In this document: one piece after another, positions 1 to 64,000 of the stretch | How positions within the stretch are numbered: position 1 is the stretch's first letter | Layout of the letters: the number at the start of each line of letters is the position of its first letter | Assembly (NCBI GenBank): GCA_963662465.1 | Contig: OY759599.1 | Coordinates: forward strand, 864,001-928,000 | Reading direction: 5' to 3' | DNA length: 64,000 nt | From: Desulfatiglandales bacterium | GTDB lineage: Bacteria > Desulfobacterota > DSM-4660 > Desulfatiglandales > Desulfatiglandaceae | Translations under genes and position numbers: made by a program | The notes under the pieces: generated by a model | Told to the model about the DNA's origin: nothing | Seen by the model: only the letters and a program-made list of their open reading frames with translations | Databases searched by the model: none

Positions 1-453
1 AACATTGTTTTCCCGGATGATCGATCGAAGCAGCGACAGAACCTCTTTTTTTTGTTCATCGGAAAAATGTTTCATGTAGCGGGCAATGTTCGCGTCCTTT
101 TCCCTGGATATGTTTTTTAATTGTTCCCTTCCTTTCGGTGTAATCTCCAGCAGGGTTATCCGTTCATCATTGGGGTCGCTTTTCCTTAAAAGAAAACCAT
201 TTTTTTCAAGCCGTTTGGCGATTCCCGTCATATTGGCGCCCGAGACCAGCATGATTTTGCCCACATTGCTGATGGTATTCTGCCGGTTTTCGGAGCTGTC
301 CAAGACCCGCAGAACGTTGTATTGTGGAAATGTAAGGGCATAGTTCTTGAAAATATTGGCGGAATTCTTCTTGAAAAATTCCGCCAGTCGAACGGTGACC
401 ATCATGACCTTTTCATCGAGACTCAAGTCGTTTGTATATCCGCTATCAACCAT
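1..453 (-). CDS. MarR-family transcriptional regulator (runs off window edge)
   Basis: Manual translation from ATG at 453: MVDSGYTNDLSLDEKVMM...LTFPQYNVLRVL...ANMTGIAKRLEKNGFLLRKSDPNDERITLLEITPKG, a MarR winged-helix pattern. Not in the ORF track because the stop lies outside the window. Confidence 0.85.
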   Translation of the reverse strand, partial: MVDSGYTNDLSLDEKVMMVTVRLAEFFKKNSANIFKNYALTFPQYNVLRVLDSSENRQNTISNVGKIMLVSGANMTGIAKRLEKNGFLLRKSDPNDERITLLEITPKGREQLKNISREKDANIARYMKHFSDEQKKEVLSLLRSIIRENNV

Positions 454-491
454 TATTGATCCTTTTTGATTTATATTATTTGTAAATTGTA

Positions 492-701
492 AATACATTA
501 AATATAATATTTCATTCTGTCAACATGTTAAATAAAAAAATTCTCTTAAAAATGCTATTTCTGACGCTATTCCAGGGGCGCTAATTTCTTTCAGGGAGAC
601 TTTTCGCTCCCATTGCAAGAAAAAGAAAATATAATTCCAGAAAAAGCTTGACAAATGGCGTCCATTTGCCATATCAAGGATTTACTTAATACATTAAATA
701 T
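492..701. promoter_or_regulatory. Divergent sigma70 promoters with two copies of a candidate MarR operator (AATACATTAAATAT)
   Basis: Identical 14-mer at 492-505 and 688-701. TTGACA at 648-653 (+) and 518-523 (-). Confidence 0.6.
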
Positions 702-783
702 CAACATCGAGATGATCATCGTATTGAGAGTTTATCTGTTTATGACTTTTATGACTAACGAAAATTAAAAATGGAGGTTAACC

Positions 784-2241
784 ATGGACGTTAAAGCCAA
801 ACTGTCTGAAGTTGTCGGGGCCGATAATTTTTCCGATGACCCAACCCAGTTGCAAGCCTATGCGACCGATTTCAGCTATACGCCTTCGGGAATGCCGAAT
901 TATGTCGTAAGGCCCGGGTCTTCCGAAGAGGTGTCGCGGGTTGTGACATTCTGTAGTGAAAACAGTATTCCCGTTGTGCCCGTCAGCTCAAAGATTCATT
1001 TTTACGGCGCCACAATCCCCAGGGAAGGGGGGGTGATGCTGGATATGGCCCGAATGGACCGGGTGCTGGAGATCGACCCCGATAACCGGCGTGTGCGATT
1101 CGAGGCCGGGGTGACCTGGGAAAAACTGACCGAAGAATTGGCCAAGGAAGGCTTTCGGGTCATTATGCCGCTGACGCCGCCGGCGGAGCGGTCGGTTTTG
1201 ACGGACTTTATGGAGCGCGAAGAACCCACCAATCAGGTTTACGATTACGGGGAGCCCCTGGAGGCCATGGAGGTCGTGTGGCCCACGGGGGAATTGTTCA
1301 GAATGGGGTCGGCCAGCGTCAACGGTTACCCCGACTCCCCGTCCAAGGGAGGGAATCCTTCGGGTCCGGGGCTTGATTTCTACCGGTTTTTCCAGTGCGC
1401 CCAGGGGACATTCGGCGTGGTCACCTGGACCAATCTGAAAATCGAATCCATTCCCAAAATGGACAAGGTGCTGTTTGCCCCCGTTGACGATCTGGAATAC
1501 GTCACCGATTTTCTGTACCGGATTCTGCCCCGTCGCATCGGCCAGGAAGTACTCCTTTTAAATAATGTGGATCTGGCGGCGATACTGGCGGAAGACTGGC
1601 CCGCCGATTTTGAGAAACTAAAAAAGACGCTGCCCCCCTGGACCCTGATTCTGGTGGTCAGCGGCCTGTTGAGACGCCCGGAAGAGAAAATCGCCTACGA
1701 AGAGAATTTCCTGGCGGAAGTGTTGAAGAATGAATTTTCCGATCTGAAACTGGGGGAAAGTCTTCCCGGGTTTCCCGGTATGCGAAACAAAGTCCTCCCC
1801 ATGCTTCGAAAACCCTGGCCCGCAGACAAGCCCTATTGGAAGAACAGCGTCAAGGGCGCCTGTCAGAGCCTTTTCTTCCATACCCGGCCGGTTCTGGCCC
1901 AGCAATTCGTTTACCTGGTGGAGGAGATTGCGGCGCGCCATGGATACCCCATCAGCGACATCGGCATGTACATTCAGCCCATTGAGCATAACCGCGCTTG
2001 CAGACCCGAATTCAATTTCTTCTATGATCCTGATGATGCTGCCGAAGTGGCTTCAATTCGCGCCCTCTACAATGAGTTGGCCAAGGTGCTGTTGAATGAA
2101 GGGGCGGTCTTTACGAGACCCTACGGAGATCTGGCGCCCATCGTTTATGAGAAAGCCGCTTCCTACGCGACGCATCTCAAGCGGTTGAAGAAAGTCTTTG
2201 ACCCGAACAACATTATGAATCCCGGGAACCTGTGCTTCTAA
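784..2241 (+). CDS. FAD-binding oxidoreductase (GlcD/VAO-PCMH family)
   Basis: YVVRPGSSEEV, LDMARMDRVLEID, GTFGVVT and C-terminal FDPNNIMNPG motifs; GGAGG RBS. Confidence 0.85.
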   Translation: MDVKAKLSEVVGADNFSDDPTQLQAYATDFSYTPSGMPNYVVRPGSSEEVSRVVTFCSENSIPVVPVSSKIHFYGATIPREGGVMLDMARMDRVLEIDPDNRRVRFEAGVTWEKLTEELAKEGFRVIMPLTPPAERSVLTDFMEREEPTNQVYDYGEPLEAMEVVWPTGELFRMGSASVNGYPDSPSKGGNPSGPGLDFYRFFQCAQGTFGVVTWTNLKIESIPKMDKVLFAPVDDLEYVTDFLYRILPRRIGQEVLLLNNVDLAAILAEDWPADFEKLKKTLPPWTLILVVSGLLRRPEEKIAYEENFLAEVLKNEFSDLKLGESLPGFPGMRNKVLPMLRKPWPADKPYWKNSVKGACQSLFFHTRPVLAQQFVYLVEEIAARHGYPISDIGMYIQPIEHNRACRPEFNFFYDPDDAAEVASIRALYNELAKVLLNEGAVFTRPYGDLAPIVYEKAASYATHLKRLKKVFDPNNIMNPGNLCF

Positions 2242-2254
2242 GGAGGGTGCTAAA

Positions 2255-3580
2255 ATGGCCAATGAATCAAATTTCAGATATTACAAGCCAAAAGAGGAAT
2301 TCAGTCTCGATATCACTGATATGGAGAACTTTGTTTACGATATGAGCCGGTGCATCAAATGCAAGGGATGCACCTGGGTGGAGCATACTTACATGCCCGG
2401 CGCCAAATTCATGACCCGGTGCCCCAGCGCCGCCAAATACGAATTTGACGCCTACGGCGCCTACGGCAAAATGAGAATCGGCCACGCCATGGCCGAAGGG
2501 AAGCTGGAGTGGAATGAAAAGGCCCTGGAAGTGATCTACGCCTGCACCCTTTGCGGGGCCTGCGATGTGGGTTGCAAACGGAACCTGGATCTTGAAATTG
2601 AATTATCCCTGGAATCGCTCCGGGTGAAGGCGGTACAGGACGGTGTGGGACCCATGCCGGCCCACAAAAAGGTGGCGGAAAAAATCGACAAAACCCATAA
2701 CTGCTTCGGGTCTCCCCATGAAAAACGCACCGACTGGTTGCCCGAAGGGATAACGCCCGCCCAAAAGGCGGATGTGCTGTACTTTGTGGGTTGCACCGCT
2801 TCCTACATCAACAAGGAGATTGCCCAGTCCACGGTAAAGATCTTCAAGGCCGCCGGCACGGATTTCATGCTCATGCCCGACGAATGGTGTTGCGGCAACA
2901 CGGTGTTTTCCGTGGGGCTCTATGACGAGGCCAAGGCCATGGCCGAGCGGAATGTGGAAGAGATGCGCAAAACAGGGGCCAAAACCCTCATTACCAGTTG
3001 CGCTGAAGGATACCGCATGTGGAAGGTGGATTACCCGAAACTGCTCAATATTTCTACCGCTGAACTGGGATTTGAGGTGCTTCATCTGGTGGAGTACGTG
3101 GATGAAATGGTGAAGAGCGGCGCACTGGAAATGAAAAAATCGTTTGATACGCGCATGACCTACCATGACGCCTGCAGCCTGACGCGTCTCTCCGAACCCT
3201 GGACCCCTTATGAAGGAAAACGGGGATGGATGGGGTGCGTCGAGCCGAGGCTGAAGCGACGGCGCGGCCAAAACGGGGTGTATTCACAGCCCCGGGATAT
3301 CTTAAACGCCATTCCCGGCGTAAATCTGGTGGAAATGCCTCGGACGAGGGAGAACGCCTTCTGCTGCGGCGCGGGACGGGGAACCCAGGCAGCTTTCCCG
3401 GATTTTTCCACTTGGGCCGCGAAACATCGTTTGGAAGAAGTCAGGGAAATCGGTGCTGAAACGCTCGTATCCACATGTCCCTGGTGCAAAAATAATTTCG
3501 CCAATGCGGTTAAAGCCAATGGCGATGATGTGCAGGTTCTGGATATTTCGGAAGTCATCTGTGCGTCCATTGAGGGTTAG
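2255..3580 (+). CDS. Fe-S oxidoreductase with CCG domains (GlcF/HdrD-like)
   Basis: CIKCKGC, CTLCGACDVGC, WCCG, YHDAC, FCCGAG, CPWC motifs. Confidence 0.9.
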   Translation: MANESNFRYYKPKEEFSLDITDMENFVYDMSRCIKCKGCTWVEHTYMPGAKFMTRCPSAAKYEFDAYGAYGKMRIGHAMAEGKLEWNEKALEVIYACTLCGACDVGCKRNLDLEIELSLESLRVKAVQDGVGPMPAHKKVAEKIDKTHNCFGSPHEKRTDWLPEGITPAQKADVLYFVGCTASYINKEIAQSTVKIFKAAGTDFMLMPDEWCCGNTVFSVGLYDEAKAMAERNVEEMRKTGAKTLITSCAEGYRMWKVDYPKLLNISTAELGFEVLHLVEYVDEMVKSGALEMKKSFDTRMTYHDACSLTRLSEPWTPYEGKRGWMGCVEPRLKRRRGQNGVYSQPRDILNAIPGVNLVEMPRTRENAFCCGAGRGTQAAFPDFSTWAAKHRLEEVREIGAETLVSTCPWCKNNFANAVKANGDDVQVLDISEVICASIEG

Positions 3581-3597
3581 GCGAAAGGAGGAACATT

Positions 3598-5199
3598 ATG
3601 GCCATATCAAAAGAAATTTATAGTGTGATGGAAGCCGTTGTCGGCGCCAAAAACATTTCCGACGACCCGGTTATCTGCGAATCATACCGCAGCGGTCCGG
3701 GGGGCTATGAAAACGGGTTGGGGTATGAGCGCGTTATGACGACCATTCCGGGGTGCGTCATCATGCCCAACAATACCGAAGAGGTTCAGAAGATCGTCAA
3801 AGTCTGCTACCGAAACGATATCCCCTATGTGCCCTACAGCACGGGGTTTTATGGACCCCGATCCCATCCCCACGTGGAAGATGCGCTCCTGATTGATCTC
3901 AAGCGCATGAACGATTTTGAGCTGGATGAGAAGCATTTTTACGTGGAAGTGGGTCCCGGCATGGTTTATTCGCCCATTCAGGAAGAGTGTATGAAGCATG
4001 GGGCCTATGTGGTGATCGGCGGGGGCGGGGCACAGGCATCCGCCATCGCCAACTTGATCGGGGATGGATGGTCTCCCCTGAGCCACCGAATCGGGTTGCC
4101 CCACCGGCGTATTCTGGGCACCGAAGTGGTAATGCCCGATGGTGAGATTCTCCGAATGGGTTCCCTGGCCACGGGCGACGATCCCTTCTGGGGCGAGAGT
4201 CCGGGACCCGATCTGAGGGGAATGCTTCGAGGCTATACGGGCCTTCGGGGTTGTCTGGGCATTGTGACCCGGATGGCCATCAAAACCCTCCCTTTCCAGC
4301 CGGAGCGGCTTGTCCCCACGGGGATTTCCCCGGATACGGCCCTGGCTTTGCCGGAAAAACGAATCAAGTGGATCAATTTTACCGTGCCCTCCAAGGAGGC
4401 CCAGGTGACCGCCATGCGGGAAATCGGACATGCCGAAATCGGCGGCGCCGTCACCAAGGTGCCCCTTTTCTGGCGGTCCATTGCCAAAGCCGAGTGCAAG
4501 GAGGAATTCTGGGATTTGTGGGGAAAGGAAACCGAGGAGTCCATTGCCAACTTCTTTATCGTTCGGGTACTCCTCATCGGCTTTACCTCCGAGGAACAGA
4601 TGATCTACGACGAAAATGTGCTCATGGACATTATGGAACCTTTGGGCGGCATTGCGCGCCGTACCAAGCCGTCGGATGAGTCCTGGATCAAAAACGCCGA
4701 TTCCGCGGGCATGTGGCTCATGTGCGGCGGGTATGTGTCGGTGGATTACGTTATTGAAACCCTGACCCAGTCCGTTGAACACGGTCCCTCTTACGCGGAA
4801 GTGAAAAAGAAATACACTCCGCCGCTGATGCCCGACTATGGGGATCCGGGCTGGTTCCAGAGTTTTGAAATGGGTCATCAGGGGTATTCGGAATTCCTGG
4901 TCTACTGGGATCCGGACGACAACACGGACGGCGTGGACCAGTTCTATCTGGATACTTCCAAAATGAACATTCAGAATCGGACCTACACCTCTTTGCTGGG
5001 TCCCCATCAGCCCCTTTACCTGACCGGGCCTAAATATGGTCCCAATTACCATGAGTTTCTGTTGAAGGTGAAGGACGAGTTCGATCCCAAATGGATGAGT
5101 CACCCGCCCGTGCCCCTGGCCCACGATGTTTTTGTGGAACGGGCCCCGTGGATGCAGAATATGAAGGACTGGGAATCACCGGCGGATCTGCCGAAATAG
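3598..5199 (+). CDS. FAD-binding oxidoreductase (VAO-PCMH family)
   Basis: VIMPNNTEEVQKIV, IDLKRMN, PDGEILRMGS, PGPDLRG, GIVTRMAIK, FDPK motifs. Confidence 0.85.
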   Translation: MAISKEIYSVMEAVVGAKNISDDPVICESYRSGPGGYENGLGYERVMTTIPGCVIMPNNTEEVQKIVKVCYRNDIPYVPYSTGFYGPRSHPHVEDALLIDLKRMNDFELDEKHFYVEVGPGMVYSPIQEECMKHGAYVVIGGGGAQASAIANLIGDGWSPLSHRIGLPHRRILGTEVVMPDGEILRMGSLATGDDPFWGESPGPDLRGMLRGYTGLRGCLGIVTRMAIKTLPFQPERLVPTGISPDTALALPEKRIKWINFTVPSKEAQVTAMREIGHAEIGGAVTKVPLFWRSIAKAECKEEFWDLWGKETEESIANFFIVRVLLIGFTSEEQMIYDENVLMDIMEPLGGIARRTKPSDESWIKNADSAGMWLMCGGYVSVDYVIETLTQSVEHGPSYAEVKKKYTPPLMPDYGDPGWFQSFEMGHQGYSEFLVYWDPDDNTDGVDQFYLDTSKMNIQNRTYTSLLGPHQPLYLTGPKYGPNYHEFLLKVKDEFDPKWMSHPPVPLAHDVFVERAPWMQNMKDWESPADLPK

Positions 5200-5204
5200 G
5201 GTGT

Positions 5205-5232
5205 GTAGGGGCGATCCACGGATCGCCCCTAC
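5205..5232. repeat. GTAG-type REP palindrome
   Basis: GTAGGGGCGATCCACGGATCGCCCCTAC inverted repeat; related copies at 8033 and 35134. Confidence 0.7.
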
Positions 5233-5265
5233 TACGCTGCAAATCGTACGAAAGGAGTATCTCTT

Positions 5266-6825
5266 ATGTCTGTGGGCGACATGATCCGGAGAAGCGCGGA
5301 TAAATTTCCGGAAAAAACCGCTTTGATCTTCAAAGAAAAAAGGATCACCTATGAGGCGTTGAATAAACGGGTGAATGCTTTGGCAAACCGTCTTCTGGAT
5401 ATGGGCGGCAAAAAAGGAGATCGTGTGGCGGTGATTCTGCATAATTGCCCCGAATACATCGAAGCCTATTTTGCCTGTGCCAAGTCGGGACTGGTGTTTG
5501 TCCCCATCAACAACCTGCTCAAACAGGGAGAATTGACCCATATTATTCAATATATTGAACCCCGCTTTCTGCTGGTGGATTCTGATTTTGAGGACCTGAT
5601 TTTAAAAACGACCCATGGGATGGCGTTTGTTGAGTTCAAGATCACCTTGGGCGTATCCCAAGGCGCCTCTTTTATTGCCTATGAGGATACCCTTGCCGAG
5701 GGCAGCACGAAAGAACCGAAAGTGGAAATCTCAAAAGACGATGTCATGAGTATTTTCCTTACCTCCGGCACCACAGGACTTCCCAAAGGCGCCATGCGGA
5801 CCCATCACCACAATTTTCAGAACGCCCTTGTCTGCGCCCTGGAAATGAAACTGGATGTGAACGATCGCACCATCCTCCTTTTTCCCCTGTACCATGTTAC
5901 CTTTGAGGACCATACCCGCCATTTCCTCATGGGCAACACGGTTTACATTCGACCGGAGGGGACCTTTGATCCCAAGGAGGTGTTGGGGATTCTTGAAAGG
6001 GAGAAAATCACCACCTGCCAGTTTGTGCCCACCATGGTGAATGCCATGCTGCAGGAAAAAACCATCGAAGATTATGACTTGAGCCATCTCAGACTCATTC
6101 CCTACGCGGCAAGTCCCATGCCCGTGGAACTGCTGAAACAAGCCATGAAGCGGTTCCAATGCGGCTTCATTCAATTTTACGGCCAGACGGAAACCGGTCC
6201 CCTGACCACTGTCCTGCCTCCCGAGGCCCATGTTCTGGAAGGAACAAAGGCCCAGTTGGATCGACTGGCTTCCGCCGGTCGCGCGGTCTTGAATTACGAG
6301 GTGCGGATCGTGGACGAAGGGGGCAAAGACGTTCCCGTGGGAGAGGTGGGGGAGATTGCCGTCCGCAGTGAGGCCATGACCATCGGGTACTGGAACCTTC
6401 CCGAACAAACCGCCGAAAGCATGAAGGACGGTTGGCGTTTTACCGGGGATTTCGGGAAATTCGACTCGGAAAAAAACGTCTATATTGTAGACCGTAAGAA
6501 CGACATGATCATCAGCGGGGGAAAGAATATTTACCCCAGGGAGGTGGAAGAAGTCATTTACAGCCATGCGGCTGTGCTGGATGTGGCGGTGCTGGGTGTT
6601 CCCGACGACTACTGGGGGGAATCGGTCAAGGCCATCGTGGTGCTGAAGAAGGGTATGACCGCCACCGAGGATGAAGTGATCGGCATCTGCCGGGAACGTC
6701 TCGCCAGTTACAAAAAACCCAAGAGCGTGGAATTCAGGAAGGAACTGCCCAGAAGCCCCACCGGCAAGATTTTAAAGCGAAAGATTCGGGAGGAATTCTG
6801 GGAATCCAGGGATCGGCGGGTTTAA
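5266..6825 (+). CDS. Acyl-CoA synthetase (AMP-forming)
   Basis: TSGTTGLPKG, YGQTE, TGD, DRKNDMIISGGKNIYPREVE, PTGKILK. Confidence 0.92.
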   Translation: MSVGDMIRRSADKFPEKTALIFKEKRITYEALNKRVNALANRLLDMGGKKGDRVAVILHNCPEYIEAYFACAKSGLVFVPINNLLKQGELTHIIQYIEPRFLLVDSDFEDLILKTTHGMAFVEFKITLGVSQGASFIAYEDTLAEGSTKEPKVEISKDDVMSIFLTSGTTGLPKGAMRTHHHNFQNALVCALEMKLDVNDRTILLFPLYHVTFEDHTRHFLMGNTVYIRPEGTFDPKEVLGILEREKITTCQFVPTMVNAMLQEKTIEDYDLSHLRLIPYAASPMPVELLKQAMKRFQCGFIQFYGQTETGPLTTVLPPEAHVLEGTKAQLDRLASAGRAVLNYEVRIVDEGGKDVPVGEVGEIAVRSEAMTIGYWNLPEQTAESMKDGWRFTGDFGKFDSEKNVYIVDRKNDMIISGGKNIYPREVEEVIYSHAAVLDVAVLGVPDDYWGESVKAIVVLKKGMTATEDEVIGICRERLASYKKPKSVEFRKELPRSPTGKILKRKIREEFWESRDRRV

Positions 6826-6931
6826 ATCGAGAGGGGGTGATTCGGGAGAACAAATCACATGATAAAATCAGAGGTGCGTTGAAAAGGAAAATTTTCGGTT
6901 CATAACCCAGGTCCAAAAAAGGAGATTTGAA

Positions 6932-7945
6932 ATGAAAAAGGCATTATGGTTGGCAGTGGCTGTTTTCTTTGTGATGGGGTTTGCGGCGACCCATGCGCAG
7001 AGCGGTCCCATCGTTATCAAGGCGTTAACGGCGTTTCCGAAAAATCACCTGAACAATGATCCGGTTCCTATCTTTATTCAGAAGGTCAACGAGCGGGCCA
7101 AGGGACGGCTGAAGATTGATTGGATTGGGGGTCCCGAGGTTATCAAGACCTTCGACCAGATCCATGCCCTCAAGGCCGGCACCATCGATATGATTCTGTA
7201 TTACCCCTTCGGCTATATGAAACCGGTGATGCCTGAAGCATGGGCCAAGGGATTGACGCTTTTGGCGGAATGGGAAGAGCGAAAAACCGGTCTCTATGAT
7301 TTGTGGTGCGAGATTTTTGCCAAAAGAGTGAACGCCAAGTATCTGGGAAGATTGCACAGTCTGGTTCCCTTCACGGTTTTTTCCAATAAGAAAATCACCA
7401 AGGTGGAAGACTTCAAGGGCTTGAAGATGCGCGTCATGCCGCTCTACATCCCCGCCCTGAAGGCATTGGGTGCGACGCCGGTCACCATTCCCCCCACGGA
7501 AATCTATACGGCCATGGAGCGCGGCGTGGTGGATGGTTTCATGTGGCCCAATGTGGGCATGATCAGCTGGGGTCTGCAGGAAGTCACCAAGTATCAAATG
7601 AAACCCGGCGTTTTCGCCATGGAACCGGCTACCATGATCAATTTGGACAAGTGGAACAAAATCCCCAAGGACTTGCAGGAAATGATCATGGAGGTGATGA
7701 AGGACACGGAATATATCGCCACCATGCGCACCATCATGATTGAAAAGAAAGAAGAGGCCGTCCGAAAGGCCGCCGGCATGGAAATCATTACGCTATCGCC
7801 CGAGGAGGCCCAGAAATTCCTGACCATCTGTTATGACAAAACCTGGGAATATGTGACGGGAATGGCCCCTGAGTATGGTCCTAAACTGAAAGAATTGTCT
7901 TCGCCCAAGGCATTGCCTAAGGGAAGTTTCCCCTGGCAGCAGTAG
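6932..7945 (+). CDS. dctP: TRAP transporter substrate-binding protein (copy 1)
   Basis: Signal peptide, DFKGLKMRV, EIYTAMERGVVDG. Confidence 0.9.
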   Translation: MKKALWLAVAVFFVMGFAATHAQSGPIVIKALTAFPKNHLNNDPVPIFIQKVNERAKGRLKIDWIGGPEVIKTFDQIHALKAGTIDMILYYPFGYMKPVMPEAWAKGLTLLAEWEERKTGLYDLWCEIFAKRVNAKYLGRLHSLVPFTVFSNKKITKVEDFKGLKMRVMPLYIPALKALGATPVTIPPTEIYTAMERGVVDGFMWPNVGMISWGLQEVTKYQMKPGVFAMEPATMINLDKWNKIPKDLQEMIMEVMKDTEYIATMRTIMIEKKEEAVRKAAGMEIITLSPEEAQKFLTICYDKTWEYVTGMAPEYGPKLKELSSPKALPKGSFPWQQ

Positions 7946-8032
7946 GGACGTTATTCAGCGGACCTGAAAAGGTTCCGAAACAGGCGGAATACGGGACGTT
8001 CTTTCTTTTGGGCTGAATTACCGTTTCGGCCG

Positions 8033-8060
8033 GTAGGGGCGAAGAATTTTTCGCCCCTGC
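8033..8060. repeat. GTAG-type REP palindrome between dctP and dctQ
   Basis: GTAGGGGCGAAGAATTTTTCGCCCCTGC. Confidence 0.65.
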
Positions 8061-8096
8061 TTTTAATGAGGCATGATGGGTTGTTGAGGGATTGAG

Positions 8097-8588
8097 ATGA
8101 AGAGAAAAGGGCTTTTTGACCGGTTAATCGATTCCATGGCCTTCCTGGCCGGCATACTCCTTGTGGGGGCGGTGCTGATCGTATCACTTGAAATCTGCAT
8201 GCGCTACTTTTTTCAAAAGCCGCAGATATGGACAGTGGAGGTATGCGAATTTATCCTGTTTATTTTGACCTTCCTGGGAGCACCGTGGCTTCTAAAAAAA
8301 GGGGGACACGCCAGCGTCGATATCCTGGTGGAAAGGATGAGTCCCGTGCCGAAGCGGTATGCCGGCCTCTTCGCAAGCGCCGTGGGAATATTGGTGTCGC
8401 TGGTGCTTGTCTGGTTCAGCCTGGCCACCAGCTGGCAATGCTACGCCGACGGCGTGGTGCTGACTAAAACCCTCACGGTTTCCAAATACTATTTTCTGCT
8501 GTTTATTGCACTGGGCTATTTTTGTCTTCTGATTGAATTCGGCAGGCAATTCATTCGGCTTTTCAGGCATGGCAAGGAGGTCTCCTGA
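8097..8588 (+). CDS. dctQ: TRAP small permease (copy 1)
   Basis: Four TM segments, WTVEV, FLGAPWLL...GHASVD. Confidence 0.9.
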   Translation: MKRKGLFDRLIDSMAFLAGILLVGAVLIVSLEICMRYFFQKPQIWTVEVCEFILFILTFLGAPWLLKKGGHASVDILVERMSPVPKRYAGLFASAVGILVSLVLVWFSLATSWQCYADGVVLTKTLTVSKYYFLLFIALGYFCLLIEFGRQFIRLFRHGKEVS

Positions 8589-9901
8589 TGGAATGGTGGA
8601 TTCCGCTTCTTTTCATTGTCGGCATCTTTCTGGTGCTTCTGGCGGTTGGTCTTCCCGTATTTCTGGCGTTCACGGTGGTGGATGTTCTGGGGATTTATTT
8701 TCTATGGGGGGGCAGCGCCGGTTTAAGCCAGCTCATCCACTCCATTTTTTCCTCCATTAGCAGTTTTGTGCTATTGCCGGTGCCGCTTTTTGTACTCATG
8801 GGGGAGCTGCTGTTTCAATCCGGCGTCTTTGTTCGGGCCCTGGATACCCTGGATAAATGGATGGGGCGTCTGCCGGGCCGGTTGTGCATCCTCAGCGTGG
8901 GTGGGGGAACGCTTTTTTCCACTTTGAGCGGCTCCAGCATGGGCACCTCCGCCATGCTGGGTTCCCTGCTGCTGCCCGAGATGGAAAAAAGGGGATATCA
9001 CAAGACCATTGCCATTGGGAGCTGCATGAGTGGGGCCCTGGCCATGATTATCCCCCCCAGCGCCCTGGCCGTGATCATGGGAAGCCTGATGGAAGTTTCC
9101 ATCGGGAAACTGCTCATATCCGGCGTGGTCCCCGGCCTTCTCATGGCGGCCATGTATATTACCTATATTGTGGTTCGGTGTACGGTTCAGCCGAGTCTTG
9201 CGCCGGACTATTCCCCCGAAGAAACGCCCTGGTCTGAAAAAATCAGCGCTTTTGTGAAGCACGTACTGCCCTTCGGCACCATTATTTTTGTGGTGACGGG
9301 CCTGATCTTTGCCGGTCTGGCCACACCCACGGAATCCGCGGGCATGGGGGTCGTGGCGACAGCCGCGGTGGTGGCGGCCTATAGACGGTTATCGATTGAT
9401 ATCATTCGTAAATCCGTGGAATCCACCCTGCGCATTACGGTGATGATGTTCATGATTCTCACAGGCTCCACCGCTTTCAGCCAGATTCTGGCCTTTACGG
9501 GCGCCAGCCGCGGCCTGGTGGAACTGGTTGTGAGTTTTCCCTTTCCGGATATCATGATCGTCGGCGTCATGCAGTTCCTGATGATTGTTCTGGGAACCTT
9601 CATGGAGCCGGTTTCCATCATGATGATCACCTTTCCCGTGTACATGCCCATCGTGAATGCCTTTGGGTTCGACCCCATTTGGTTTGGGCTGCTCACCCTG
9701 ATCAACATGGAAATCGGCATGAAAACGCCGCCCTTCGGAATGGTGCTCTTTGTGATGAAGGGGGTGGTGCCGCCTAAGACCACCATGATGGATATTTATC
9801 GGTCGGTGACGCCTTTTGTAACCATTGATATGGCAGCCATGCTGTTGATCATGATTTTCCCCACCATTGCCACCATTCTGCCGAGCTTGATGAAGTATTA
9901 G
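8588..9901 (+). CDS. dctM: TRAP large permease (copy 1)
   Basis: VPLFVLMGELL, IIPPS, TPTES, TPPFG. Confidence 0.92.
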   Translation: MEWWIPLLFIVGIFLVLLAVGLPVFLAFTVVDVLGIYFLWGGSAGLSQLIHSIFSSISSFVLLPVPLFVLMGELLFQSGVFVRALDTLDKWMGRLPGRLCILSVGGGTLFSTLSGSSMGTSAMLGSLLLPEMEKRGYHKTIAIGSCMSGALAMIIPPSALAVIMGSLMEVSIGKLLISGVVPGLLMAAMYITYIVVRCTVQPSLAPDYSPEETPWSEKISAFVKHVLPFGTIIFVVTGLIFAGLATPTESAGMGVVATAAVVAAYRRLSIDIIRKSVESTLRITVMMFMILTGSTAFSQILAFTGASRGLVELVVSFPFPDIMIVGVMQFLMIVLGTFMEPVSIMMITFPVYMPIVNAFGFDPIWFGLLTLINMEIGMKTPPFGMVLFVMKGVVPPKTTMMDIYRSVTPFVTIDMAAMLLIMIFPTIATILPSLMKY

Positions 9902-9904
9902 AAG

Positions 9905-10648
9905 ATGGTTGTGAAGATGATGAACCGCCGTATCAGTGCATATGAAAAGAAAATTGTTGAATTTACGACCCTGCTGGCCGAGAATAGAATCCTGATCCCC
10001 TCTTTTCAACGGGAATTTGTATGGGACCAAAACGGGATCATCAAGCTCTGGGAGAGCATCTATCGATTCTATCCCATCGGCAGTATCCTTTGCTGGGAAA
10101 CGGACATTCGCTTGAACATTCATCGCAAAATCGGCGGATTTATTTTGAATAACAACGGGACGGCCCTTCCGAAACAAACCCGGTGGGTGTATATCCTGGA
10201 TGGGCAGCAGCGGGCCACGGCCCTGCTGATGCCCCTGTTGGGGGGGAAAGGGAATGTCAGGACGGAAAGGGATTTTGATTACGCGCTGTATTTTGACGCA
10301 GTAAACGAAAATTTCTTTTTTGCCCACGACCTCAACCGCCGGAAACGAAAGGTGAATCCGGTATTCCTGATCCCCCTCAGCCATATGATTGACGGCGCCG
10401 ATCAAGTCCTGGAGAGCGTTTTGCGGGAACCGGGGGGCTGTCCCATGATCGAAAATCACATCAAGCAACTGGCCCATGTTTTTTCAAACTACAATTTATC
10501 ATTAATCCACATGAAGGGGTTTGACATCCCGGCGGTTCGGGAGATATTTGAGCGTATCAACCGGGAAGGAAAAGCGTTAAGTTCAATGGACGTCATGATC
10601 GCAAGAACCTTCCGGAATTATGAGTGCCTGGTTGAGGAGGATTTGTGA
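9905..10648 (+). CDS. DUF262 (ParB/Srx-like, GmrSD N-terminal) domain protein, stand-alone
   Basis: IPSFQREFVW, ILDGQQRAT and IFERINREGKALS motifs; no C-terminal HNH domain. Confidence 0.8.
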   Translation: MVVKMMNRRISAYEKKIVEFTTLLAENRILIPSFQREFVWDQNGIIKLWESIYRFYPIGSILCWETDIRLNIHRKIGGFILNNNGTALPKQTRWVYILDGQQRATALLMPLLGGKGNVRTERDFDYALYFDAVNENFFFAHDLNRRKRKVNPVFLIPLSHMIDGADQVLESVLREPGGCPMIENHIKQLAHVFSNYNLSLIHMKGFDIPAVREIFERINREGKALSSMDVMIARTFRNYECLVEEDL

Positions 10649-10679
10649 GGCGCTTGCGTCCATGTCATGAGAGGAGCCC

Positions 10680-11216
10680 GTGAACATGAACAAAGCAGAA
10701 GAAAAAAATGATGAAAGACGCATTGTCCACCTCATGGTCAACCAAAAGTCCTATGACCTTGCGGTAGGCCATACGGTTGGAGGGGTTGCCCCAACGGATA
10801 CGCTGGCCCATACCCTTCGAGAGACTTTAGGGCTTACGGGAACCAAGATCGGCTGTGACCAGGGATCATGCGGATCATGTACGGTACTGATGAATGGAAA
10901 ACCGATTTTATCCTGCATGACTCTGACGGTGGAATGTGATAATGCTGACATTACCACTGTTGAGGGGCTGGAGGATCAAAAAACAGGCAGGCTGCACCCG
11001 CTGCAACAATCCTTTATCGATCATACCGCTTTTCAGTGCGGTTTCTGCACCCCGGGCATTCTCATGAGCGCCAAGGCGTTGCTGGACAGGGAAGCGAATC
11101 CCGGTGAAGATGCCGTAAAACAGGCCCTGGCAGGACATTACTGCCGTTGCATTTCACACTACGAGGTGGTCCGGGCGGTATTGGATGCGGCAAAAAATGA
11201 AAAATATCAAGGCTGA
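10680..11216 (+). CDS. Xanthine dehydrogenase family 2Fe-2S subunit
   Basis: GCDQGSCGSC, QCGFCTPG, CRC. Confidence 0.92.
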   Translation: MNMNKAEEKNDERRIVHLMVNQKSYDLAVGHTVGGVAPTDTLAHTLRETLGLTGTKIGCDQGSCGSCTVLMNGKPILSCMTLTVECDNADITTVEGLEDQKTGRLHPLQQSFIDHTAFQCGFCTPGILMSAKALLDREANPGEDAVKQALAGHYCRCISHYEVVRAVLDAAKNEKYQG

Positions 11217-13470
11217 AAAATACCGATATATTGGAAAAGAAACGCCTCGCAAGGATGCCCGTGACATTGTTACCGGCAGGGCGAATTATATTGACGACAT
11301 CAAGCTTCCGGGAATGCTTTTCGGCAAGGTCCTTCGAAGCCCCCATGCACACGCCAATATCAGGCATATCGATTGCTGTCGCGCCAAATCCCTGCAAGGC
11401 GTGAGGGCGGTGCTGACCCATAAAGACATTCCGGTCTGGGAGTGGGGGATCCCCAAGGCCATCCGAATACTGGATGGCAAGGTCCGTTATGTGGGCGACG
11501 GGGTGGCCATGGTGGCCGCGGATTCCCCGTGCATCGCCGAAGCCGCTTTGGCGTTGATCGAGGTGGACTATGAAGTGTTGCCGGCAGTGTATGATGTGGA
11601 AGAATCCATGCGAGCCGATACCCCGCCCATATACCGGCAATTTCCCCATAACGCGTATCCCGGGGAGCCACCCATATATGAACCCAAGTTGCTGAACGGT
11701 CTTCATATGGGGAATGTGGATCAGGGATTTGCCGAAGCCGATGTCGTGGCTGAAGGAACATGCGGTTACGAAATATTCCCCAATCCGCTGCCCCCGGAAC
11801 CGCCGGGCGTCATTGCGACCTGGGAGACCCCGGACCGGCTGACCATTTACACCCCAAGCCAGTCCATCGCCTTTAACCGCTTTATCGGCATCCCTTTCAT
11901 CGGGATGGCCGACATGAGGGCTATCAGCACCCATTGCGGCGGCAGCTACGGTTCAAAAAATGCTAACTTAACGCCGGTGGGGTATGCGGCGCTTCTCTCT
12001 CGCACGACGGGCCGGCCGGTCAAGATTTATTATACCAAGGAGGAGCATTTTCATTCCTATTCTCTACGGCTGGGTTCCCGGATTCATGCCAGGGTGGGCA
12101 TGAAGCAGGACGGAACCCTTACCGCCATATCGGGAGAATGGCTGGTGAATACGGGATCGGGGTCGGAATCGGGTCCCTTCCAGATTGCCGTGGGCTGCGG
12201 CGAGCTGCAACTGGTATTGCGGTGCGCCAACTGGGATTTGAACCCCAAACTGGTTTGCAGCAACCGATCGCCTTCCGGCATCATTCGGGGTTACGGCGGC
12301 CAGGAACTGGAAAGTTCCATCCTTCCCATCGTATCCCTGGCCATGGAAAAAGCAGGCCTTGATCCCATTGAATTCTTTAAAAAGAATATGGTAAAAACCG
12401 GAGAGGGCTATTTTTGGCGGGAAGGCAACTGGTGGACTTACCGAGGCATCGATTTTAGAAAGGCCATCGAAAAGGGCGCCGAGACCTTCGGATGGAAGGA
12501 AAAATGGCGAGGGTGGCGGAAACCCACTGCCATAAATGGGATCAAACGACGGGGCGTGGGCGTGGGCGTTCACAGCAACGCCGATGTGGGAGAGGACGCA
12601 TCCGAGGCCCTGGTAAAATTGACCCCGGACGGACGGGCAGTGGTGTACTGCTGTGTTTCCGAATCCGGGCCGGGGCAGCGCAGCAGCCTGTGCAAGATGG
12701 CGGCTGAAGTGCTGAAGTTGCCCCTGGAACAGGTCAACATGTCTCCTCCCGATACCCATGTGAATCCCTTTGAATTCGGGCTCATGGGGTCCCGGGGTAC
12801 CTATGCGGTGGGGTCGGCCGTAATCGCGGCGGCGGAGGATGCTCGGCGTCAACTGCTGGAAATGGCGGCGCATCCCTTTGAGGCCACGCCCGAACAACTG
12901 GATACCGAAAGCGGCATGGTATATTCAGTGGGACGCCCCGAGAAGAGAATCCCGTGGCGCCGGGTCACCGGGATAACCCGAACCTTGACGGGCAAGGGAC
13001 GGTTTGATCCGGATTACTCCCTCTGCAATTTTCTGATGACCTTTGTTGAAGTGGAAGTGGATGCGGAAACGGGGCGGGTGAATCTGATTAATGTGGTTAA
13101 TGCCACAGATTGCGGCCGTATTATTTCTCCAATGGCTCTTGAGGGGCAGCTTCACGGCGCTTTGGGGGCGGCTGGATTGGATACCGCCATTTTCGAGGAA
13201 ACGATTCTAGACAAAAAAACCGGGCGTATGTTAAATGGCAATATGGTGGATTACAAATGGCGCACCTTTGTGGACATGCCTGATTTTACCAATGTAATTC
13301 TGGAAACACCGGCGCCCACCCACCGCTTCGGCGCCATCGGCGTGGGTGAAATTGCCACCTCGCCGGGTCCCAGTGCCGTACTCATGGCGGTTAATAATGC
13401 CATCGGAGCCCGAATTATGGAATATCCCTTGACCTCCGATAAAATCCTGAAAGCCTTGGGCAAGATATAA
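11197..13470 (+). CDS. Xanthine dehydrogenase family molybdopterin-binding subunit
   Basis: RSPHAHA, GGSYGSK, RGYG, GSRGT, AIGVGE; start uncertain (11185 or 11197). Confidence 0.92.
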   Translation: MKNIKAEKYRYIGKETPRKDARDIVTGRANYIDDIKLPGMLFGKVLRSPHAHANIRHIDCCRAKSLQGVRAVLTHKDIPVWEWGIPKAIRILDGKVRYVGDGVAMVAADSPCIAEAALALIEVDYEVLPAVYDVEESMRADTPPIYRQFPHNAYPGEPPIYEPKLLNGLHMGNVDQGFAEADVVAEGTCGYEIFPNPLPPEPPGVIATWETPDRLTIYTPSQSIAFNRFIGIPFIGMADMRAISTHCGGSYGSKNANLTPVGYAALLSRTTGRPVKIYYTKEEHFHSYSLRLGSRIHARVGMKQDGTLTAISGEWLVNTGSGSESGPFQIAVGCGELQLVLRCANWDLNPKLVCSNRSPSGIIRGYGGQELESSILPIVSLAMEKAGLDPIEFFKKNMVKTGEGYFWREGNWWTYRGIDFRKAIEKGAETFGWKEKWRGWRKPTAINGIKRRGVGVGVHSNADVGEDASEALVKLTPDGRAVVYCCVSESGPGQRSSLCKMAAEVLKLPLEQVNMSPPDTHVNPFEFGLMGSRGTYAVGSAVIAAAEDARRQLLEMAAHPFEATPEQLDTESGMVYSVGRPEKRIPWRRVTGITRTLTGKGRFDPDYSLCNFLMTFVEVEVDAETGRVNLINVVNATDCGRIISPMALEGQLHGALGAAGLDTAIFEETILDKKTGRMLNGNMVDYKWRTFVDMPDFTNVILETPAPTHRFGAIGVGEIATSPGPSAVLMAVNNAIGARIMEYPLTSDKILKALGKI

Positions 13471-13487
13471 GGGGGGGATAATACACG

Positions 13488-14483
13488 ATGAAACCTTTCC
13501 GGCACACGGATGCCAAAACGCTATCCGAGGCCATGAGATTGTTGATTGAATATGGGGAAAAGGCCCAATTGCTGGCAGGGGGAACCGACCTGCTCGGCCT
13601 GCTCAAAACAAAAGCGCCGGCAGTTTATCCGGAGCTGTTAATCAATATCAAAAGTATCCCCGGTCTGGATTATCTTAATCAGAATGAGGCGGGATTAAGG
13701 ATAGGGGCCTTGACCCAACTTGCCGATATTGTCGATTCTCCGGAAGTCAAAAAAGATTACCCCATTCTCGCTGAGGCCGCCCTGTCGGTTGCCATGCCGC
13801 AAATCCGTTATATGGGCACTATCAGCGGCAATCTGGCTCAGGAGACGCGCTGCTGGTATTATCGCTATCCCCATGAAATCGGTGGTCGCATCATGTGCAA
13901 GCGCAAGGGTGAAGGTCCATGCCTGGCGGTTGCGGGAGATAACCGATACCATGCTATTTTCGGGGGCAAAGGTTGCTTTGCCGTCTGCCCGTCGGACACG
14001 GCCGTTGCCCTGGCGGCCCTTGATGCGAAAATTCGAATTGTCGGGCCGGACCGCGAACGGCTTTTGGATGTCATGGATTTTTATAACCCCATGGGGAATG
14101 CACTGATGCCCGATGAAATCATTACGGAAATTCAGATTCCCCGTCCGCCGGCTGAAAACCGGCAGGTGTTTATCAAGCACCGGGTTCGAGAATCCATTGA
14201 TTTTGCTATTGTAAGCGTGGGTCTGGTCACGGTTTTCAGGAAAGGCATTAATTCTTTTGCCAGGATTGTGCTCGGCGCCGTGGCGCCGGGGCCTTACCGG
14301 GCTTTGAAAGCCGAGGCGTTTCTTTCCGGTAAAGCCCTGAGCCCAGAAACCGTCGAAGCCGCCGCCCGGGTCTCGGTGGCAGGGGCCGTAGCGCTCAGTA
14401 AAAACGCCTATAAAATTGAAATCGTCGGAACCCTGGTCAAAAGAGCGCTTCTCGCCGGTGATAAAAAGGAGAAAAAGGAATGA
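13488..14483 (+). CDS. Xanthine dehydrogenase family FAD subunit with 4Fe-4S insertion (PaoB/HcrB type)
   Basis: AGGTDL, plus a Cys-rich insertion QETRCWYYR...CKRKGEGPC...CFAVCPSD. Confidence 0.88.
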   Translation: MKPFRHTDAKTLSEAMRLLIEYGEKAQLLAGGTDLLGLLKTKAPAVYPELLINIKSIPGLDYLNQNEAGLRIGALTQLADIVDSPEVKKDYPILAEAALSVAMPQIRYMGTISGNLAQETRCWYYRYPHEIGGRIMCKRKGEGPCLAVAGDNRYHAIFGGKGCFAVCPSDTAVALAALDAKIRIVGPDRERLLDVMDFYNPMGNALMPDEIITEIQIPRPPAENRQVFIKHRVRESIDFAIVSVGLVTVFRKGINSFARIVLGAVAPGPYRALKAEAFLSGKALSPETVEAAARVSVAGAVALSKNAYKIEIVGTLVKRALLAGDKKEKKE

Positions 14484-14965
14484 CCGATAGGTTGAAAGGA
14501 AAGAGAGTTCTCATTGTGGATGATGAGATGGATGTGTTGGAAACGCTTTCAGAGCTTCTCTCCATGTGCCAGGTGGTTGAAGCTTCCACTTTTGAGAAGG
14601 CAAAAGAAAAGTTGGAAAGCGAGCATTTTGATATGGTGATTTTAGACATCATGGGCGTTGATGGATATGCATTGCTTAAGATTGCCAACCAGAAAAATGT
14701 GATTGCCGTGATGCTGACCGCCCATGCCCTGAGTGTAAAGGATACGGTTAAATCCTTTAAGGGAGGCGCCGCCTCTTATATCCCAAAAGAAGAGATGATG
14801 AACATCACCGTCTTTTTAAACGATATTCTGGAGGCGCGCGAAAAGGGCAAGAGTGTCATGGGACGATGGTTTGATCGGCTGGCGTCTTACTATGACAAAA
14901 GATTTGGCCCGGACTGGAAAAATGAAGACAAGGAATTCTGGGAAAAATTCAAATATTGGATGTGA
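14480..14965 (+). CDS. Single-domain response regulator with Trp-rich C-terminal tail (copy 1)
   Basis: VLIVDDE, ILDIMG, MLTAHA, YIPK. Confidence 0.85.
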   Translation: MTDRLKGKRVLIVDDEMDVLETLSELLSMCQVVEASTFEKAKEKLESEHFDMVILDIMGVDGYALLKIANQKNVIAVMLTAHALSVKDTVKSFKGGAASYIPKEEMMNITVFLNDILEAREKGKSVMGRWFDRLASYYDKRFGPDWKNEDKEFWEKFKYWM

Positions 14966-14995
14966 AAGCGTCTGAGTGCAAAAAAATACCGTCTG

Positions 14996-16783
14996 ATGGG
15001 GATATCAATGGAAATGAAACGAGACGTGCGTAAGCTGGCGGATGTGGCATTGGGAAAGCATCCCGCGGATCTGGTGATTCAGGACGGGGTGCTGATGGAT
15101 GTGTACACCGGGCGTGTGCTGCCGGGCCGTTCGGTCGCCATGGTGGACGAATGGATCAGTTATGTGGGGCAGGATGCTGCGCACACCATCGGGCCGGATA
15201 CCCGGGTGATCGATGCGGGCGGTCGCACCATGTGCCCGGGTTTCATCGATGCCCACACCCATTTAATCAACTACTTCAATATGCCCGAATTCCTTTCCTA
15301 TGCCATTCCCTCGGGCGTCACCACCCTGGTGACGGAAGTGGAAAGTTATGCAACGGTTCTGGGCGCCAAAGGGGTTAACATTTTTCTGAATCAGATGGAT
15401 TCCTGCCCCATCAAGATATACGCTCTGGTCCCGCCCATGATCTCCTTGAGCCCGGCAGTGGCGCCCCTGATGACGTCAACACAACAGTTGGCCCGGCTTT
15501 TTGAAGACGCCAGGGTGATCGGATTGGGGGAATCCTTTTGGCAGGGCGCGATTTTGACATCCGACAGCCGGGTGCTGGACCTGATCAGTGCGACCCAAAA
15601 TGCTGGAAAGTCCGTTCAGGGCCACGCCGCCGGCGCCTTTGACCGAAAACTGGCCGCTTATGCGGCCACCGGTGTGGAATCCTGCCATGAGGCCATTTCC
15701 ACCGAAGACGTCCTCAACCGTCTTGAGATGGGAGTTTATGCCATGATCCGGGAAGGGGACATCCGCCGCGATCTGGAGATCATCCTTCCCTTGAAAGATA
15801 CCATTGATTTTCGCAGGATAATCCTGGTGACCGACGGCACCAACCCCAGCCTTTTGATGCAACGGGGGTATATGCGGGATGTGGTTCAAAAGGCGGTGGA
15901 CCTGGGCATCGACCCCATGGACGCGGTCCGCATGGCGACCCTCAATCCGGCCGAACACCTGGGACTGGACATGTTCATCGGGGGCATTGCGCCCGGTCGT
16001 CACGGGGACATTCTGTTGCTCTCTGAACCCCGCATCATGAAACCGGAGGTCGTTATTTCTAAGGGACGGGTGGTTGCGGAGAAGGGGCAAATGAGGGTGC
16101 CGATTCCCGCGGCGACCTATCCTGACCGACTCATGAATACGGTCAAGGCCCCGCCCATCTTGCCGGCTGATTTGAGGGTTTCCGAATCCCTTGCGGACGG
16201 GGAAGGGAGGGTCAGGACCCTGGATATTCAACCGGGCGGACTGGTAACCCGAGAGGGGAGGGCGGCCCCGAGGGTGGTGGCTGGACAATTGACGGTCGAC
16301 CCCGAAAATGATCTGCTGAAAGTCGTTTTTATGGAGCGTATCAGCGGTAGCGGAGAAAAATTTATCGGGTTTGTCCGGGGATGGGGGCAGAAACGGGGCG
16401 CTGTTGCCACCACCCTGTGCTGGGACGCCGGCGCCATTGTGGGCATCGGGGCCACCGATGAAGACCTGGCGGGCGCCATCAACCGTGTCATTGAAATGCA
16501 GGGGGGCACAGCCGTTGTTGTTGACGGGACCCTGAGGACGGATATTTCCCTTCGAGCGGGAGGATATGTTTCGGAGTTGAAAATGCCGGAACTTGCGGAG
16601 CGGCTGAGCCGGTTCCAGGGATCGATGGCATCCCTGTGCGTACCCCATGATTTCGCCCATCTGACCCTGAGTGTTTTGACCACGCCTGCCATTCCTTTTA
16701 TTCGGATGACGGAAAAAGGGTATTATCGGTTCAGGGAAGACGATTTTGTGGGGCTTGCACTACGGCATTCTGTCACAAATTAA
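14996..16783 (+). CDS. ade: Adenine deaminase family amidohydrolase
   Basis: PGFIDAHTH, GHA, CHE, IREG, TDG, ATLNPAEH, C-terminal AINRVIEMQGG. Confidence 0.8.
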   Translation: MGISMEMKRDVRKLADVALGKHPADLVIQDGVLMDVYTGRVLPGRSVAMVDEWISYVGQDAAHTIGPDTRVIDAGGRTMCPGFIDAHTHLINYFNMPEFLSYAIPSGVTTLVTEVESYATVLGAKGVNIFLNQMDSCPIKIYALVPPMISLSPAVAPLMTSTQQLARLFEDARVIGLGESFWQGAILTSDSRVLDLISATQNAGKSVQGHAAGAFDRKLAAYAATGVESCHEAISTEDVLNRLEMGVYAMIREGDIRRDLEIILPLKDTIDFRRIILVTDGTNPSLLMQRGYMRDVVQKAVDLGIDPMDAVRMATLNPAEHLGLDMFIGGIAPGRHGDILLLSEPRIMKPEVVISKGRVVAEKGQMRVPIPAATYPDRLMNTVKAPPILPADLRVSESLADGEGRVRTLDIQPGGLVTREGRAAPRVVAGQLTVDPENDLLKVVFMERISGSGEKFIGFVRGWGQKRGAVATTLCWDAGAIVGIGATDEDLAGAINRVIEMQGGTAVVVDGTLRTDISLRAGGYVSELKMPELAERLSRFQGSMASLCVPHDFAHLTLSVLTTPAIPFIRMTEKGYYRFREDDFVGLALRHSVTN

Positions 16784-16796
16784 GATGGCCCCATTC

Positions 16797-17354
16797 TCAC
16801 CCCCATAAGTTAGCCAGTTCTATTTCTATTTCCTGAAAAGGCTCGGCGCGGACTTTATCATTTTCGGTATAAGAATTGATGATGGTCCACTTTTTGTTTT
16901 CCAGTCGCAGTACGTCCAAAGTCTTATGAACAGGATCAACCAGCCAAAAAAACGGCACGCTATATTGTGCATAAATTGGCATTTTTTTAGTCTTATCCAG
17001 CCTTGCCGTACTCGGGGAAAGAATTTCACAAATCCAGTCCGGCGGCACGGCAATATAATTTGTCTCCGGCAGTTCAGGCAGTCGCTCCTTTTTCCATCCG
17101 GCCAGATCGGGCACGAGAATATTTTTCCCCAATTGCAGCTCCACTTCATCTAGTATCAGCCATCCCCCGGGACCGCCTCTCCCGATTTGATAGGGTGACC
17201 CTATTTCAATTCCTAGTACTGACGAAGCCTTGCTGTGTCTTGGCGAAGGTCTGGGCATGGCGTATAGTTCGCCATCTATAATTTCTCCTACCATATTTTC
17301 CGGAACCGTATATAAATCATCGTAGGTGGCTTCCTTTCTTGCAGCTTCACCCAT
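16797..17354 (-). CDS. Uma2-family putative endonuclease
   Basis: EIIDGEL, VPDLAGW, PDWICEILSPST, WLVDP. Confidence 0.88.
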   Translation of the reverse strand: MGEAARKEATYDDLYTVPENMVGEIIDGELYAMPRPSPRHSKASSVLGIEIGSPYQIGRGGPGGWLILDEVELQLGKNILVPDLAGWKKERLPELPETNYIAVPPDWICEILSPSTARLDKTKKMPIYAQYSVPFFWLVDPVHKTLDVLRLENKKWTIINSYTENDKVRAEPFQEIEIELANLWG

Positions 17355-17581
17355 ATTTCCGCCTCCTTGAGTTATAATATGGGACCATCCTGATGGGACT
17401 AATGGGATGCCCCAAATGCGTAGGTTCTATATGATACAATATTTATTTCGCAGTGGGCGATAAGACTTTGCTTTTTTTAGTGCTGACTATGCCGAAAAGT
17501 AAATTAAAAGTATAGGAATTTCGGTTAATGATATCTTGTTCATCACTGAATTCGTCAACAATAATCGTGGAAAGGATACAT

Positions 17582-18235
17582 ATGGCATATAAGGCAGGCA
17601 TTTTCGACTTGGACGGGACGTTGCTCGATACATTGGAGGATCTTGCTGACACCATGAATCGCACTTTGGAAGAGAGGGGCTTCCCGACACACCCCGTTTG
17701 GGCCTATCACCATTTCGTCGGCAACGGCGCCGCGAAAATCGTAGAAAGGACTCTGCCGCCGGAGAAGCGAAATAGAGCGTTAATGGCAGATTGTTTAAAG
17801 GCATTCCTCAAGGAATATGCGCGGAACTGGAACAGGAAGACCAAACCTTATGACGGCGTACCGGAACTGCTGGATGCCCTCACTTCAAAACAGATCCCCA
17901 TGGCCGTCTTTACCAACAAACCTCATGATTTCAGCGAACTCTGCATTCAGGAGTTTTTCTCCAACTGGGAGTTTAAAGCGGTATTTGGCCAGCGGGAGGG
18001 ACATCCCATGAAGCCTGATCCGGCGGTTCCGCTTAAGATAGCAGAACACCTGAATATACCCCCACAGCAGTTTCTCTATCTCGGCGACAGTGACGCCGAC
18101 ATGAAAACGGCGGTTAACGCCCACATGCTTCCGGTCGGGGCCCTCTGGGGGTTTCGTTCGGAAAAAGAATTGCGCGAGTCCGGCGCCGTTGAAATAATCC
18201 GTCGGCCGGCGGAACTGTTGGCGTTGGTGAACTGA
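17582..18235 (+). CDS. HAD-superfamily hydrolase (phosphoglycolate phosphatase-like)
   Basis: FDLDGTLLDT, TNK, KPDP, GDSDAD. Confidence 0.9.
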   Translation: MAYKAGIFDLDGTLLDTLEDLADTMNRTLEERGFPTHPVWAYHHFVGNGAAKIVERTLPPEKRNRALMADCLKAFLKEYARNWNRKTKPYDGVPELLDALTSKQIPMAVFTNKPHDFSELCIQEFFSNWEFKAVFGQREGHPMKPDPAVPLKIAEHLNIPPQQFLYLGDSDADMKTAVNAHMLPVGALWGFRSEKELRESGAVEIIRRPAELLALVN

Positions 18236-18309
18236 GGCCTCAGCAAATGAAATTACGGAAATTGATGCTCAAGCTTCCTGTCTTTGTCCAAGCCCTGTTG
18301 CCGGCAGCG

Positions 18310-18463
18310 ACTTTAGCGTCTGCATTTTCGCTTGCGACGTTCCCGTACCATAAATTTTCAGGATAGATTACCATCACGGGTCCGTTGTCGCACTGTTTCA
18401 TGCAGCCGGTGCTGGTCAAGAGCGCGTCTATTCCCCGATCGAATATTTCACCCTTGATGTAGG
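18310..18463 (-). pseudogene. Fragment of thioredoxin-like 2Fe-2S ferredoxin
   Basis: Manual translation TSTGCMKQCDNGPVMVIYPENLWYGNV; no start codon. Confidence 0.6.
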
Positions 18464-18473
18464 GGTAGGGCGT

Positions 18474-18665
18474 CTAAAAACCGCCTTTTCCGATCTGACT
18501 CACGTTGGTTTTGTTCAAAGCCGTTTCATGACTGATCTTGCTTGCATGTGTCAAAAGCTCGCGTCCGGTCATGCTCAGGAATTGATGCAGACGTTCAATC
18601 CAGTCCTGCATGGTCATCGGGTTATGGTTCAATGCCTGGGATAGGGTAATTTTCTCTTTGCTCAA
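18474..18665 (-). pseudogene. RhuM-like protein C-terminal fragment
   Basis: MTMQDWIERLHQFLSMTGRELLTHASKISHETA resembles the RhuM family C-terminus. Confidence 0.55.
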
Positions 18666-18730
18666 TTGTGACGTCCCTCGCCTTTATTTGTTAACAGGCA
18701 TTCTAACCACAAGCACCATAACTCCTTATT

Positions 18731-19174
18731 CTATAATGGATTCTTTGTATCAATAAACGTGAATTCCTCAAAGTCTTTGGTGTTGACGGTGTACAGCCCA
18801 GCAATACCACAATCTTTCAACGTAGCAACCAGTGCCACATCAAAGATTTTCTTTCGTGTCGTTACAGATTTGAGCAAATTCAGCAAGGTTGCAAGCTGCG
18901 TCGGTTGGGGATAGAGGATCGTCACGCCAGTATCAAGATAATCGTGTAGCACCTGAATGGCATCAGGTAACGGCAGGGGCGCTTCAAGTCGATGCCATGT
19001 GATGACATTCAGAAACTCCATGAGGATTTGTGCCGGAAAACAGATTGAGAGCTGTCCATCAGGATTCCGTGCGTTCATCACCTGCTCGACAAACACCTTG
19101 GCGGACGCATGATATGGGGATTTTATGTTATGAGCATAGACGAGAAGGTTCGTGTCAAGTGCATACATTTTCAC
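18731..19174 (-). CDS. PIN-domain (VapC-like) toxin
   Basis: ALDTNLLVYA...E...IFDVALVAT...TVNTKDF. Confidence 0.85.
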   Translation of the reverse strand: MKMYALDTNLLVYAHNIKSPYHASAKVFVEQVMNARNPDGQLSICFPAQILMEFLNVITWHRLEAPLPLPDAIQVLHDYLDTGVTILYPQPTQLATLLNLLKSVTTRKKIFDVALVATLKDCGIAGLYTVNTKDFEEFTFIDTKNPL

Positions 19175-19404
19175 ATTCCCCTTTCAGCATACATCTCTTC
19201 CCGATCACAGGAAATATCGCGTCCGAGATCAAAGGTTCGAACCCGAAATGGTGCAGAGCGCACCTGACGAGATTCTGTATGAATGATGTCATGTTTCAGC
19301 GATTCAAGAAGCACCTCGATCACCTGTATACGGTCTGCCACCGGGGCATGTTGAAGCTGTTGTACCGTTTCTTGAGCAATCATCTGTTTTTTCCTCATAT
19401 CCAA
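19171..19404 (-). CDS. Putative antitoxin
   Basis: 77 aa gene overlapping the PIN gene start by 4 nt; C-terminal DREEMYAER. Confidence 0.7.
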   Translation of the reverse strand: MDMRKKQMIAQETVQQLQHAPVADRIQVIEVLLESLKHDIIHTESRQVRSAPFRVRTFDLGRDISCDREEMYAERGM

Positions 19405-19441
19405 TATTTGAGTTCAACGTCACATCAACGTTGCCCCCTTC

Positions 19442-19547
19442 TATAGCGATCCTACGTCATTTGTATCATAGCCTTACTCCAACCCTGCCAGGGTTTCAAC
19501 CCCCTGGTAGGGTGAAGAACTGATACAACTCATGTAGGATTGCTATA
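19442..19547. mobile_element. MITE with 27 bp terminal inverted repeats and an internal hairpin
   Basis: TATAGCGATCCTACGTCATTTGTATCA ... TGATACAACTCATGTAGGATTGCTATA; internal palindrome at 19482-19513. Confidence 0.7.
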
Positions 19548-19724
19548 CTTTCTCTCCCACGCACCAGTCTTTTTACGGTTTCCCCTCCTGATACATGGCC
19601 CTTTCTTTATTAACATATGGGGTCGTGAAAGGCAAAAGGTAGCTTAAGGTGAATCAAATTATTTGATTTTTTTGGCATCTTTTAAAAAATCGCAAAAGTA
19701 GTTTACATTTTACCATGAAAATAC

Positions 19725-19759
19725 AGCCGTTAGCAGTTAGCTATTAGCCGTTAGCTTAA
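19725..19759 (+). repeat. Heptamer tandem repeat (AGCCGTT-like x5)
   Basis: AGCCGTT AGCAGTT AGCTATT AGCCGTT AGCTTAA, flanked by inverted ATGAAAATA/TATTTTCAT. Confidence 0.7.
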
Positions 19760-19853
19760 AAGCGGTAGATGTTATTTTCATCCGCAGGGGTGGCAAATCC
19801 CCTTGTCATGAGGGTTTACCATGCAAACACCTTCAGTTTCACTCGGTTCTATC

Positions 19854-19904
19854 TGTGAGAGAGGTTTTCAACCTCGACTATCGCGGCGAAACGCCGCTCC
19901 CACA
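19854..19904. repeat. REP doublet (REPIN-like)
   Basis: GTGAGAGAGGTTTTCAACCTCGA facing GTGGGAGCGGCGTTTCGCCGCGA on the opposite strand. Confidence 0.55.
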
Positions 19905-20026
19905 GGGGAGTTTCCATGCTTGGAAACGAGATACATGGGGGCAAAAGTGTAAACTGGAAAATGAAGGATGCCGTATTTTTATTTGCCGGCCTCTTGGCAC
20001 CACAACGAACGTCTCCTTTTTTCCGC

Positions 20027-21530
20027 TTATCCCATTGGCAAAGCCAAATCCTTTGCTATGGTCAGGTAGAAGACCGTTTTTTTGCCGGGTTCCGAGCTGA
20101 CCCGAATTTCTCCCCCATGGCGGTGTGCCACCTCCCGGACGATGTTAAGGCCGAGTCCGGCGCCCTCAATCCCTCCGGAGCCGGCATTTCGCTCAAATAG
20201 CTCGAATATCTTTTCCTTATTTTCCGGTTTGATGCCTACGCCGTTATCTGTAACGGAAAGGATATGGAACTGCTCGGTAGAATCATACCCTATCCGGATT
20301 CGGCTTAAGTTGGCGCCACCATATTTCAGGGTATTATCCACCAGGTTGCGTAAAGCGCGGATAAACGACAATTGATCCGCATGAATTTCAACGGACATAC
20401 GGGGTTCAATCCATTCTATCTCCCTCACGCTGAGTCGGGTGGAAAATTCGTCTTTTATTATCCGTAACATCTTGTTGATGCTAATTTCCTCTATTGCCAA
20501 CGGTGCTTCTTTACTGACGATGTAATGGTTTATTTTTTCCACCAGCGTGGCAATATGCTCGCAGGCCTTGACAATTTGATCGCAGTAAGTTTGACCGTTT
20601 TCATCGACGATCTCACCATATTTTTTTTGCAGCAGTCTGGAGAGTCCGTGGATTGCGATGGCTGGGCTTTTGAGGTCATGCACGACGGAATAGGCAAATC
20701 GCTTGAGGTCTTCCGAACTCTTATATAAAGCTTTTTCCGCTTTCTTTCGTTCTTCGTTTTCCGTTTTCAGGTTTTCGTTGGCAAGTGCCAATTCGAAGGT
20801 ACGCTCCCGGACTCTTTGCTCCAATTCCTTTTTTGCCTTACGCAATGCTTCCTGAGTGTGTACCCGCTGAATAGCGGTTCCGAGTCCCATGGCCGCTGTT
20901 TCCAAAATCTCCACATCTTCCAGCGGGATCATATTTTCTCGCTGGTCGGCGACATGGATCAGACCTACAACCTGATTTTCGAGGCGGATCGGCAACAAGG
21001 CAATTGACTCATATCCAAAACGGTTGCACATGTTGCGGGTGGCGCCCTTTTGGTCTTCCGCCACGTTGGCGAGGAAGCGGCTGGTGCCGTTGATATAAAA
21101 TGAGCCGTACGGCGTGAAAAATTCTAAATCCGGATCGATATTCTGAGTAATTACATCGATACACATGCACTGGTCGGTCTTGATCGACAGCGGGCTCTCC
21201 AGTTCATAAAACTCACTGCTGAACCCATAATACGCCTGATAAGGGATATCGCCCTGTTCATTCAGAATACGAATTCCTGCTGCCGGGCAGCCTGTGAACT
21301 GTTTGATCTCTTCCAGAGACTCCCGCAGCAGCACCGGCATTTCATTGTTTCTGTTGCCGATCTCAAGAAAGCGATGCGACAGCTTCAAGGCCCGTTGATT
21401 GTGTGTGCGCTTGCTGATATCTCGGGTAATCCCCCGGTAGCCCAACAGCGCGTCATGCCCGTTAACAATCGGCACGGCATTGGTCTCCACAGTCACTTCA
21501 TGACCATCTTTATGAACAGCCACCACTGCC
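20027..21530 (-). pseudogene. PAS-GAF sensor histidine kinase, N-terminally truncated and chimeric
   Basis: HDLKSP H-box, NLVDN, DNGVGI, GAGLGL; the ORF 5' end is built from unrelated fragments. Confidence 0.75.
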
Positions 21531-21609
21531 GCGATTCCCCCGCCCATCTCAAGCACCCGGTTTACGGCGGCGGCCATGGCGTCCGGACTGCGGCCGATCA
21601 CAACGATTT

Positions 21610-22393
21610 CCGTTGAGGAGCTGGCCACGGTGAATGTGGAGCTGCAAAACAAGGTGGATGAATTTTCCAAGGCCAATGACGACATGCACAATCTTTTGGC
21701 CGCAACGGAAATCGTCTCCCTGTTTTTGGATACCGACCTTCACATTAAACGCTTCACCCCTGCCGCGGCCAACATCATCCGGTTGATTCATACGGACGTG
21801 GGCAGGTCCTTAAATGACCTTAAAACCTGTTTTCCTGCAGTCGATCTGGTCAGTCTGGGGGAAAAGGTGCTGAAAGATCTCAATATGGTGGAGATGGAAA
21901 TCTGTCAACGGATTTGACCTGGTATGCCTTGAAGATCCTGCCCTACCGAACTACCGGAAATGTCATCGACGGTGTGGTCATGACCTTCCTGGATATACAC
22001 ACCGTCAAGCAGGCGGATAAGGTCCGGCGCTTGGCCACTGTCCTGGAAGATGCCAATGACGCCATCACCGTGCTGAATAAGAAGGGCCGGATTCTGCCCT
22101 GGAACAAGGGGGCGCACGAGCTGTATGGATGGACCGAGCCGGAGGCCCTGCAAATGAATTATGCCGATCTTTTCCCAAAGGATCGTGAAAATGACTTTCA
22201 AGACATCATCCATGAATTGACGAAAAACAAAACCATCAAATCCTTCAAGACCCGGCGCATGACAAAAGACAGCAGCATTTTGAGCATCTGGCTGACCGCC
22301 AGCGCCTTGAGCGATGAAAACGGTGAGATGGTGGAGATAGCGATTACGGAACGGGATTTGGCGTGGCTGGTGGGAATGGAGGATCGTCACTGA
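21610..22393 (+). pseudogene. C-terminal PAS region of a CheB/CheR-type protein, frameshifted
   Basis: ELATVNVELQNKVDE...ANDDMHNLL...RFTP...GVVMTFLDI; frame break near 21910. Confidence 0.75.
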
Positions 22394-22394
22394 A

Positions 22395-22575
22395 GCGAAT
22401 CTTACCGCTGCCACTATATCCTTCCCCCACAAAAACCGCAGTTCTTAAGGTCAACAGAAACTTACGCCAATTATGGCGAGGGTTTTTCAGCAACTCATAG
22501 GCGACATTTTTCCTGAACGACAGACTAGCATTGGTGACTATCCCTCTGTAAGCAAACACGACATTTTTTCCGTCT
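22395..22575 (-). mobile_element. Transposase fragment (IS4-like)
   Basis: YRGIVTN...KNVAYELLKNPRHNWRKFLL resembles the N-terminus of IS4-type transposases. Confidence 0.45.
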
Positions 22576-22700
22576 TGATCCGCTTGTGAGCCTTTTTGTT
22601 AAAAGGTTGCCGGCAGCATTAAAATTGCTGAGAGCGAAAAACTTCCTTGACATCCCAATCGGACAGCTATATATTTCCTTAATTGCATATAGGCGCTCAA

Positions 22701-23043
22701 ATGAAAAAATTTATAGAAGTGATGAAAGCCCTTTCCGATCCCAACCGGGTCAGAATCTTGAAGATGCTACAGCACCGCCCCATGTGTGTGTGTGATTCAG
22801 GAAGGACTGGGAATTTCGTAGCCCACCGTGTCCAATCACCTGAAAAATCTCGAAAGGGCGGGTTTGGTTTCTTTTGAGAAAGACGGCCTATGGGTGGACT
22901 ATTTTCTCGCTGATGGAAGTGAAAGTCCATACGCTGGAGTCCTTCTTGGGAACCTGAGACACTGGCTTGAAGACGATGAGGCAGTTTCCCGACTCCTCAG
23001 AAAACTTCCTTCAATACGGAGAGAAAAAATCTGCAAAAAATGA
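22701..23043 (+). pseudogene. ArsR/SmtB regulator with frameshift and internal stop
   Basis: KALSDPNRVRILKML...MCVC, then a shift in the GT repeat, an in-frame TAG, and PTVSNHLKNLERAGLV. Confidence 0.8.
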
Positions 23044-23204
23044 TTTTTTTTGTGCATAACATATCGACATATAACTATGTATAGATTATTAGCGTGGCTA
23101 CTTGGCCGTAAGAATGAAACCTGTCGGTGAAAGGATTATAAACTGAATTTTTATCGCAAGATACGAAGAGAGCAAAGAAAACATAATCTTTTGGGTGAAT
23201 AAGG

Positions 23205-23717
23205 ATGGAGGCAGAAATGTCGCAGGAGGACATAGTTCAGATCAGGGTGGGCAATTGGCCTGTCGGCATTATGGGACTCAAGACTGTGATAGAAGATATG
23301 CTCGGAGAATACGTGGACAAGCCTGATCAGGAAGTTATGGAAGAACTTCTGAGGCGCCTGGGAAAAAGGAATTACATTCCGCAAACGGTACGAGAGAATT
23401 ATGGGACGGCCTTTCTGAGGGAATTTAAGAAATTTTCTGGGAAACCCGTGGAAGATGCGAAAGAACAGGGGCTGGTAATCAAAGTGCTGGGGCCGGGGTG
23501 TGCTCAGTGTGATCGACTGGAGCAGGAGCTCATGCAGGTCATGAGTGAAACCGGTATGATGGCCGATATAGAACATATTAGAGATATCAAGGAGATTGGT
23601 CGCCACGGCGTGATGGGATCGCCGGCCCTAATAATCAACGGTAAAGTCAAAGCGGTGGGAAAGGTTCCGCCGCGAACTCAACTAATTCAATGGCTTAAAG
23701 AAGCGGATGGCAGATGA
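23205..23717 (+). CDS. Thioredoxin-family protein with N-terminal helical domain
   Basis: IKVLGPGCAQC...GVMGSPALIING. Confidence 0.85.
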   Translation: MEAEMSQEDIVQIRVGNWPVGIMGLKTVIEDMLGEYVDKPDQEVMEELLRRLGKRNYIPQTVRENYGTAFLREFKKFSGKPVEDAKEQGLVIKVLGPGCAQCDRLEQELMQVMSETGMMADIEHIRDIKEIGRHGVMGSPALIINGKVKAVGKVPPRTQLIQWLKEADGR

Positions 23718-23751
23718 AAGATTAACAAAACAATGAGAAAGGATTTGCGAT

Positions 23752-23991
23752 ATGGAGATCAAGATTCTGGGACCTGGATGTCCCAAATGTGAGCAGACGG
23801 AAAAACTGGTGAAGGAAGCGGTTAAGGAGTCTGGTATGGAGGCCTCTGTGACCAAAGTCAAGGACATCATGGAAATTGCCAAGCAAGGAGTTTTTATGAC
23901 TCCCGCCGTTGTTGTGGACGGCGAAGTGAAGAGCGTGGGGAAGGTTCCTTCCAAAGAAGATATCAAGGGATGGATAACCAAAAAGATGTGA
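23752..23991 (+). CDS. Small redox-active disulfide protein (thioredoxin family)
   Basis: MEIKILGPGCPKC...TPAVVVDGEVK. Confidence 0.9.
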   Translation: MEIKILGPGCPKCEQTEKLVKEAVKESGMEASVTKVKDIMEIAKQGVFMTPAVVVDGEVKSVGKVPSKEDIKGWITKKM

Positions 23992-24032
23992 ACGAATATT
24001 TATCAGTGACTTTTTTTGGGGAGAGTGAAGAG

Positions 24033-24191
24033 ATGGCTGAAGAATGTTGTACGCCGGGAGGAAACGTCATGATCCTTATTATCCCGGTCCAGGTCTTCTA
24101 CAATGCCAAAGGGAAAGAGGTTTTCAGGCACAAAGGGTTCTATGCGGAAAAAGACGTCCTGAAACAGCTGAAAAAGATGGACGTTAGCTGA
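24033..24191 (+). pseudogene. Deletion fusion of a DGC-type protein N-terminus to a thioredoxin C-terminus
   Basis: MAEECCTPGGNVMIL joined to IIPVQVFYNAKGKEVFRHKGF. Confidence 0.55.
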
Positions 24192-24254
24192 TCTAATATC
24201 CATCATTACAATATATAGAGGACTGCAAAGCTTCGCATTGAAATACGGAGAACA

Positions 24255-24965
24255 TTGATGCTGGAATCGTTTTTTCTGACCGTCAACGAATGGATTGCAG
24301 GCGGCACGGCCATCGCCGCTGTGGGTTGTTTTATCTGGGGCATGATCAGCGTGGTGTTCAGCCCCTGTCACCTGGCTTCCATTCCTTTGATCGTCGCTTA
24401 TGTGGGCGGGCAGGAAGAGCTCTTGAAACCGAGACAGGCCGCATGGTATTCCGTGGCCTTTACCGTGGGGCTCTTTGTCACCATCTCACTCATCGGGATC
24501 ATCTGCGCGTTGTTAGGAAGAATGCTGGGGGACGTGGGCAACTACTGGCAGATCCTGATTGGTCTGGTCCTGGTTTGGGTGGCATTGGGTATGCTGGGTG
24601 TGGAAAAATGTTCCATGTCAGGAAACCTTCTTTCAAAGGTGAAAATTCGCGGCATGGGAGGGGCACTGGTTCTGGGTCTGGCCTACGGGGTCCTTTCCGG
24701 ATCCTGCACTTTCGGGTTTATAGCCCCCATTCTGGCTATTGTGACCGTGCAGGAAAAAGTGGTCACGGGGATTTTGTTCATTCTGCTGTTTGCCCTTGGC
24801 CACTGCCTTCCTATTGTGGTTGCGGGCAGTTCCACCGCAGCGGTAAAGCGCGTGATGGAAAGCAGCCGCTGGCAGGGGGCCGGCAACTGGTTTCGAAAAG
24901 GGGCCGGTGTGGTAATTGGATGCCTGGGTCTCTATTTTATTTTTAACCCGTTTTTTGTGGTGTAA
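24255..24965 (+). CDS. ccdA: Cytochrome c biogenesis / thiol-disulfide transporter CcdA
   Basis: FSPCHLASIP and SGSCTFG Cys motifs; six TM segments. Confidence 0.85.
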   Translation: MMLESFFLTVNEWIAGGTAIAAVGCFIWGMISVVFSPCHLASIPLIVAYVGGQEELLKPRQAAWYSVAFTVGLFVTISLIGIICALLGRMLGDVGNYWQILIGLVLVWVALGMLGVEKCSMSGNLLSKVKIRGMGGALVLGLAYGVLSGSCTFGFIAPILAIVTVQEKVVTGILFILLFALGHCLPIVVAGSSTAAVKRVMESSRWQGAGNWFRKGAGVVIGCLGLYFIFNPFFVV

Positions 24966-24991
24966 AACCCATTTCAAGGAGGTAAAGAATC

Positions 24992-25228
24992 ATGTCGGAC
25001 GCACGTTTATTGGCGGAATGGTTTCCGGAGTTTGCTGAACATCTGGACAAAATGGATGAAACCTACAAGGAAAAGCGGACCATAGATGAAAAACTCGCGT
25101 TCATGAAAGAAGCCGTGCCCTTGATGACGGAGATTTCCGGAAACGACCCGCGGAAGATGATGGCCGAAATAATACCCTTCTGCATGGACATGGATAAGAT
25201 GCCGGCCATGATGAAGGGCATGATATAG
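24992..25228 (+). pseudogene. Probable chimeric remnant (carboxymuconolactone decarboxylase-like N-terminus)
   Basis: Strong RBS; WFPEF...IDEK followed by an unrelated Met-rich tail. Confidence 0.4.
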
Positions 25229-25246
25229 TAACCGGAAGGGTTGAAT

Positions 25247-25627
25247 ATGTCGCAGCATGAAGATCATATATCTAAGAAACCGGCGGATCTATCACAATGT
25301 ACAAAATTTTTATTACTGAATGAAGAGAAAGGCTGAAAAGATGGATGAGCCATCCCTCAACCGGCAGTTGGCCGGCGCTTGCTGAAATTTCCTGATGATT
25401 CACAGATCGGTGTTATGGGTCTCGACGATATTATGGCTGAACTTTGCTCCGAAGACAGAAAGCCGACCGATGAGACCGCCGAAGAGATCATCAACAGGCT
25501 GGAAGAAAAAAAGAACTTTATTCCCTCGTCTGAACGTGTCCGTAGAGACTACGCTTATGTCCTGCTGAGGGAATACAGAAAGTACATGAAGGATCACCAC
25601 AAGTCGGGGGTGATTAGCGGGCAATGA
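25247..25627 (+). CDS. Candidate selenoprotein, 126 aa, with in-frame UGA at 25334 and 25346
   Basis: GGAAGG RBS, then ATG 25247, in frame with ORF 25379-25627; reads G-U-K-D-G-U-A; hairpin CCGGC-AGTTG-GCCGG just downstream. Confidence 0.6.
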
Positions 25628-25690
25628 AAATCCTGTATGTCTCAGGGAGTCCGAGAAAAGACAGCAATACGGACTTGGTTCTAACTTCGC
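25624..25690 (+). pseudogene. Flavodoxin/FMN reductase N-terminal remnant
   Basis: MKILYVSGSPRKDSNTD, then homology is lost. Confidence 0.6.
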
Positions 25691-25789
25691 CCACTTAGAC
25701 GGAGAAACGAAAAAAGTTTAATTTGAGAAAGTGCAGAACATTTTAAGTCGACGGGGAGTCTGCATGCATCTCAGGCCTGAAGGGCCGTT

Positions 25790-26330
25790 ACATGTTGACG
25801 AGATCGCTGTTCGTATAGTGGTTATAGCATCGGGGGATATCACTTTCTTGTGCTGAGGTGGTTAGCATGATTACGGGTATTCTCTTCAAGACGGGATGGT
25901 TTTTCACCTGTTTCAACACCTCTATGCCATCGATGCTCGGTAGTTTGATGTCGAGTAAAATCAGGCATTGCGAACCATATCTCTCTCTGTCCGAATACGT
26001 CCCACACGGTTGAACGGATAATCCAATGCTTCCTCGCCATTGATAACGACGTCAATTCGGTTCACGTTACCGGTCTTCGAAATTGTCCGTTTGGTCAGTT
26101 CTGCATGGGCTTCCTCGTTTTCCACAAGCAAGATCGTAGAGCAGCTTGAACCGTTCATGTATCACGCCTCTCGTCGTTAAGGGCGAAAAAAAAGGTGCTT
26201 CCTTTCCCTGACTCCGACGTCAACCAGACTCTCCCGCCATGATGTTCGATGATTCACTGTACGATGGTCAGGCCGATACCGGTGCCTTCCTTGACCTTCC
26301 CCGACCTTCACTGCCGACGGGAGCCTTTGA
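25790..26330 (-). pseudogene. Decayed histidine kinase C-terminus plus frameshifted receiver protein
   Basis: GTGIGLTIVQ*IIEHHGGRVW...GSTFFF; ILLVENE...NGEEALDY / LILLDIKLPSIDGIEVLK...IPVIMLTTS. Confidence 0.7.
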
Positions 26331-26459
26331 AAGATCTGGAGTACTCGTTCACGAAACCCACAGTATAGGATTTTTCATCTTACGAACCGGGAAATAAATA
26401 TTTTTCTTGACATGGCGGAAAAAATAGGTTTACATGCCAACCGTGCGGCAGGTAAGGTT

Positions 26460-27038
26460 ATGAATAGAGAAGATCGATTAGAAAAAATATACGAGAAGGC
26501 GCTCGAATTGTTCGTGGCCAATGGTTACGACCAGACCGCATTGTCCCAGATCGCAAAAGCCTTGGGTCTGACGAAAGCCGGCCTTTATCATTATTTCAGC
26601 AGCAAGGAAGATCTCCTGTTTTTTATTCATGAAGGACACATGAAGCGGGTTTTTATCCCCATTCTTGAAGCGGCTGAAAAAATCTCCGATCCTGAAGACC
26701 GGCTTGTATATTTTATTAAAAATTATACCCTGAAAGCCATGACCCGGGACGCTTCAGCCCGTGTACTCGTTCATGAAACCCACAATCTGAAAACGGAAAA
26801 CCGGAAAAAGATAAACGCTGTGTGGCGAAAAGGATTAGATCTCATCCGGGATAGCCTTTCCGAGATGGAAAGCCAGGGAAAGGTGTTGAATATCAACAAA
26901 ACTTTCGCCGCTTTTGCGTTGATCGGGATGTGCAGTTGGACGTTTTACTGGTTTGATTATGAGCAGCAAGCGTCCGGTGAGGAAGTTGCGGACACCTATG
27001 CAAGGATCTTTTTGAAAGGCGTCTTAAATACGCCTTAA
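26460..27038 (+). CDS. TetR-family regulator (copy 1)
   Basis: ALELF...GYDQT...IAKALGLTKAGLYHYFSSKEDLL; GMCSWTFYWF. Confidence 0.92.
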   Translation: MNREDRLEKIYEKALELFVANGYDQTALSQIAKALGLTKAGLYHYFSSKEDLLFFIHEGHMKRVFIPILEAAEKISDPEDRLVYFIKNYTLKAMTRDASARVLVHETHNLKTENRKKINAVWRKGLDLIRDSLSEMESQGKVLNINKTFAAFALIGMCSWTFYWFDYEQQASGEEVADTYARIFLKGVLNTP

Positions 27039-27081
27039 AAAAACAATGTCGAAAGAAAAGAAAAGTTTTTTTGACCGAAAA

Positions 27082-27099
27082 ACCGACCGTGCGGCCGGT
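27082..27099. promoter_or_regulatory. Candidate TetR operator ACCGACCG-TG-CGGCCGGT
   Basis: Near-palindrome; related copies at about 26436, 37713 and 38356, each just upstream of tetR or the ligase gene. Confidence 0.65.
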
Positions 27100-27119
27100 T
27101 GTGATTGGGGAGGGGAGGC

Positions 27120-28537
27120 ATGACAAAATTCATACTCAAGGAACTGTCCCGTTACGCCATCGGCACCTATGGCGACATCATTTATCGAAACGCATTGCTT
27201 TATCCTGAAAATACCGCCTTTAAGTGCGGAGCGGAAAGCCTCACCTTTTTTTAAGTTCAATGAGCGCGTCAACCGCCTGATTCATGCTTTAAAATCGCAT
27301 GGGGCCGAAAAAGGGGATGTGCTTGGGATTTTGGCCTGGAATTGTCTTGAGTTCACCCAGGTTTACGGGGCTGCCATGAAGGGCGGTTTTATCGCCTCGC
27401 CCCTGAATGCCCGGTTGCAGGCGGACGAACTGGACTATCTGATCAACTATTCCGAGACCCATACCCTCTTTGTGGGGCCGCAACTGGTGGATCTGGTAAA
27501 TGTTCTGCGGCCCAGAATTCCGATGGTCAAACACTTTGTTTCAATCGGATGTACCGCGCCGGGAATGATCCCCTATGAGGACTTCATTGCCGGCCATTCG
27601 GAAGCGGAACCGGATGTGCGGGTGGATGAAGATGATCCGGTTTTCACCTTTTATACCAGCGGCACTACGGGCGTTCCCCGGGGGGCGCTCTACACTCAGG
27701 GACGTGCCATTGACGACACAAGGCGGTTTCCGGCGGCCCTCTGTGTGGAGCAGGGGGATAAACAGGTTCAAATCATGCCGCTTTTTCATGTGGGCGGGGC
27801 CAAGAACCTGTGGGGGTATTTTTTTGTGGCGGCAACGAACATCATCATACCCCAAATATCATTTGATTCTGAAGCGACGCTTCAGATCATCCACGACGAG
27901 AAGGCCACCGACATTCACATCGTACCCACGCACCTGGGCATTTCTGGCGTTGCCCCAGGTAGACGACTATGAGCTGGGAAGCCTCAAACGCATGTTTTAC
28001 GCCGCCTCCCCCATGCGGATCGTTTTGGAATCGGGCGTTGATGCTGCTCCCGGCGAGGTGGGAGAGATCGTGGTCAAGAGTAAGGCCACCATGCTCAAGT
28101 GGTGGCGCAAACCTGAAGAGACGGCCCAAACCATTGTGGATGGATGGGTGCATACTGGCGATATGGGCGTCTACGATGAAAGCGGCTATATCTATATTGT
28201 AGACCGGAAAAAAGACATGATTGTATCAGGGGGTGAAAACATTTTTCCCCGGGAGGTGGAGGAGATTTTCTATCAGCATCCTGCCGTTCTGGAGGCGGCG
28301 GTGTTCGGAATCCCAGATCCCTACTGGGTGGAAAAAGTGCATGCGGTGGTGGTGCTGAAGGCCGATTATGATCCCACGGAACAGGAGATCATCGATTTCT
28401 GCAAGGAAAGGCTGGCGCGTTTCAAGGCGCCCAAGAGTCTTGAATTTGCATCGGATATCCCCAAAAATCCGGCCTGAAAAATCCTCAAGAAACAACTCAG
28501 GAGCAGATATTGGGAAGGCGTGGACCGGAAGATTTAA
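27120..28537 (+). pseudogene. Acyl-CoA synthetase pseudogene
   Basis: Frameshift in the T-run near 27250, a second shift near 27935, an internal deletion near 28015 that removes YGQTE, and a TGA at 28475 in PA(G)KILK. Confidence 0.85.
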
Positions 28538-28559
28538 AAACACAAAGGAGGGGTGGAAT

Positions 28560-29438
28560 ATGTCCATATGTTACAGGCGGTTGCCGAGATTTGACTATGT
28601 TAAACCCAAAGATGTTTCCGAAGCCTTGGAAATTATAAGGGGAAACAAGAATGGCAGGTTTAAGGTGTATGCAGGGGGAACGGATGTGATCCCCAAAATC
28701 AAGGGGAGGGTGATACCGGCACCGGAAGCGCTGGTGGATCTCAAGGGAATTCCGGAATTGGATTACATCTCCCACGATGAAAAGGATGGGTTGCGGATTG
28801 GGGCCCTGGCCAGCATCCATGATGTGGCCCACGACCCTGTCGTAAAAGAGAAATTCTCGATGTTGGCCCACGCTGCCGCAAGCATTGCCTCCATCCAGGT
28901 GCAGAACCGGGGCACCATTGCCGGCAACATCTGCAACGCCGTGCCATCGGCGGATTCAATCCCAGCGCTCCTTTGCCTGGGTGCTAAAGCGCTGTGCGAG
29001 GGAAGTCAGGGGGAGCGTGTTATTGACCTGGAAGCACTTTTTACGGGACCCAGCAGGACGGTTCTGGGTGAAGACGAATTGTTGAAAGAAATCCATATTC
29101 CCTCCATTACGGGCAAAGGCGTTTATCTTAAACTTTCCCCTCGAACCCGTATGGATCTGGCGGTGGTAGGCGTAGGGGTCTTCGCGGATGTGAAGGATGG
29201 CATATTCAAGGATGTTCGCATTGGTTTGGGGGCGGTTGCGCCCACGCCCATACGGGCGAAGAAATCCGAAAAACGGCTTATGGGGGAGCGTTTAAGCGAC
29301 CAGTTGATTGAGGAAGCCGCGGAAATGGCTGCTAAAGAGGCAACGCCCATCGACGATCATCGTGCCTCCGCCGAGTACCGTCGCATGATGGTGGCGGTTT
29401 TGGTGAAAAGAGCCATTGGACAGATCATATCCAATTAA
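28560..29438 (+). CDS. Xanthine dehydrogenase family FAD subunit (CoxM type, no 4Fe-4S insert)
   Basis: AGGTD, NRGTIAGNICNAVPSAD, GAVAPTP, DDHRASAEYRR. Confidence 0.9.
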   Translation: MSICYRRLPRFDYVKPKDVSEALEIIRGNKNGRFKVYAGGTDVIPKIKGRVIPAPEALVDLKGIPELDYISHDEKDGLRIGALASIHDVAHDPVVKEKFSMLAHAAASIASIQVQNRGTIAGNICNAVPSADSIPALLCLGAKALCEGSQGERVIDLEALFTGPSRTVLGEDELLKEIHIPSITGKGVYLKLSPRTRMDLAVVGVGVFADVKDGIFKDVRIGLGAVAPTPIRAKKSEKRLMGERLSDQLIEEAAEMAAKEATPIDDHRASAEYRRMMVAVLVKRAIGQIISN

Positions 29439-29501
29439 AGAACGGCAAAATGCCGGTTTTTAAGCGAAAGATCAAGGAGAGTGAAACAAGGAGAATGAAA
29501 C

Positions 29502-29981
29502 ATGGAGATGAAAGCCATTAAATTTGTCTTAAACGGAGAGACGCATGAATGTCTGGTTTCCCCTTGGCGGACCCTTTTGGAAATGATCCGGGAAGATTTT
29601 AAATTAACGGGCGCCAAGGAAGGTTGCGGTCAGGGTGAGTGCGGTTCCTGCACTGTGATCATGGGCGGCAAAAGCGTCAACAGTTGTCTCGTTCCCGCGG
29701 TTGAGGCGGATGGTCAGGAGATTATCACCATCGAGGGCCTTAAAAAAGGGGAAACCCTTCATCCCATCCAGGAAGCCTTTGTGGCCCATTCGGGGATGCA
29801 GTGCGGTTTTTGTACCTCTGGAATGATTATGTCCGCCAAGCATCTGCTGGATGGCAACCCTGATCCCACATTGGAGGAGATCCAGGAGGGCGTTTCCGGT
29901 AATTTTTGTCGTTGTACCGGATATACCAAAATTTTTGAATCCATCGGTGCGGCAGCAAAGGCCATGAAAGGGGGAGAATAA
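29502..29981 (+). CDS. Xanthine dehydrogenase family 2Fe-2S subunit
   Basis: GCGQGECGSC, QCGFC, CRCTGY. Confidence 0.92.
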   Translation: MEMKAIKFVLNGETHECLVSPWRTLLEMIREDFKLTGAKEGCGQGECGSCTVIMGGKSVNSCLVPAVEADGQEIITIEGLKKGETLHPIQEAFVAHSGMQCGFCTSGMIMSAKHLLDGNPDPTLEEIQEGVSGNFCRCTGYTKIFESIGAAAKAMKGGE

Positions 29982-29984
29982 AAA

Positions 29985-32273
29985 ATGGAAGATTATTCTG
30001 TCATTGGGAAAAGAATCCCTCGTGTTGACGGCTTGGCCAAGGTCACGGGGGAAGCAAAATATGCGGCGGATTACGAAATGCCCGGCATGCTTTGGTGTAA
30101 GATTGCCAGAAGTCCATATGCCCACGCGAAAATCCTCAATATTGATACCTCCATGGCCAAACGGCTTCCCGGCGTGAAAGCGGTCATTACGGGAGAGGAT
30201 TTCAAGGGATGGAAATGGGGATGGATGCCCAAAACCCGTGAAGAAGAACCTTTGGCGGCCGAACGGGTTCGCTATCTGGGAGAGGCGGTAGCGGCGGTGG
30301 CGGCCATCGACGAGGATACGGCGGAAGAGGCGGCTCAGCTCATTAAGGTGGAATACGAAGAATTGCCGGGGGTGTTTGACCCGGAAGAAGCCATGAAGGA
30401 TGGCGCTTTTCAGATCTATGACCATGCCAAAAACAACATCAGCTGGGATTTTCACATGGACTTCGGCGATGTGGAAAAGGGTTTCCGGGAGGCGGACCTG
30501 GTCCGCGAAGACCGCTTCGAAACGGGCCGGGTGATCACGGGGTATCTGGAACCCCCGGCGGCGGTGGCCATGTACGATTCATCGGGCATCACCATCTGGG
30601 CCGCCAAACAGAGTCCTTATTTCGTTTACCGGCATCTGGCGGCGTGCTTTGGATTGCCGCTCTCCAAAGTCAGGGTGATTCAGCCCTTTATCGGCGGGGG
30701 GTTCGGCGGCACCAAGAACGATTCTCTGGCGGGAGATTTTTGTTCGGTGCTTTTTTCCAAAATGACCGGGAAGCCGGTAAAATTCGTTTACACCATGGAA
30801 GAAGTGCTTATGACCTGCCGACGTCGCCACAACATGATCGTCTTCAACAAGATGGGCATGAAAAAGGACGGCGCCATCACGGCCATGGAAAGCCGGGTGA
30901 TCGCCGACGGCGGGGCCCATACGGCTATCGGCCCATTGACCATGTATCTGACCGGCTGCATGAGTACGCTCCCCTATAAACTGCCCAATTTCAAGCATGA
31001 CGCCTATCGCATGTACACCAACAACCCCATCGGCGCGGCCATGCGGGGGCACGGGGTCACCCATACCCGGTTTGCCGCCGAGCTTCAGATGGAGATGATG
31101 GCGGAGGAACTGGGAATCGATCCGGTGGCGGTGCGGCTCAAAAATGCCATTACCGCACCCCACGAAACCATCAATAAGGTCACGGTGAAGTCCTGCGGTC
31201 TGGTGGAAGGGATAGAGACCATCGCCGACAGCCCAGTGTGGAAGGACCGTGGAAATAAAAAGCAAAAGGGTCCCATCGCCCATGGCGTGGGCATGTCGGC
31301 CACCTCATACCTGGGAGGCGCCCGTCAGCGGGGGCATCAGTCCTGCGCGGCAGTTATACGGTTGTGTGAAGACGGCAGCGTGGATTACCTGACCGGTGCA
31401 ACGGATTGCGGCCAGGGATCGGATACGGTTCTGGTGCAGATGGTGGCGGAGGAACTGGGCCTTGGCATGGCGGATGTGGACATCAAACGGGTGGACACGG
31501 CCGTGACCCCCTGCGACGCGGGAAGTTACGGCAGCCGGGTCACCGTTTTGGCTGGCAAAGCAGCCCGAAAAGCGGCCCAGGATGTAAAGCAACAGCTGGC
31601 TGTGTTTGCGGCGGAGAAATGGGAAGCGGCGCCCGAGGACATTCTTTTTAAGGACCGGCGGGTGAGCGTCAAGGGACAACCCGAGAAAACCATGCCATTT
31701 GACCAACTGGCCAAGATCGCCTGCTACTCCGGATCGGGCGCCGTGATTCTGGGTCGGGGATATTCCGACTACGGCATCGATATCCTCGATTTTGAAAAGG
31801 GGATCGGCAACTGCGGCACATCCTATAGCTTTACCAGCCAACTGACGGAGGTGGATGTGGATCTGGAGACGGGGTTTTTAAAGTGTACCGATATGTTGAT
31901 CGCTCACGACTGCGGCGTTCCCTTGAATCCCATCAATGTAGAGGCCCAGAACCAGGGCGCCGCCATGCAGGGGATGGGGCAGGCCATGTATGAGGTGTTC
32001 AAGATGGATCATGGGAAAACCCTCAACGCGAGTCTGGTGGATTACAAGATGCCTCTGGCATCGGATATCCCCAATATAGAGGTTGTTGATATTATTGCGG
32101 AAGATCCGGACGGCCCTTTCGGCGCCAAGGAAGCCTCGGAAGGGGCCATCGTCAGCGTGCCTCCCTCCATTTTTACGGCGGTTCACGATGCCACCGGCAT
32201 ATGGTTTAAGGAGCAGCCTCTGACGCCCGAGAAGATTGCCATGGCCTTGCGGGAAAAGAAAAAAAACGGATGA
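29985..32273 (+). CDS. Molybdopterin-binding subunit, 4-hydroxybenzoyl-CoA reductase alpha-like
   Basis: AMRGHG, GSYGSRVT and GPFGAKEASEG, as recalled for HcrA. Confidence 0.8.
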   Translation: MEDYSVIGKRIPRVDGLAKVTGEAKYAADYEMPGMLWCKIARSPYAHAKILNIDTSMAKRLPGVKAVITGEDFKGWKWGWMPKTREEEPLAAERVRYLGEAVAAVAAIDEDTAEEAAQLIKVEYEELPGVFDPEEAMKDGAFQIYDHAKNNISWDFHMDFGDVEKGFREADLVREDRFETGRVITGYLEPPAAVAMYDSSGITIWAAKQSPYFVYRHLAACFGLPLSKVRVIQPFIGGGFGGTKNDSLAGDFCSVLFSKMTGKPVKFVYTMEEVLMTCRRRHNMIVFNKMGMKKDGAITAMESRVIADGGAHTAIGPLTMYLTGCMSTLPYKLPNFKHDAYRMYTNNPIGAAMRGHGVTHTRFAAELQMEMMAEELGIDPVAVRLKNAITAPHETINKVTVKSCGLVEGIETIADSPVWKDRGNKKQKGPIAHGVGMSATSYLGGARQRGHQSCAAVIRLCEDGSVDYLTGATDCGQGSDTVLVQMVAEELGLGMADVDIKRVDTAVTPCDAGSYGSRVTVLAGKAARKAAQDVKQQLAVFAAEKWEAAPEDILFKDRRVSVKGQPEKTMPFDQLAKIACYSGSGAVILGRGYSDYGIDILDFEKGIGNCGTSYSFTSQLTEVDVDLETGFLKCTDMLIAHDCGVPLNPINVEAQNQGAAMQGMGQAMYEVFKMDHGKTLNASLVDYKMPLASDIPNIEVVDIIAEDPDGPFGAKEASEGAIVSVPPSIFTAVHDATGIWFKEQPLTPEKIAMALREKKKNG

Positions 32274-32309
32274 ATCCGGAAGGAACCTGAAAATAAAGGA
32301 GAAGCCTCA

Positions 32310-33830
32310 ATGGAAGTGTATCCCTGGTGGACGGATGAACAGAAGGCCTTTCAGGAAGAGATGACGGCCTTTGTGGAAGAGATGATGCCGCGTGATGCGG
32401 AAACCCGGTGGAAACGGGAGTTTCCCTGGGATATTTTTAAAACCATTGGTGAAAAGGGGTATACGGGCGCCGGCGTGCCAAAGGAATATGGCGGCATGGG
32501 CATGGGCGCTACCGGGGCCTGCATTGCGGCGGCGGCCATGAATCGCATTCCGGGTCCGGGCCGGATTTATGTGGGCAATATGCTGGGCGGTTTGCGGCAG
32601 ATCATTGAATTCGGCAATGAAGAACAGAAGAAACGCTTTCTTCCCAGGATTGCAAAAGGAGAGATCGGCGCCATCGTTATCACCGAACCGGTTGCGGGCA
32701 CCGATGCCGCGGCCCAGGCCACCATGGCCCGACGGGATGGCGACGAATATGTGTTGAATGGCAAGAAACGCTACATTGTCTCGGCGGGCGTTGCGGACCG
32801 ATACATGGTCTATGCCAGGACCAGTAATGACCCGGAAGACCGGCGCAAATACCGTCACCTCACGGCCTTCATTGTTGAAAAAGGGAGTCCTGGATTCAGC
32901 GTGGAGAAACTCAATGAAGTCATTGGCTTTGAGAATATTCAAAATGGGGCTCTGGATTTCAAAGATGTTCGGGTTCCCGCATCCAATATGCTGGGCGAGG
33001 AAGGGCAGGGCTGGTCCGTGATGACGGCGGGTCTCAATTTTGAACGGACCCTCATTTGCGCCCAGACCGCCGGATGGATGGAAGAACTGCTTCGAAACAC
33101 GGTTCCCTATTGTCAGCGCCGGGTGCAGTTCGGAAAACCCACCATCAGTTTTGTGAACAACCGGTTCAAAGTAGCCGATCTGGTGAGCCGGTTAAAAATC
33201 GCCAGGCTCCTGACCTTTTATACGGCTTATTTATGGGATCTGGGCTGGGATATTACGTTGGAATCCAATATGGCCAAGGTCTATAACGCTGAGGGAGTCA
33301 TGGCATCGAGCCTCGATGCCATACAGGTCATGGGCGGGGACGGGCTTACGCCCTTTTACCCCCTTTCGGCCATCATGCATGTGGCTAAGGTGGAAAACAT
33401 CGCGGGCGGCACCATGGAGGCCTGCAGAATGGTGATTCACCGGACCGCCATGAGACAGATGGCCTCTGAGCTTAAGCAGCCCCGGCGCGTGATTCATGAG
33501 GAACTGGGCGTTCCCGTGCCGGTCGCGGGGGATCCCGAAAAAGCGCGTCAGGTGGACGAGATGAGCCTCCTGAAGGTATTGGCCGAGGACTATCGGGTCA
33601 ATCCCGGTCTCCACATGAACCGGGAAGATTTGTTGCTTTATTTTGATGTGGACGATCAAAGCCTGGATGACGTGCTGCTGGCCCTGGAGGAGAAAGGGTG
33701 GGTTCAGTTGAATCGGGATAAAAAGGGGATTGCCCTGGTCAAGGCTACCTATGACGGACTGGGTCAGGCTTTCCCCCTGGATCACTACAAGTGGTTTCCC
33801 GCCTGGGCCACCGAGGACAGAATCTTCTAA
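32310..33830 (+). CDS. Acyl-CoA dehydrogenase with C-terminal extension
   Basis: ITEPVAGTD, LNGKKRYI, RVQFGKP, QVMGGDG; about 120 extra C-terminal residues. Confidence 0.88.
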   Translation: MEVYPWWTDEQKAFQEEMTAFVEEMMPRDAETRWKREFPWDIFKTIGEKGYTGAGVPKEYGGMGMGATGACIAAAAMNRIPGPGRIYVGNMLGGLRQIIEFGNEEQKKRFLPRIAKGEIGAIVITEPVAGTDAAAQATMARRDGDEYVLNGKKRYIVSAGVADRYMVYARTSNDPEDRRKYRHLTAFIVEKGSPGFSVEKLNEVIGFENIQNGALDFKDVRVPASNMLGEEGQGWSVMTAGLNFERTLICAQTAGWMEELLRNTVPYCQRRVQFGKPTISFVNNRFKVADLVSRLKIARLLTFYTAYLWDLGWDITLESNMAKVYNAEGVMASSLDAIQVMGGDGLTPFYPLSAIMHVAKVENIAGGTMEACRMVIHRTAMRQMASELKQPRRVIHEELGVPVPVAGDPEKARQVDEMSLLKVLAEDYRVNPGLHMNREDLLLYFDVDDQSLDDVLLALEEKGWVQLNRDKKGIALVKATYDGLGQAFPLDHYKWFPAWATEDRIF

Positions 33831-34032
33831 AGATACTCGCTGAAATTGCAATGGATGCAGAGCAAAGTTCGATTAGGCCGCAGTTGCTGAAAGACCTGAA
33901 AGAGTACAATGTGAAGATCCGAACTGTAAGGGAGGTGATTCGGGAGATCAAGTCACATGATGAGATGAGGGGATAACGCGTTCAAAGAGAAAACTTGTGG
34001 TTCACAACCAGGTTCAAGGAAGGAGATTTGAA

Positions 34033-35046
34033 ATGAAAAAGGCATTATGGCTGGCAGTGGCTGTTTTCTTTGTGATGGGGTTTGCGGCGACCCATGCGCA
34101 GAGCGGTCCCATCGTTATCAAGGCGTTAACGGCGTTTCCGAAAAATCACTTGAACAATGATCCGGTTCCTATTTTTATTCAGAAGGTCAACGAGCGGGCC
34201 AAGGGACGGCTGAAGATTGACTGGATTGGGGGTCCCGAGGTCATCAAAACCTTCGACCAGATCCATGCCCTCAAGGCCGGCACCATCGATATGATTTTGT
34301 ATTACCCCTTCGGCTATATGAAGCCGGTGATGCCCGAAGCATGGGCCAAGGGATTGACGCTTTTGGCGGAATGGGAAGAGCGAAAAACCGGTCTTTATGA
34401 TCTGTGGTGCGAGATCTTTGCCAAAAGGGTGAATGCCAAGTATCTGGGAAGATTGCACAGCCTGGTTCCCTTCACGGTTTTTTCCAATAAAAAAATCACC
34501 AAGGTGGAAGATTTCAAGGGCTTGAAGATGCGCGTCATGCCGCTCTATATCCCCGCCCTGAAGGCATTGGGTGCGACGCCTGTCACCATTCCCCCCACGG
34601 AAATCTATACGGCCATGGAGCGCGGCGTAGTGGATGGCTTCATGTGGCCCAATGTGGGCATGATCAGCTGGGGGTTGCAGGAAGTCACCAAGTATCAAAT
34701 GAAACCCGGCGTTTTCGCTATGGAACCGGCTACCATGATCAATCTGGACAAGTGGAACAAAATCCCCAAGGACTTGCAGGAAATGATCATGGAGGTGATG
34801 AAGGACACGGAATATATCGCCACCATGCGCACCATCATGATTGAAAAGAAAGAAGAGGCCGTCAGAAAGGCCGCCGGCATGGAAATCATTACGCTATCGC
34901 CCGAAGAGGCCCAGAAATTTCTGACCATCTGTTATGACAAAACCTGGGAATATGTGACGGGAATGGCCCCTGAGTATGGTCCTAAATTGAAGGAATTGTC
35001 TTCCCCCAAGGCATTGCCTAAGGGAAGTTTCCCCTGGCAGCAGTAG
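34033..35046 (+). CDS. dctP: TRAP substrate-binding protein (copy 2)
   Basis: Protein appears identical to 6932-7945; differences seen are synonymous. Confidence 0.9.
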   Translation: MKKALWLAVAVFFVMGFAATHAQSGPIVIKALTAFPKNHLNNDPVPIFIQKVNERAKGRLKIDWIGGPEVIKTFDQIHALKAGTIDMILYYPFGYMKPVMPEAWAKGLTLLAEWEERKTGLYDLWCEIFAKRVNAKYLGRLHSLVPFTVFSNKKITKVEDFKGLKMRVMPLYIPALKALGATPVTIPPTEIYTAMERGVVDGFMWPNVGMISWGLQEVTKYQMKPGVFAMEPATMINLDKWNKIPKDLQEMIMEVMKDTEYIATMRTIMIEKKEEAVRKAAGMEIITLSPEEAQKFLTICYDKTWEYVTGMAPEYGPKLKELSSPKALPKGSFPWQQ

Positions 35047-35197
35047 GGACGTTGTCCAACGGACCTGAAAAGGTCCCGAAACAGGCGGAATACGGGACGT
35101 TCTTTCTTTTGGGCTGAATTACCGTTTCGGCCGGTAGGGGCGAAGAATTTTTCGCCCCTGCTTTTAATGAGGCATGATGGGTTGTTGAGGGATTGAG

Positions 35198-35689
35198 ATG
35201 AAGAGAAAAGGGCTTTTTGACCGGTTAATCGATTCCATGGCCTTCCTGGCCGGCATACTCCTTGTGGGGGCTGTGCTGATCGTATCACTTGAAATCTGCA
35301 TGCGCTACTTTTTTCAAAAGCCGCAGATATGGACGGTGGAGGTATGCGAATTTATCCTGTTTATTTTGACCTTCCTGGGAGCGCCGTGGCTTCTAAAAAA
35401 AGGAGGACACGCCAGCGTCGACATCCTGGTGGAAAGGATGAGTCCCGTGCCGAAGCGGTATGCCGGCCTTTTCGCAAGCGCCGTAGGAATGCTGGTGTCC
35501 CTGGTGCTTGTCTGGTTCAGCCTGGCCACCAGCTGGCAATGCTACGCCGACGGCGTGGTGCTGACTAAAACCCTCACGGTTTCCAAATACTATTTTCTGC
35601 TGTTTATTGCCCTGGGCTATTTTTGTCTTCTGATTGAATTCGGCAGGCAATTCATTCGGCTTTTCAGGCATGGCAAGGAGGTCTCCTGA
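35198..35689 (+). CDS. dctQ: TRAP small permease (copy 2)
   Basis: Near-identical to 8097-8588. Confidence 0.9.
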   Translation: MKRKGLFDRLIDSMAFLAGILLVGAVLIVSLEICMRYFFQKPQIWTVEVCEFILFILTFLGAPWLLKKGGHASVDILVERMSPVPKRYAGLFASAVGMLVSLVLVWFSLATSWQCYADGVVLTKTLTVSKYYFLLFIALGYFCLLIEFGRQFIRLFRHGKEVS

Positions 35690-37002
35690 TGGAATGGTGG
35701 GTTCCGCTTCTTTTTATTGTCGGCATCTTTCTGGTGCTTCTGGCGGTTGGTCTTCCCGTATTTCTGGCGTTCACTGTGGTGGATGTTCTGGGGATTTATT
35801 TTCTATGGGGGGGCAGCGCCGGTTTAAGCCAGCTCATTCACTCCATTTTTTCCTCCATTAGCAGTTTTGTGCTATTGCCGGTGCCGCTTTTTGTACTTAT
35901 GGGGGAGTTGCTGTTTCAATCCGGCGTCTTTGTTCGGGCCCTCGACACCCTGGACAAATGGATGGGGCGTCTGCCGGGCCGGTTGTGCATCCTCAGCGTG
36001 GGCGGGGGAACGCTTTTTTCAACGTTGAGCGGCTCCAGCATGGGCACCTCCGCCATGCTGGGTTCCCTGCTGCTTCCCGAGATGGAAAAAAGGGGATATC
36101 ATAAGACCATCGCCATTGGGTCTTGCATGAGCGGGGCTCTTGCCATGATTATCCCCCCCAGCGCCCTGGCAGTGATCATGGGAAGTCTGATGGAGGTTTC
36201 CATCGGGAAACTGCTCATATCCGGCGTGGTCCCCGGCCTTCTTATGGCGGCGATGTATACCTCCTATATTGTGATTCGGTGTACGGTTCAGCCGAGTCTC
36301 GCGCCGGACTACTCTCCTGAACAAACACCCTGGTCTGAAAAAATAAGCGCTTTTGTGAAGCACGTACTGCCCTTCGGCACCATTATTTTTGTGGTGACGG
36401 GCCTTATCTTTGCCGGTCTGGCAACGCCCACGGAATCCGCGGGGATGGGGGTCGTGGCAACAGCCGCGGTGGTGGCGGCCTATAGACGGTTATCGATTGA
36501 CATTATTCGTAAATCCGTGGAATCCACCCTGCGCATTACAGTGATGATGTTCATGATTCTTACAGGCTCCACCGCTTTCAGTCAGATCCTGGCCTTTACG
36601 GGCGCCAGCCGCGGCCTGGTGGAACTGGTGGTGAGTTTTCCCTTTCCGGATATCATGATCGTCGGCGTCATGCAGCTTCTGATGATCATCCTGGGAACCT
36701 TCATGGAGCCTGTTTCCATTATGATGATCACCTTTCCCGTGTACATGCCCATCGTGAATGCCTTCGGCTTCGACCCCATATGGTTTGGCCTGCTCACCCT
36801 GATCAACATGGAAATCGGCATGAAAACGCCGCCTTTCGGGATGGTCCTCTTTGTGATGAAGGGGGTGGTGCCGCCCAAGACCACTATGATGGATATTTAT
36901 CGGTCGGTGACGCCTTTTGTGACCATTGATATGGCAGCCATGCTGTTGATCATGATTTTCCCCGCTATTGCCACTGTGTTGCCAAACTTGATGAAGTATT
37001 AG
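35689..37002 (+). CDS. dctM: TRAP large permease (copy 2)
   Basis: Near-identical to 8588-9901. Confidence 0.92.
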   Translation: MEWWVPLLFIVGIFLVLLAVGLPVFLAFTVVDVLGIYFLWGGSAGLSQLIHSIFSSISSFVLLPVPLFVLMGELLFQSGVFVRALDTLDKWMGRLPGRLCILSVGGGTLFSTLSGSSMGTSAMLGSLLLPEMEKRGYHKTIAIGSCMSGALAMIIPPSALAVIMGSLMEVSIGKLLISGVVPGLLMAAMYTSYIVIRCTVQPSLAPDYSPEQTPWSEKISAFVKHVLPFGTIIFVVTGLIFAGLATPTESAGMGVVATAAVVAAYRRLSIDIIRKSVESTLRITVMMFMILTGSTAFSQILAFTGASRGLVELVVSFPFPDIMIVGVMQLLMIILGTFMEPVSIMMITFPVYMPIVNAFGFDPIWFGLLTLINMEIGMKTPPFGMVLFVMKGVVPPKTTMMDIYRSVTPFVTIDMAAMLLIMIFPAIATVLPNLMKY

Positions 37003-37129
37003 CGACATTCTTTACTGGTAAACGGACATTCGCCTGAACATTCATCGCAAAAACGCCTATAAAATTGAAATCGTCGGAACCCTGGTCAAAAGGGCGTTTT
37101 TTGGTGGCGATAAAAAAGGAGACATAAGA

Positions 37130-37615
37130 ATGATCGACAGATTGGGAGGAAAGAGAGTTCTCATCGTGGATGATGAGCCGGATGTGTTGGAAACGCTTTC
37201 AGAGCTTCTCTTTATGTGTCATGTGGTTGAAGCTGCCACTTTTGAGAAGGCAAAGGAAAAGTTGGAAAGCGAGCGTTTTGATATGACCATTTTAGACATT
37301 ATGGGCGTGGATGGATATACATTGCTTGAGATTGCCAACCAGAAAAAGGTGATTGCCGTGATGCTGACCGCCCATGCCTTGAGTGTAAAGGACACGGTCA
37401 AATCCTTTAAGGGAGGCGCCGCCTCTTACGTCCCAAAAGAAGAGATGATGAATATCACAGTCTTTTTAAATGATATTCTGGAGGCTCATGAAAAGGGCAA
37501 GAGCGGCATGGGCCGATGGTTCGATCGGTTGGCGTCCTATTATGACAAAAGATTTGGCCCCGACTGGAAAAATGAAGACAAGGAATTCTGGGAAAAATTC
37601 AAATGTTGGATGTGA
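37130..37615 (+). CDS. Single-domain response regulator (copy 2)
   Basis: Paralog of 14480-14965. Confidence 0.85.
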   Translation: MIDRLGGKRVLIVDDEPDVLETLSELLFMCHVVEAATFEKAKEKLESERFDMTILDIMGVDGYTLLEIANQKKVIAVMLTAHALSVKDTVKSFKGGAASYVPKEEMMNITVFLNDILEAHEKGKSGMGRWFDRLASYYDKRFGPDWKNEDKEFWEKFKCWM

Positions 37616-37737
37616 GAGAATCTGAATTACAGGGTCATTACATCAAGGGGCGTTACGCGAAAAAGCGTAGCGCCATTTTTTTGTATTGACAGGCCGGAGA
37701 AGAAGTATTATTAGCCAACCGTTTGGCAGGTAAAGAT

Positions 37738-38316
37738 ATGGATAGAGAAGATCGATTAGAAAAAATATACGAGAAGGCGCTGGAATTGTTTGTGGCCAAT
37801 GGTTACGACCAGACCGCATTGTCCCACATCGCAAAAGCCCTGGGACTGACGAAAGCTGGCCTTTATCATTATTTCAACAGCAAGGAAGATCTCCTGTTTT
37901 TTATTCATGAACGACACATGAAGCGGGTTTTCATCCCCATCCTTGAAGCGGCTGAAAAAATTTCCGATCCCGAAGAACGGATTGTCTATTTTATTAAGAA
38001 TTACACCCTGAAAGCCATGACCCGAGATGCTTCAGCCCGTGTCCTTGTCCATGAGACCCACAATCTGAAAATGGAAAACCGGGAAAAGATAAACGCTGTG
38101 TGGCGAAAAGGATTAGATTTCATCCGGGATAGCCTTTCCGAGATGGAGAGCCAGGGAAAGGTGCTGAACATCAACAAAACTTTTGCCGCTTTTGCGTTGA
38201 TCGGGATGTGCAGTTGGACGTTTTACTGGTTTGATTATGAGCAGCAAGCGTCCGGTGAGGAACTTGCGGACACCTATGAAAGGATCTTTTTGAAAGGCGT
38301 ATTAAATACGCTTTAA
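37738..38316 (+). CDS. TetR-family regulator (copy 2)
   Basis: Paralog of 26460-27038; TTGACA at about 37687. Confidence 0.9.
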   Translation: MDREDRLEKIYEKALELFVANGYDQTALSHIAKALGLTKAGLYHYFNSKEDLLFFIHERHMKRVFIPILEAAEKISDPEERIVYFIKNYTLKAMTRDASARVLVHETHNLKMENREKINAVWRKGLDFIRDSLSEMESQGKVLNINKTFAAFALIGMCSWTFYWFDYEQQASGEELADTYERIFLKGVLNTL

Positions 38317-38389
38317 AAAAGGCACAGAAAGAAAAGGAAATTTTTTTGATCATAAAAACGACCGTGCGGCAGGTTAGGAGGAGAGATGC

Positions 38390-39046
38390 ATGACAAAATT
38401 CCAAGGAACTGTCCCGTTACGCCATCGGCACCTATGGCGACATCATTTATCGAAACGCACTGCTTTATCCGGAAAATACCGCCTTTAAATGCGGACCGGA
38501 AAGTCTCACCTTTTCTCAATTCAATGAGCGCGTCAACCGGCTGATTCACGCTTTAAAATCGCATGGGGGCAAAAAAGGGATGTGCTTGGGATCCTGGCCT
38601 GGAATTGTCTTGAGTTCACTGAGGTTTACGGGGCCGCCATGAAGGGTGGTTTTATTGCTTCGCCCCTGAACGCCCGGTTGCAGGCGGATGAACTGGACTA
38701 TCTGATCAACTATTCCGAGACCCATACCCTCTTTCTTTCGGCCATCATGCATGTGGCCAAGGTGGAAAACATCGCGGGCGGCACCATGGAGGCTTGCAGA
38801 ATGGTGATTCACCTGACCGCCATGAGACAGATGGCCTCTGCGCTTAAGCAGCCCCGGCGCGTGATTCATGACTTGGGCGTTTCCGTGCCGGCCACGGGAG
38901 ATCCCGAAAAAGCGAGTCAGGTGGACGAGATGAGCCTCCTGAAGATATTGGCCGAGGACTATCGGGTCAATCCCGGTCTCCACATGAACCGGGAAGATCT
39001 GTACAAATGGTTTCCCGCCTGGGCTACTGAAGACAGGATTTTCTAA
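38390..39046 (+). pseudogene. Fusion remnant of the acyl-CoA ligase 5' end and the ACAD 3' end
   Basis: ...YSETHTLF joined to LSAIMHVAKVENI...; a further deletion at about 39000. Confidence 0.85.
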
Positions 39047-39108
39047 TCCTTCATAATCGAATTTAACGTTCGTTCCTGCGGGTTGTTTGGGAACGAACGT
39101 CAATAGCC

Positions 39109-39732
39109 TTAGGGTTCCTCCCATAAATTCGTAGGGCTCAGGCCGTCAATGAGGTCGGGGGAATTGCCCTTTTTTTCAAGAAATTTGCCACCGAGGGTGA
39201 ACGGGCACATGGCCAGAAGATGAAAATCAAAGGTTTGAAGAAAGCGTTCCTGAAATTCGTCGCAGAGCTTGGTATTGGTACAGGCGAAAATAACGTCGCC
39301 GGTGCTGTAGTTCCAGATCATGTCGTAAGCCTTAGAACCGGGAATCGCTCTTTTAAGGAGGCGAAGTCTCACGCCTTCCTTGATGTCCGCACGTCGCCGT
39401 TTTGGCAGAAAATCCACATTTTCAGCGACCTTGATCTTTTCTTCGGCCTCCAGGCAGTACTCTTTGATGGCCGTTGCGGGAATTTTTCTTTCATCCACGC
39501 GAAGGGACATGGCGATGTAGGGCTCTTTGAGAAATTCAAGCTCCGAAAACCGGTTATCGAACATATTCATGATATTGACCCATCCCGCGGACCGTTCGTC
39601 CGTGGAAATATCCGTCAGACTTTTGAAGGCGTAACGGCCAACCCTGTCAGCCAGACCTTCCAGAAAATTTTCCGCGGGTTTGCCCTTTACCAGATACCTG
39701 GTAAAGCTTCCTGATCCGGTTATGAGACCCAT
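39109..39732 (-). CDS. rdgC: RdgC-like recombination-associated protein (short deltaproteobacterial form)
   Basis: MGLITGSGSFTRY...ERSAGWV...SLRVDERKIPA...LLKRAIP. Confidence 0.65.
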   Translation of the reverse strand: MGLITGSGSFTRYLVKGKPAENFLEGLADRVGRYAFKSLTDISTDERSAGWVNIMNMFDNRFSELEFLKEPYIAMSLRVDERKIPATAIKEYCLEAEEKIKVAENVDFLPKRRRADIKEGVRLRLLKRAIPGSKAYDMIWNYSTGDVIFACTNTKLCDEFQERFLQTFDFHLLAMCPFTLGGKFLEKKGNSPDLIDGLSPTNLWEEP

Positions 39733-39840
39733 TTGTTTCCTCTCTCTTTTCTTCAAAAAACGTACCCTAGCAGAATCAGAATGGTAGTGTCAATGTCTGA
39801 ACGGGGAGCATGAATATTATCCGTTAATCCGGGTGATGTC

Positions 39841-40791
39841 TCAATACCCGAAAAATGCGGCAACATATTTGCTTGCCGTGAAGATGATGATAACGGCCAA
39901 CATCCACTTGATGACCTTGGCGGGTACAAATTTTTGGCAACGTGCTCCGAGGTACATCCCCGCCATTCCGCCGATTCCGAACAGGATTCCCAACAACCAA
40001 TCCGGTGTCACCGATACACCCGGATAAAACGGTGCTATGGCTTGATAGAACATAACGCCGGCAATAGATGTGACAAAGGTTCCCATGAGGGCGGCGCCCG
40101 CTACGGTATAAACGGGCAGTCCGAAGAAAGTGACAAAAAACGGAGCGATAATCGAGCCGCCGCCGATGCCATAGATCCCTCCTACAATGCCGACAATGAA
40201 GCTGAGGGCGAAGATGCCCCAGAATGAAACGTCAAAGCTTTCGCCATAAAATGTGTAACCAAGCCGCTTTAAATTAAAATGGGTGACTTTAACGGTAGGC
40301 AACGGGATTTCCTGCCCCGCAGTCATTTCACGATGCCGACGCATTGCTTTTTGAAAGCGGTTTTCGCTGTTGGATTTTGTTGGGTCGCCTGAATTTTTCT
40401 TGACCAGATCCCGTATTATCTTTAGTCCGATATAGCTCAAGACGGCGGCGGCAAAGAGTTTGAAGTTCCTGGGATCAGGTAGATAACCCACTCGAACAAT
40501 AGCACCGATAAAAACCCCCGGCAAGGTGCCGGCTACGACGACCCAGGTCAGTGGCCACACCATTCTTCCTTCTTTCCAATAATGATAGACCCCACTTGGG
40601 ATGGCGACGATATTGAACAGCTGGTTGGTAGCGCTTACCGAAGGGTTTGTGTACCCGAGAAAAGACATTTGGAACGGCAAAAGCAAAAATGCCCCCGATA
40701 CTCCCCCCATGGAAGTGAAGAAAGAAATCACGAAAGCGACCAGGGGTGGAATCCAAAATGCGACTTCTATTCCAGCGGTTTCAAAAAGCAT
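39841..40791 (-). CDS. Sulfite exporter TauE/SafE family membrane protein
   Basis: SMGGVSGAFLLLP, GGIYGIGGGSIIAP. Confidence 0.88.
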   Translation of the reverse strand: MLFETAGIEVAFWIPPLVAFVISFFTSMGGVSGAFLLLPFQMSFLGYTNPSVSATNQLFNIVAIPSGVYHYWKEGRMVWPLTWVVVAGTLPGVFIGAIVRVGYLPDPRNFKLFAAAVLSYIGLKIIRDLVKKNSGDPTKSNSENRFQKAMRRHREMTAGQEIPLPTVKVTHFNLKRLGYTFYGESFDVSFWGIFALSFIVGIVGGIYGIGGGSIIAPFFVTFFGLPVYTVAGAALMGTFVTSIAGVMFYQAIAPFYPGVSVTPDWLLGILFGIGGMAGMYLGARCQKFVPAKVIKWMLAVIIIFTASKYVAAFFGY

Positions 40792-40931
40792 AATGGTTTC
40801 CTCTGTATATGAATTAGGTGCTAACACGGGTTTTCCCCACAACCCAGTATCCTTACGCCGGTTCGAAGCTTTAGTCTCAAAACTCTAAGTCTTTTTAGTG
40901 TTATATGTCAAGACGCCGTGGGTCATTCTGG

Positions 40932-41037
40932 AATGTTGCGTCTTCGGCCCTAATGGTTTATAAGTTCCCGCGGAAGGCTATTTTGGAATGAAGAAAACCC
41001 TAAGGATTTTGATTTGAAAAAAATGCGGCTGTCCAAC
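40932..41037 (+). promoter_or_regulatory. Duplicated sigma70 promoter/leader (second copy at 49480-49590)
   Basis: TTGCGT-17 nt-TATAAG; the first 38 bp are identical between copies. Confidence 0.6.
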
Positions 41038-41152
41038 GGTCCGGCCCTGGTCATGGCGTCGATTAACGGGTAACCCCACTATGCAAGTTTCACCTGATGG
41101 ACATTCGGCATCAGTGACATATGGGCTTGGCAAAAGTCTTAAAGGCTGGTTT

Positions 41153-42976
41153 ATGAAAATTCCTTTCCCCATCACCTTCAAGCTTCTTCTTTTTATTCTC
41201 CCCCTTGTTTGCCTTCCCACAGTCATTGTCGGTTATTTTTCCTACCATGCATCTATAGAAAGCGTTACCGTTCTTTCCCGTGAACAGCAGTTGTTGCAGG
41301 CAAAAGCGGTTGCCGAGCAAATCAACAACATCTTTCGCGCCTGTTTTATGGATTTGAAATTGATGACGCAGTTGATTGTTGTTGAAAAGGGCGTGTGCAA
41401 AAAGGGGATGGAATCCATTGAGGACATAAACGGCGGCAACGATGTCAATGGGAAAATCCTGAAAGAATTCCTTGCCCGGTCTCCCTATTATAAGAGGCTT
41501 CGCATTGTCAACAGGGACGGCATGGCGATGACACGGGTATTCAGGGATGGGGCACTATTCCCGGTTGAAAAGGCCTTTGATCCTGTTAGCGCCACACATC
41601 ATAGAAAACAGGGCGCTTCTGTTTCCCAGGTATTGAGAGACCCTCTAGAAGACGGTTATATCGTTTATTTTGCCAGGGCTATTCATTGCCCGGAGGGAGA
41701 CTTAGCCGGCTACGTGGTACTTGATTTTGATTACGGAAAAGTGTTTGATCTGGTTCGGTCCGTGGTCATTGGGGTCGAGGGGTATGCTTTCATGGTGGAC
41801 CATCTCGGATGCACCGTGGCGCATCCCCGATTTCGCCCCTACGAGTATAACCTTTCCAAGTATTCGGATCCCCGACTTCGGGAACTCGTGGTGGACATGA
41901 TTTGCGGCGAAACAGGTTGGAAGCGCTTCAACTATCTGGGTGAAAAGGCGGCGGCGTACGCGGTGATCCCCGCCATGGATTGGTCCCTCGCCGTGAGCAT
42001 TCCCATTGAAGAATTTAAGAAAGAAGCCAAGACCCTCAGAAAACGGATGCTGGAAGTGGTCATCATTACCTTGCTTTTGGCGGGGTTTGTTGTGGTAATC
42101 CTGTCTTACCACCTGTTGAAGCCCATCAAAAGGTTGGTTGTCGCTACGGAACGGATTGCCGGTGGCGATCTGGCGCAAGAGATTCCGGTGAAATCGTTGG
42201 ATGAAATGGGTATGCTGACCCGTTCTTTTAACCGAATGGTGGAAAACCTGAGAAGAATGCGGGATGAATTGTTGCGCTCGGAAAAACTGATCGCCATGGG
42301 AAAGCTTTCCGCCGGTGTGGCCCATGAGGTTCGAAATCCCTTAAATGCCATGAAAGGCGCCATCGTCTACTTGCAGCGACGACGGTCCGGAGACGCATTG
42401 ATTCTGGAATACACAGGGCTCATTCTGGAAGAGGTGGAACGGTTGAATCGATTCGTAACGGAATTTCTTTCCTATGCACGGCAACCGCCCCTCAATTTGA
42501 TGCCGGAAGATCTTAACCTGTTGATCGGGAAAACCACTACTTTGTTTGAGGAAAAATTACGGGAGAAGAAGATCATCATTCTTAAAGACCTTGACCCTCA
42601 TTTGCCCATGATTCCCATGGATTCTAACCAGATGGGGCAAGTGATTGCAAACCTTTTGATTAACGCCATGCAGGCCATGCCGGAGGGGGGAACCCTTGAG
42701 ATGACCACGAAGGCTTTAAGCGAAACGGAATCGGAACGTTCTTTAAAAAAGGTCGTCATGACCATGCGGGATAACGGCGTCGGCATTCCGAAGGATAACT
42801 TGAACAGGATCTTCGATCCGTTTTTCAGCACCGGGGAAAGCGGCACGGGGTTGGGGCTTTCGATCAGTCTGAGAATTGTTGAGAATCATGGGGGGACCTT
42901 AAGGATAGAAAGCCGTGAAGGGGAGGGGACGACAATTACATTGGCGTTGACCGCACATAAGGAAAATGGAATATGA
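41153..42976 (+). CDS. Cache-HAMP sensor histidine kinase
   Basis: Two TM segments, HAMP, AHEVRNPL, NLLINA, DNGVGI, GTGLGL. Confidence 0.9.
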   Translation: MKIPFPITFKLLLFILPLVCLPTVIVGYFSYHASIESVTVLSREQQLLQAKAVAEQINNIFRACFMDLKLMTQLIVVEKGVCKKGMESIEDINGGNDVNGKILKEFLARSPYYKRLRIVNRDGMAMTRVFRDGALFPVEKAFDPVSATHHRKQGASVSQVLRDPLEDGYIVYFARAIHCPEGDLAGYVVLDFDYGKVFDLVRSVVIGVEGYAFMVDHLGCTVAHPRFRPYEYNLSKYSDPRLRELVVDMICGETGWKRFNYLGEKAAAYAVIPAMDWSLAVSIPIEEFKKEAKTLRKRMLEVVIITLLLAGFVVVILSYHLLKPIKRLVVATERIAGGDLAQEIPVKSLDEMGMLTRSFNRMVENLRRMRDELLRSEKLIAMGKLSAGVAHEVRNPLNAMKGAIVYLQRRRSGDALILEYTGLILEEVERLNRFVTEFLSYARQPPLNLMPEDLNLLIGKTTTLFEEKLREKKIIILKDLDPHLPMIPMDSNQMGQVIANLLINAMQAMPEGGTLEMTTKALSETESERSLKKVVMTMRDNGVGIPKDNLNRIFDPFFSTGESGTGLGLSISLRIVENHGGTLRIESREGEGTTITLALTAHKENGI

Positions 42977-44358
42977 AAAAACAAATTCTGATCGTAGATG
43001 ATAATGCCAATACCGTCAAAGTCATCGGGGCGATTCTTGAGGATGAAGGTTATCGGGTCCATAAGGCCGGAAGTGCTGAAAAAGCCCTGGGTATTTTTAA
43101 AGAAAAGGGGGATATGGATGCGATTCTGGCGGATCTCAAAATGCCGGGAAAGGATGGTCTGTGGTTGTACCGGCAAGCGAGAGGCATTGACGGAAATGTG
43201 CCTTTTGTGATTATGACGGCCCATGGGACCATCGAGTCGGCGGTTCGCGCCATGAAAGACGGGGTAACCAATTATCTGATCAAACCGCTGAACTACGAAG
43301 AGTTGAGCGTCGTTTTGGAACGGGCCATCAGGGAAAGGCAGATTGCCCGAGAACTGGCGGATTTGCGCCAAAAAGTCAAAGTGGGGGAGTCTTTCCAAAA
43401 CATTATCGGCATCAGCAAGGTTATGCGGAAGGTTTTTGAAACGTTGCGCACGGTGGCGCCAACCGATGCGCCCATCTTGATTCAGGGGGAAACGGGCACG
43501 GGAAAAGAGTTGCTGGCCAAAGCGATTCATTCCCTCAGCAAGCGGCATGATCGAAATATGATATGCATCAATTCGGCGGCACTCACGGAAACACTCCTTG
43601 AAGCCGAACTTTTCGGGTACGTTAAAGGTGCTTTTACCGGTGCGGTGGCCGACAAAAAGGGGCGACTTGAATTTTCCGACGGCGGCACCCTGTTTCTGGA
43701 TGAAATTGCCCATATGTCACTGAAACTCCAGTCCAAGCTTCTTCGTTTTCTCCAGGATGGCGCCTTTGAACCCGTGGGAAGCGTGGAGACCCGAAAAGTG
43801 GATGTTCGGGTGATTTCGGCGAGTAACCGGAATCTCCACGAAGCAATCTCTGAAGGCCTCTTTCTAAACGATCTCTTTTATCGTATCGAGGTGATTTCCA
43901 TTACCATGCCCCCGCTGCGGGATCGGAAGGACGATATCCCCCTCCTGGCGGATCACTTTGCCAGACGTTACGCCCGGCAATATGAAAAGTCGGTAAACGG
44001 CATTCAATCTCACGCACTGGAAGCATTGATGCGTCATTCCTGGCCGGGCAATGTCCGGGAATTGGAAAACTGTCTGGCCCGTGGCGTTATCCTCTCAAAG
44101 GAAAATAAAATTACCCTGAACGACCTTCCCGAAAGAATCAGAGCGGGTGCGGGGTTTTCCGTTTCCGCTCCATCAGGGGAAAGCTGCATCATTGGAGAGA
44201 TTCCTGAAACAGGGATCAAAATCAAAGAGATGGAGAAGAAACTGATTGAAAAAACCCTTGAAAAATGCAGTGAGAACAAGAGCCTGACGGCGGAATTTCT
44301 GGGGATATCCCGCAAGGCCCTTTATGAAAAGATCGGTCGGCATGGCATCCGTTCCTGA
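42973..44358 (+). CDS. Sigma54-dependent response regulator (NtrC family)
   Basis: Receiver domain, GETGTGKE, GAFTGA, WPGNVRELEN, Fis HTH. Confidence 0.93.
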   Translation: MKKQILIVDDNANTVKVIGAILEDEGYRVHKAGSAEKALGIFKEKGDMDAILADLKMPGKDGLWLYRQARGIDGNVPFVIMTAHGTIESAVRAMKDGVTNYLIKPLNYEELSVVLERAIRERQIARELADLRQKVKVGESFQNIIGISKVMRKVFETLRTVAPTDAPILIQGETGTGKELLAKAIHSLSKRHDRNMICINSAALTETLLEAELFGYVKGAFTGAVADKKGRLEFSDGGTLFLDEIAHMSLKLQSKLLRFLQDGAFEPVGSVETRKVDVRVISASNRNLHEAISEGLFLNDLFYRIEVISITMPPLRDRKDDIPLLADHFARRYARQYEKSVNGIQSHALEALMRHSWPGNVRELENCLARGVILSKENKITLNDLPERIRAGAGFSVSAPSGESCIIGEIPETGIKIKEMEKKLIEKTLEKCSENKSLTAEFLGISRKALYEKIGRHGIRS

Positions 44359-44487
44359 CCCAAATGATAGGGGTTCGTTTCTTTTCCATACAGGCGGTCC
44401 AAGTCTGCTTCCTTTCGTAACAATGACGCCTAACCATTTGAGAATGTGGTCATTATATTCCAATTTCAGCAGTCTTTACCCTGAAAC

Positions 44488-44592
44488 GTTACCAAAAGTA
44501 ACATCCCGTTTTTTCAGATTCCACGTGTAATCTTTAAAAAGTAAACCTTTTCAATTCGTTATCGTCAGAATTATTTCCGGCATGGTGCTTGC
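44488..44592 (+). promoter_or_regulatory. Enhancer site (GTTAC-N5-GTAAC) and sigma54 -24/-12 promoter
   Basis: Palindrome at 44488-44502; CCGGCATGGTGCTTGC at 44577-44592. Confidence 0.7.
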
Positions 44593-44639
44593 TGTCATTA
44601 AACGCAATCTGCTTTTTTGAAAAACTTGGGGCACTTAAC

Positions 44640-45377
44640 TTGGATAGAACCGAAATCGTTTTCAGTCTCGACAGAGTCCGGAAAAATTTTGGCGGTTTGC
44701 TGGCACTGGACAGTCTCAGTCTGGATCTGGGACGTCGGGAAATTATAGGGATTCTCGGTCCCAATGGCGCCGGAAAATCAACCCTGTTCAATGTTATCAC
44801 TTCCATTGTCAAACCGGATGCCGGCGATGTCTACCTTGAAGGCAACCGGATTACTGCCAAGAGCCCCCACGCCATTTGCCGGATGGGGATCTCCCGCACC
44901 TTTCAACTGGTCAGGTCCTTTTTAAGCATGACGGCCCTTGAGAACGTGCTGGTGGGTTCCGTGTTTGGCAGCAGGCTGCGAGGAAAAGCGGCCCTGGCTA
45001 ACGCGTTGGAGGCCCTGGAACTGGTCGACCTTATCCATAAGAGAGATATGGCCACTGCCCACATGACCCTGTCCGATCGGCGCTTGCTTGAAGTGGCCAG
45101 GGCATTGGCTTCCCGTCCCCGGGTGACCCTTCTGGATGAACCCATGGCGGGACTGAATCCATCCGAAATCGTGATCATGCTGGAGGTCATCAATAAAGCC
45201 AGGGATCTAATGGGTGTGTCCATTTTGTGGGTTGAACATAAAGTGGAGGCCATCTTTCATCTTTGCGATCGGATTATGGTGTTGGAATACGGCCGGAAAA
45301 TCGCCGAAGGAACACCTGCGGAGATTGCTAAAAACGAGATTGTTATTGAGGCTTATCTGGGTGAAGCACCTGCTTGA
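44640..45377 (+). CDS. livG: Branched-chain amino acid type ABC ATPase
   Basis: GPNGAGKST, RTFQ, LLDEPMAG, EAYLG; TTG start inferred. Confidence 0.85.
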   Translation: MDRTEIVFSLDRVRKNFGGLLALDSLSLDLGRREIIGILGPNGAGKSTLFNVITSIVKPDAGDVYLEGNRITAKSPHAICRMGISRTFQLVRSFLSMTALENVLVGSVFGSRLRGKAALANALEALELVDLIHKRDMATAHMTLSDRRLLEVARALASRPRVTLLDEPMAGLNPSEIVIMLEVINKARDLMGVSILWVEHKVEAIFHLCDRIMVLEYGRKIAEGTPAEIAKNEIVIEAYLGEAPA

Positions 45378-46080
45378 AGTGTCAAATGTCGATATTTTTT
45401 ATGGAGACGCCCAGGCTGTCTGGGATGTTTCTTTTTGGGTGGACCGGGAACAGATCGTCGCCCTGGTGGGGGCTAACGGCGCCGGCAAGAGTACCCTTCT
45501 GGATACCATTTCCTGTCTGATTCGACCGAGCAGTGGGGAGATTTTGTTCCAGGGGAAACCGATCAATTCTATAAAGCCTGAGGCTGTGGCGGATCTTGGC
45601 ATCAGCCATGTGCCGGAAGGCCGTGGTCTGTTTTCCCGAATGACGGTACTGGAAAATCTGGAACTGGGCGGGTTCCCCAAGCGTGCCAGACCTTTTTTCG
45701 AAGAATCTCTGGCCCGTGCTTTCAATTTGTTTCCAGTGCTGAAAAAGCGCATCCATCAACGGGCGGGTTCTCTCAGCGGCGGGGAACAACAGATGCTGGC
45801 CATCGCCCGCGCCGTCATGGCAAAACCGATTTTTCTCATGCTGGACGAACCCTCTCTCGGTCTGGCGCCGGTGATTGTCAAACTGATGTTTGAGATTATT
45901 CAGGAACTCAATAGAGAAAATGTCGCCATCCTTTTGGTGGAGCAGAATGTTCACCAGACCCTGGAAATTGCGGACTATGCCTACGTACTGAGAACGGGCC
46001 GAATGGAATTGAGCGGCAAAGGGCGTGAACTTCTTCAAAACCCGGATTTCAAGCAGGCCTACCTGGGGATGAAAGGATGA
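45361..46080 (+). CDS. livF: Branched-chain amino acid type ABC ATPase
   Basis: GANGAGKST, VPEGR, LSGGEQQM, LDEPSLGLAP. Confidence 0.88.
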   Translation: MKHLLEVSNVDIFYGDAQAVWDVSFWVDREQIVALVGANGAGKSTLLDTISCLIRPSSGEILFQGKPINSIKPEAVADLGISHVPEGRGLFSRMTVLENLELGGFPKRARPFFEESLARAFNLFPVLKKRIHQRAGSLSGGEQQMLAIARAVMAKPIFLMLDEPSLGLAPVIVKLMFEIIQELNRENVAILLVEQNVHQTLEIADYAYVLRTGRMELSGKGRELLQNPDFKQAYLGMKG

Positions 46081-46084
46081 ATCC

Positions 46085-46972
46085 ATGAGCGGACTTTCTC
46101 CATCCGGCGCATTTTTACAGATTTTAATCAACGGGGTTTTATTTGGCAGCATGTATGGGGTCGCCGCCATTGGATTGAGCCTTATTTTCGGCACCATGCA
46201 GATCATTTTTATCGCCCAGGGCGCCATGATGATATTGGCCGCCTATTTGACCTATTGGATTTTCACCCTTACCGCAATTGACCCCTTTTATTGTTTTGTG
46301 TTGATCCTCCCCATTTTTCTGGGTATCGGCTGGGCTTTTTACGCGGGACTTTTCAGCCGGGTGGCGGCGGCGGGGAAAAATCCTTCGTTGCTTCTGGCCT
46401 TTGGCCTCATGATCCTGCTGGAAAATCTCATGTCCCTGGCCTGGACCGCCAATACCCGGGCCGTTTCCACCAGCTACACCGGCATGGGGCTTAGCGTGGG
46501 GAACATTCAGATTTCCTTCACCCGGCTGGTGGTTTTCTTGATCAGTCTTCTGGCAACGGGCCTGGTCTTTTTTTTCATGAAAAAGACCCTTTGGGGAAAA
46601 GCGGTTCGCGCGGCATCGGAAAATATCAAGGCCGCCGCGCTCCTGGGCATCAGCCCTCGCCGGGTGAGCGGCATTACCTTTTCCATCGGCATTGCACTGG
46701 CTGGCATCGCGGGTGTGGCTACCGCTGTTACATACCCGTTTGATCCCTATTTCGGTTTTGTTTTCAGCCTGAAGGCCCTCATTGCCGTGGCATTCGGTGG
46801 CATCGGGAGTGTGGGGGGCGCCATGTTCGGTGGGATTTTGCTGGGGGTGATCGAAAGCGTCAGTTCCTATACCATCAGCGGCGGCTGGGCCGACGCCATT
46901 TCCTACGGCGCATTCCTTCTGGTGCTCATGTTTCGGCCCCAGGGGCTTTTTGGCCGTACAAATGCTTTGTAA
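46085..46972 (+). CDS. livH: Branched-chain amino acid type ABC permease
   Basis: GLSLIFG, GKAVRAA, FRPQGLFG. Confidence 0.88.
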   Translation: MSGLSPSGAFLQILINGVLFGSMYGVAAIGLSLIFGTMQIIFIAQGAMMILAAYLTYWIFTLTAIDPFYCFVLILPIFLGIGWAFYAGLFSRVAAAGKNPSLLLAFGLMILLENLMSLAWTANTRAVSTSYTGMGLSVGNIQISFTRLVVFLISLLATGLVFFFMKKTLWGKAVRAASENIKAAALLGISPRRVSGITFSIGIALAGIAGVATAVTYPFDPYFGFVFSLKALIAVAFGGIGSVGGAMFGGILLGVIESVSSYTISGGWADAISYGAFLLVLMFRPQGLFGRTNAL

Positions 46973-47022
46973 GGGTTACGTGTGTAATCCTGTTTTCCGG
47001 ATTTATCATTGAGGGAACAACC

Positions 47023-48015
47023 ATGACAGAGATGGGTGGGGGGCATAACTGGAAAGCGATTTGTTGGGGACTTCCCCTGCTGGGCTTCCTGTTGGTTTTT
47101 CCTTTCCTGGTGGATTCGGAGGGATCCTATCTGGTTTATTTTCTATTCCTGACCTTCATCTATGTGTCCATGGCCCAGGGATGGAACCTGGTGGCAGGTT
47201 ATGCGGGACAGGCTTCCCTGGGTCAGCATGCCTTCTTCGGATTTGGGGCTTATGTGACGGCCATGGCATGGAATGCCGGATGGATCGGGTACCTGGATCC
47301 TTTCGGGATGCTGCTGAGTGGTCTTGGGGCGGCCGTGCTGGCCATTGTGATTGGGATTCCCCTGTTGGCCAAGTTACGGGGGGACTATTTTGCTTTGGGC
47401 ACCCTGGGCCTGGGGGAAATTTTGCGGGTGGTGTTTACCCAGGGGGGGGCTCTTACGGGAGGTCCGGTGGGACTCATGCTCCCTTCTTCGGCATATGAAT
47501 CCATGGCGCCCTATTACTATATCGCCCTGAGCATCGCGCTTTTGACCCTGCTGACCCTTTTTTTTCTGGTTCGCTCCAGTGTCGGCCTGGCATTGGTGGC
47601 TGTTCGAGAGGATGAAGAGGCCGCCGCCGCCAACGGGATTTTTGTCTTAAAATACAAAATTTTGGCCTTTGCGGTGGGCGCTTTTTTTACCGGCATGTGC
47701 GGCAGTATATTTGCCTATTACCTGTTCCATATCCATCCATCGGGGGTTTTCAGTCTCAACTGGGCGTTGCTGCCGGTTCTCATGACGATTCTGGGGGGCA
47801 TTGGCACCCTGATGGGACCAATTATCGGCGCCTTTGTCATGTCGGCTGTTTTTGAAATGGCCAATACATGGCTTCCGGATATTCATCCTATTTTTTCAGG
47901 GGTGTTTATCATTCTGGTGATGCTTTTTCTGCCCAAGGGGATCATGAGTCTGGGATCGAAATTTAATCCATCTCCCATTTTGTTGCGACTATTTCCCTTT
48001 AAGCGGGGGTCTTGA
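47023..48015 (+). CDS. livM: Branched-chain amino acid type ABC permease
   Basis: GYAGQASLGQHAFFG, LRGDYFAL, AVREDE. Confidence 0.88.
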   Translation: MTEMGGGHNWKAICWGLPLLGFLLVFPFLVDSEGSYLVYFLFLTFIYVSMAQGWNLVAGYAGQASLGQHAFFGFGAYVTAMAWNAGWIGYLDPFGMLLSGLGAAVLAIVIGIPLLAKLRGDYFALGTLGLGEILRVVFTQGGALTGGPVGLMLPSSAYESMAPYYYIALSIALLTLLTLFFLVRSSVGLALVAVREDEEAAAANGIFVLKYKILAFAVGAFFTGMCGSIFAYYLFHIHPSGVFSLNWALLPVLMTILGGIGTLMGPIIGAFVMSAVFEMANTWLPDIHPIFSGVFIILVMLFLPKGIMSLGSKFNPSPILLRLFPFKRGS

Positions 48016-48043
48016 GAAGTGAAACGTGAAAAGTGAAGCGTGA
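48016..48043 (+). repeat. Heptamer tandem repeat (NNNGTGA x4)
   Basis: GAAGTGA AACGTGA AAAGTGA AGCGTGA. Confidence 0.55.
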
Positions 48044-48129
48044 CGAAGGCAAGGGAAGGAGGTGGCGTGTTTGTTCAGAGGGGTGTTTTTAAATCATGAA
48101 CCCGGAAGACGATATGAAAGGAGAGCATT

Positions 48130-49368
48130 ATGTGGAAGGGAATTCTTGGGCGTGGCAAAATGACGACGGTTTTAATGGCGGTCTTTGTTGCGTTGTCGCT
48201 GCTTCTCTATGCGGCGCCGTCGGCTGAAGCAAAAAAGGAAAAGACGGAAATCCTCATTGGCAGCAATCTTCCGCTGACCGGTATTCTGGCGGGCGCCGGC
48301 ATTGAACAGCGGTGGGCTTATCAGACCGCCGTGGATGACATCAACAAGGCGGGGGGCATTTTTGTAAAGGAATACGGGAAGAAACTCCCCGTAAGGCTTA
48401 TTGTGGCCGATGATGCCAGTGATCCGGGAAAGGCGGCATCAGCCGTTGAGCGGTTGATCAAACAGAAGAAAGTGGATTTGCTGCTGGGTGGCTTTGCAGC
48501 GCCCTTTGGGGTGATCCCCGGATGTATTACCGCTGAAAAATACCGCCGCTATTATCATACGTCCATATGTCTGATTCCCCCATGGCTGGAGCACCATTTC
48601 AAATGGTCCACGCTCTTTTTCTTCAAGCTGGATCAGGCGTGCAGCGTTCCCTATCAGATTTGGGACAGCCTGCCTGAAAATGAACGGCCCAAGAAACCCG
48701 CGCTGATCATGGAGGATACTTTTGACGGCAGGGCCTTTGCCGGATTGTTCCGAAGCCTGGCCAAAAAATTCGGTTATACCTTTGCCTTGGATGAGCCCTG
48801 GGCGGTAGGCGCCAAGGATTATTCCTCACAGATTATCAAAGCCAAGAGTCAGGGCGTGGATGCCATTTTGATCTTCGGCGCCGATACCGATATTATCACC
48901 TTTGTGCGGCAGATGAAAGAGAACAACCTCAGCGTCAAATATTTCCACGGCTGGAAAGGGACCTGGGCCGGGGAGTTCTGGAAAGCGCTGGGCAAGGATG
49001 CCCAGTACATCCTTTGTGATGGATTCTGGTCCATGGATTTTCCCTTTCCCGGCGCTAAGGAACTGGGTGAACGTTACTACAACCACTTCAAAAAACATTC
49101 CGTAAGCGTGGGCGCTTTGTACGGACTGTGCCAGATCCTGTGGCAGGCCGTTGAAAAAGCCGGCACACTGGATTCGGCAAAGGTTCGACAGGCGGTTTTG
49201 GACAATGAATTCGAGACCGTCATGGGTAAGGTGAAGTACGGCAAGGACGGCGTGGCGGTCTTTGAGTCCACGGCCAGCCAGTGGTGGAATGGGAAACAGA
49301 TGACGGTGTATCCATTCAAATGGACGGATTATAGGATTAAACTGGCGCCTCCCTGGAATGACCGATAA
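48130..49368 (+). CDS. LivK-family ABC substrate-binding protein
   Basis: Signal peptide, IGSNLPLTG, INKAGG, DDASDP. Confidence 0.88.
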   Translation: MWKGILGRGKMTTVLMAVFVALSLLLYAAPSAEAKKEKTEILIGSNLPLTGILAGAGIEQRWAYQTAVDDINKAGGIFVKEYGKKLPVRLIVADDASDPGKAASAVERLIKQKKVDLLLGGFAAPFGVIPGCITAEKYRRYYHTSICLIPPWLEHHFKWSTLFFFKLDQACSVPYQIWDSLPENERPKKPALIMEDTFDGRAFAGLFRSLAKKFGYTFALDEPWAVGAKDYSSQIIKAKSQGVDAILIFGADTDIITFVRQMKENNLSVKYFHGWKGTWAGEFWKALGKDAQYILCDGFWSMDFPFPGAKELGERYYNHFKKHSVSVGALYGLCQILWQAVEKAGTLDSAKVRQAVLDNEFETVMGKVKYGKDGVAVFESTASQWWNGKQMTVYPFKWTDYRIKLAPPWNDR

Positions 49369-49566
49369 GGATATGATATCGCAAAAAAACCAGCCGCCGT
49401 GATGGCGGAAAAATGAGTTTTGTTCGGGGGCGCCTTCCACATGAAGACGTCCCCGGCCTGTCATGGGGGCCGAAGATGCAATGTTGCGTCTTCGGCCCTA
49501 ATGGTTTATAAGTTCCCACAAAAGGCTGTTTTGGAATGCAAAAAAAAAGACCCTAAGGATTTCGAT

Positions 49567-51126
49567 TTGAAAAATTTTGCGGGTGTCCAATGGAAATTCT
49601 TTTCAATTGGGCTTGTTTCGATTTTACTCATATTGGGATCGACCATTCCTATCATCCCGGTTTTTGCGAGCGACAGTGCAATCCGTGTTGCCATGTTTTC
49701 AAACGATCCCGTGGGAATCGATGTTCTGTCCCAGGCATTCAGCCCGGACGGATTTTCCGTTCTTTCACAGATCAGTGAGCCGCTGCTTCATCCGGATGTT
49801 GACGGGAATCTTCAGGGCGCTATTGCCCACAGCTGGAAGCAGATCAACGCCACCGAATGGGAATTCGTCATCAGGAAAGGCATCACATTTCATAACGGCG
49901 AATTATGTGACGGTTACGCCGTAAAGACTTCCATCGAAACCATTCTTGATCCTCATGTGGGGTCAGCCTTTTCCCAGCCCCTTAATACCATCAAATCCGC
50001 ATCCGTAAGTTTGACGGATCCATATGTGGTTCGCATCAAAACCTTTGTGCCGGATGGTATGCTGCTCCACCGATTATCTTTCGCCGCCATTCTGCCGCCC
50101 CGATATTTAAAGGCGGTGGGTGTTGAGGGGTTTCACAGGCGCCCTGTGGGGACGGGTCCTTTCAAGTTTGTGAAATGGGTTCCCAAGCAAGAGATTGTTC
50201 TAAAAAGAAATGAGGATTACTGGCGGGAGGGTTATCCGAAAGTCGAAAATCTCGTTTATGTAATTTTACCGCCCGATCAATGGATTCAGGCTTTAACGGA
50301 GGGCCTGGTAAATGTGGTGCCCTTTCTGGATGGGCGGCATATCCGGGAAGTGGTAAAGAATAAGGATTTGAGGGTTAAAAAGAGAAAGTGTCTCTATACC
50401 ACGGTCATCATGTTGCACAACCGGGGACCCCTGGCCCTTAAGGCGGTTCGACAGGCCCTGAATTACGCCTTGGATAAGCAGGATATCGTAAGATATGCCG
50501 ATTACGGCAATTCCATTCCGGTGGCCTCACTGGGTCTGGAGGGAAGCATCGGCAGAAATATGGACATAAAACCCTATCCTTACGACATCGAAAAAGCGAA
50601 GCAGCTACTGGCCCAAACGCCCTTCGAAAACGGATTTACCCTGAAAGTGCTGACCGGGGATACTTCCCAGGCACTCGCCAAAATCATGAGAGCGCAATAC
50701 AGCAAGATAAACGTCAGGCTTGATTTGGAAGTGGTGCCGCGGACGGATTTGACGGAAAAGGTTATGATTTATCAAATCCAAAATCATTTGAAACGACCGG
50801 ACTATGATTTGGTCCTTTACCCGGTGGACAATCTATTGATCGATATCTCTTTTACGGCACGCTGGGCCTACTTTTCCCAAAGTCCCTGGTCTCTTTTGCG
50901 GAGCCGCGAATATGATGAAAAATATTTGTGGGCACTGCAGACGGATTCCTTCAAGACGCATGAAAGGCGGTTATGGAAATTGGATCGGTTCTTTCACGAG
51001 GAAGCCTTGTCGATCTTCACGACCCAGAGAATTTTGACGGTGGTGACCCATAAGGCGGTCACACTGCCCATTCCCTTGAACGGGAATTTTTACTATGGGA
51101 CCTTCGATAAGGCTGAAGTGAATTGA
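49567..51126 (+). CDS. Family 5 (peptide/nickel) ABC substrate-binding protein, orphan
   Basis: IRKGITFHNG, PVGTGPF, VRQALNYALD, YDIEKAKQLL; TTG start inferred. Confidence 0.85.
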   Translation: MKNFAGVQWKFFSIGLVSILLILGSTIPIIPVFASDSAIRVAMFSNDPVGIDVLSQAFSPDGFSVLSQISEPLLHPDVDGNLQGAIAHSWKQINATEWEFVIRKGITFHNGELCDGYAVKTSIETILDPHVGSAFSQPLNTIKSASVSLTDPYVVRIKTFVPDGMLLHRLSFAAILPPRYLKAVGVEGFHRRPVGTGPFKFVKWVPKQEIVLKRNEDYWREGYPKVENLVYVILPPDQWIQALTEGLVNVVPFLDGRHIREVVKNKDLRVKKRKCLYTTVIMLHNRGPLALKAVRQALNYALDKQDIVRYADYGNSIPVASLGLEGSIGRNMDIKPYPYDIEKAKQLLAQTPFENGFTLKVLTGDTSQALAKIMRAQYSKINVRLDLEVVPRTDLTEKVMIYQIQNHLKRPDYDLVLYPVDNLLIDISFTARWAYFSQSPWSLLRSREYDEKYLWALQTDSFKTHERRLWKLDRFFHEEALSIFTTQRILTVVTHKAVTLPIPLNGNFYYGTFDKAEVN

Positions 51127-51310
51127 GGTTTTGTCAAGGGGATATCCGGTTATGCCCATATGAAACGCAAGGATTCGGCATTTATCTAATATTTCAGGCT
51201 AAACATGAAAGAGGAAAGGTCGTGCATTTTGATGGATAACATTTCAAATCGGATGAGATTCGGATCTGTATAATTACTGGTTGGGCGTATTAAGAAGTAG
51301 GAGAGCATAA

Positions 51311-52165
51311 ATGGGTAAATGGATTCTGATCGGGCTTGGAGTCATCGTCATTTGCATAGCGATCTCTTTCATAGTCGGGCGTGCTCGTGAAACTGCAAAG
51401 TTGGATCGAACGGTAGAGATGCTTGTCGACCAGGGCTCTGTCCCAGATGTTGACGTTGTGGATTTCGATTCCTTTTCCGATCTTCCACCGCCTGTTGCTC
51501 GCTATTTCAAGCACGTTTTGGTTGATAACCAAAAATTAATAAAGACTGCCAGAATGCACCAATCTGGTATGCTACGAACTAATATAAAAACCGATGTATG
51601 GTTTTCGTTCACTGCGAATCAGGTGGTTGTACCACCAGCCATTGGTTTCATTTGGAATGCTAAGGTTGAAATGCCTCTAGGCACTCACGTTCGCGTTCTG
51701 GACAGCTACATTGCTGGAGTGGGTGCAGGTAGAGTTAGTATCCTGTCTGCATTTGCTGTCGCCTCAGAAGCTGGTGACACAAAACTAAATTCAGGGGCAT
51801 TGCACAGATACCTTGCGGAAGCTGTATGGTTTCCGACAGCTCTTTTGCCTCAGTCAGGGGTGGTTTGGAGTTCGATTGACGACCGATCGGCAAAGGCCAT
51901 ACTGACGAATAGTGGTAACTCTGTATCTTTGGAGTTCCGCTTTAACGATGCCGATGAGGTGGTGGCTATTTATAGCTCAGGCCGATTCGGGCGCTTCGAT
52001 GGAGAGTACAAGAAAGTACCGTGGGAGGGACACTTCCGCGACTATCAAATCCGAGGGGGTATGCTCATTCCTATGTGTGGAGAAGTTGGCTGGTACGAAG
52101 AAGAAACCCTGGACCTAGTCTGGAAAGGAAACCTTATTGATGTACAGTATCAGCTTGGATACTGA
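51311..52165 (+). CDS. Cassette 1: DUF6544/DUF6920-like membrane-anchored protein
   Basis: LPPPVARYF, GFIWNA, RYLAEAVWFPTALLP. Confidence 0.7.
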   Translation: MGKWILIGLGVIVICIAISFIVGRARETAKLDRTVEMLVDQGSVPDVDVVDFDSFSDLPPPVARYFKHVLVDNQKLIKTARMHQSGMLRTNIKTDVWFSFTANQVVVPPAIGFIWNAKVEMPLGTHVRVLDSYIAGVGAGRVSILSAFAVASEAGDTKLNSGALHRYLAEAVWFPTALLPQSGVVWSSIDDRSAKAILTNSGNSVSLEFRFNDADEVVAIYSSGRFGRFDGEYKKVPWEGHFRDYQIRGGMLIPMCGEVGWYEEETLDLVWKGNLIDVQYQLGY

Positions 52166-52189
52166 GATATTGGTTAGCGCAACGGGTAC

Positions 52190-52280
52190 GCCCAACAAGT
52201 GCATGCAGACCGACTTGGCATCACTTGCCGCTCCTGACGTCGCTCTGCGGTCTACCAAGCGGCTGATGCTGCCGTTAGCG
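52190..52280 (+). other. attC site 1
   Basis: GCCCAAC...GCATGCAGACCGACTTGG pairs with CCAAGCGGCTGATGC...GTTAGCG, leaving extrahelical bases. Confidence 0.85.
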
Positions 52281-52297
52281 TGCTTAAAGAGGATTAT

Positions 52298-52639
52298 ATG
52301 GTTAATTCATTCATTATGAAACAAATTCCTGAGAGAGATTGGAAGGTCCTCAGAGCACTCAAAGATAAATTGACGGAGCGTTTCTGTGATCATGTTTTTG
52401 AACAACTTATTCCAATTATCGAAAGACGCACAAAAGGTAGTTACAAAGCGTATCTAGAGATGTGGAAAATTCTGAACAAAGAAGACGATGATTTTACTTC
52501 TATGTTTGATGATCTCAAAAGAAGCGCAGCTTTTTTTAAACTTGCTACGTGGAAGAAAAGTGGATTACTTTCAGATGAGGACTTTTCTGAGTTTAGTGAA
52601 GAAACTCAGAATACTATAGCCTTGCTTACTGATATCTAA
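52298..52639 (+). CDS. Cassette 2: hypothetical protein
   Basis: RBS; IPERDWKVLR...FDDLKRS...FSEETQ; bounded by GTTAGCG and AGCTAAC. Confidence 0.7.
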   Translation: MVNSFIMKQIPERDWKVLRALKDKLTERFCDHVFEQLIPIIERRTKGSYKAYLEMWKILNKEDDDFTSMFDDLKRSAAFFKLATWKKSGLLSDEDFSEFSEETQNTIALLTDI

Positions 52640-52641
52640 TC

Positions 52642-52701
52642 AGCTAACAAGCGCTTCCAGTTGAGCGGTCTTGCTGTCGCCAACTGAATCTAGTGTTTGG
52701 C
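52642..52701 (+). other. attC site 2
   Basis: AGCTAAC...TTCCAGTTGAGCG pairs with CGCCAACTGAA...GTTTGGC. Confidence 0.8.
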
Positions 52702-52728
52702 ATGCTAAACATCCAGAGAAGGGAATAT

Positions 52729-53379
52729 ATGAAACAAAATGGCCCCAGTTTAACCGCACGAAAAGTTGCAATGATGCGGGCAGCAACATCAAATACTTGA
52801 TAGCCCGAAAGTATTCGAAGATCCAATGGCGTTAGATATTATCGGCCTTCAAGATGTTTTAAAAATTTATTCAGAAAAACGAAAGTTCAAGACAAGCTTA
52901 CAACGCTATCTCAGGGCTATCGTTATCGCTCGTAGCAAATTTGTTGAAGATGAACTATCTGTTGCTATAAATCGTGGTGTGCGTCAGTATGTTATTCTTG
53001 GTGCAGGCCTCGACACGTTTGCCTATCGCAATCCATATTCCGATGACGGTTTGAAAGTATTTGAAGTTGACCATCCAGCCACACAAGAATTGAAGCGGCA
53101 GCAACTTGATGCTGCAAAGATACCCATACCAGAAACTTTGACTTTCGTCCCAATAGACTTTGAAAATCAGATATTGGCAGATCAGTTGGGAAAAGCTGGA
53201 TTCAGGACGTATGAACCATCCTTTTTTTCGTGGCTTGGGGTAACGCGGATTTAAAAGCTATTGGCTTCAAACAGGCTGAAGACATTGGACCTGAAGAAAT
53301 AAATGCACGATTTTTCGTTGATCGAACAGATAAATTGATGGTTGGTAATTTCGGACATTTAATGAAAGCACAGGTTTGA
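52729..53379 (+). pseudogene. Cassette 3: LCM-family SAM-dependent methyltransferase, frameshifted and internally deleted
   Basis: SLTARKVAMMRAA/HQILD, QYVILGAGLDTFAYR, FEVDHPATQ, WLGV. Confidence 0.8.
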
Positions 53380-53385
53380 AAGGGT

Positions 53386-53455
53386 GCCCAGCAAATCATT
53401 CCAGCGGATCGCCTTTCGCTTCGCTTCAGGCTGTCCCCTGAATTCGTCGTTATTC
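53386..53455 (+). other. attC site 3 (degenerate R'')
   Basis: GCCCAGC...ATTCCAGCGGATCGCCT pairs with AGGCTGTCCCCTGAAT...GTTATTC. Confidence 0.75.
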
Positions 53456-53483
53456 CGCAAGAAACATTAATGATGGTGAATAG

Positions 53484-55697
53484 ATGATAGAAAAGCAGTT
53501 TGATATACCGTTTATCTCAGACCTGGCACTTCGGGAAAAACAGATTCAGCAAAACTATCGCCCGGTCATTGCTGTGCATAAATGGTTTGCAAGACGTCCG
53601 GGCACTTTGTTCCGCGGTTTGCTCTTGTCTGAGTTTTCTGGAAAGCCGCTTCAGGAAGTGTTTTATAAAGCGAACGATCTTTCCGGCTGCCGGGTAGCTG
53701 ATCCATTCATGGGTGGTGGTACCCCGATCCTGGAGGCAAACCGTCTTGGGTGCGATGTTACCGCATTCGATATCAACCCGATGTCTTACTGGATCGTCAA
53801 ACAGGAAATCGAACATCTTGATCTTGGCGCTTATACAAAAGCAGCTGAGTTCCTTCGCACAACACTGGAAAAGGAAATCGGACAGTTTTATCGAACGCGA
53901 TGCACGCTATGCGGCTCGAACAATGCTCATGTAAAATACTTCCTTTGGGTTAAAGTAACGCCATGTCATGAATGTGGAAAGGATATGGACTTGTTTCCCG
54001 GCTATCTTCTTTCCGCGGATTCCAGACATCCCAAAAACGTTTTTATTTGCCCTACTTGCGGAGAACTGACCGAAACCAGCGACCGTAAAGAGCCCGGCTA
54101 CTGTAATCAATGCGCCGCTGAACTGACGTTGAATGGACCTGCCGGGCGAAGCCGTTGCAGATGCTCGGCGTGCGGCGCCGACAATCATTATCCTAATGCC
54201 GGTCTTGGCGCTCCGCGGCACCGCCTTTTTGCAATGGAATACCACTGCCAAAAATGCAAGCCATCTCATGCCGGCAGATTCTTCAAAAAACCTGATGATC
54301 AGGATATGGAGCGGATCAATGAGGTCGAGAGACGCTGGTCAAAAATGCGTCCAAAGTATGTTCCTGGCGATGAGATCCCAAGCGGTGATGAGACAGACCG
54401 CTTACACCGATGGGGGTACACACGCTATTTGGAAATGTTCAACAATCGTCAGCTTCTTGGCTTGGAACTTTCTGCCCGCATGATTGCGAGAACACCCAAC
54501 GAGCGCGTACGCAATGCGCTGGCGACGAACCTTTCCGACCTGCTCCGCTATCAGAACATGTTATGCCGTTACGACTCGATAGCGTTGAAGTCATTAGACA
54601 TTTTCTCTGTTCACGGTTTTCCGGTAGGCTTGATTCAATGCGAGTCTAATTTCCTTGGCATCATGGAGCTGGGGCGCAGCATGTGTGTGGGTAGCGGCGG
54701 GTGGGCAAATATAACCGAGAAATTTAAAAAGGCAAAGTCCTATTGTGATCATCCATTTGAGGTCAGACATCAGGGTCGCTCAAAGAAAATCATTCCAATC
54801 AATGGAGAATGGATCGGCGATCATTTGAACGGTGATAATTCCGCACCTGCCCGAGTTGTCGACATCTCATGCCAAAATGCAGCATCCTGCACGTTGCCGG
54901 ACGCTTCGCTGGATGCCGTATTTACCGATCCTCCCTATTTTGGCAACATCCAGTATGCGGAGCTTATGGATTTCTGCTATGTCTGGCTCAAAAAATTGGT
55001 TGGGTGGAACTCCAGCGCGTTTAATGCCGATTCTACCCGCACACCTGATGAGTTGACCGGCAATGTTAATATGGGGCGTGGGATCGATCATTTCACAGAG
55101 GGGCTTTCCTCTGTTTTCCGACGTATGGCGAGGGCGTTAAAGCCTGGTTCGCCTCTGGCATTCACCTACCACCACAACAATATCGAAGCTTACTATCCTG
55201 TCGCGGTGGCTATCCTTGACGCTGGGTTAACCTGTTCGGCGTCGCTTCCTTGTCCGGCGGAAATGAGCGCATCTATCCACATAAACGGAACAGGCTCCTC
55301 TATTATCGATACCGTGTTTGTTTGTCGGCAAACTGGTGCCATGCAGCGGAAGTGGCTAGCGAATTCTCCGGATGAAGCCGTTAGGATCGTTAAAGAAGAC
55401 TTGAATCAGCTCAGGGTTGGAAACGTTAAGCCGACGCCCGGCGATATCAGATGCGTCATCTATGGGCATTTGATTCGATTAGCCATCTGGTCCTTACGCC
55501 TTGATTGGATGAAAAACGAACCGACAACCACGCGCATCGAAAAAGTTTCAGCCTGGCTCCATCACTTCGGAGGCTGGGCCGAAATTGAAAAGTGCATGGC
55601 GTACGACAGAGTAGCGACAACGAAGGATATGCCTTTGTTCGCTGTACACGAAAGTGCTGTAGAATATGGAGCCGAATATGCCGACCTTCCCTTTTGA
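53484..55697 (+). CDS. Amino-DNA methyltransferase with Zn ribbons (DUF1156/COG1743-like)
   Basis: HKWFARR, DPFMGGGT, several CxxC pairs, TDPPY. Confidence 0.88.
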   Translation: MIEKQFDIPFISDLALREKQIQQNYRPVIAVHKWFARRPGTLFRGLLLSEFSGKPLQEVFYKANDLSGCRVADPFMGGGTPILEANRLGCDVTAFDINPMSYWIVKQEIEHLDLGAYTKAAEFLRTTLEKEIGQFYRTRCTLCGSNNAHVKYFLWVKVTPCHECGKDMDLFPGYLLSADSRHPKNVFICPTCGELTETSDRKEPGYCNQCAAELTLNGPAGRSRCRCSACGADNHYPNAGLGAPRHRLFAMEYHCQKCKPSHAGRFFKKPDDQDMERINEVERRWSKMRPKYVPGDEIPSGDETDRLHRWGYTRYLEMFNNRQLLGLELSARMIARTPNERVRNALATNLSDLLRYQNMLCRYDSIALKSLDIFSVHGFPVGLIQCESNFLGIMELGRSMCVGSGGWANITEKFKKAKSYCDHPFEVRHQGRSKKIIPINGEWIGDHLNGDNSAPARVVDISCQNAASCTLPDASLDAVFTDPPYFGNIQYAELMDFCYVWLKKLVGWNSSAFNADSTRTPDELTGNVNMGRGIDHFTEGLSSVFRRMARALKPGSPLAFTYHHNNIEAYYPVAVAILDAGLTCSASLPCPAEMSASIHINGTGSSIIDTVFVCRQTGAMQRKWLANSPDEAVRIVKEDLNQLRVGNVKPTPGDIRCVIYGHLIRLAIWSLRLDWMKNEPTTTRIEKVSAWLHHFGGWAEIEKCMAYDRVATTKDMPLFAVHESAVEYGAEYADLPF

Positions 55698-56709
55698 AGT
55701 TTCCTTGGATATCATACTCCAGGATACTGAAAGCTATGTTGATGCCGTCTTCTCATGCCTGGAGTCGGAGTTCCTTGTCTTGCCCAAGGGAGCTGGCTTT
55801 GTTGAATATCCGGTCTTCGAACGTGGATACGAAGCGTTGAAAGTTGCAACTGCGGGCTTTTCACAACTCGATCCGAATAAAGTGTTGCCCGTTACAGTCT
55901 CCGAGCCGATTGCAATTGTGGTTTTGCGCTCGATTCTGGGTTTCACACCCCCGGAATGGGGTTACGTCACAACGCAGAGAACCGGCGTATCGGTCACCCA
56001 GGGCTTCGTGCGCTCACTGGACAGAAAGGTGCGAATGGCCCCGGAAACGGAGCTTAACACCAATGGCGTTACCAAAGAACGGCTCAAAGCGATGGTTCAG
56101 ACAGCATGTCAATTACTGTCGGCAGGAGCTCCCAATGTAGATGGCGACCAGTTGCATCGCTTGGACAAGGCTGATACGAAACATGGTGTTGAAGGCATCC
56201 AGAATCTGGCCGGAATGGGCGTCCCTTACGCTATGTTGTTGTATGAACGATTCCTCGGAAGGCCATTCGCCGGACATCGAGATTCCGTAAGTGAAATTAT
56301 TGGCGACAGCTTGGAATTCGCAATAGAAGATGTCCTTTCCAAGGCAGGGGTAAGTTTCCGCAAAACAAAACGGGCGGAACGAATCGCAGGTTTTGACCAG
56401 ATGCCTGACTTCATCATTCCCAGCGAATTCAACCCGCAGGTCATTATTGAGGCAAAAATAACCAAGGATGACGGCACTGCCCGCGACAAGGTGACGCGCA
56501 TTCAGCATCTCGGCGAATTGAGCCTTGCCGGTCGTTCCGAGGATAACCCAAAATATGAGATTATAGCTTGCATCGGCGGGCGTGGCTTCGGGGTCCGCCG
56601 GGAAGACATGAAAAAGATGATCCTTGCGACCAGAGGCAAAGTGTTTACAGCGAAAACCCTGAATCGCATCGTGGAATGCACTAGAATTGGTGAATTTAAG
56701 AGTCGATAG
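55678..56709 (+). CDS. Putative PD-(D/E)xK restriction endonuclease
   Basis: PDFIIP...IIEAK motif; overlaps the methyltransferase stop. Confidence 0.7.
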   Translation: MPTFPFEVSLDIILQDTESYVDAVFSCLESEFLVLPKGAGFVEYPVFERGYEALKVATAGFSQLDPNKVLPVTVSEPIAIVVLRSILGFTPPEWGYVTTQRTGVSVTQGFVRSLDRKVRMAPETELNTNGVTKERLKAMVQTACQLLSAGAPNVDGDQLHRLDKADTKHGVEGIQNLAGMGVPYAMLLYERFLGRPFAGHRDSVSEIIGDSLEFAIEDVLSKAGVSFRKTKRAERIAGFDQMPDFIIPSEFNPQVIIEAKITKDDGTARDKVTRIQHLGELSLAGRSEDNPKYEIIACIGGRGFGVRREDMKKMILATRGKVFTAKTLNRIVECTRIGEFKSR

Positions 56710-56726
56710 CTTAGGATGAAAACACG

Positions 56727-56785
56727 GCATAACGGAATTAAGGGCGACGTCAAAAAGCTGCCGCGCCTTATGCTGGCCGTTCAGC
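56727..56785 (+). other. attC site 4
   Basis: GCATAAC...TAAGGGCG pairs with CGCGCCTTA...GTTCAGC. Confidence 0.65.
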
Positions 56786-56816
56786 TAATGGGGCATAGTT
56801 CAAGAGAGGCCATAGC

Positions 56817-56993
56817 ATGTCTGAGGAAACAAAAATTGATGAGCAATCCGGCGTGGACAGGGGATTGATCGCAGTGTTCTTGAGGATGTCGCCCGAGGAG
56901 CGATTGCGGGCTAACGACAACGCTTTCCGTACAATTCTGGAGTTGAGAGATGCCTACAGGCGGCAGAAAACCAACGAACGCAAGTCTAGGTGA
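56817..56993 (+). CDS. Cassette 5: small protein (58 aa), possible antitoxin
   Basis: Manual translation MSEETKIDEQSGVDRGLIAVFLRMSPEERLRANDNAF...; RBS present; below the ORF track cutoff. Confidence 0.6.
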   Translation: MSEETKIDEQSGVDRGLIAVFLRMSPEERLRANDNAFRTILELRDAYRRQKTNERKSR

Positions 56994-57232
56994 ACTTCTG
57001 GAAGAGCTGTTGAAGGCAGGGGTCGATTTTATTCTGGTCGGAGGCCTTGCCGCCGTGATCCAGGGCGCCCCTATCACAGCAATGGATGTGGACGTTGTTC
57101 ACAGCCAGTCAACCGAGAATATTACCAGACTACTTGCCTTTTTAAAAGCGGTTGATGCTGTTCATCGTCGCTTGGACGACAAGTTAATTGAACCAAAGGA
57201 ACGCGATCTATCGGGGAAGGGGCACGTGCTTC
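56950..57232 (+). pseudogene. Nucleotidyltransferase-fold protein, truncated
   Basis: FILVGGLAAVIQGAPITAMDVDVV; the 3' end is replaced by methyltransferase sequence. Confidence 0.7.
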
Positions 57233-57322
57233 TTGATATACCGTTTATCGCAGACCTGGTACTTCGGGAAAAGCAGATTCAGCAAAACTATCGCCATTGA
57301 AACAGGGGGCCAGGACAATAGA

Positions 57323-58420
57323 ATGCTAGCCAACCCGGAAAAGGTGATTCAGAGCATCAGGGATGCGGGGCTTCAGCCACCGGAAATGCTGACCCTTATG
57401 ATCACCGGCCGGTGCAACCTTCATTGCCGGCACTGTTGGCTGGATTGCCGGCCCGATAGTGCCGCGGGCCCGGTACTGGTGAAGGTTGTTCGTGGCATTA
57501 TCGACGATTTTACCCGGTTGGGAGGCACCGGTTTGACCCTCACCGGTGGAGAGGTGCTGACCCATCCGGACTGGTTCGAAATCCTGGCATTTGCCTGTGA
57601 ACACAAAGGCTTGAAGGAGGTCTGCCTGCAAACCAATGCCATCCTGGTGACCCGCCATGTGGCGGCGGAACTCAGTGCGCTCGGGTCCATGAAGCTCTTG
57701 GTCCAAATCAGCTTGGACGGTGCTTTGGCAAAATCCCACGACCTTGTGCGCGGTAAGGGCAGCTTCAACCAGGCACTGGGCGGACTGAGTTGTTTGCTCG
57801 ACGTAGGTATGGGACCGCAAATTCGAGTCGCCTTTACGGAAATGGCGCACAACTTTGCCGAAATACCGCTTCTCATGAAAAAACTGAAAACATTCGGCAT
57901 AAGGCAGATGGTGAGTGGTACCCTGGTCAAGGGCGGGAGGGCAGGGCGGACAAACCGACTGGTCCTCCCCACCCCGAATCAGTATACTGAAATGGTCAAC
58001 TGGTACCGATCTGACACGGCATTTCGCACTCTGTACGACAAGATGGGCAATATTTCCGCCATCGAATGGTACAAGGGGCGATCCGTTCCTTCAAAACGGC
58101 TCTGCTGCTGCATCAAAACCCCGTTTGTCACCGCCGAAGGGCGGATTTACCCGTGTGTTATGTTGCCTGCCGAGAAATACAGCATCGATGGGATTCACCA
58201 GCGGCCCATGGCGGATATCATCCTCGCGGCCCTGCCCCTGTGGGCCCAATTGCCGGTTATGGAACGGGTCCGGCGCGAGGCACTTGAAAACTGCAAAGGG
58301 TGTCCGGGTGAAGGGCATTGTGGGGGTGGCTGTATGGGGCGGGCCTATGCAGCCTGTGGCGATTTGATGTCAGTAGAGGATCGCTGTGCATTGAGAAGGG
58401 CGGTTTACCGGTTGGACTAG
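57323..58420 (+). CDS. Radical SAM/SPASM domain protein
   Basis: CNLHCRHC, TGGE, ISLDG, GRIYPC, CKGC...HCGGGC. Confidence 0.88.
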   Translation: MLANPEKVIQSIRDAGLQPPEMLTLMITGRCNLHCRHCWLDCRPDSAAGPVLVKVVRGIIDDFTRLGGTGLTLTGGEVLTHPDWFEILAFACEHKGLKEVCLQTNAILVTRHVAAELSALGSMKLLVQISLDGALAKSHDLVRGKGSFNQALGGLSCLLDVGMGPQIRVAFTEMAHNFAEIPLLMKKLKTFGIRQMVSGTLVKGGRAGRTNRLVLPTPNQYTEMVNWYRSDTAFRTLYDKMGNISAIEWYKGRSVPSKRLCCCIKTPFVTAEGRIYPCVMLPAEKYSIDGIHQRPMADIILAALPLWAQLPVMERVRREALENCKGCPGEGHCGGGCMGRAYAACGDLMSVEDRCALRRAVYRLD

Positions 58421-58651
58421 GCCCAGGGTTTGTTCCCGGTTGTAAAGGGCCGTGATAAACATCATGGAAGAAAGGGTATCAGTTGAAGCAAGGCATGCGG
58501 GTAATGATCCGGAACGGGTGTCCGTTATATTGGAGTTTTAGTTCTCCTTTGATCTTTTGGTCGCCATGGGCTATTCTCCTGAAGGGTTTTAGCCCATTTT
58601 AATCCCCCTGGCCGCTGTTTTCATGCAGGCTTGCCGAAAGGAGACGGAAAA

Positions 58652-60553
58652 ATGGCGCCCAAGGGGCTCTTCTTGAAGCATTTATCAAAGGGTAAAGGTT
58701 TGTTTCATTTGGGAATTACCGGCAAACTACTGTGGATTGTCCTCCCGCTGGTGGTTTTGCCCTGTCTTGTCACCGGTGGCTTGGGGTATTTTGCATCAGA
58801 AGAGATCGTTACGCGTCTGCTCAACCAATCCCAGATCAACCTGGCCCGGGAAATCGCGGAGGAGATTGACCAGGTTTTTAATGTATGCCGAGCGGATCTT
58901 GAAATGATCTCCCATTTGCCGGTATTAAGAGACTATTACCTCAACCGCTTTTACGCTCTGGATTCGGAAGCGGGAATCAACCGCAAGGAAGCGGAAAGGT
59001 TTTTCAAGGATGTAGCCCGAAAATCCACCCTTTACTATCGAATTTCCTATATGGATGCCAAGGGTGTGCCGGTGGCATGTGTTCAGGAAGGCCGGATTGT
59101 TTCACTGAAGGGCATACTAAATGACTTGACCTCAATCTCGCAAAAACAACATTTTACCCCAAACAATACGGTGGTTTCCCCGGTTCGGAATTCCGAGCCG
59201 GAAGGGCGGTTGGTGTCACCGATGGCCCAACCATTGTTTGACAGATGGCATGAACTCTCAGGCATTGTTCAGATCGATCTTGACATCAACGAACTGGGAC
59301 GCCGCATTCTGTCTCGCCGGGTGGGCGTGAACGGCTATGCCTTCGTTCTGGATCATTCCGGAAGGATTCTCATTCATCCTGAACCCGTGCACGTCGGAAG
59401 AATGATCAGTCAAGTGGGGAACCCGTCTTTGGAGGCAATGTTTCGGGAAATGGTGGAACAGGGTCAGGGGATGTTATCTTATGACTACCAGGGAAACAGA
59501 ATCGCCGCCTTTACCGGGGTTCGGGAACTGGGTTGGACCATTGCCGTAACACTGCCGGTTGCCGAGTTCAAAGCCCATGTCACCGTCATTAAAAAGCAGG
59601 TCCTTCAGATCATCATGGTCGCCGCATCACTGGCCCTGGCGGCGGGTATTTTTTTCTCATGGCATTTTCTTCGTCCCATAAAAAAACTGGCCCGAGCGAC
59701 CCATGTCATCGCTGAAGGCCGTTTGCCCGAAAAGATTCATTTTGACTCCAATGACGAGTTGGGTATGTTAACCCGCTCGTTTAACCAGATGGTCAAAAAC
59801 CTTCGCCGCATTCAATCGGAGTTGGTCAAAAGCGAAAAGCTGGTTTCCGTGGGTCGTTTGGCGTCGGGGGTCGCCCATGAGGTTCGCAACCCACTGAACA
59901 CCATGAATGTCACATTGGGTTTGCTCAAGCGAAGGGTAGCGGGGAATAAAGAGGTGATGGCGCTGGCTGATACCATTTCCGCGGAGATTTCTCAGTTGGA
60001 TCATTTTCTCTCGGATTTCCTGAACTATTCCAGGCAGCCCCCTCCCAAGCCGACGCCGACGAATGTCAATGCGATGGCCGAAGATATTCTGTCGGGATAT
60101 GCTGCCCGGGCCATGGAAAAGGACATCACTTTAAAAAGCCGATTGGATCCGAATCTTCCGCTTTTCCCACTGGACCCGTTTCAGGCCGAAAGAGCCATTG
60201 TGAATATCGTGGTCAACGCCATTGAAGCGATGCCCCAAGGGGGCGAGCTGATCGTATCAACCAAATGGCATCCGTCTACAAATGAAGGCAGCGAGAGAGA
60301 ATTTCTGGAATTCTCCATTGCCGATACCGGGAAGGGGTTGTCGCTTGATGAACTTCAGAGCGTGCTGGATCCCTTTTACACCACAAAAGAGCTGGGCACG
60401 GGTTTAGGTCTGCCGATTTCCCAAAGCATTATCGAAAGCCACGGGGGCCATATCCAAATCCGGTCCGAACCGGGGTGGGGAACCACGGTAACCATTGCGT
60501 TGCCCATGCCCGATGCACGGGCAGATGGAGGTTTTGATCATGAGCAGGTTTAG
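58652..60553 (+). CDS. Cache-HAMP sensor histidine kinase
   Basis: AHEVRNPL, DTGKG, GTGLGL; paralog of 41153. Confidence 0.9.
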   Translation: MAPKGLFLKHLSKGKGLFHLGITGKLLWIVLPLVVLPCLVTGGLGYFASEEIVTRLLNQSQINLAREIAEEIDQVFNVCRADLEMISHLPVLRDYYLNRFYALDSEAGINRKEAERFFKDVARKSTLYYRISYMDAKGVPVACVQEGRIVSLKGILNDLTSISQKQHFTPNNTVVSPVRNSEPEGRLVSPMAQPLFDRWHELSGIVQIDLDINELGRRILSRRVGVNGYAFVLDHSGRILIHPEPVHVGRMISQVGNPSLEAMFREMVEQGQGMLSYDYQGNRIAAFTGVRELGWTIAVTLPVAEFKAHVTVIKKQVLQIIMVAASLALAAGIFFSWHFLRPIKKLARATHVIAEGRLPEKIHFDSNDELGMLTRSFNQMVKNLRRIQSELVKSEKLVSVGRLASGVAHEVRNPLNTMNVTLGLLKRRVAGNKEVMALADTISAEISQLDHFLSDFLNYSRQPPPKPTPTNVNAMAEDILSGYAARAMEKDITLKSRLDPNLPLFPLDPFQAERAIVNIVVNAIEAMPQGGELIVSTKWHPSTNEGSEREFLEFSIADTGKGLSLDELQSVLDPFYTTKELGTGLGLPISQSIIESHGGHIQIRSEPGWGTTVTIALPMPDARADGGFDHEQV

Positions 60554-61913
60554 AGTACTCCTCGTAGATGATAATGCCGGCTCTTTGAGAGCGTTGGATG
60601 CTTTCCTCCATGAAGAGGGGTACGAAGCTGTAACCACCACGGACCCACTGAAAGCCGAGAAGATGTTCAAAGAGGGACCCCCGTTTGACATCGTATTGTC
60701 TGACCTTAAAATGCCGGGGATTGATGGATTACAGCTTTTTCACAGGTTGAAATCCTTGGACCGGCAACTGCTTTTCATCATTATGACTGCGCACGGCACC
60801 ATTGAATCCAGTGTAAAGGCCCTGAAAGAAGGCGTATACGACTATCTGGTGAAGCCCATTAACATCGATGAACTCTCCATCGTGCTGGAAAAAAGCCTGC
60901 GGGAACGTAAACAGGCCTTGGAATTAGATGCCCTTCGTCATGTGGTCAAGGCGCAATACGGCTTTGACAACATTGTCAGTGAAAGCCCTCAAATGGACGA
61001 AGTCTACAGCATTCTGAAGGCCGTATCGCCAACGGATGCCACCGTCCTCGTGACCGGTGAAACGGGTACGGGCAAGGAGTTGGTTACAAATGCTATTCAC
61101 TACAACAGTCGCCGCAATGGCGGTCCCCTTATTTGCATAAACTGCGCTGCCCTTTCAGAGCATTTACTGGAAGCGGAATTGTTCGGGTATGTCAAAGGGG
61201 CCTTTACCGGTGCAACTACCGATCGCATCGGCCGTCTGGAAGCGGCTCACAGGGGAACGCTTTTCCTGGACGAGGTGGGGCAGATGAGTTTATCGCTGCA
61301 GGCCAAGCTGCTCCGTTTCCTTGAGGAAAGGACCTTCGAACCGGTGGGCGCCGTCAATACGCGGACGGTTGATGTTCGCATCATTGCGGCCACCAACAAG
61401 GATTTGCGGAAGGAAGTTGAGACGCGGCGGTTCCTTCCTGACTTTTTTTACAGGCTTCAGGTGATCCGTATCCCCATTCCCCCGTTGCGGGATCGTAAAG
61501 TTGATATTCCCCCTTTGGTTAACCACTTTCTTCAGAAGGCCGCAACGGCAAACAACCGCGATGTCCCCGCCATTGCGTCCGAAGCCATGGATGCGTTGCT
61601 GTCCTATTCCTGGCCGGGCAACGTTCGGGAGGTCAGAAATGTCATCGATCGTGTCGTCATTCTGGCACGCCACCACACCATTGAACTGAAAGATTTGCCG
61701 CCGGAAATACTCCCTTCAGGTCTGTCCGGTAAGGCGGATACACCCTTTATCAATTGTCTGCCCCCCGAGGGTTTAGAACTGAGACACGTTGAAAAAGAAC
61801 TCATCAAAAAAACCTTGGCGCAGTTCCAGGGCCACCGTTCCAGGACAGCCCAGGCGTTGGGTATCTCCAGAAAATCGTTATATGAACGAATGCATCGATT
61901 TAAACTGAAATGA
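60540..61913 (+). CDS. Sigma54-dependent response regulator
   Basis: GETGTGKE, GAFTGA, WPGNVRE, HTH. Confidence 0.93.
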   Translation: MSRFRVLLVDDNAGSLRALDAFLHEEGYEAVTTTDPLKAEKMFKEGPPFDIVLSDLKMPGIDGLQLFHRLKSLDRQLLFIIMTAHGTIESSVKALKEGVYDYLVKPINIDELSIVLEKSLRERKQALELDALRHVVKAQYGFDNIVSESPQMDEVYSILKAVSPTDATVLVTGETGTGKELVTNAIHYNSRRNGGPLICINCAALSEHLLEAELFGYVKGAFTGATTDRIGRLEAAHRGTLFLDEVGQMSLSLQAKLLRFLEERTFEPVGAVNTRTVDVRIIAATNKDLRKEVETRRFLPDFFYRLQVIRIPIPPLRDRKVDIPPLVNHFLQKAATANNRDVPAIASEAMDALLSYSWPGNVREVRNVIDRVVILARHHTIELKDLPPEILPSGLSGKADTPFINCLPPEGLELRHVEKELIKKTLAQFQGHRSRTAQALGISRKSLYERMHRFKLK

Positions 61914-62152
61914 GTTTCCTGGGAACTTGTGTATTTTGGTAACGACTTCGCCTTTCTAACGGGTAGATTTGTTACCACTCTTCCATCCTTATCTTACAAC
62001 ATACTGTTATTACAACTGATATTCGCTTTTTGGGCATTAAGGGCGGAGACGCCGAATATATTTCTAAAGTTGTTGCTGTCCGTTAAATCAGGCCTCGGGC
62101 GGGTTTTCAGGTGGATTCCCACATCGGTACGGATGCAGTTCGAATGGGGAAA

Positions 62153-62249
62153 TGTTACCAAAGGTTACAAAATAGAGTCTGAATGGGTTTGTTTTTTTTC
62201 TTAACCTACTGAAAAGTATTGAAATGTTGTTCCTGGCATCCTTTGTGCA
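62153..62249 (+). promoter_or_regulatory. Enhancer site and sigma54 promoter
   Basis: TGTTACCAAAGGTTACA at about 62153; TGGCATCCTTTGTGCA at 62234-62249. Confidence 0.7.
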
Positions 62250-62381
62250 GTTAGAAGACGGTGATTGACGTCTGAAAAAGGAAGCTTTTCCCCTGTTTCA
62301 GGATCCGGTGCGGTATTTGTCCTTGAATAATAAGATTTTGACATTGCAGCATAATTCGAAATCCCAAAAAGGAGGAACATC

Positions 62382-63599
62382 ATGGCAATTAGTATCGAAA
62401 GAAAACAATTTCCGTTGCTTTATGTGCATCAGCATTCCCGAGGTATTTTCGGTTTCGGGGCCCACCAAATGGCGGGGCAGGAATGCCAGATGTACGGTAT
62501 CAAGCATGCTCTGCTCGTCACTACCGGCCTAAGAGGAACGGGGATCGTTGACGAGGTGGAAGGCGTCCTTAAGGCTAACGGTATTGCCGTAACCCGTTTC
62601 GAAGGGTTCACATCCAATCCCAAGGATTTCGAATGTGTGGAAGGGACAAAGGTCTACCTTGAGGCAGAGTGTGACGGTATTGTATCGGTGGGTGGCGGCA
62701 GTGCCCATGATGGCGCTAAGGGTATCCGGATTATGGTAACGAATGATGGGCCTGATACAAGCCTCAAGGATTTTTGCGCTGTTCTGGACCCTCACTATAC
62801 GACCCGCATCCCTACTTACAAAGTCGTGAATATTCCACATGTGGCAATTAATACGACCACCGGCACGGGGGCGGAGGGCACGGCTTTTGCCATCATTAAT
62901 GACTCGGACTGGGTGTACAAACTCATCCTGGTGGTCCCGGGCGTGGCGCCGTCGGTGGGTATAAATGATCCCGCATTCATGAGACTCCAACCGCCGCAGT
63001 TAGTTGCCTGGACCGGAATAGATGCCTTTTGTCATGCCATGGAGCCTGGTATCGGCCGTTTTAATATGCCCGTGGTCCATGCTACCGCTATGAGGGCAAT
63101 CAAGCTGTTGAGTGAGAATATCCGACAGGCCTATGCCAATCCCGCCAATGACGTGGCGATTGAGAACATGGCCTGGGCACAGTTCATTGCCTCCATGTCT
63201 TATAATCTGGGAGGGGGCATGGGGATGGTTCACGGTACGGCCCATATGCTGTCGGTGATCAAGGACCTTCATCATGGTTACACCAACGCTATTATGATGT
63301 TGCCGGTGGAGCGTTTTAATGCGATGGCCTGCCCTGAGAAATTTAAGGAGATCGGAGAGGCCATGGGACTGGATATCCACCATATGAATCCAGTCCATGC
63401 GACTGACGTGACACTTGATGAAATTGAGAGACTCAGAAATGATGTGGGTATTCCCCAAGTCCCGCTCAAGGAGTTCGATTTCAGTGAGGCGGACATTGAG
63501 CATACTGCCAAATGGGCTATTAATGACCTGTCAAGGGAAGCCAATCCTCGCGACATTACACCGGAACAGATCAAGGAAATTATGCGTTCCTGTATTTGA
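62382..63599 (+). CDS. Iron-containing alcohol dehydrogenase, Mdo/MNO-like
   Basis: TTGLRGTGI, SNPKDF, GGGSAHDGAKG, DAFCHAME, HHG. Confidence 0.85.
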   Translation: MAISIERKQFPLLYVHQHSRGIFGFGAHQMAGQECQMYGIKHALLVTTGLRGTGIVDEVEGVLKANGIAVTRFEGFTSNPKDFECVEGTKVYLEAECDGIVSVGGGSAHDGAKGIRIMVTNDGPDTSLKDFCAVLDPHYTTRIPTYKVVNIPHVAINTTTGTGAEGTAFAIINDSDWVYKLILVVPGVAPSVGINDPAFMRLQPPQLVAWTGIDAFCHAMEPGIGRFNMPVVHATAMRAIKLLSENIRQAYANPANDVAIENMAWAQFIASMSYNLGGGMGMVHGTAHMLSVIKDLHHGYTNAIMMLPVERFNAMACPEKFKEIGEAMGLDIHHMNPVHATDVTLDEIERLRNDVGIPQVPLKEFDFSEADIEHTAKWAINDLSREANPRDITPEQIKEIMRSCI

Positions 63600-63689
63600 T
63601 TGACTGATCATTTTGAGTTTGACCTTAATGCCATCTATCCTGGGAGGATGGATGGTTTCAAATTAAACGTTAGGGACAGGAGGAATTAG

Positions 63690-64000
63690 ATGGATTACAA
63701 AGTGCTCATCGGTGGTGAATGGATGTCCGCTGAAAGTGGAGAGACGATTACGATTATTAATCCGGCTAACGGGGAGGTGGTTGGGACCGTTCCCAAATGC
63801 GGCGATGCTGAAGTGGAAAAGGCCGTTGCCGCAGCCCAAAAGGCCTTTCCCGGTTGGGCGGGCAAAACCATGACCGAAAGGTCCAAAGTGCTCCTGAAAA
63901 TGTCCCAACTTATCATGGCGCACCAGGAAGAACTCGCCACTCTGGAAACCCGGGAGCATGGCTCCCCAATCCGTAAAACCATGAATTTCGATGTGCCCCT
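63690..64000 (+). CDS. Aldehyde dehydrogenase (partial, runs off window)
   Basis: MDYKVLIGGEW...INPANGEVVG...AVAAAQKAFPGW...LATLETREHGSPI. Confidence 0.85.
   Translation, partial: MDYKVLIGGEWMSAESGETITIINPANGEVVGTVPKCGDAEVEKAVAAAQKAFPGWAGKTMTERSKVLLKMSQLIMAHQEELATLETREHGSPIRKTMNFDVP

Follow-up and report, generated by a model that had tools for sequence, protein, structure and literature searches.

A predicted two-selenocysteine protein family with elastic U-x(2-4)-U spacing in arsenic-resistance gene clusters

In the window, that is the whole stretch of 64,000 nucleotides analysed, a small gene is interrupted by two in-frame TGA codons. Whether these codons are decoded as selenocysteine (Sec), and what a protein with two such residues could do in its genomic context, is the question raised by this locus. 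A preliminary description had proposed a di-selenocysteine protein with a U-x-x-x-U motif and a SECIS-like hairpin. The positions on which it was built (the GGAAGG ribosome binding site, ATG 25247, the TGAs at 25334 and 25346, TTG 25379 and the hairpin) were all found to be correct.

The interrupted gene and its homologs

The gene possesses the following features.

25247..25627, + strand: gene with a 126-codon frame and a 126-aa protein, predicted Sec at U30 and U34 (read-through translation, homologs)
25234..25239, + strand: Shine-Dalgarno-like GGAAGG, 7 nt 5' of ATG 25247 (sequence)
25334..25336, + strand: UGA 1, codon 30, predicted Sec (TGA in 137/137 distinct homologs)
25346..25348, + strand: UGA 2, codon 34, predicted Sec (TGA in 137/137 distinct homologs)
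25361..25375, + strand: hairpin CCGGC (25361-65), AGTTG (25366-70), GCCGG (25371-75) (folding, homologs)
25373..25615, + strand: folded core, residues 43-123, an unnamed domain with a predicted beta-hairpin and three predicted helices (AlphaFold2)

The code-11 ORF list contains only an 82-aa piece of this gene, which starts from TTG 25379. The terminal stop of the gene is also a TGA (25625-25627), and GGAAGG is a weak variant of the Shine-Dalgarno (SD) sequence, outside the motif set counted across homologs. Two sequencing runs of a single sample, perhaps the source sample, gave assembled contigs with 0 differences over 25044-26046; assembly errors are therefore not the cause of the TGAs at 25334 and 25346. 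The contigs of the same runs were also identical to the window over 22709-24895 and 24875-25063; both TGAs and the broken neighbouring genes are thus present in the DNA itself.

When 209 genomes of the order were searched with read-through of TGA, 28 long matches were obtained, the window gene included, all of them with at least two internal TGAs. A metagenome scan added 79 loci and a genome scan 64. From 173 loci (L004-L176), 4 fragments without the anchor were left out, and two in-frame TGAs were found in 167 of the 169 anchored loci. L164 and L173 keep both TGAs with a 1-nt insertion between them. Removal of duplicates gave 137 distinct homologs, in which Cys, Trp/TGG, TAA or TAG was never observed at either UGA site. 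The two U residues are separated by 3 residues in 108 homologs, by 2 in 21 and by 4 in 8. The pair of U residues in the proposed U-x-x-x-U motif is therefore conserved and its spacing is not fixed, the family being better described as U-x(2-4)-U. The terminal stop varies freely among the same homologs (TAG 68, TGA 35, TAA 32, contig edge 2). The constancy of TGA at the two internal sites against this varying terminal stop is the strongest evidence, with counts that come from related sequences and are not independent events. Where hosts are named, most belong to the Desulfobacterota (Desulfatiglandales, Desulfomonilaceae, Syntrophorhabdales, Desulfonema magnum); a small number of bins carry the labels Nitrospiraceae, Spirochaetes and others. 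One carrier, Desulfonema magnum 4be13 (locus L134), is in culture. No match to the family was found in plasmid and phage collections. A divergent member, L210:3432 (G592), lies directly after acr3 in a small genome; its motif Q-U-VGDV-U widens the spacing-4 type.

The codons around the UGAs are under coding selection. In the homologs, the codons of Gly29, Lys31, Asp32 and Gly33 of G-U-K-D-G-U show synonymous third-position changes. The window gene was set against 79 homologs sharing its 29-codon leader. Uncorrected pN/pS is lowest at residues 26-35 (0.13), followed by the core (0.31), and is higher in the leader (0.74) and in the hairpin codons (0.82), with pS lowered to 0.26 in the last. All 79 leaders are free of in-frame stops, whereas stops interrupt 44 and 77 of them in the alternative frames; the region upstream of the UGAs had been assumed to be coding, and this holds. 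An in-frame upstream ATG or GTG with an SD motif was found in 115 of the 137 homologs; 16 have an upstream start without SD, 2 have no start and 4 are at a contig edge. The length of the leader ranges from 7 to about 30 codons.

These data also bear on the reading that no selenoprotein is made, in which either a leader peptide stops at UGA1 and translation of the core starts anew further downstream, or UGA is translated as Trp. Re-initiation could use an ATG at position 45, where gene callers start, but this codon is present in 69 of 136 homologs and a start codon between UGA2 and Phe48 is absent in 49 of 133. Starts downstream of UGA2 lack an SD motif in 83 of these 133 homologs and possess one in a single homolog, and neither TAA nor TAG replaces TGA at the two sites. 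The protein database contains 219 relatives, and most of the 120 matches listed are truncations of about 78 aa, as expected from the earlier proposal that standard pipelines shorten the gene. Trp at the two sites, which the preliminary description had named as a finding against Sec, does occur there in the form of W-x-x-G-W entries. Seven full-length entries carry W at both UGA sites. All seven are on contigs of 2.3 kb or less; in two of them the last residue is a W at the place of the homologs' stop, and one differs hardly at all from L080, whose DNA has TGA. Since no DNA locus shows TGG, the seven entries are probably UGA=Trp gene calls. The Trp reading itself was rejected in view of the 35 homologs in which UGA is the terminal stop and the lack of TGG at any locus. 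As a whole, an explanation without recoding is very improbable.

The SECIS-like hairpin and the Sec machinery of the host

The hairpin has a 5-bp stem and a stem-loop energy of -8.1 kcal/mol. From UGA2 to the start of its loop are 17 nt, from UGA1 29 nt; the loop G stands at 18 nt and 30 nt, respectively. The bSECIS model, in the portion of PMC13188914 that outlines it, has a loop of 3-9 nt with G in the first two places, a stem of 4-16 bp, a distance of 16-37 nt from the UGA and an energy of -7.5 or lower. In our own scan, which is distinct from bSECISearch, the window hairpin fits this model for both UGAs. Its stability is not exceptional in comparison with shuffles (z -0.03 to 0.50), and the strict scan found a comparable hairpin at 361 of 5000 random TGAs of the host genome.

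Comparison across homologs was more informative. The strict 5-bp stem is kept in 82 of the 137 homologs, the inner pairs being often broken, and under a relaxed rule the hairpin is present in 131 of 137 versus 156 of 600 random TGAs; conservation of the hairpin in homologs had been suggested earlier as a check. The loop AGTT is near-invariant. Val41 is encoded by GTT in 132 of 133 Val codons, versus 27% genome-wide, and a similar preference is seen at Ala40 (GCA in 56 of 59) and Arg43 (CGG in 111 of 116). The stem pairs at 87.9% over 114 distinct segments and shows 29 changes affecting both sides; 0 of 500 shuffles came as high, and slid registers of the stem are 10-60% paired, all below the true register. 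In 137 of 137 homologs the loop is situated 17-23 nt from UGA2 and 29-35 nt from UGA1. Consensus folds of both spacing-2 groups recovered the stem; in that of the 99 spacing-3 sequences it was not recovered (-0.44 kcal/mol). As an internal control, a peroxiredoxin gene of the host located outside the window (C1:3269839, G000) was inspected. It carries TFV-U-ATE of the known TxxU type, and its UGA is followed at 17 nt by the AGTT loop of a 7-bp hairpin. The SECIS-like hairpin of the preliminary description is therefore upheld by its fit to the model, its loop and its paired stem in homologs, and it probably serves both UGAs. Rfam models gave 0 matches over 22000-26500 at E<=1. A second hairpin of the window, GAUGG-AUGAG-CCAUC, which encloses UGA2, was absent from the family consensus folds and was dropped.

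The genes for Sec insertion, which had been proposed as a check, were found in the host genome. A tRNA-Sec is present, and selA, selB and selD are above cut-offs in a profile search; selD carries a TGA of its own. Among hosts of the family, selA was over the cut-off in 44 of 50 in a first set and in 58 of 62 in another, which mixes carriers of the Sec form, carriers of the Cys form and unclassified ones. Co-occurrence of selA was dropped as discriminating evidence because 377 of 401 genomes of the phylum have selA. With both TGAs in all 137 distinct homologs, coding selection around them and the Sec machinery in the host, the di-selenocysteine reading stands, and the two UGAs are very likely decoded as Sec, as judged from sequence.

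Gene neighbourhood, domain and Cys relatives

The neighbouring genes in the window are as follows.

22701..23043, + strand: arsR/smtB-family regulator with a frameshift near 22796 (split into two pieces that lie in different frames; contigs agree)
23205..23717, + strand: MTH895/ArsE-type thioredoxin fused behind a Cys-free copy of the unnamed domain (TIGR00412 over cut-off)
23752..23991, + strand: MTH895/ArsE-type small thioredoxin (TIGR00412 over cut-off)
24033..24191, + strand: deletion-fusion remnant of the 5' part of a putative zinc-binding gene, which we take to be DGC-type, and the 3' part of a thioredoxin gene (translation compared with intact neighbours)
24255..24965, + strand: intact CcdA/DsbD transmembrane-domain protein (PF02683 over cut-off; 77% to a homolog over 234 aa)
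24992..25228, + strand: probable fusion remnant of the 5' part of a presumably CMD/AhpD-like gene and a small Met-rich gene (51% match at 25037-25189)
25624..25698, + strand: 24-codon gene stub overlapping the Sec-gene stop (ATGA), presumably flavodoxin-like (translation)

The region 22701-25698 thus carries the arsR frameshift, two apparent internal deletions and one stub; the decay of neighbouring genes mentioned in the preliminary description is real, and the contigs agree with it. Another contig has the 5' part of the 24992..25228 remnant in common with the window and diverges from it at 25092. A permease and acr3 are missing from the window operon, and neither acr3 nor arsD was found in the host genome, where an ArsM-like gene is present elsewhere. 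No lesion was seen in the Sec gene; this copy is intact but may be a poorly used leftover of a decayed operon. No RNA run was among the carriers listed. Decay is also visible beyond the ars-type operon, in a gene split over two frames at 27169-28477, which we take to be acyl-CoA synthetase-like, and in upstream kinase pieces at 20027-22393, presumably of a sensor kinase.

Neighbourhoods were compared in 66 distinct loci of at least 4 kb, using 5 kb upstream and 4 kb downstream where available. The neighbours are Acr3 in 35 loci, ArsR-like proteins in 23, thioredoxin in 19, CcdA in 16, ArsC-like proteins in 15, ArsP/SaoE-like proteins in 12, MoaD-like proteins in 9, ArsM in 6 and a cluster which is presumably DoxX/rhodanese-like in 13. 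One representative per neighbour cluster was scanned, and Acr3, ArsR and ArsM pass the cut-offs, with ArsC and the ArsP-like protein below them. Acr3, ArsC or ArsM is present in 42 of the 66 loci and, with ArsP or ArsR added, in 48; in the span examined, 18 loci have none of the five. In 14 loci acr3 ends within about 600 nt upstream of the Sec gene. The earlier assignment to an ArsR/thioredoxin/CcdA operon was correct in its metal(loid) and redox context, but the typical cluster has Acr3, which the host genome has lost. A motif scan, as distinct from a family search, found an ArsA or ArsD motif in 0 of the 66 loci, with a Walker-type motif used for ArsA.

The folded core is predicted with high confidence (pLDDT above 90 for residues 41-110), and the N-terminal 40 residues, which include both Sec residues, form a low-confidence tail. 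For the short U-x-x-U form AlphaFold2 gave the identical picture of a core and a low-confidence tail. No NCBIfam family was found for the window protein at E<=0.1 and Pfam likewise gave no match. No selenoprotein family matched 13 read-through homologs or 25 of 26 distant homologs, the one match being to the AhpD part of a fusion, and neither the 13 read-through homologs nor the cores of the 26 distant ones matched any Pfam or NCBIfam family. A sequence search of solved structures gave nothing under E 0.1, Foldseek against PDB gave no match at E<=0.001, and ESM Atlas gave no usable match for the core or a Cys homolog. The best Z scores in VIA-align were 5.7 and 5.4 and none reached 8; the best rows are mostly homeodomain-like three-helix bundles, and ArsD was not among the matches listed. 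The likeness of the core to the N-terminal domain of the 23205 fusion, noticed earlier, is confirmed (38% over 61 aa, E 1e-11). A complex prediction for the core and this thioredoxin fusion (score 0.07, mark 0.32) was counted neither way.

A profile search of 1.84 billion representatives gave 192 matches, of which 145 were examined. Of these, 42 were unaligned at the anchor and 41 too short upstream, leaving 62 assessable distant representatives. Their N-terminal tail carries CC in 34, C-x(1-4)-C in 7, one Cys in 9, W-x-x-x-W in 1 and none of these in 11. One distant homolog (P0123) possesses CxxxC; the tail is too variable for exact column pairing with Sec. Whether homologs have Cys or TGA at the two sites had been proposed as a check; the close ones show TGA and have no Cys version, and the Cys forms are more distant paralogs with CC or CxC. 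These paralogs can adjoin the Sec gene within one operon. In L207:6075-8966 (G259), three members of the family stand in tandem after arsR-acr3: first one with CC, then the Sec member U-VGGC-U, which has an additional Cys, and last one with CxC. An extra Cys near the Sec pair occurs in only 9 of the 137 homologs. A third form of the domain is Cys-free and fused to MTH895-type thioredoxins, as at 23205. In the single database proteins P0162 and P0266 the core is fused to AhpD/CMD or a ferredoxin-like Cys motif. In trees, the Sec forms are placed together, beside or among a few Cys forms, without firm support. A quick tree put them in one group (SH-aLRT 84, 5 rows skipped); in a careful reduced tree this group appeared in only 25% of bootstraps and P0123 and P0132 fell in the same unresolved group, so a single origin of the Sec form was not upheld.

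Possible function and relation to known families

The best explanation overall, with a rough probability of 0.5, is a Sec-Sec protein whose U-x(2-4)-U tail binds trivalent arsenic for ars clusters. A single downstream hairpin would direct Sec insertion at both UGAs, and the predicted flexible tail on a small helical domain would capture As(III). The two selenols may, with about even odds, bind As(III) or methylarsenite by analogy with the Cys-rich N-terminus of ArsD, without the ArsA ATPase. It is more weakly suggested that bound arsenic would be handed over to Acr3, ArsP or ArsM for efflux or methylation, and that the selenol pair would be reset by MTH895-type thioredoxins and CcdA. Against As(III) binding, two selenols provide only two of the usual three As(III) ligands. 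A wider picture, which is tentative and rather doubtful, is a selenium-based arsenic chaperone of Desulfobacterota. One SECIS would serve two Sec residues, and a di-selenol arm would deliver to Acr3 or ArsM without ArsA. Tandem Cys and Sec paralogs would act together with the putative Sec-Sec protein of the MoaD-like kind as a graded relay, and tolerance to arsenic would be set by the supply of selenium.

The U-x(2-4)-U pair could instead be a diselenide/diselenol redox shuttle between the thioredoxins and CcdA of the operon and ArsC or ArsM, and not a metalloid trap. The U-x-x-U form, found in 21 of the 137 homologs, mimics CxxC spacing, the domain occurs fused to an MTH895-type thioredoxin and to the AhpD/CMD or ferredoxin-like parts of P0162 and P0266, and thioredoxin and CcdA are frequent neighbours; however, the protein has no thioredoxin fold and its motif lies in a low-confidence tail. 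The spacing is moreover elastic and the Cys homologs mostly have adjacent CC, which both fit metal(loid) binding better than a tuned redox centre. A redox shuttle is the main rival, though less likely than arsenic binding. Arsenic binding by the tail is also preferred over a selenol-based arsenic or metal sensor with a three-helix core that binds DNA or a regulator, which is improbable. Such a role is hinted at by the homeodomain-like structural rows, by the median net charge of +3 of helix 3 and by a few JGI entries named 'predicted transcriptional regulator', but a Z below 8 for a helical bundle may reflect merely a common arrangement, the core as a whole has a median net charge of 0, and the operons already have ArsR and contain up to three paralogs in tandem. 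More improbable still, the UGAs could act mainly as a selenium-dependent translation gate for the core, the selenols having no chemical role. The weakly constrained leader of variable length and the thioredoxin-fused copies without Cys or Sec would suit a gate, yet the Cys paralogs that stand alone retain their pair of Cys residues in that tail, which indicates that thiol/selenol chemistry predates the UGAs.

Among known systems, Table 1 of PMC13188914 lists 119 selenoprotein families with domain identifiers, and none in that table has the domain of the window protein. The bacterial two-Sec proteins listed in it are the metal-binding UxxU protein NF041115, the FmdB-type TIGR02605 (UxxU), a Prx-like UxxU protein, TsoB (NF045694, UxxxxU), MbdU (NF045648) and the UXX-star families. 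The HMMs NF041115, TIGR02605, NF045694, NF045648, NF041114 and NF041211 gave no match to the window protein. The catalogued two-Sec proteins likewise have their UGAs within a few codons of each other, carry the bSECIS-type hairpin inside the coding sequence, come from anaerobes and have a metal(loid) or redox context, but they have other domains, and the window family varies in spacing from 2 to 4 within one family. ArsD, as described in part of PMC12415280, binds As(III) via Cys12, Cys13 and Cys18. ArsD (PF06953, NF033727) is likewise a small soluble protein of ars operons with an N-terminal thiol cluster, comparable to the CC tail of the Cys homologs here; in contrast, it has no sequence similarity to the family, uses thiols in place of selenols, and no ArsA/ArsD motif was found in the 66 loci. 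Neither PF06953 nor NF033727 matched the window protein or the family homologs tested. The resemblance of the Sec protein to ArsD is at most one of function, and it does not belong to the ArsD family. The N-extended form of MTH895/ArsE (TIGR00412) occurs in the same operons and its extension, as at 23205, is homologous to the core, whereas the Sec protein has neither a thioredoxin domain nor a CxxC in a thioredoxin fold and the fused copies lack the Cys/Sec tail; TIGR00412 and PF13192 gave no match to the window Sec protein.

The SAO and Tso operons (Haft and Gwadz; Haft and Tolstoy), as far as they are covered in PMC13188914, contain selenoproteins clustered with metal(loid) exporters. Clustering of selenoproteins is similarly seen here, with a predicted Sec-Sec MoaD-like protein in 9 of 66 loci, one TGA-interrupted ArsM and an ArsP/SaoE-like permease, but the gene set of the window family is built around Acr3, ArsC and ArsM, as compared with what that source covers. 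No Sao or Tso model reaches its cut-off for the window protein. Text searches of the literature, which did not extend to Haft and Tolstoy 2025, Deng et al. 2026 or the BSepDB sequences, turned up no account of the family; the families of Haft and Tolstoy 2025 are included in Table 1 of PMC13188914 and in NCBIfam 20.0. We conclude that this is a real and uncatalogued family of proteins with two predicted selenocysteines from arsenic-resistance clusters, in which the U-x(2-4)-U spacing is elastic.

The need of some methods for close Cys homologs is stated in PMC12013277, in its text on the subject, as a limit in selenoprotein detection. This new family is cut short by standard annotation and tends to escape such Cys-homolog-based methods. 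It ties selenium use directly to arsenic-resistance clusters in anaerobes of sediment and groundwater. The 137 variants, with UGAs 2-4 codons apart and one hairpin, are a natural experiment on decoding, in which the question of one SECIS for two UGAs and the range of distances become directly testable.

Three further observations were made in the neighbourhoods. A small Met-rich protein of 70-80 aa with one Cys (P.C motif) is present in 11 of the 66 loci, often adjoining the Sec gene (for example L057:1619-1846 and window 25037-25189), and has no NCBIfam match. An arsenite methyltransferase gene (L045:43-669, NF008823 over cut-off) contains an in-frame TGA at AYTS-U-VAGA and is a catalogued Sec form of ArsM. 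All 9 copies of the MoaD/SAMP-like neighbour (L042, for example L042:3946-4245, L052, L057, L059, L074, L098, L146, L152 and L163) carry near their end a pair of adjacent TGAs and, directly after it, G/R/S-G-G-x-x-(G/D)-stop; homologs also occur in L208 and L209. This neighbour is predicted to be a second hidden Sec-Sec protein of these clusters, and in most copies the TGAs are followed, at about 20 nt, by a hairpin whose loop is of the AGTT type.
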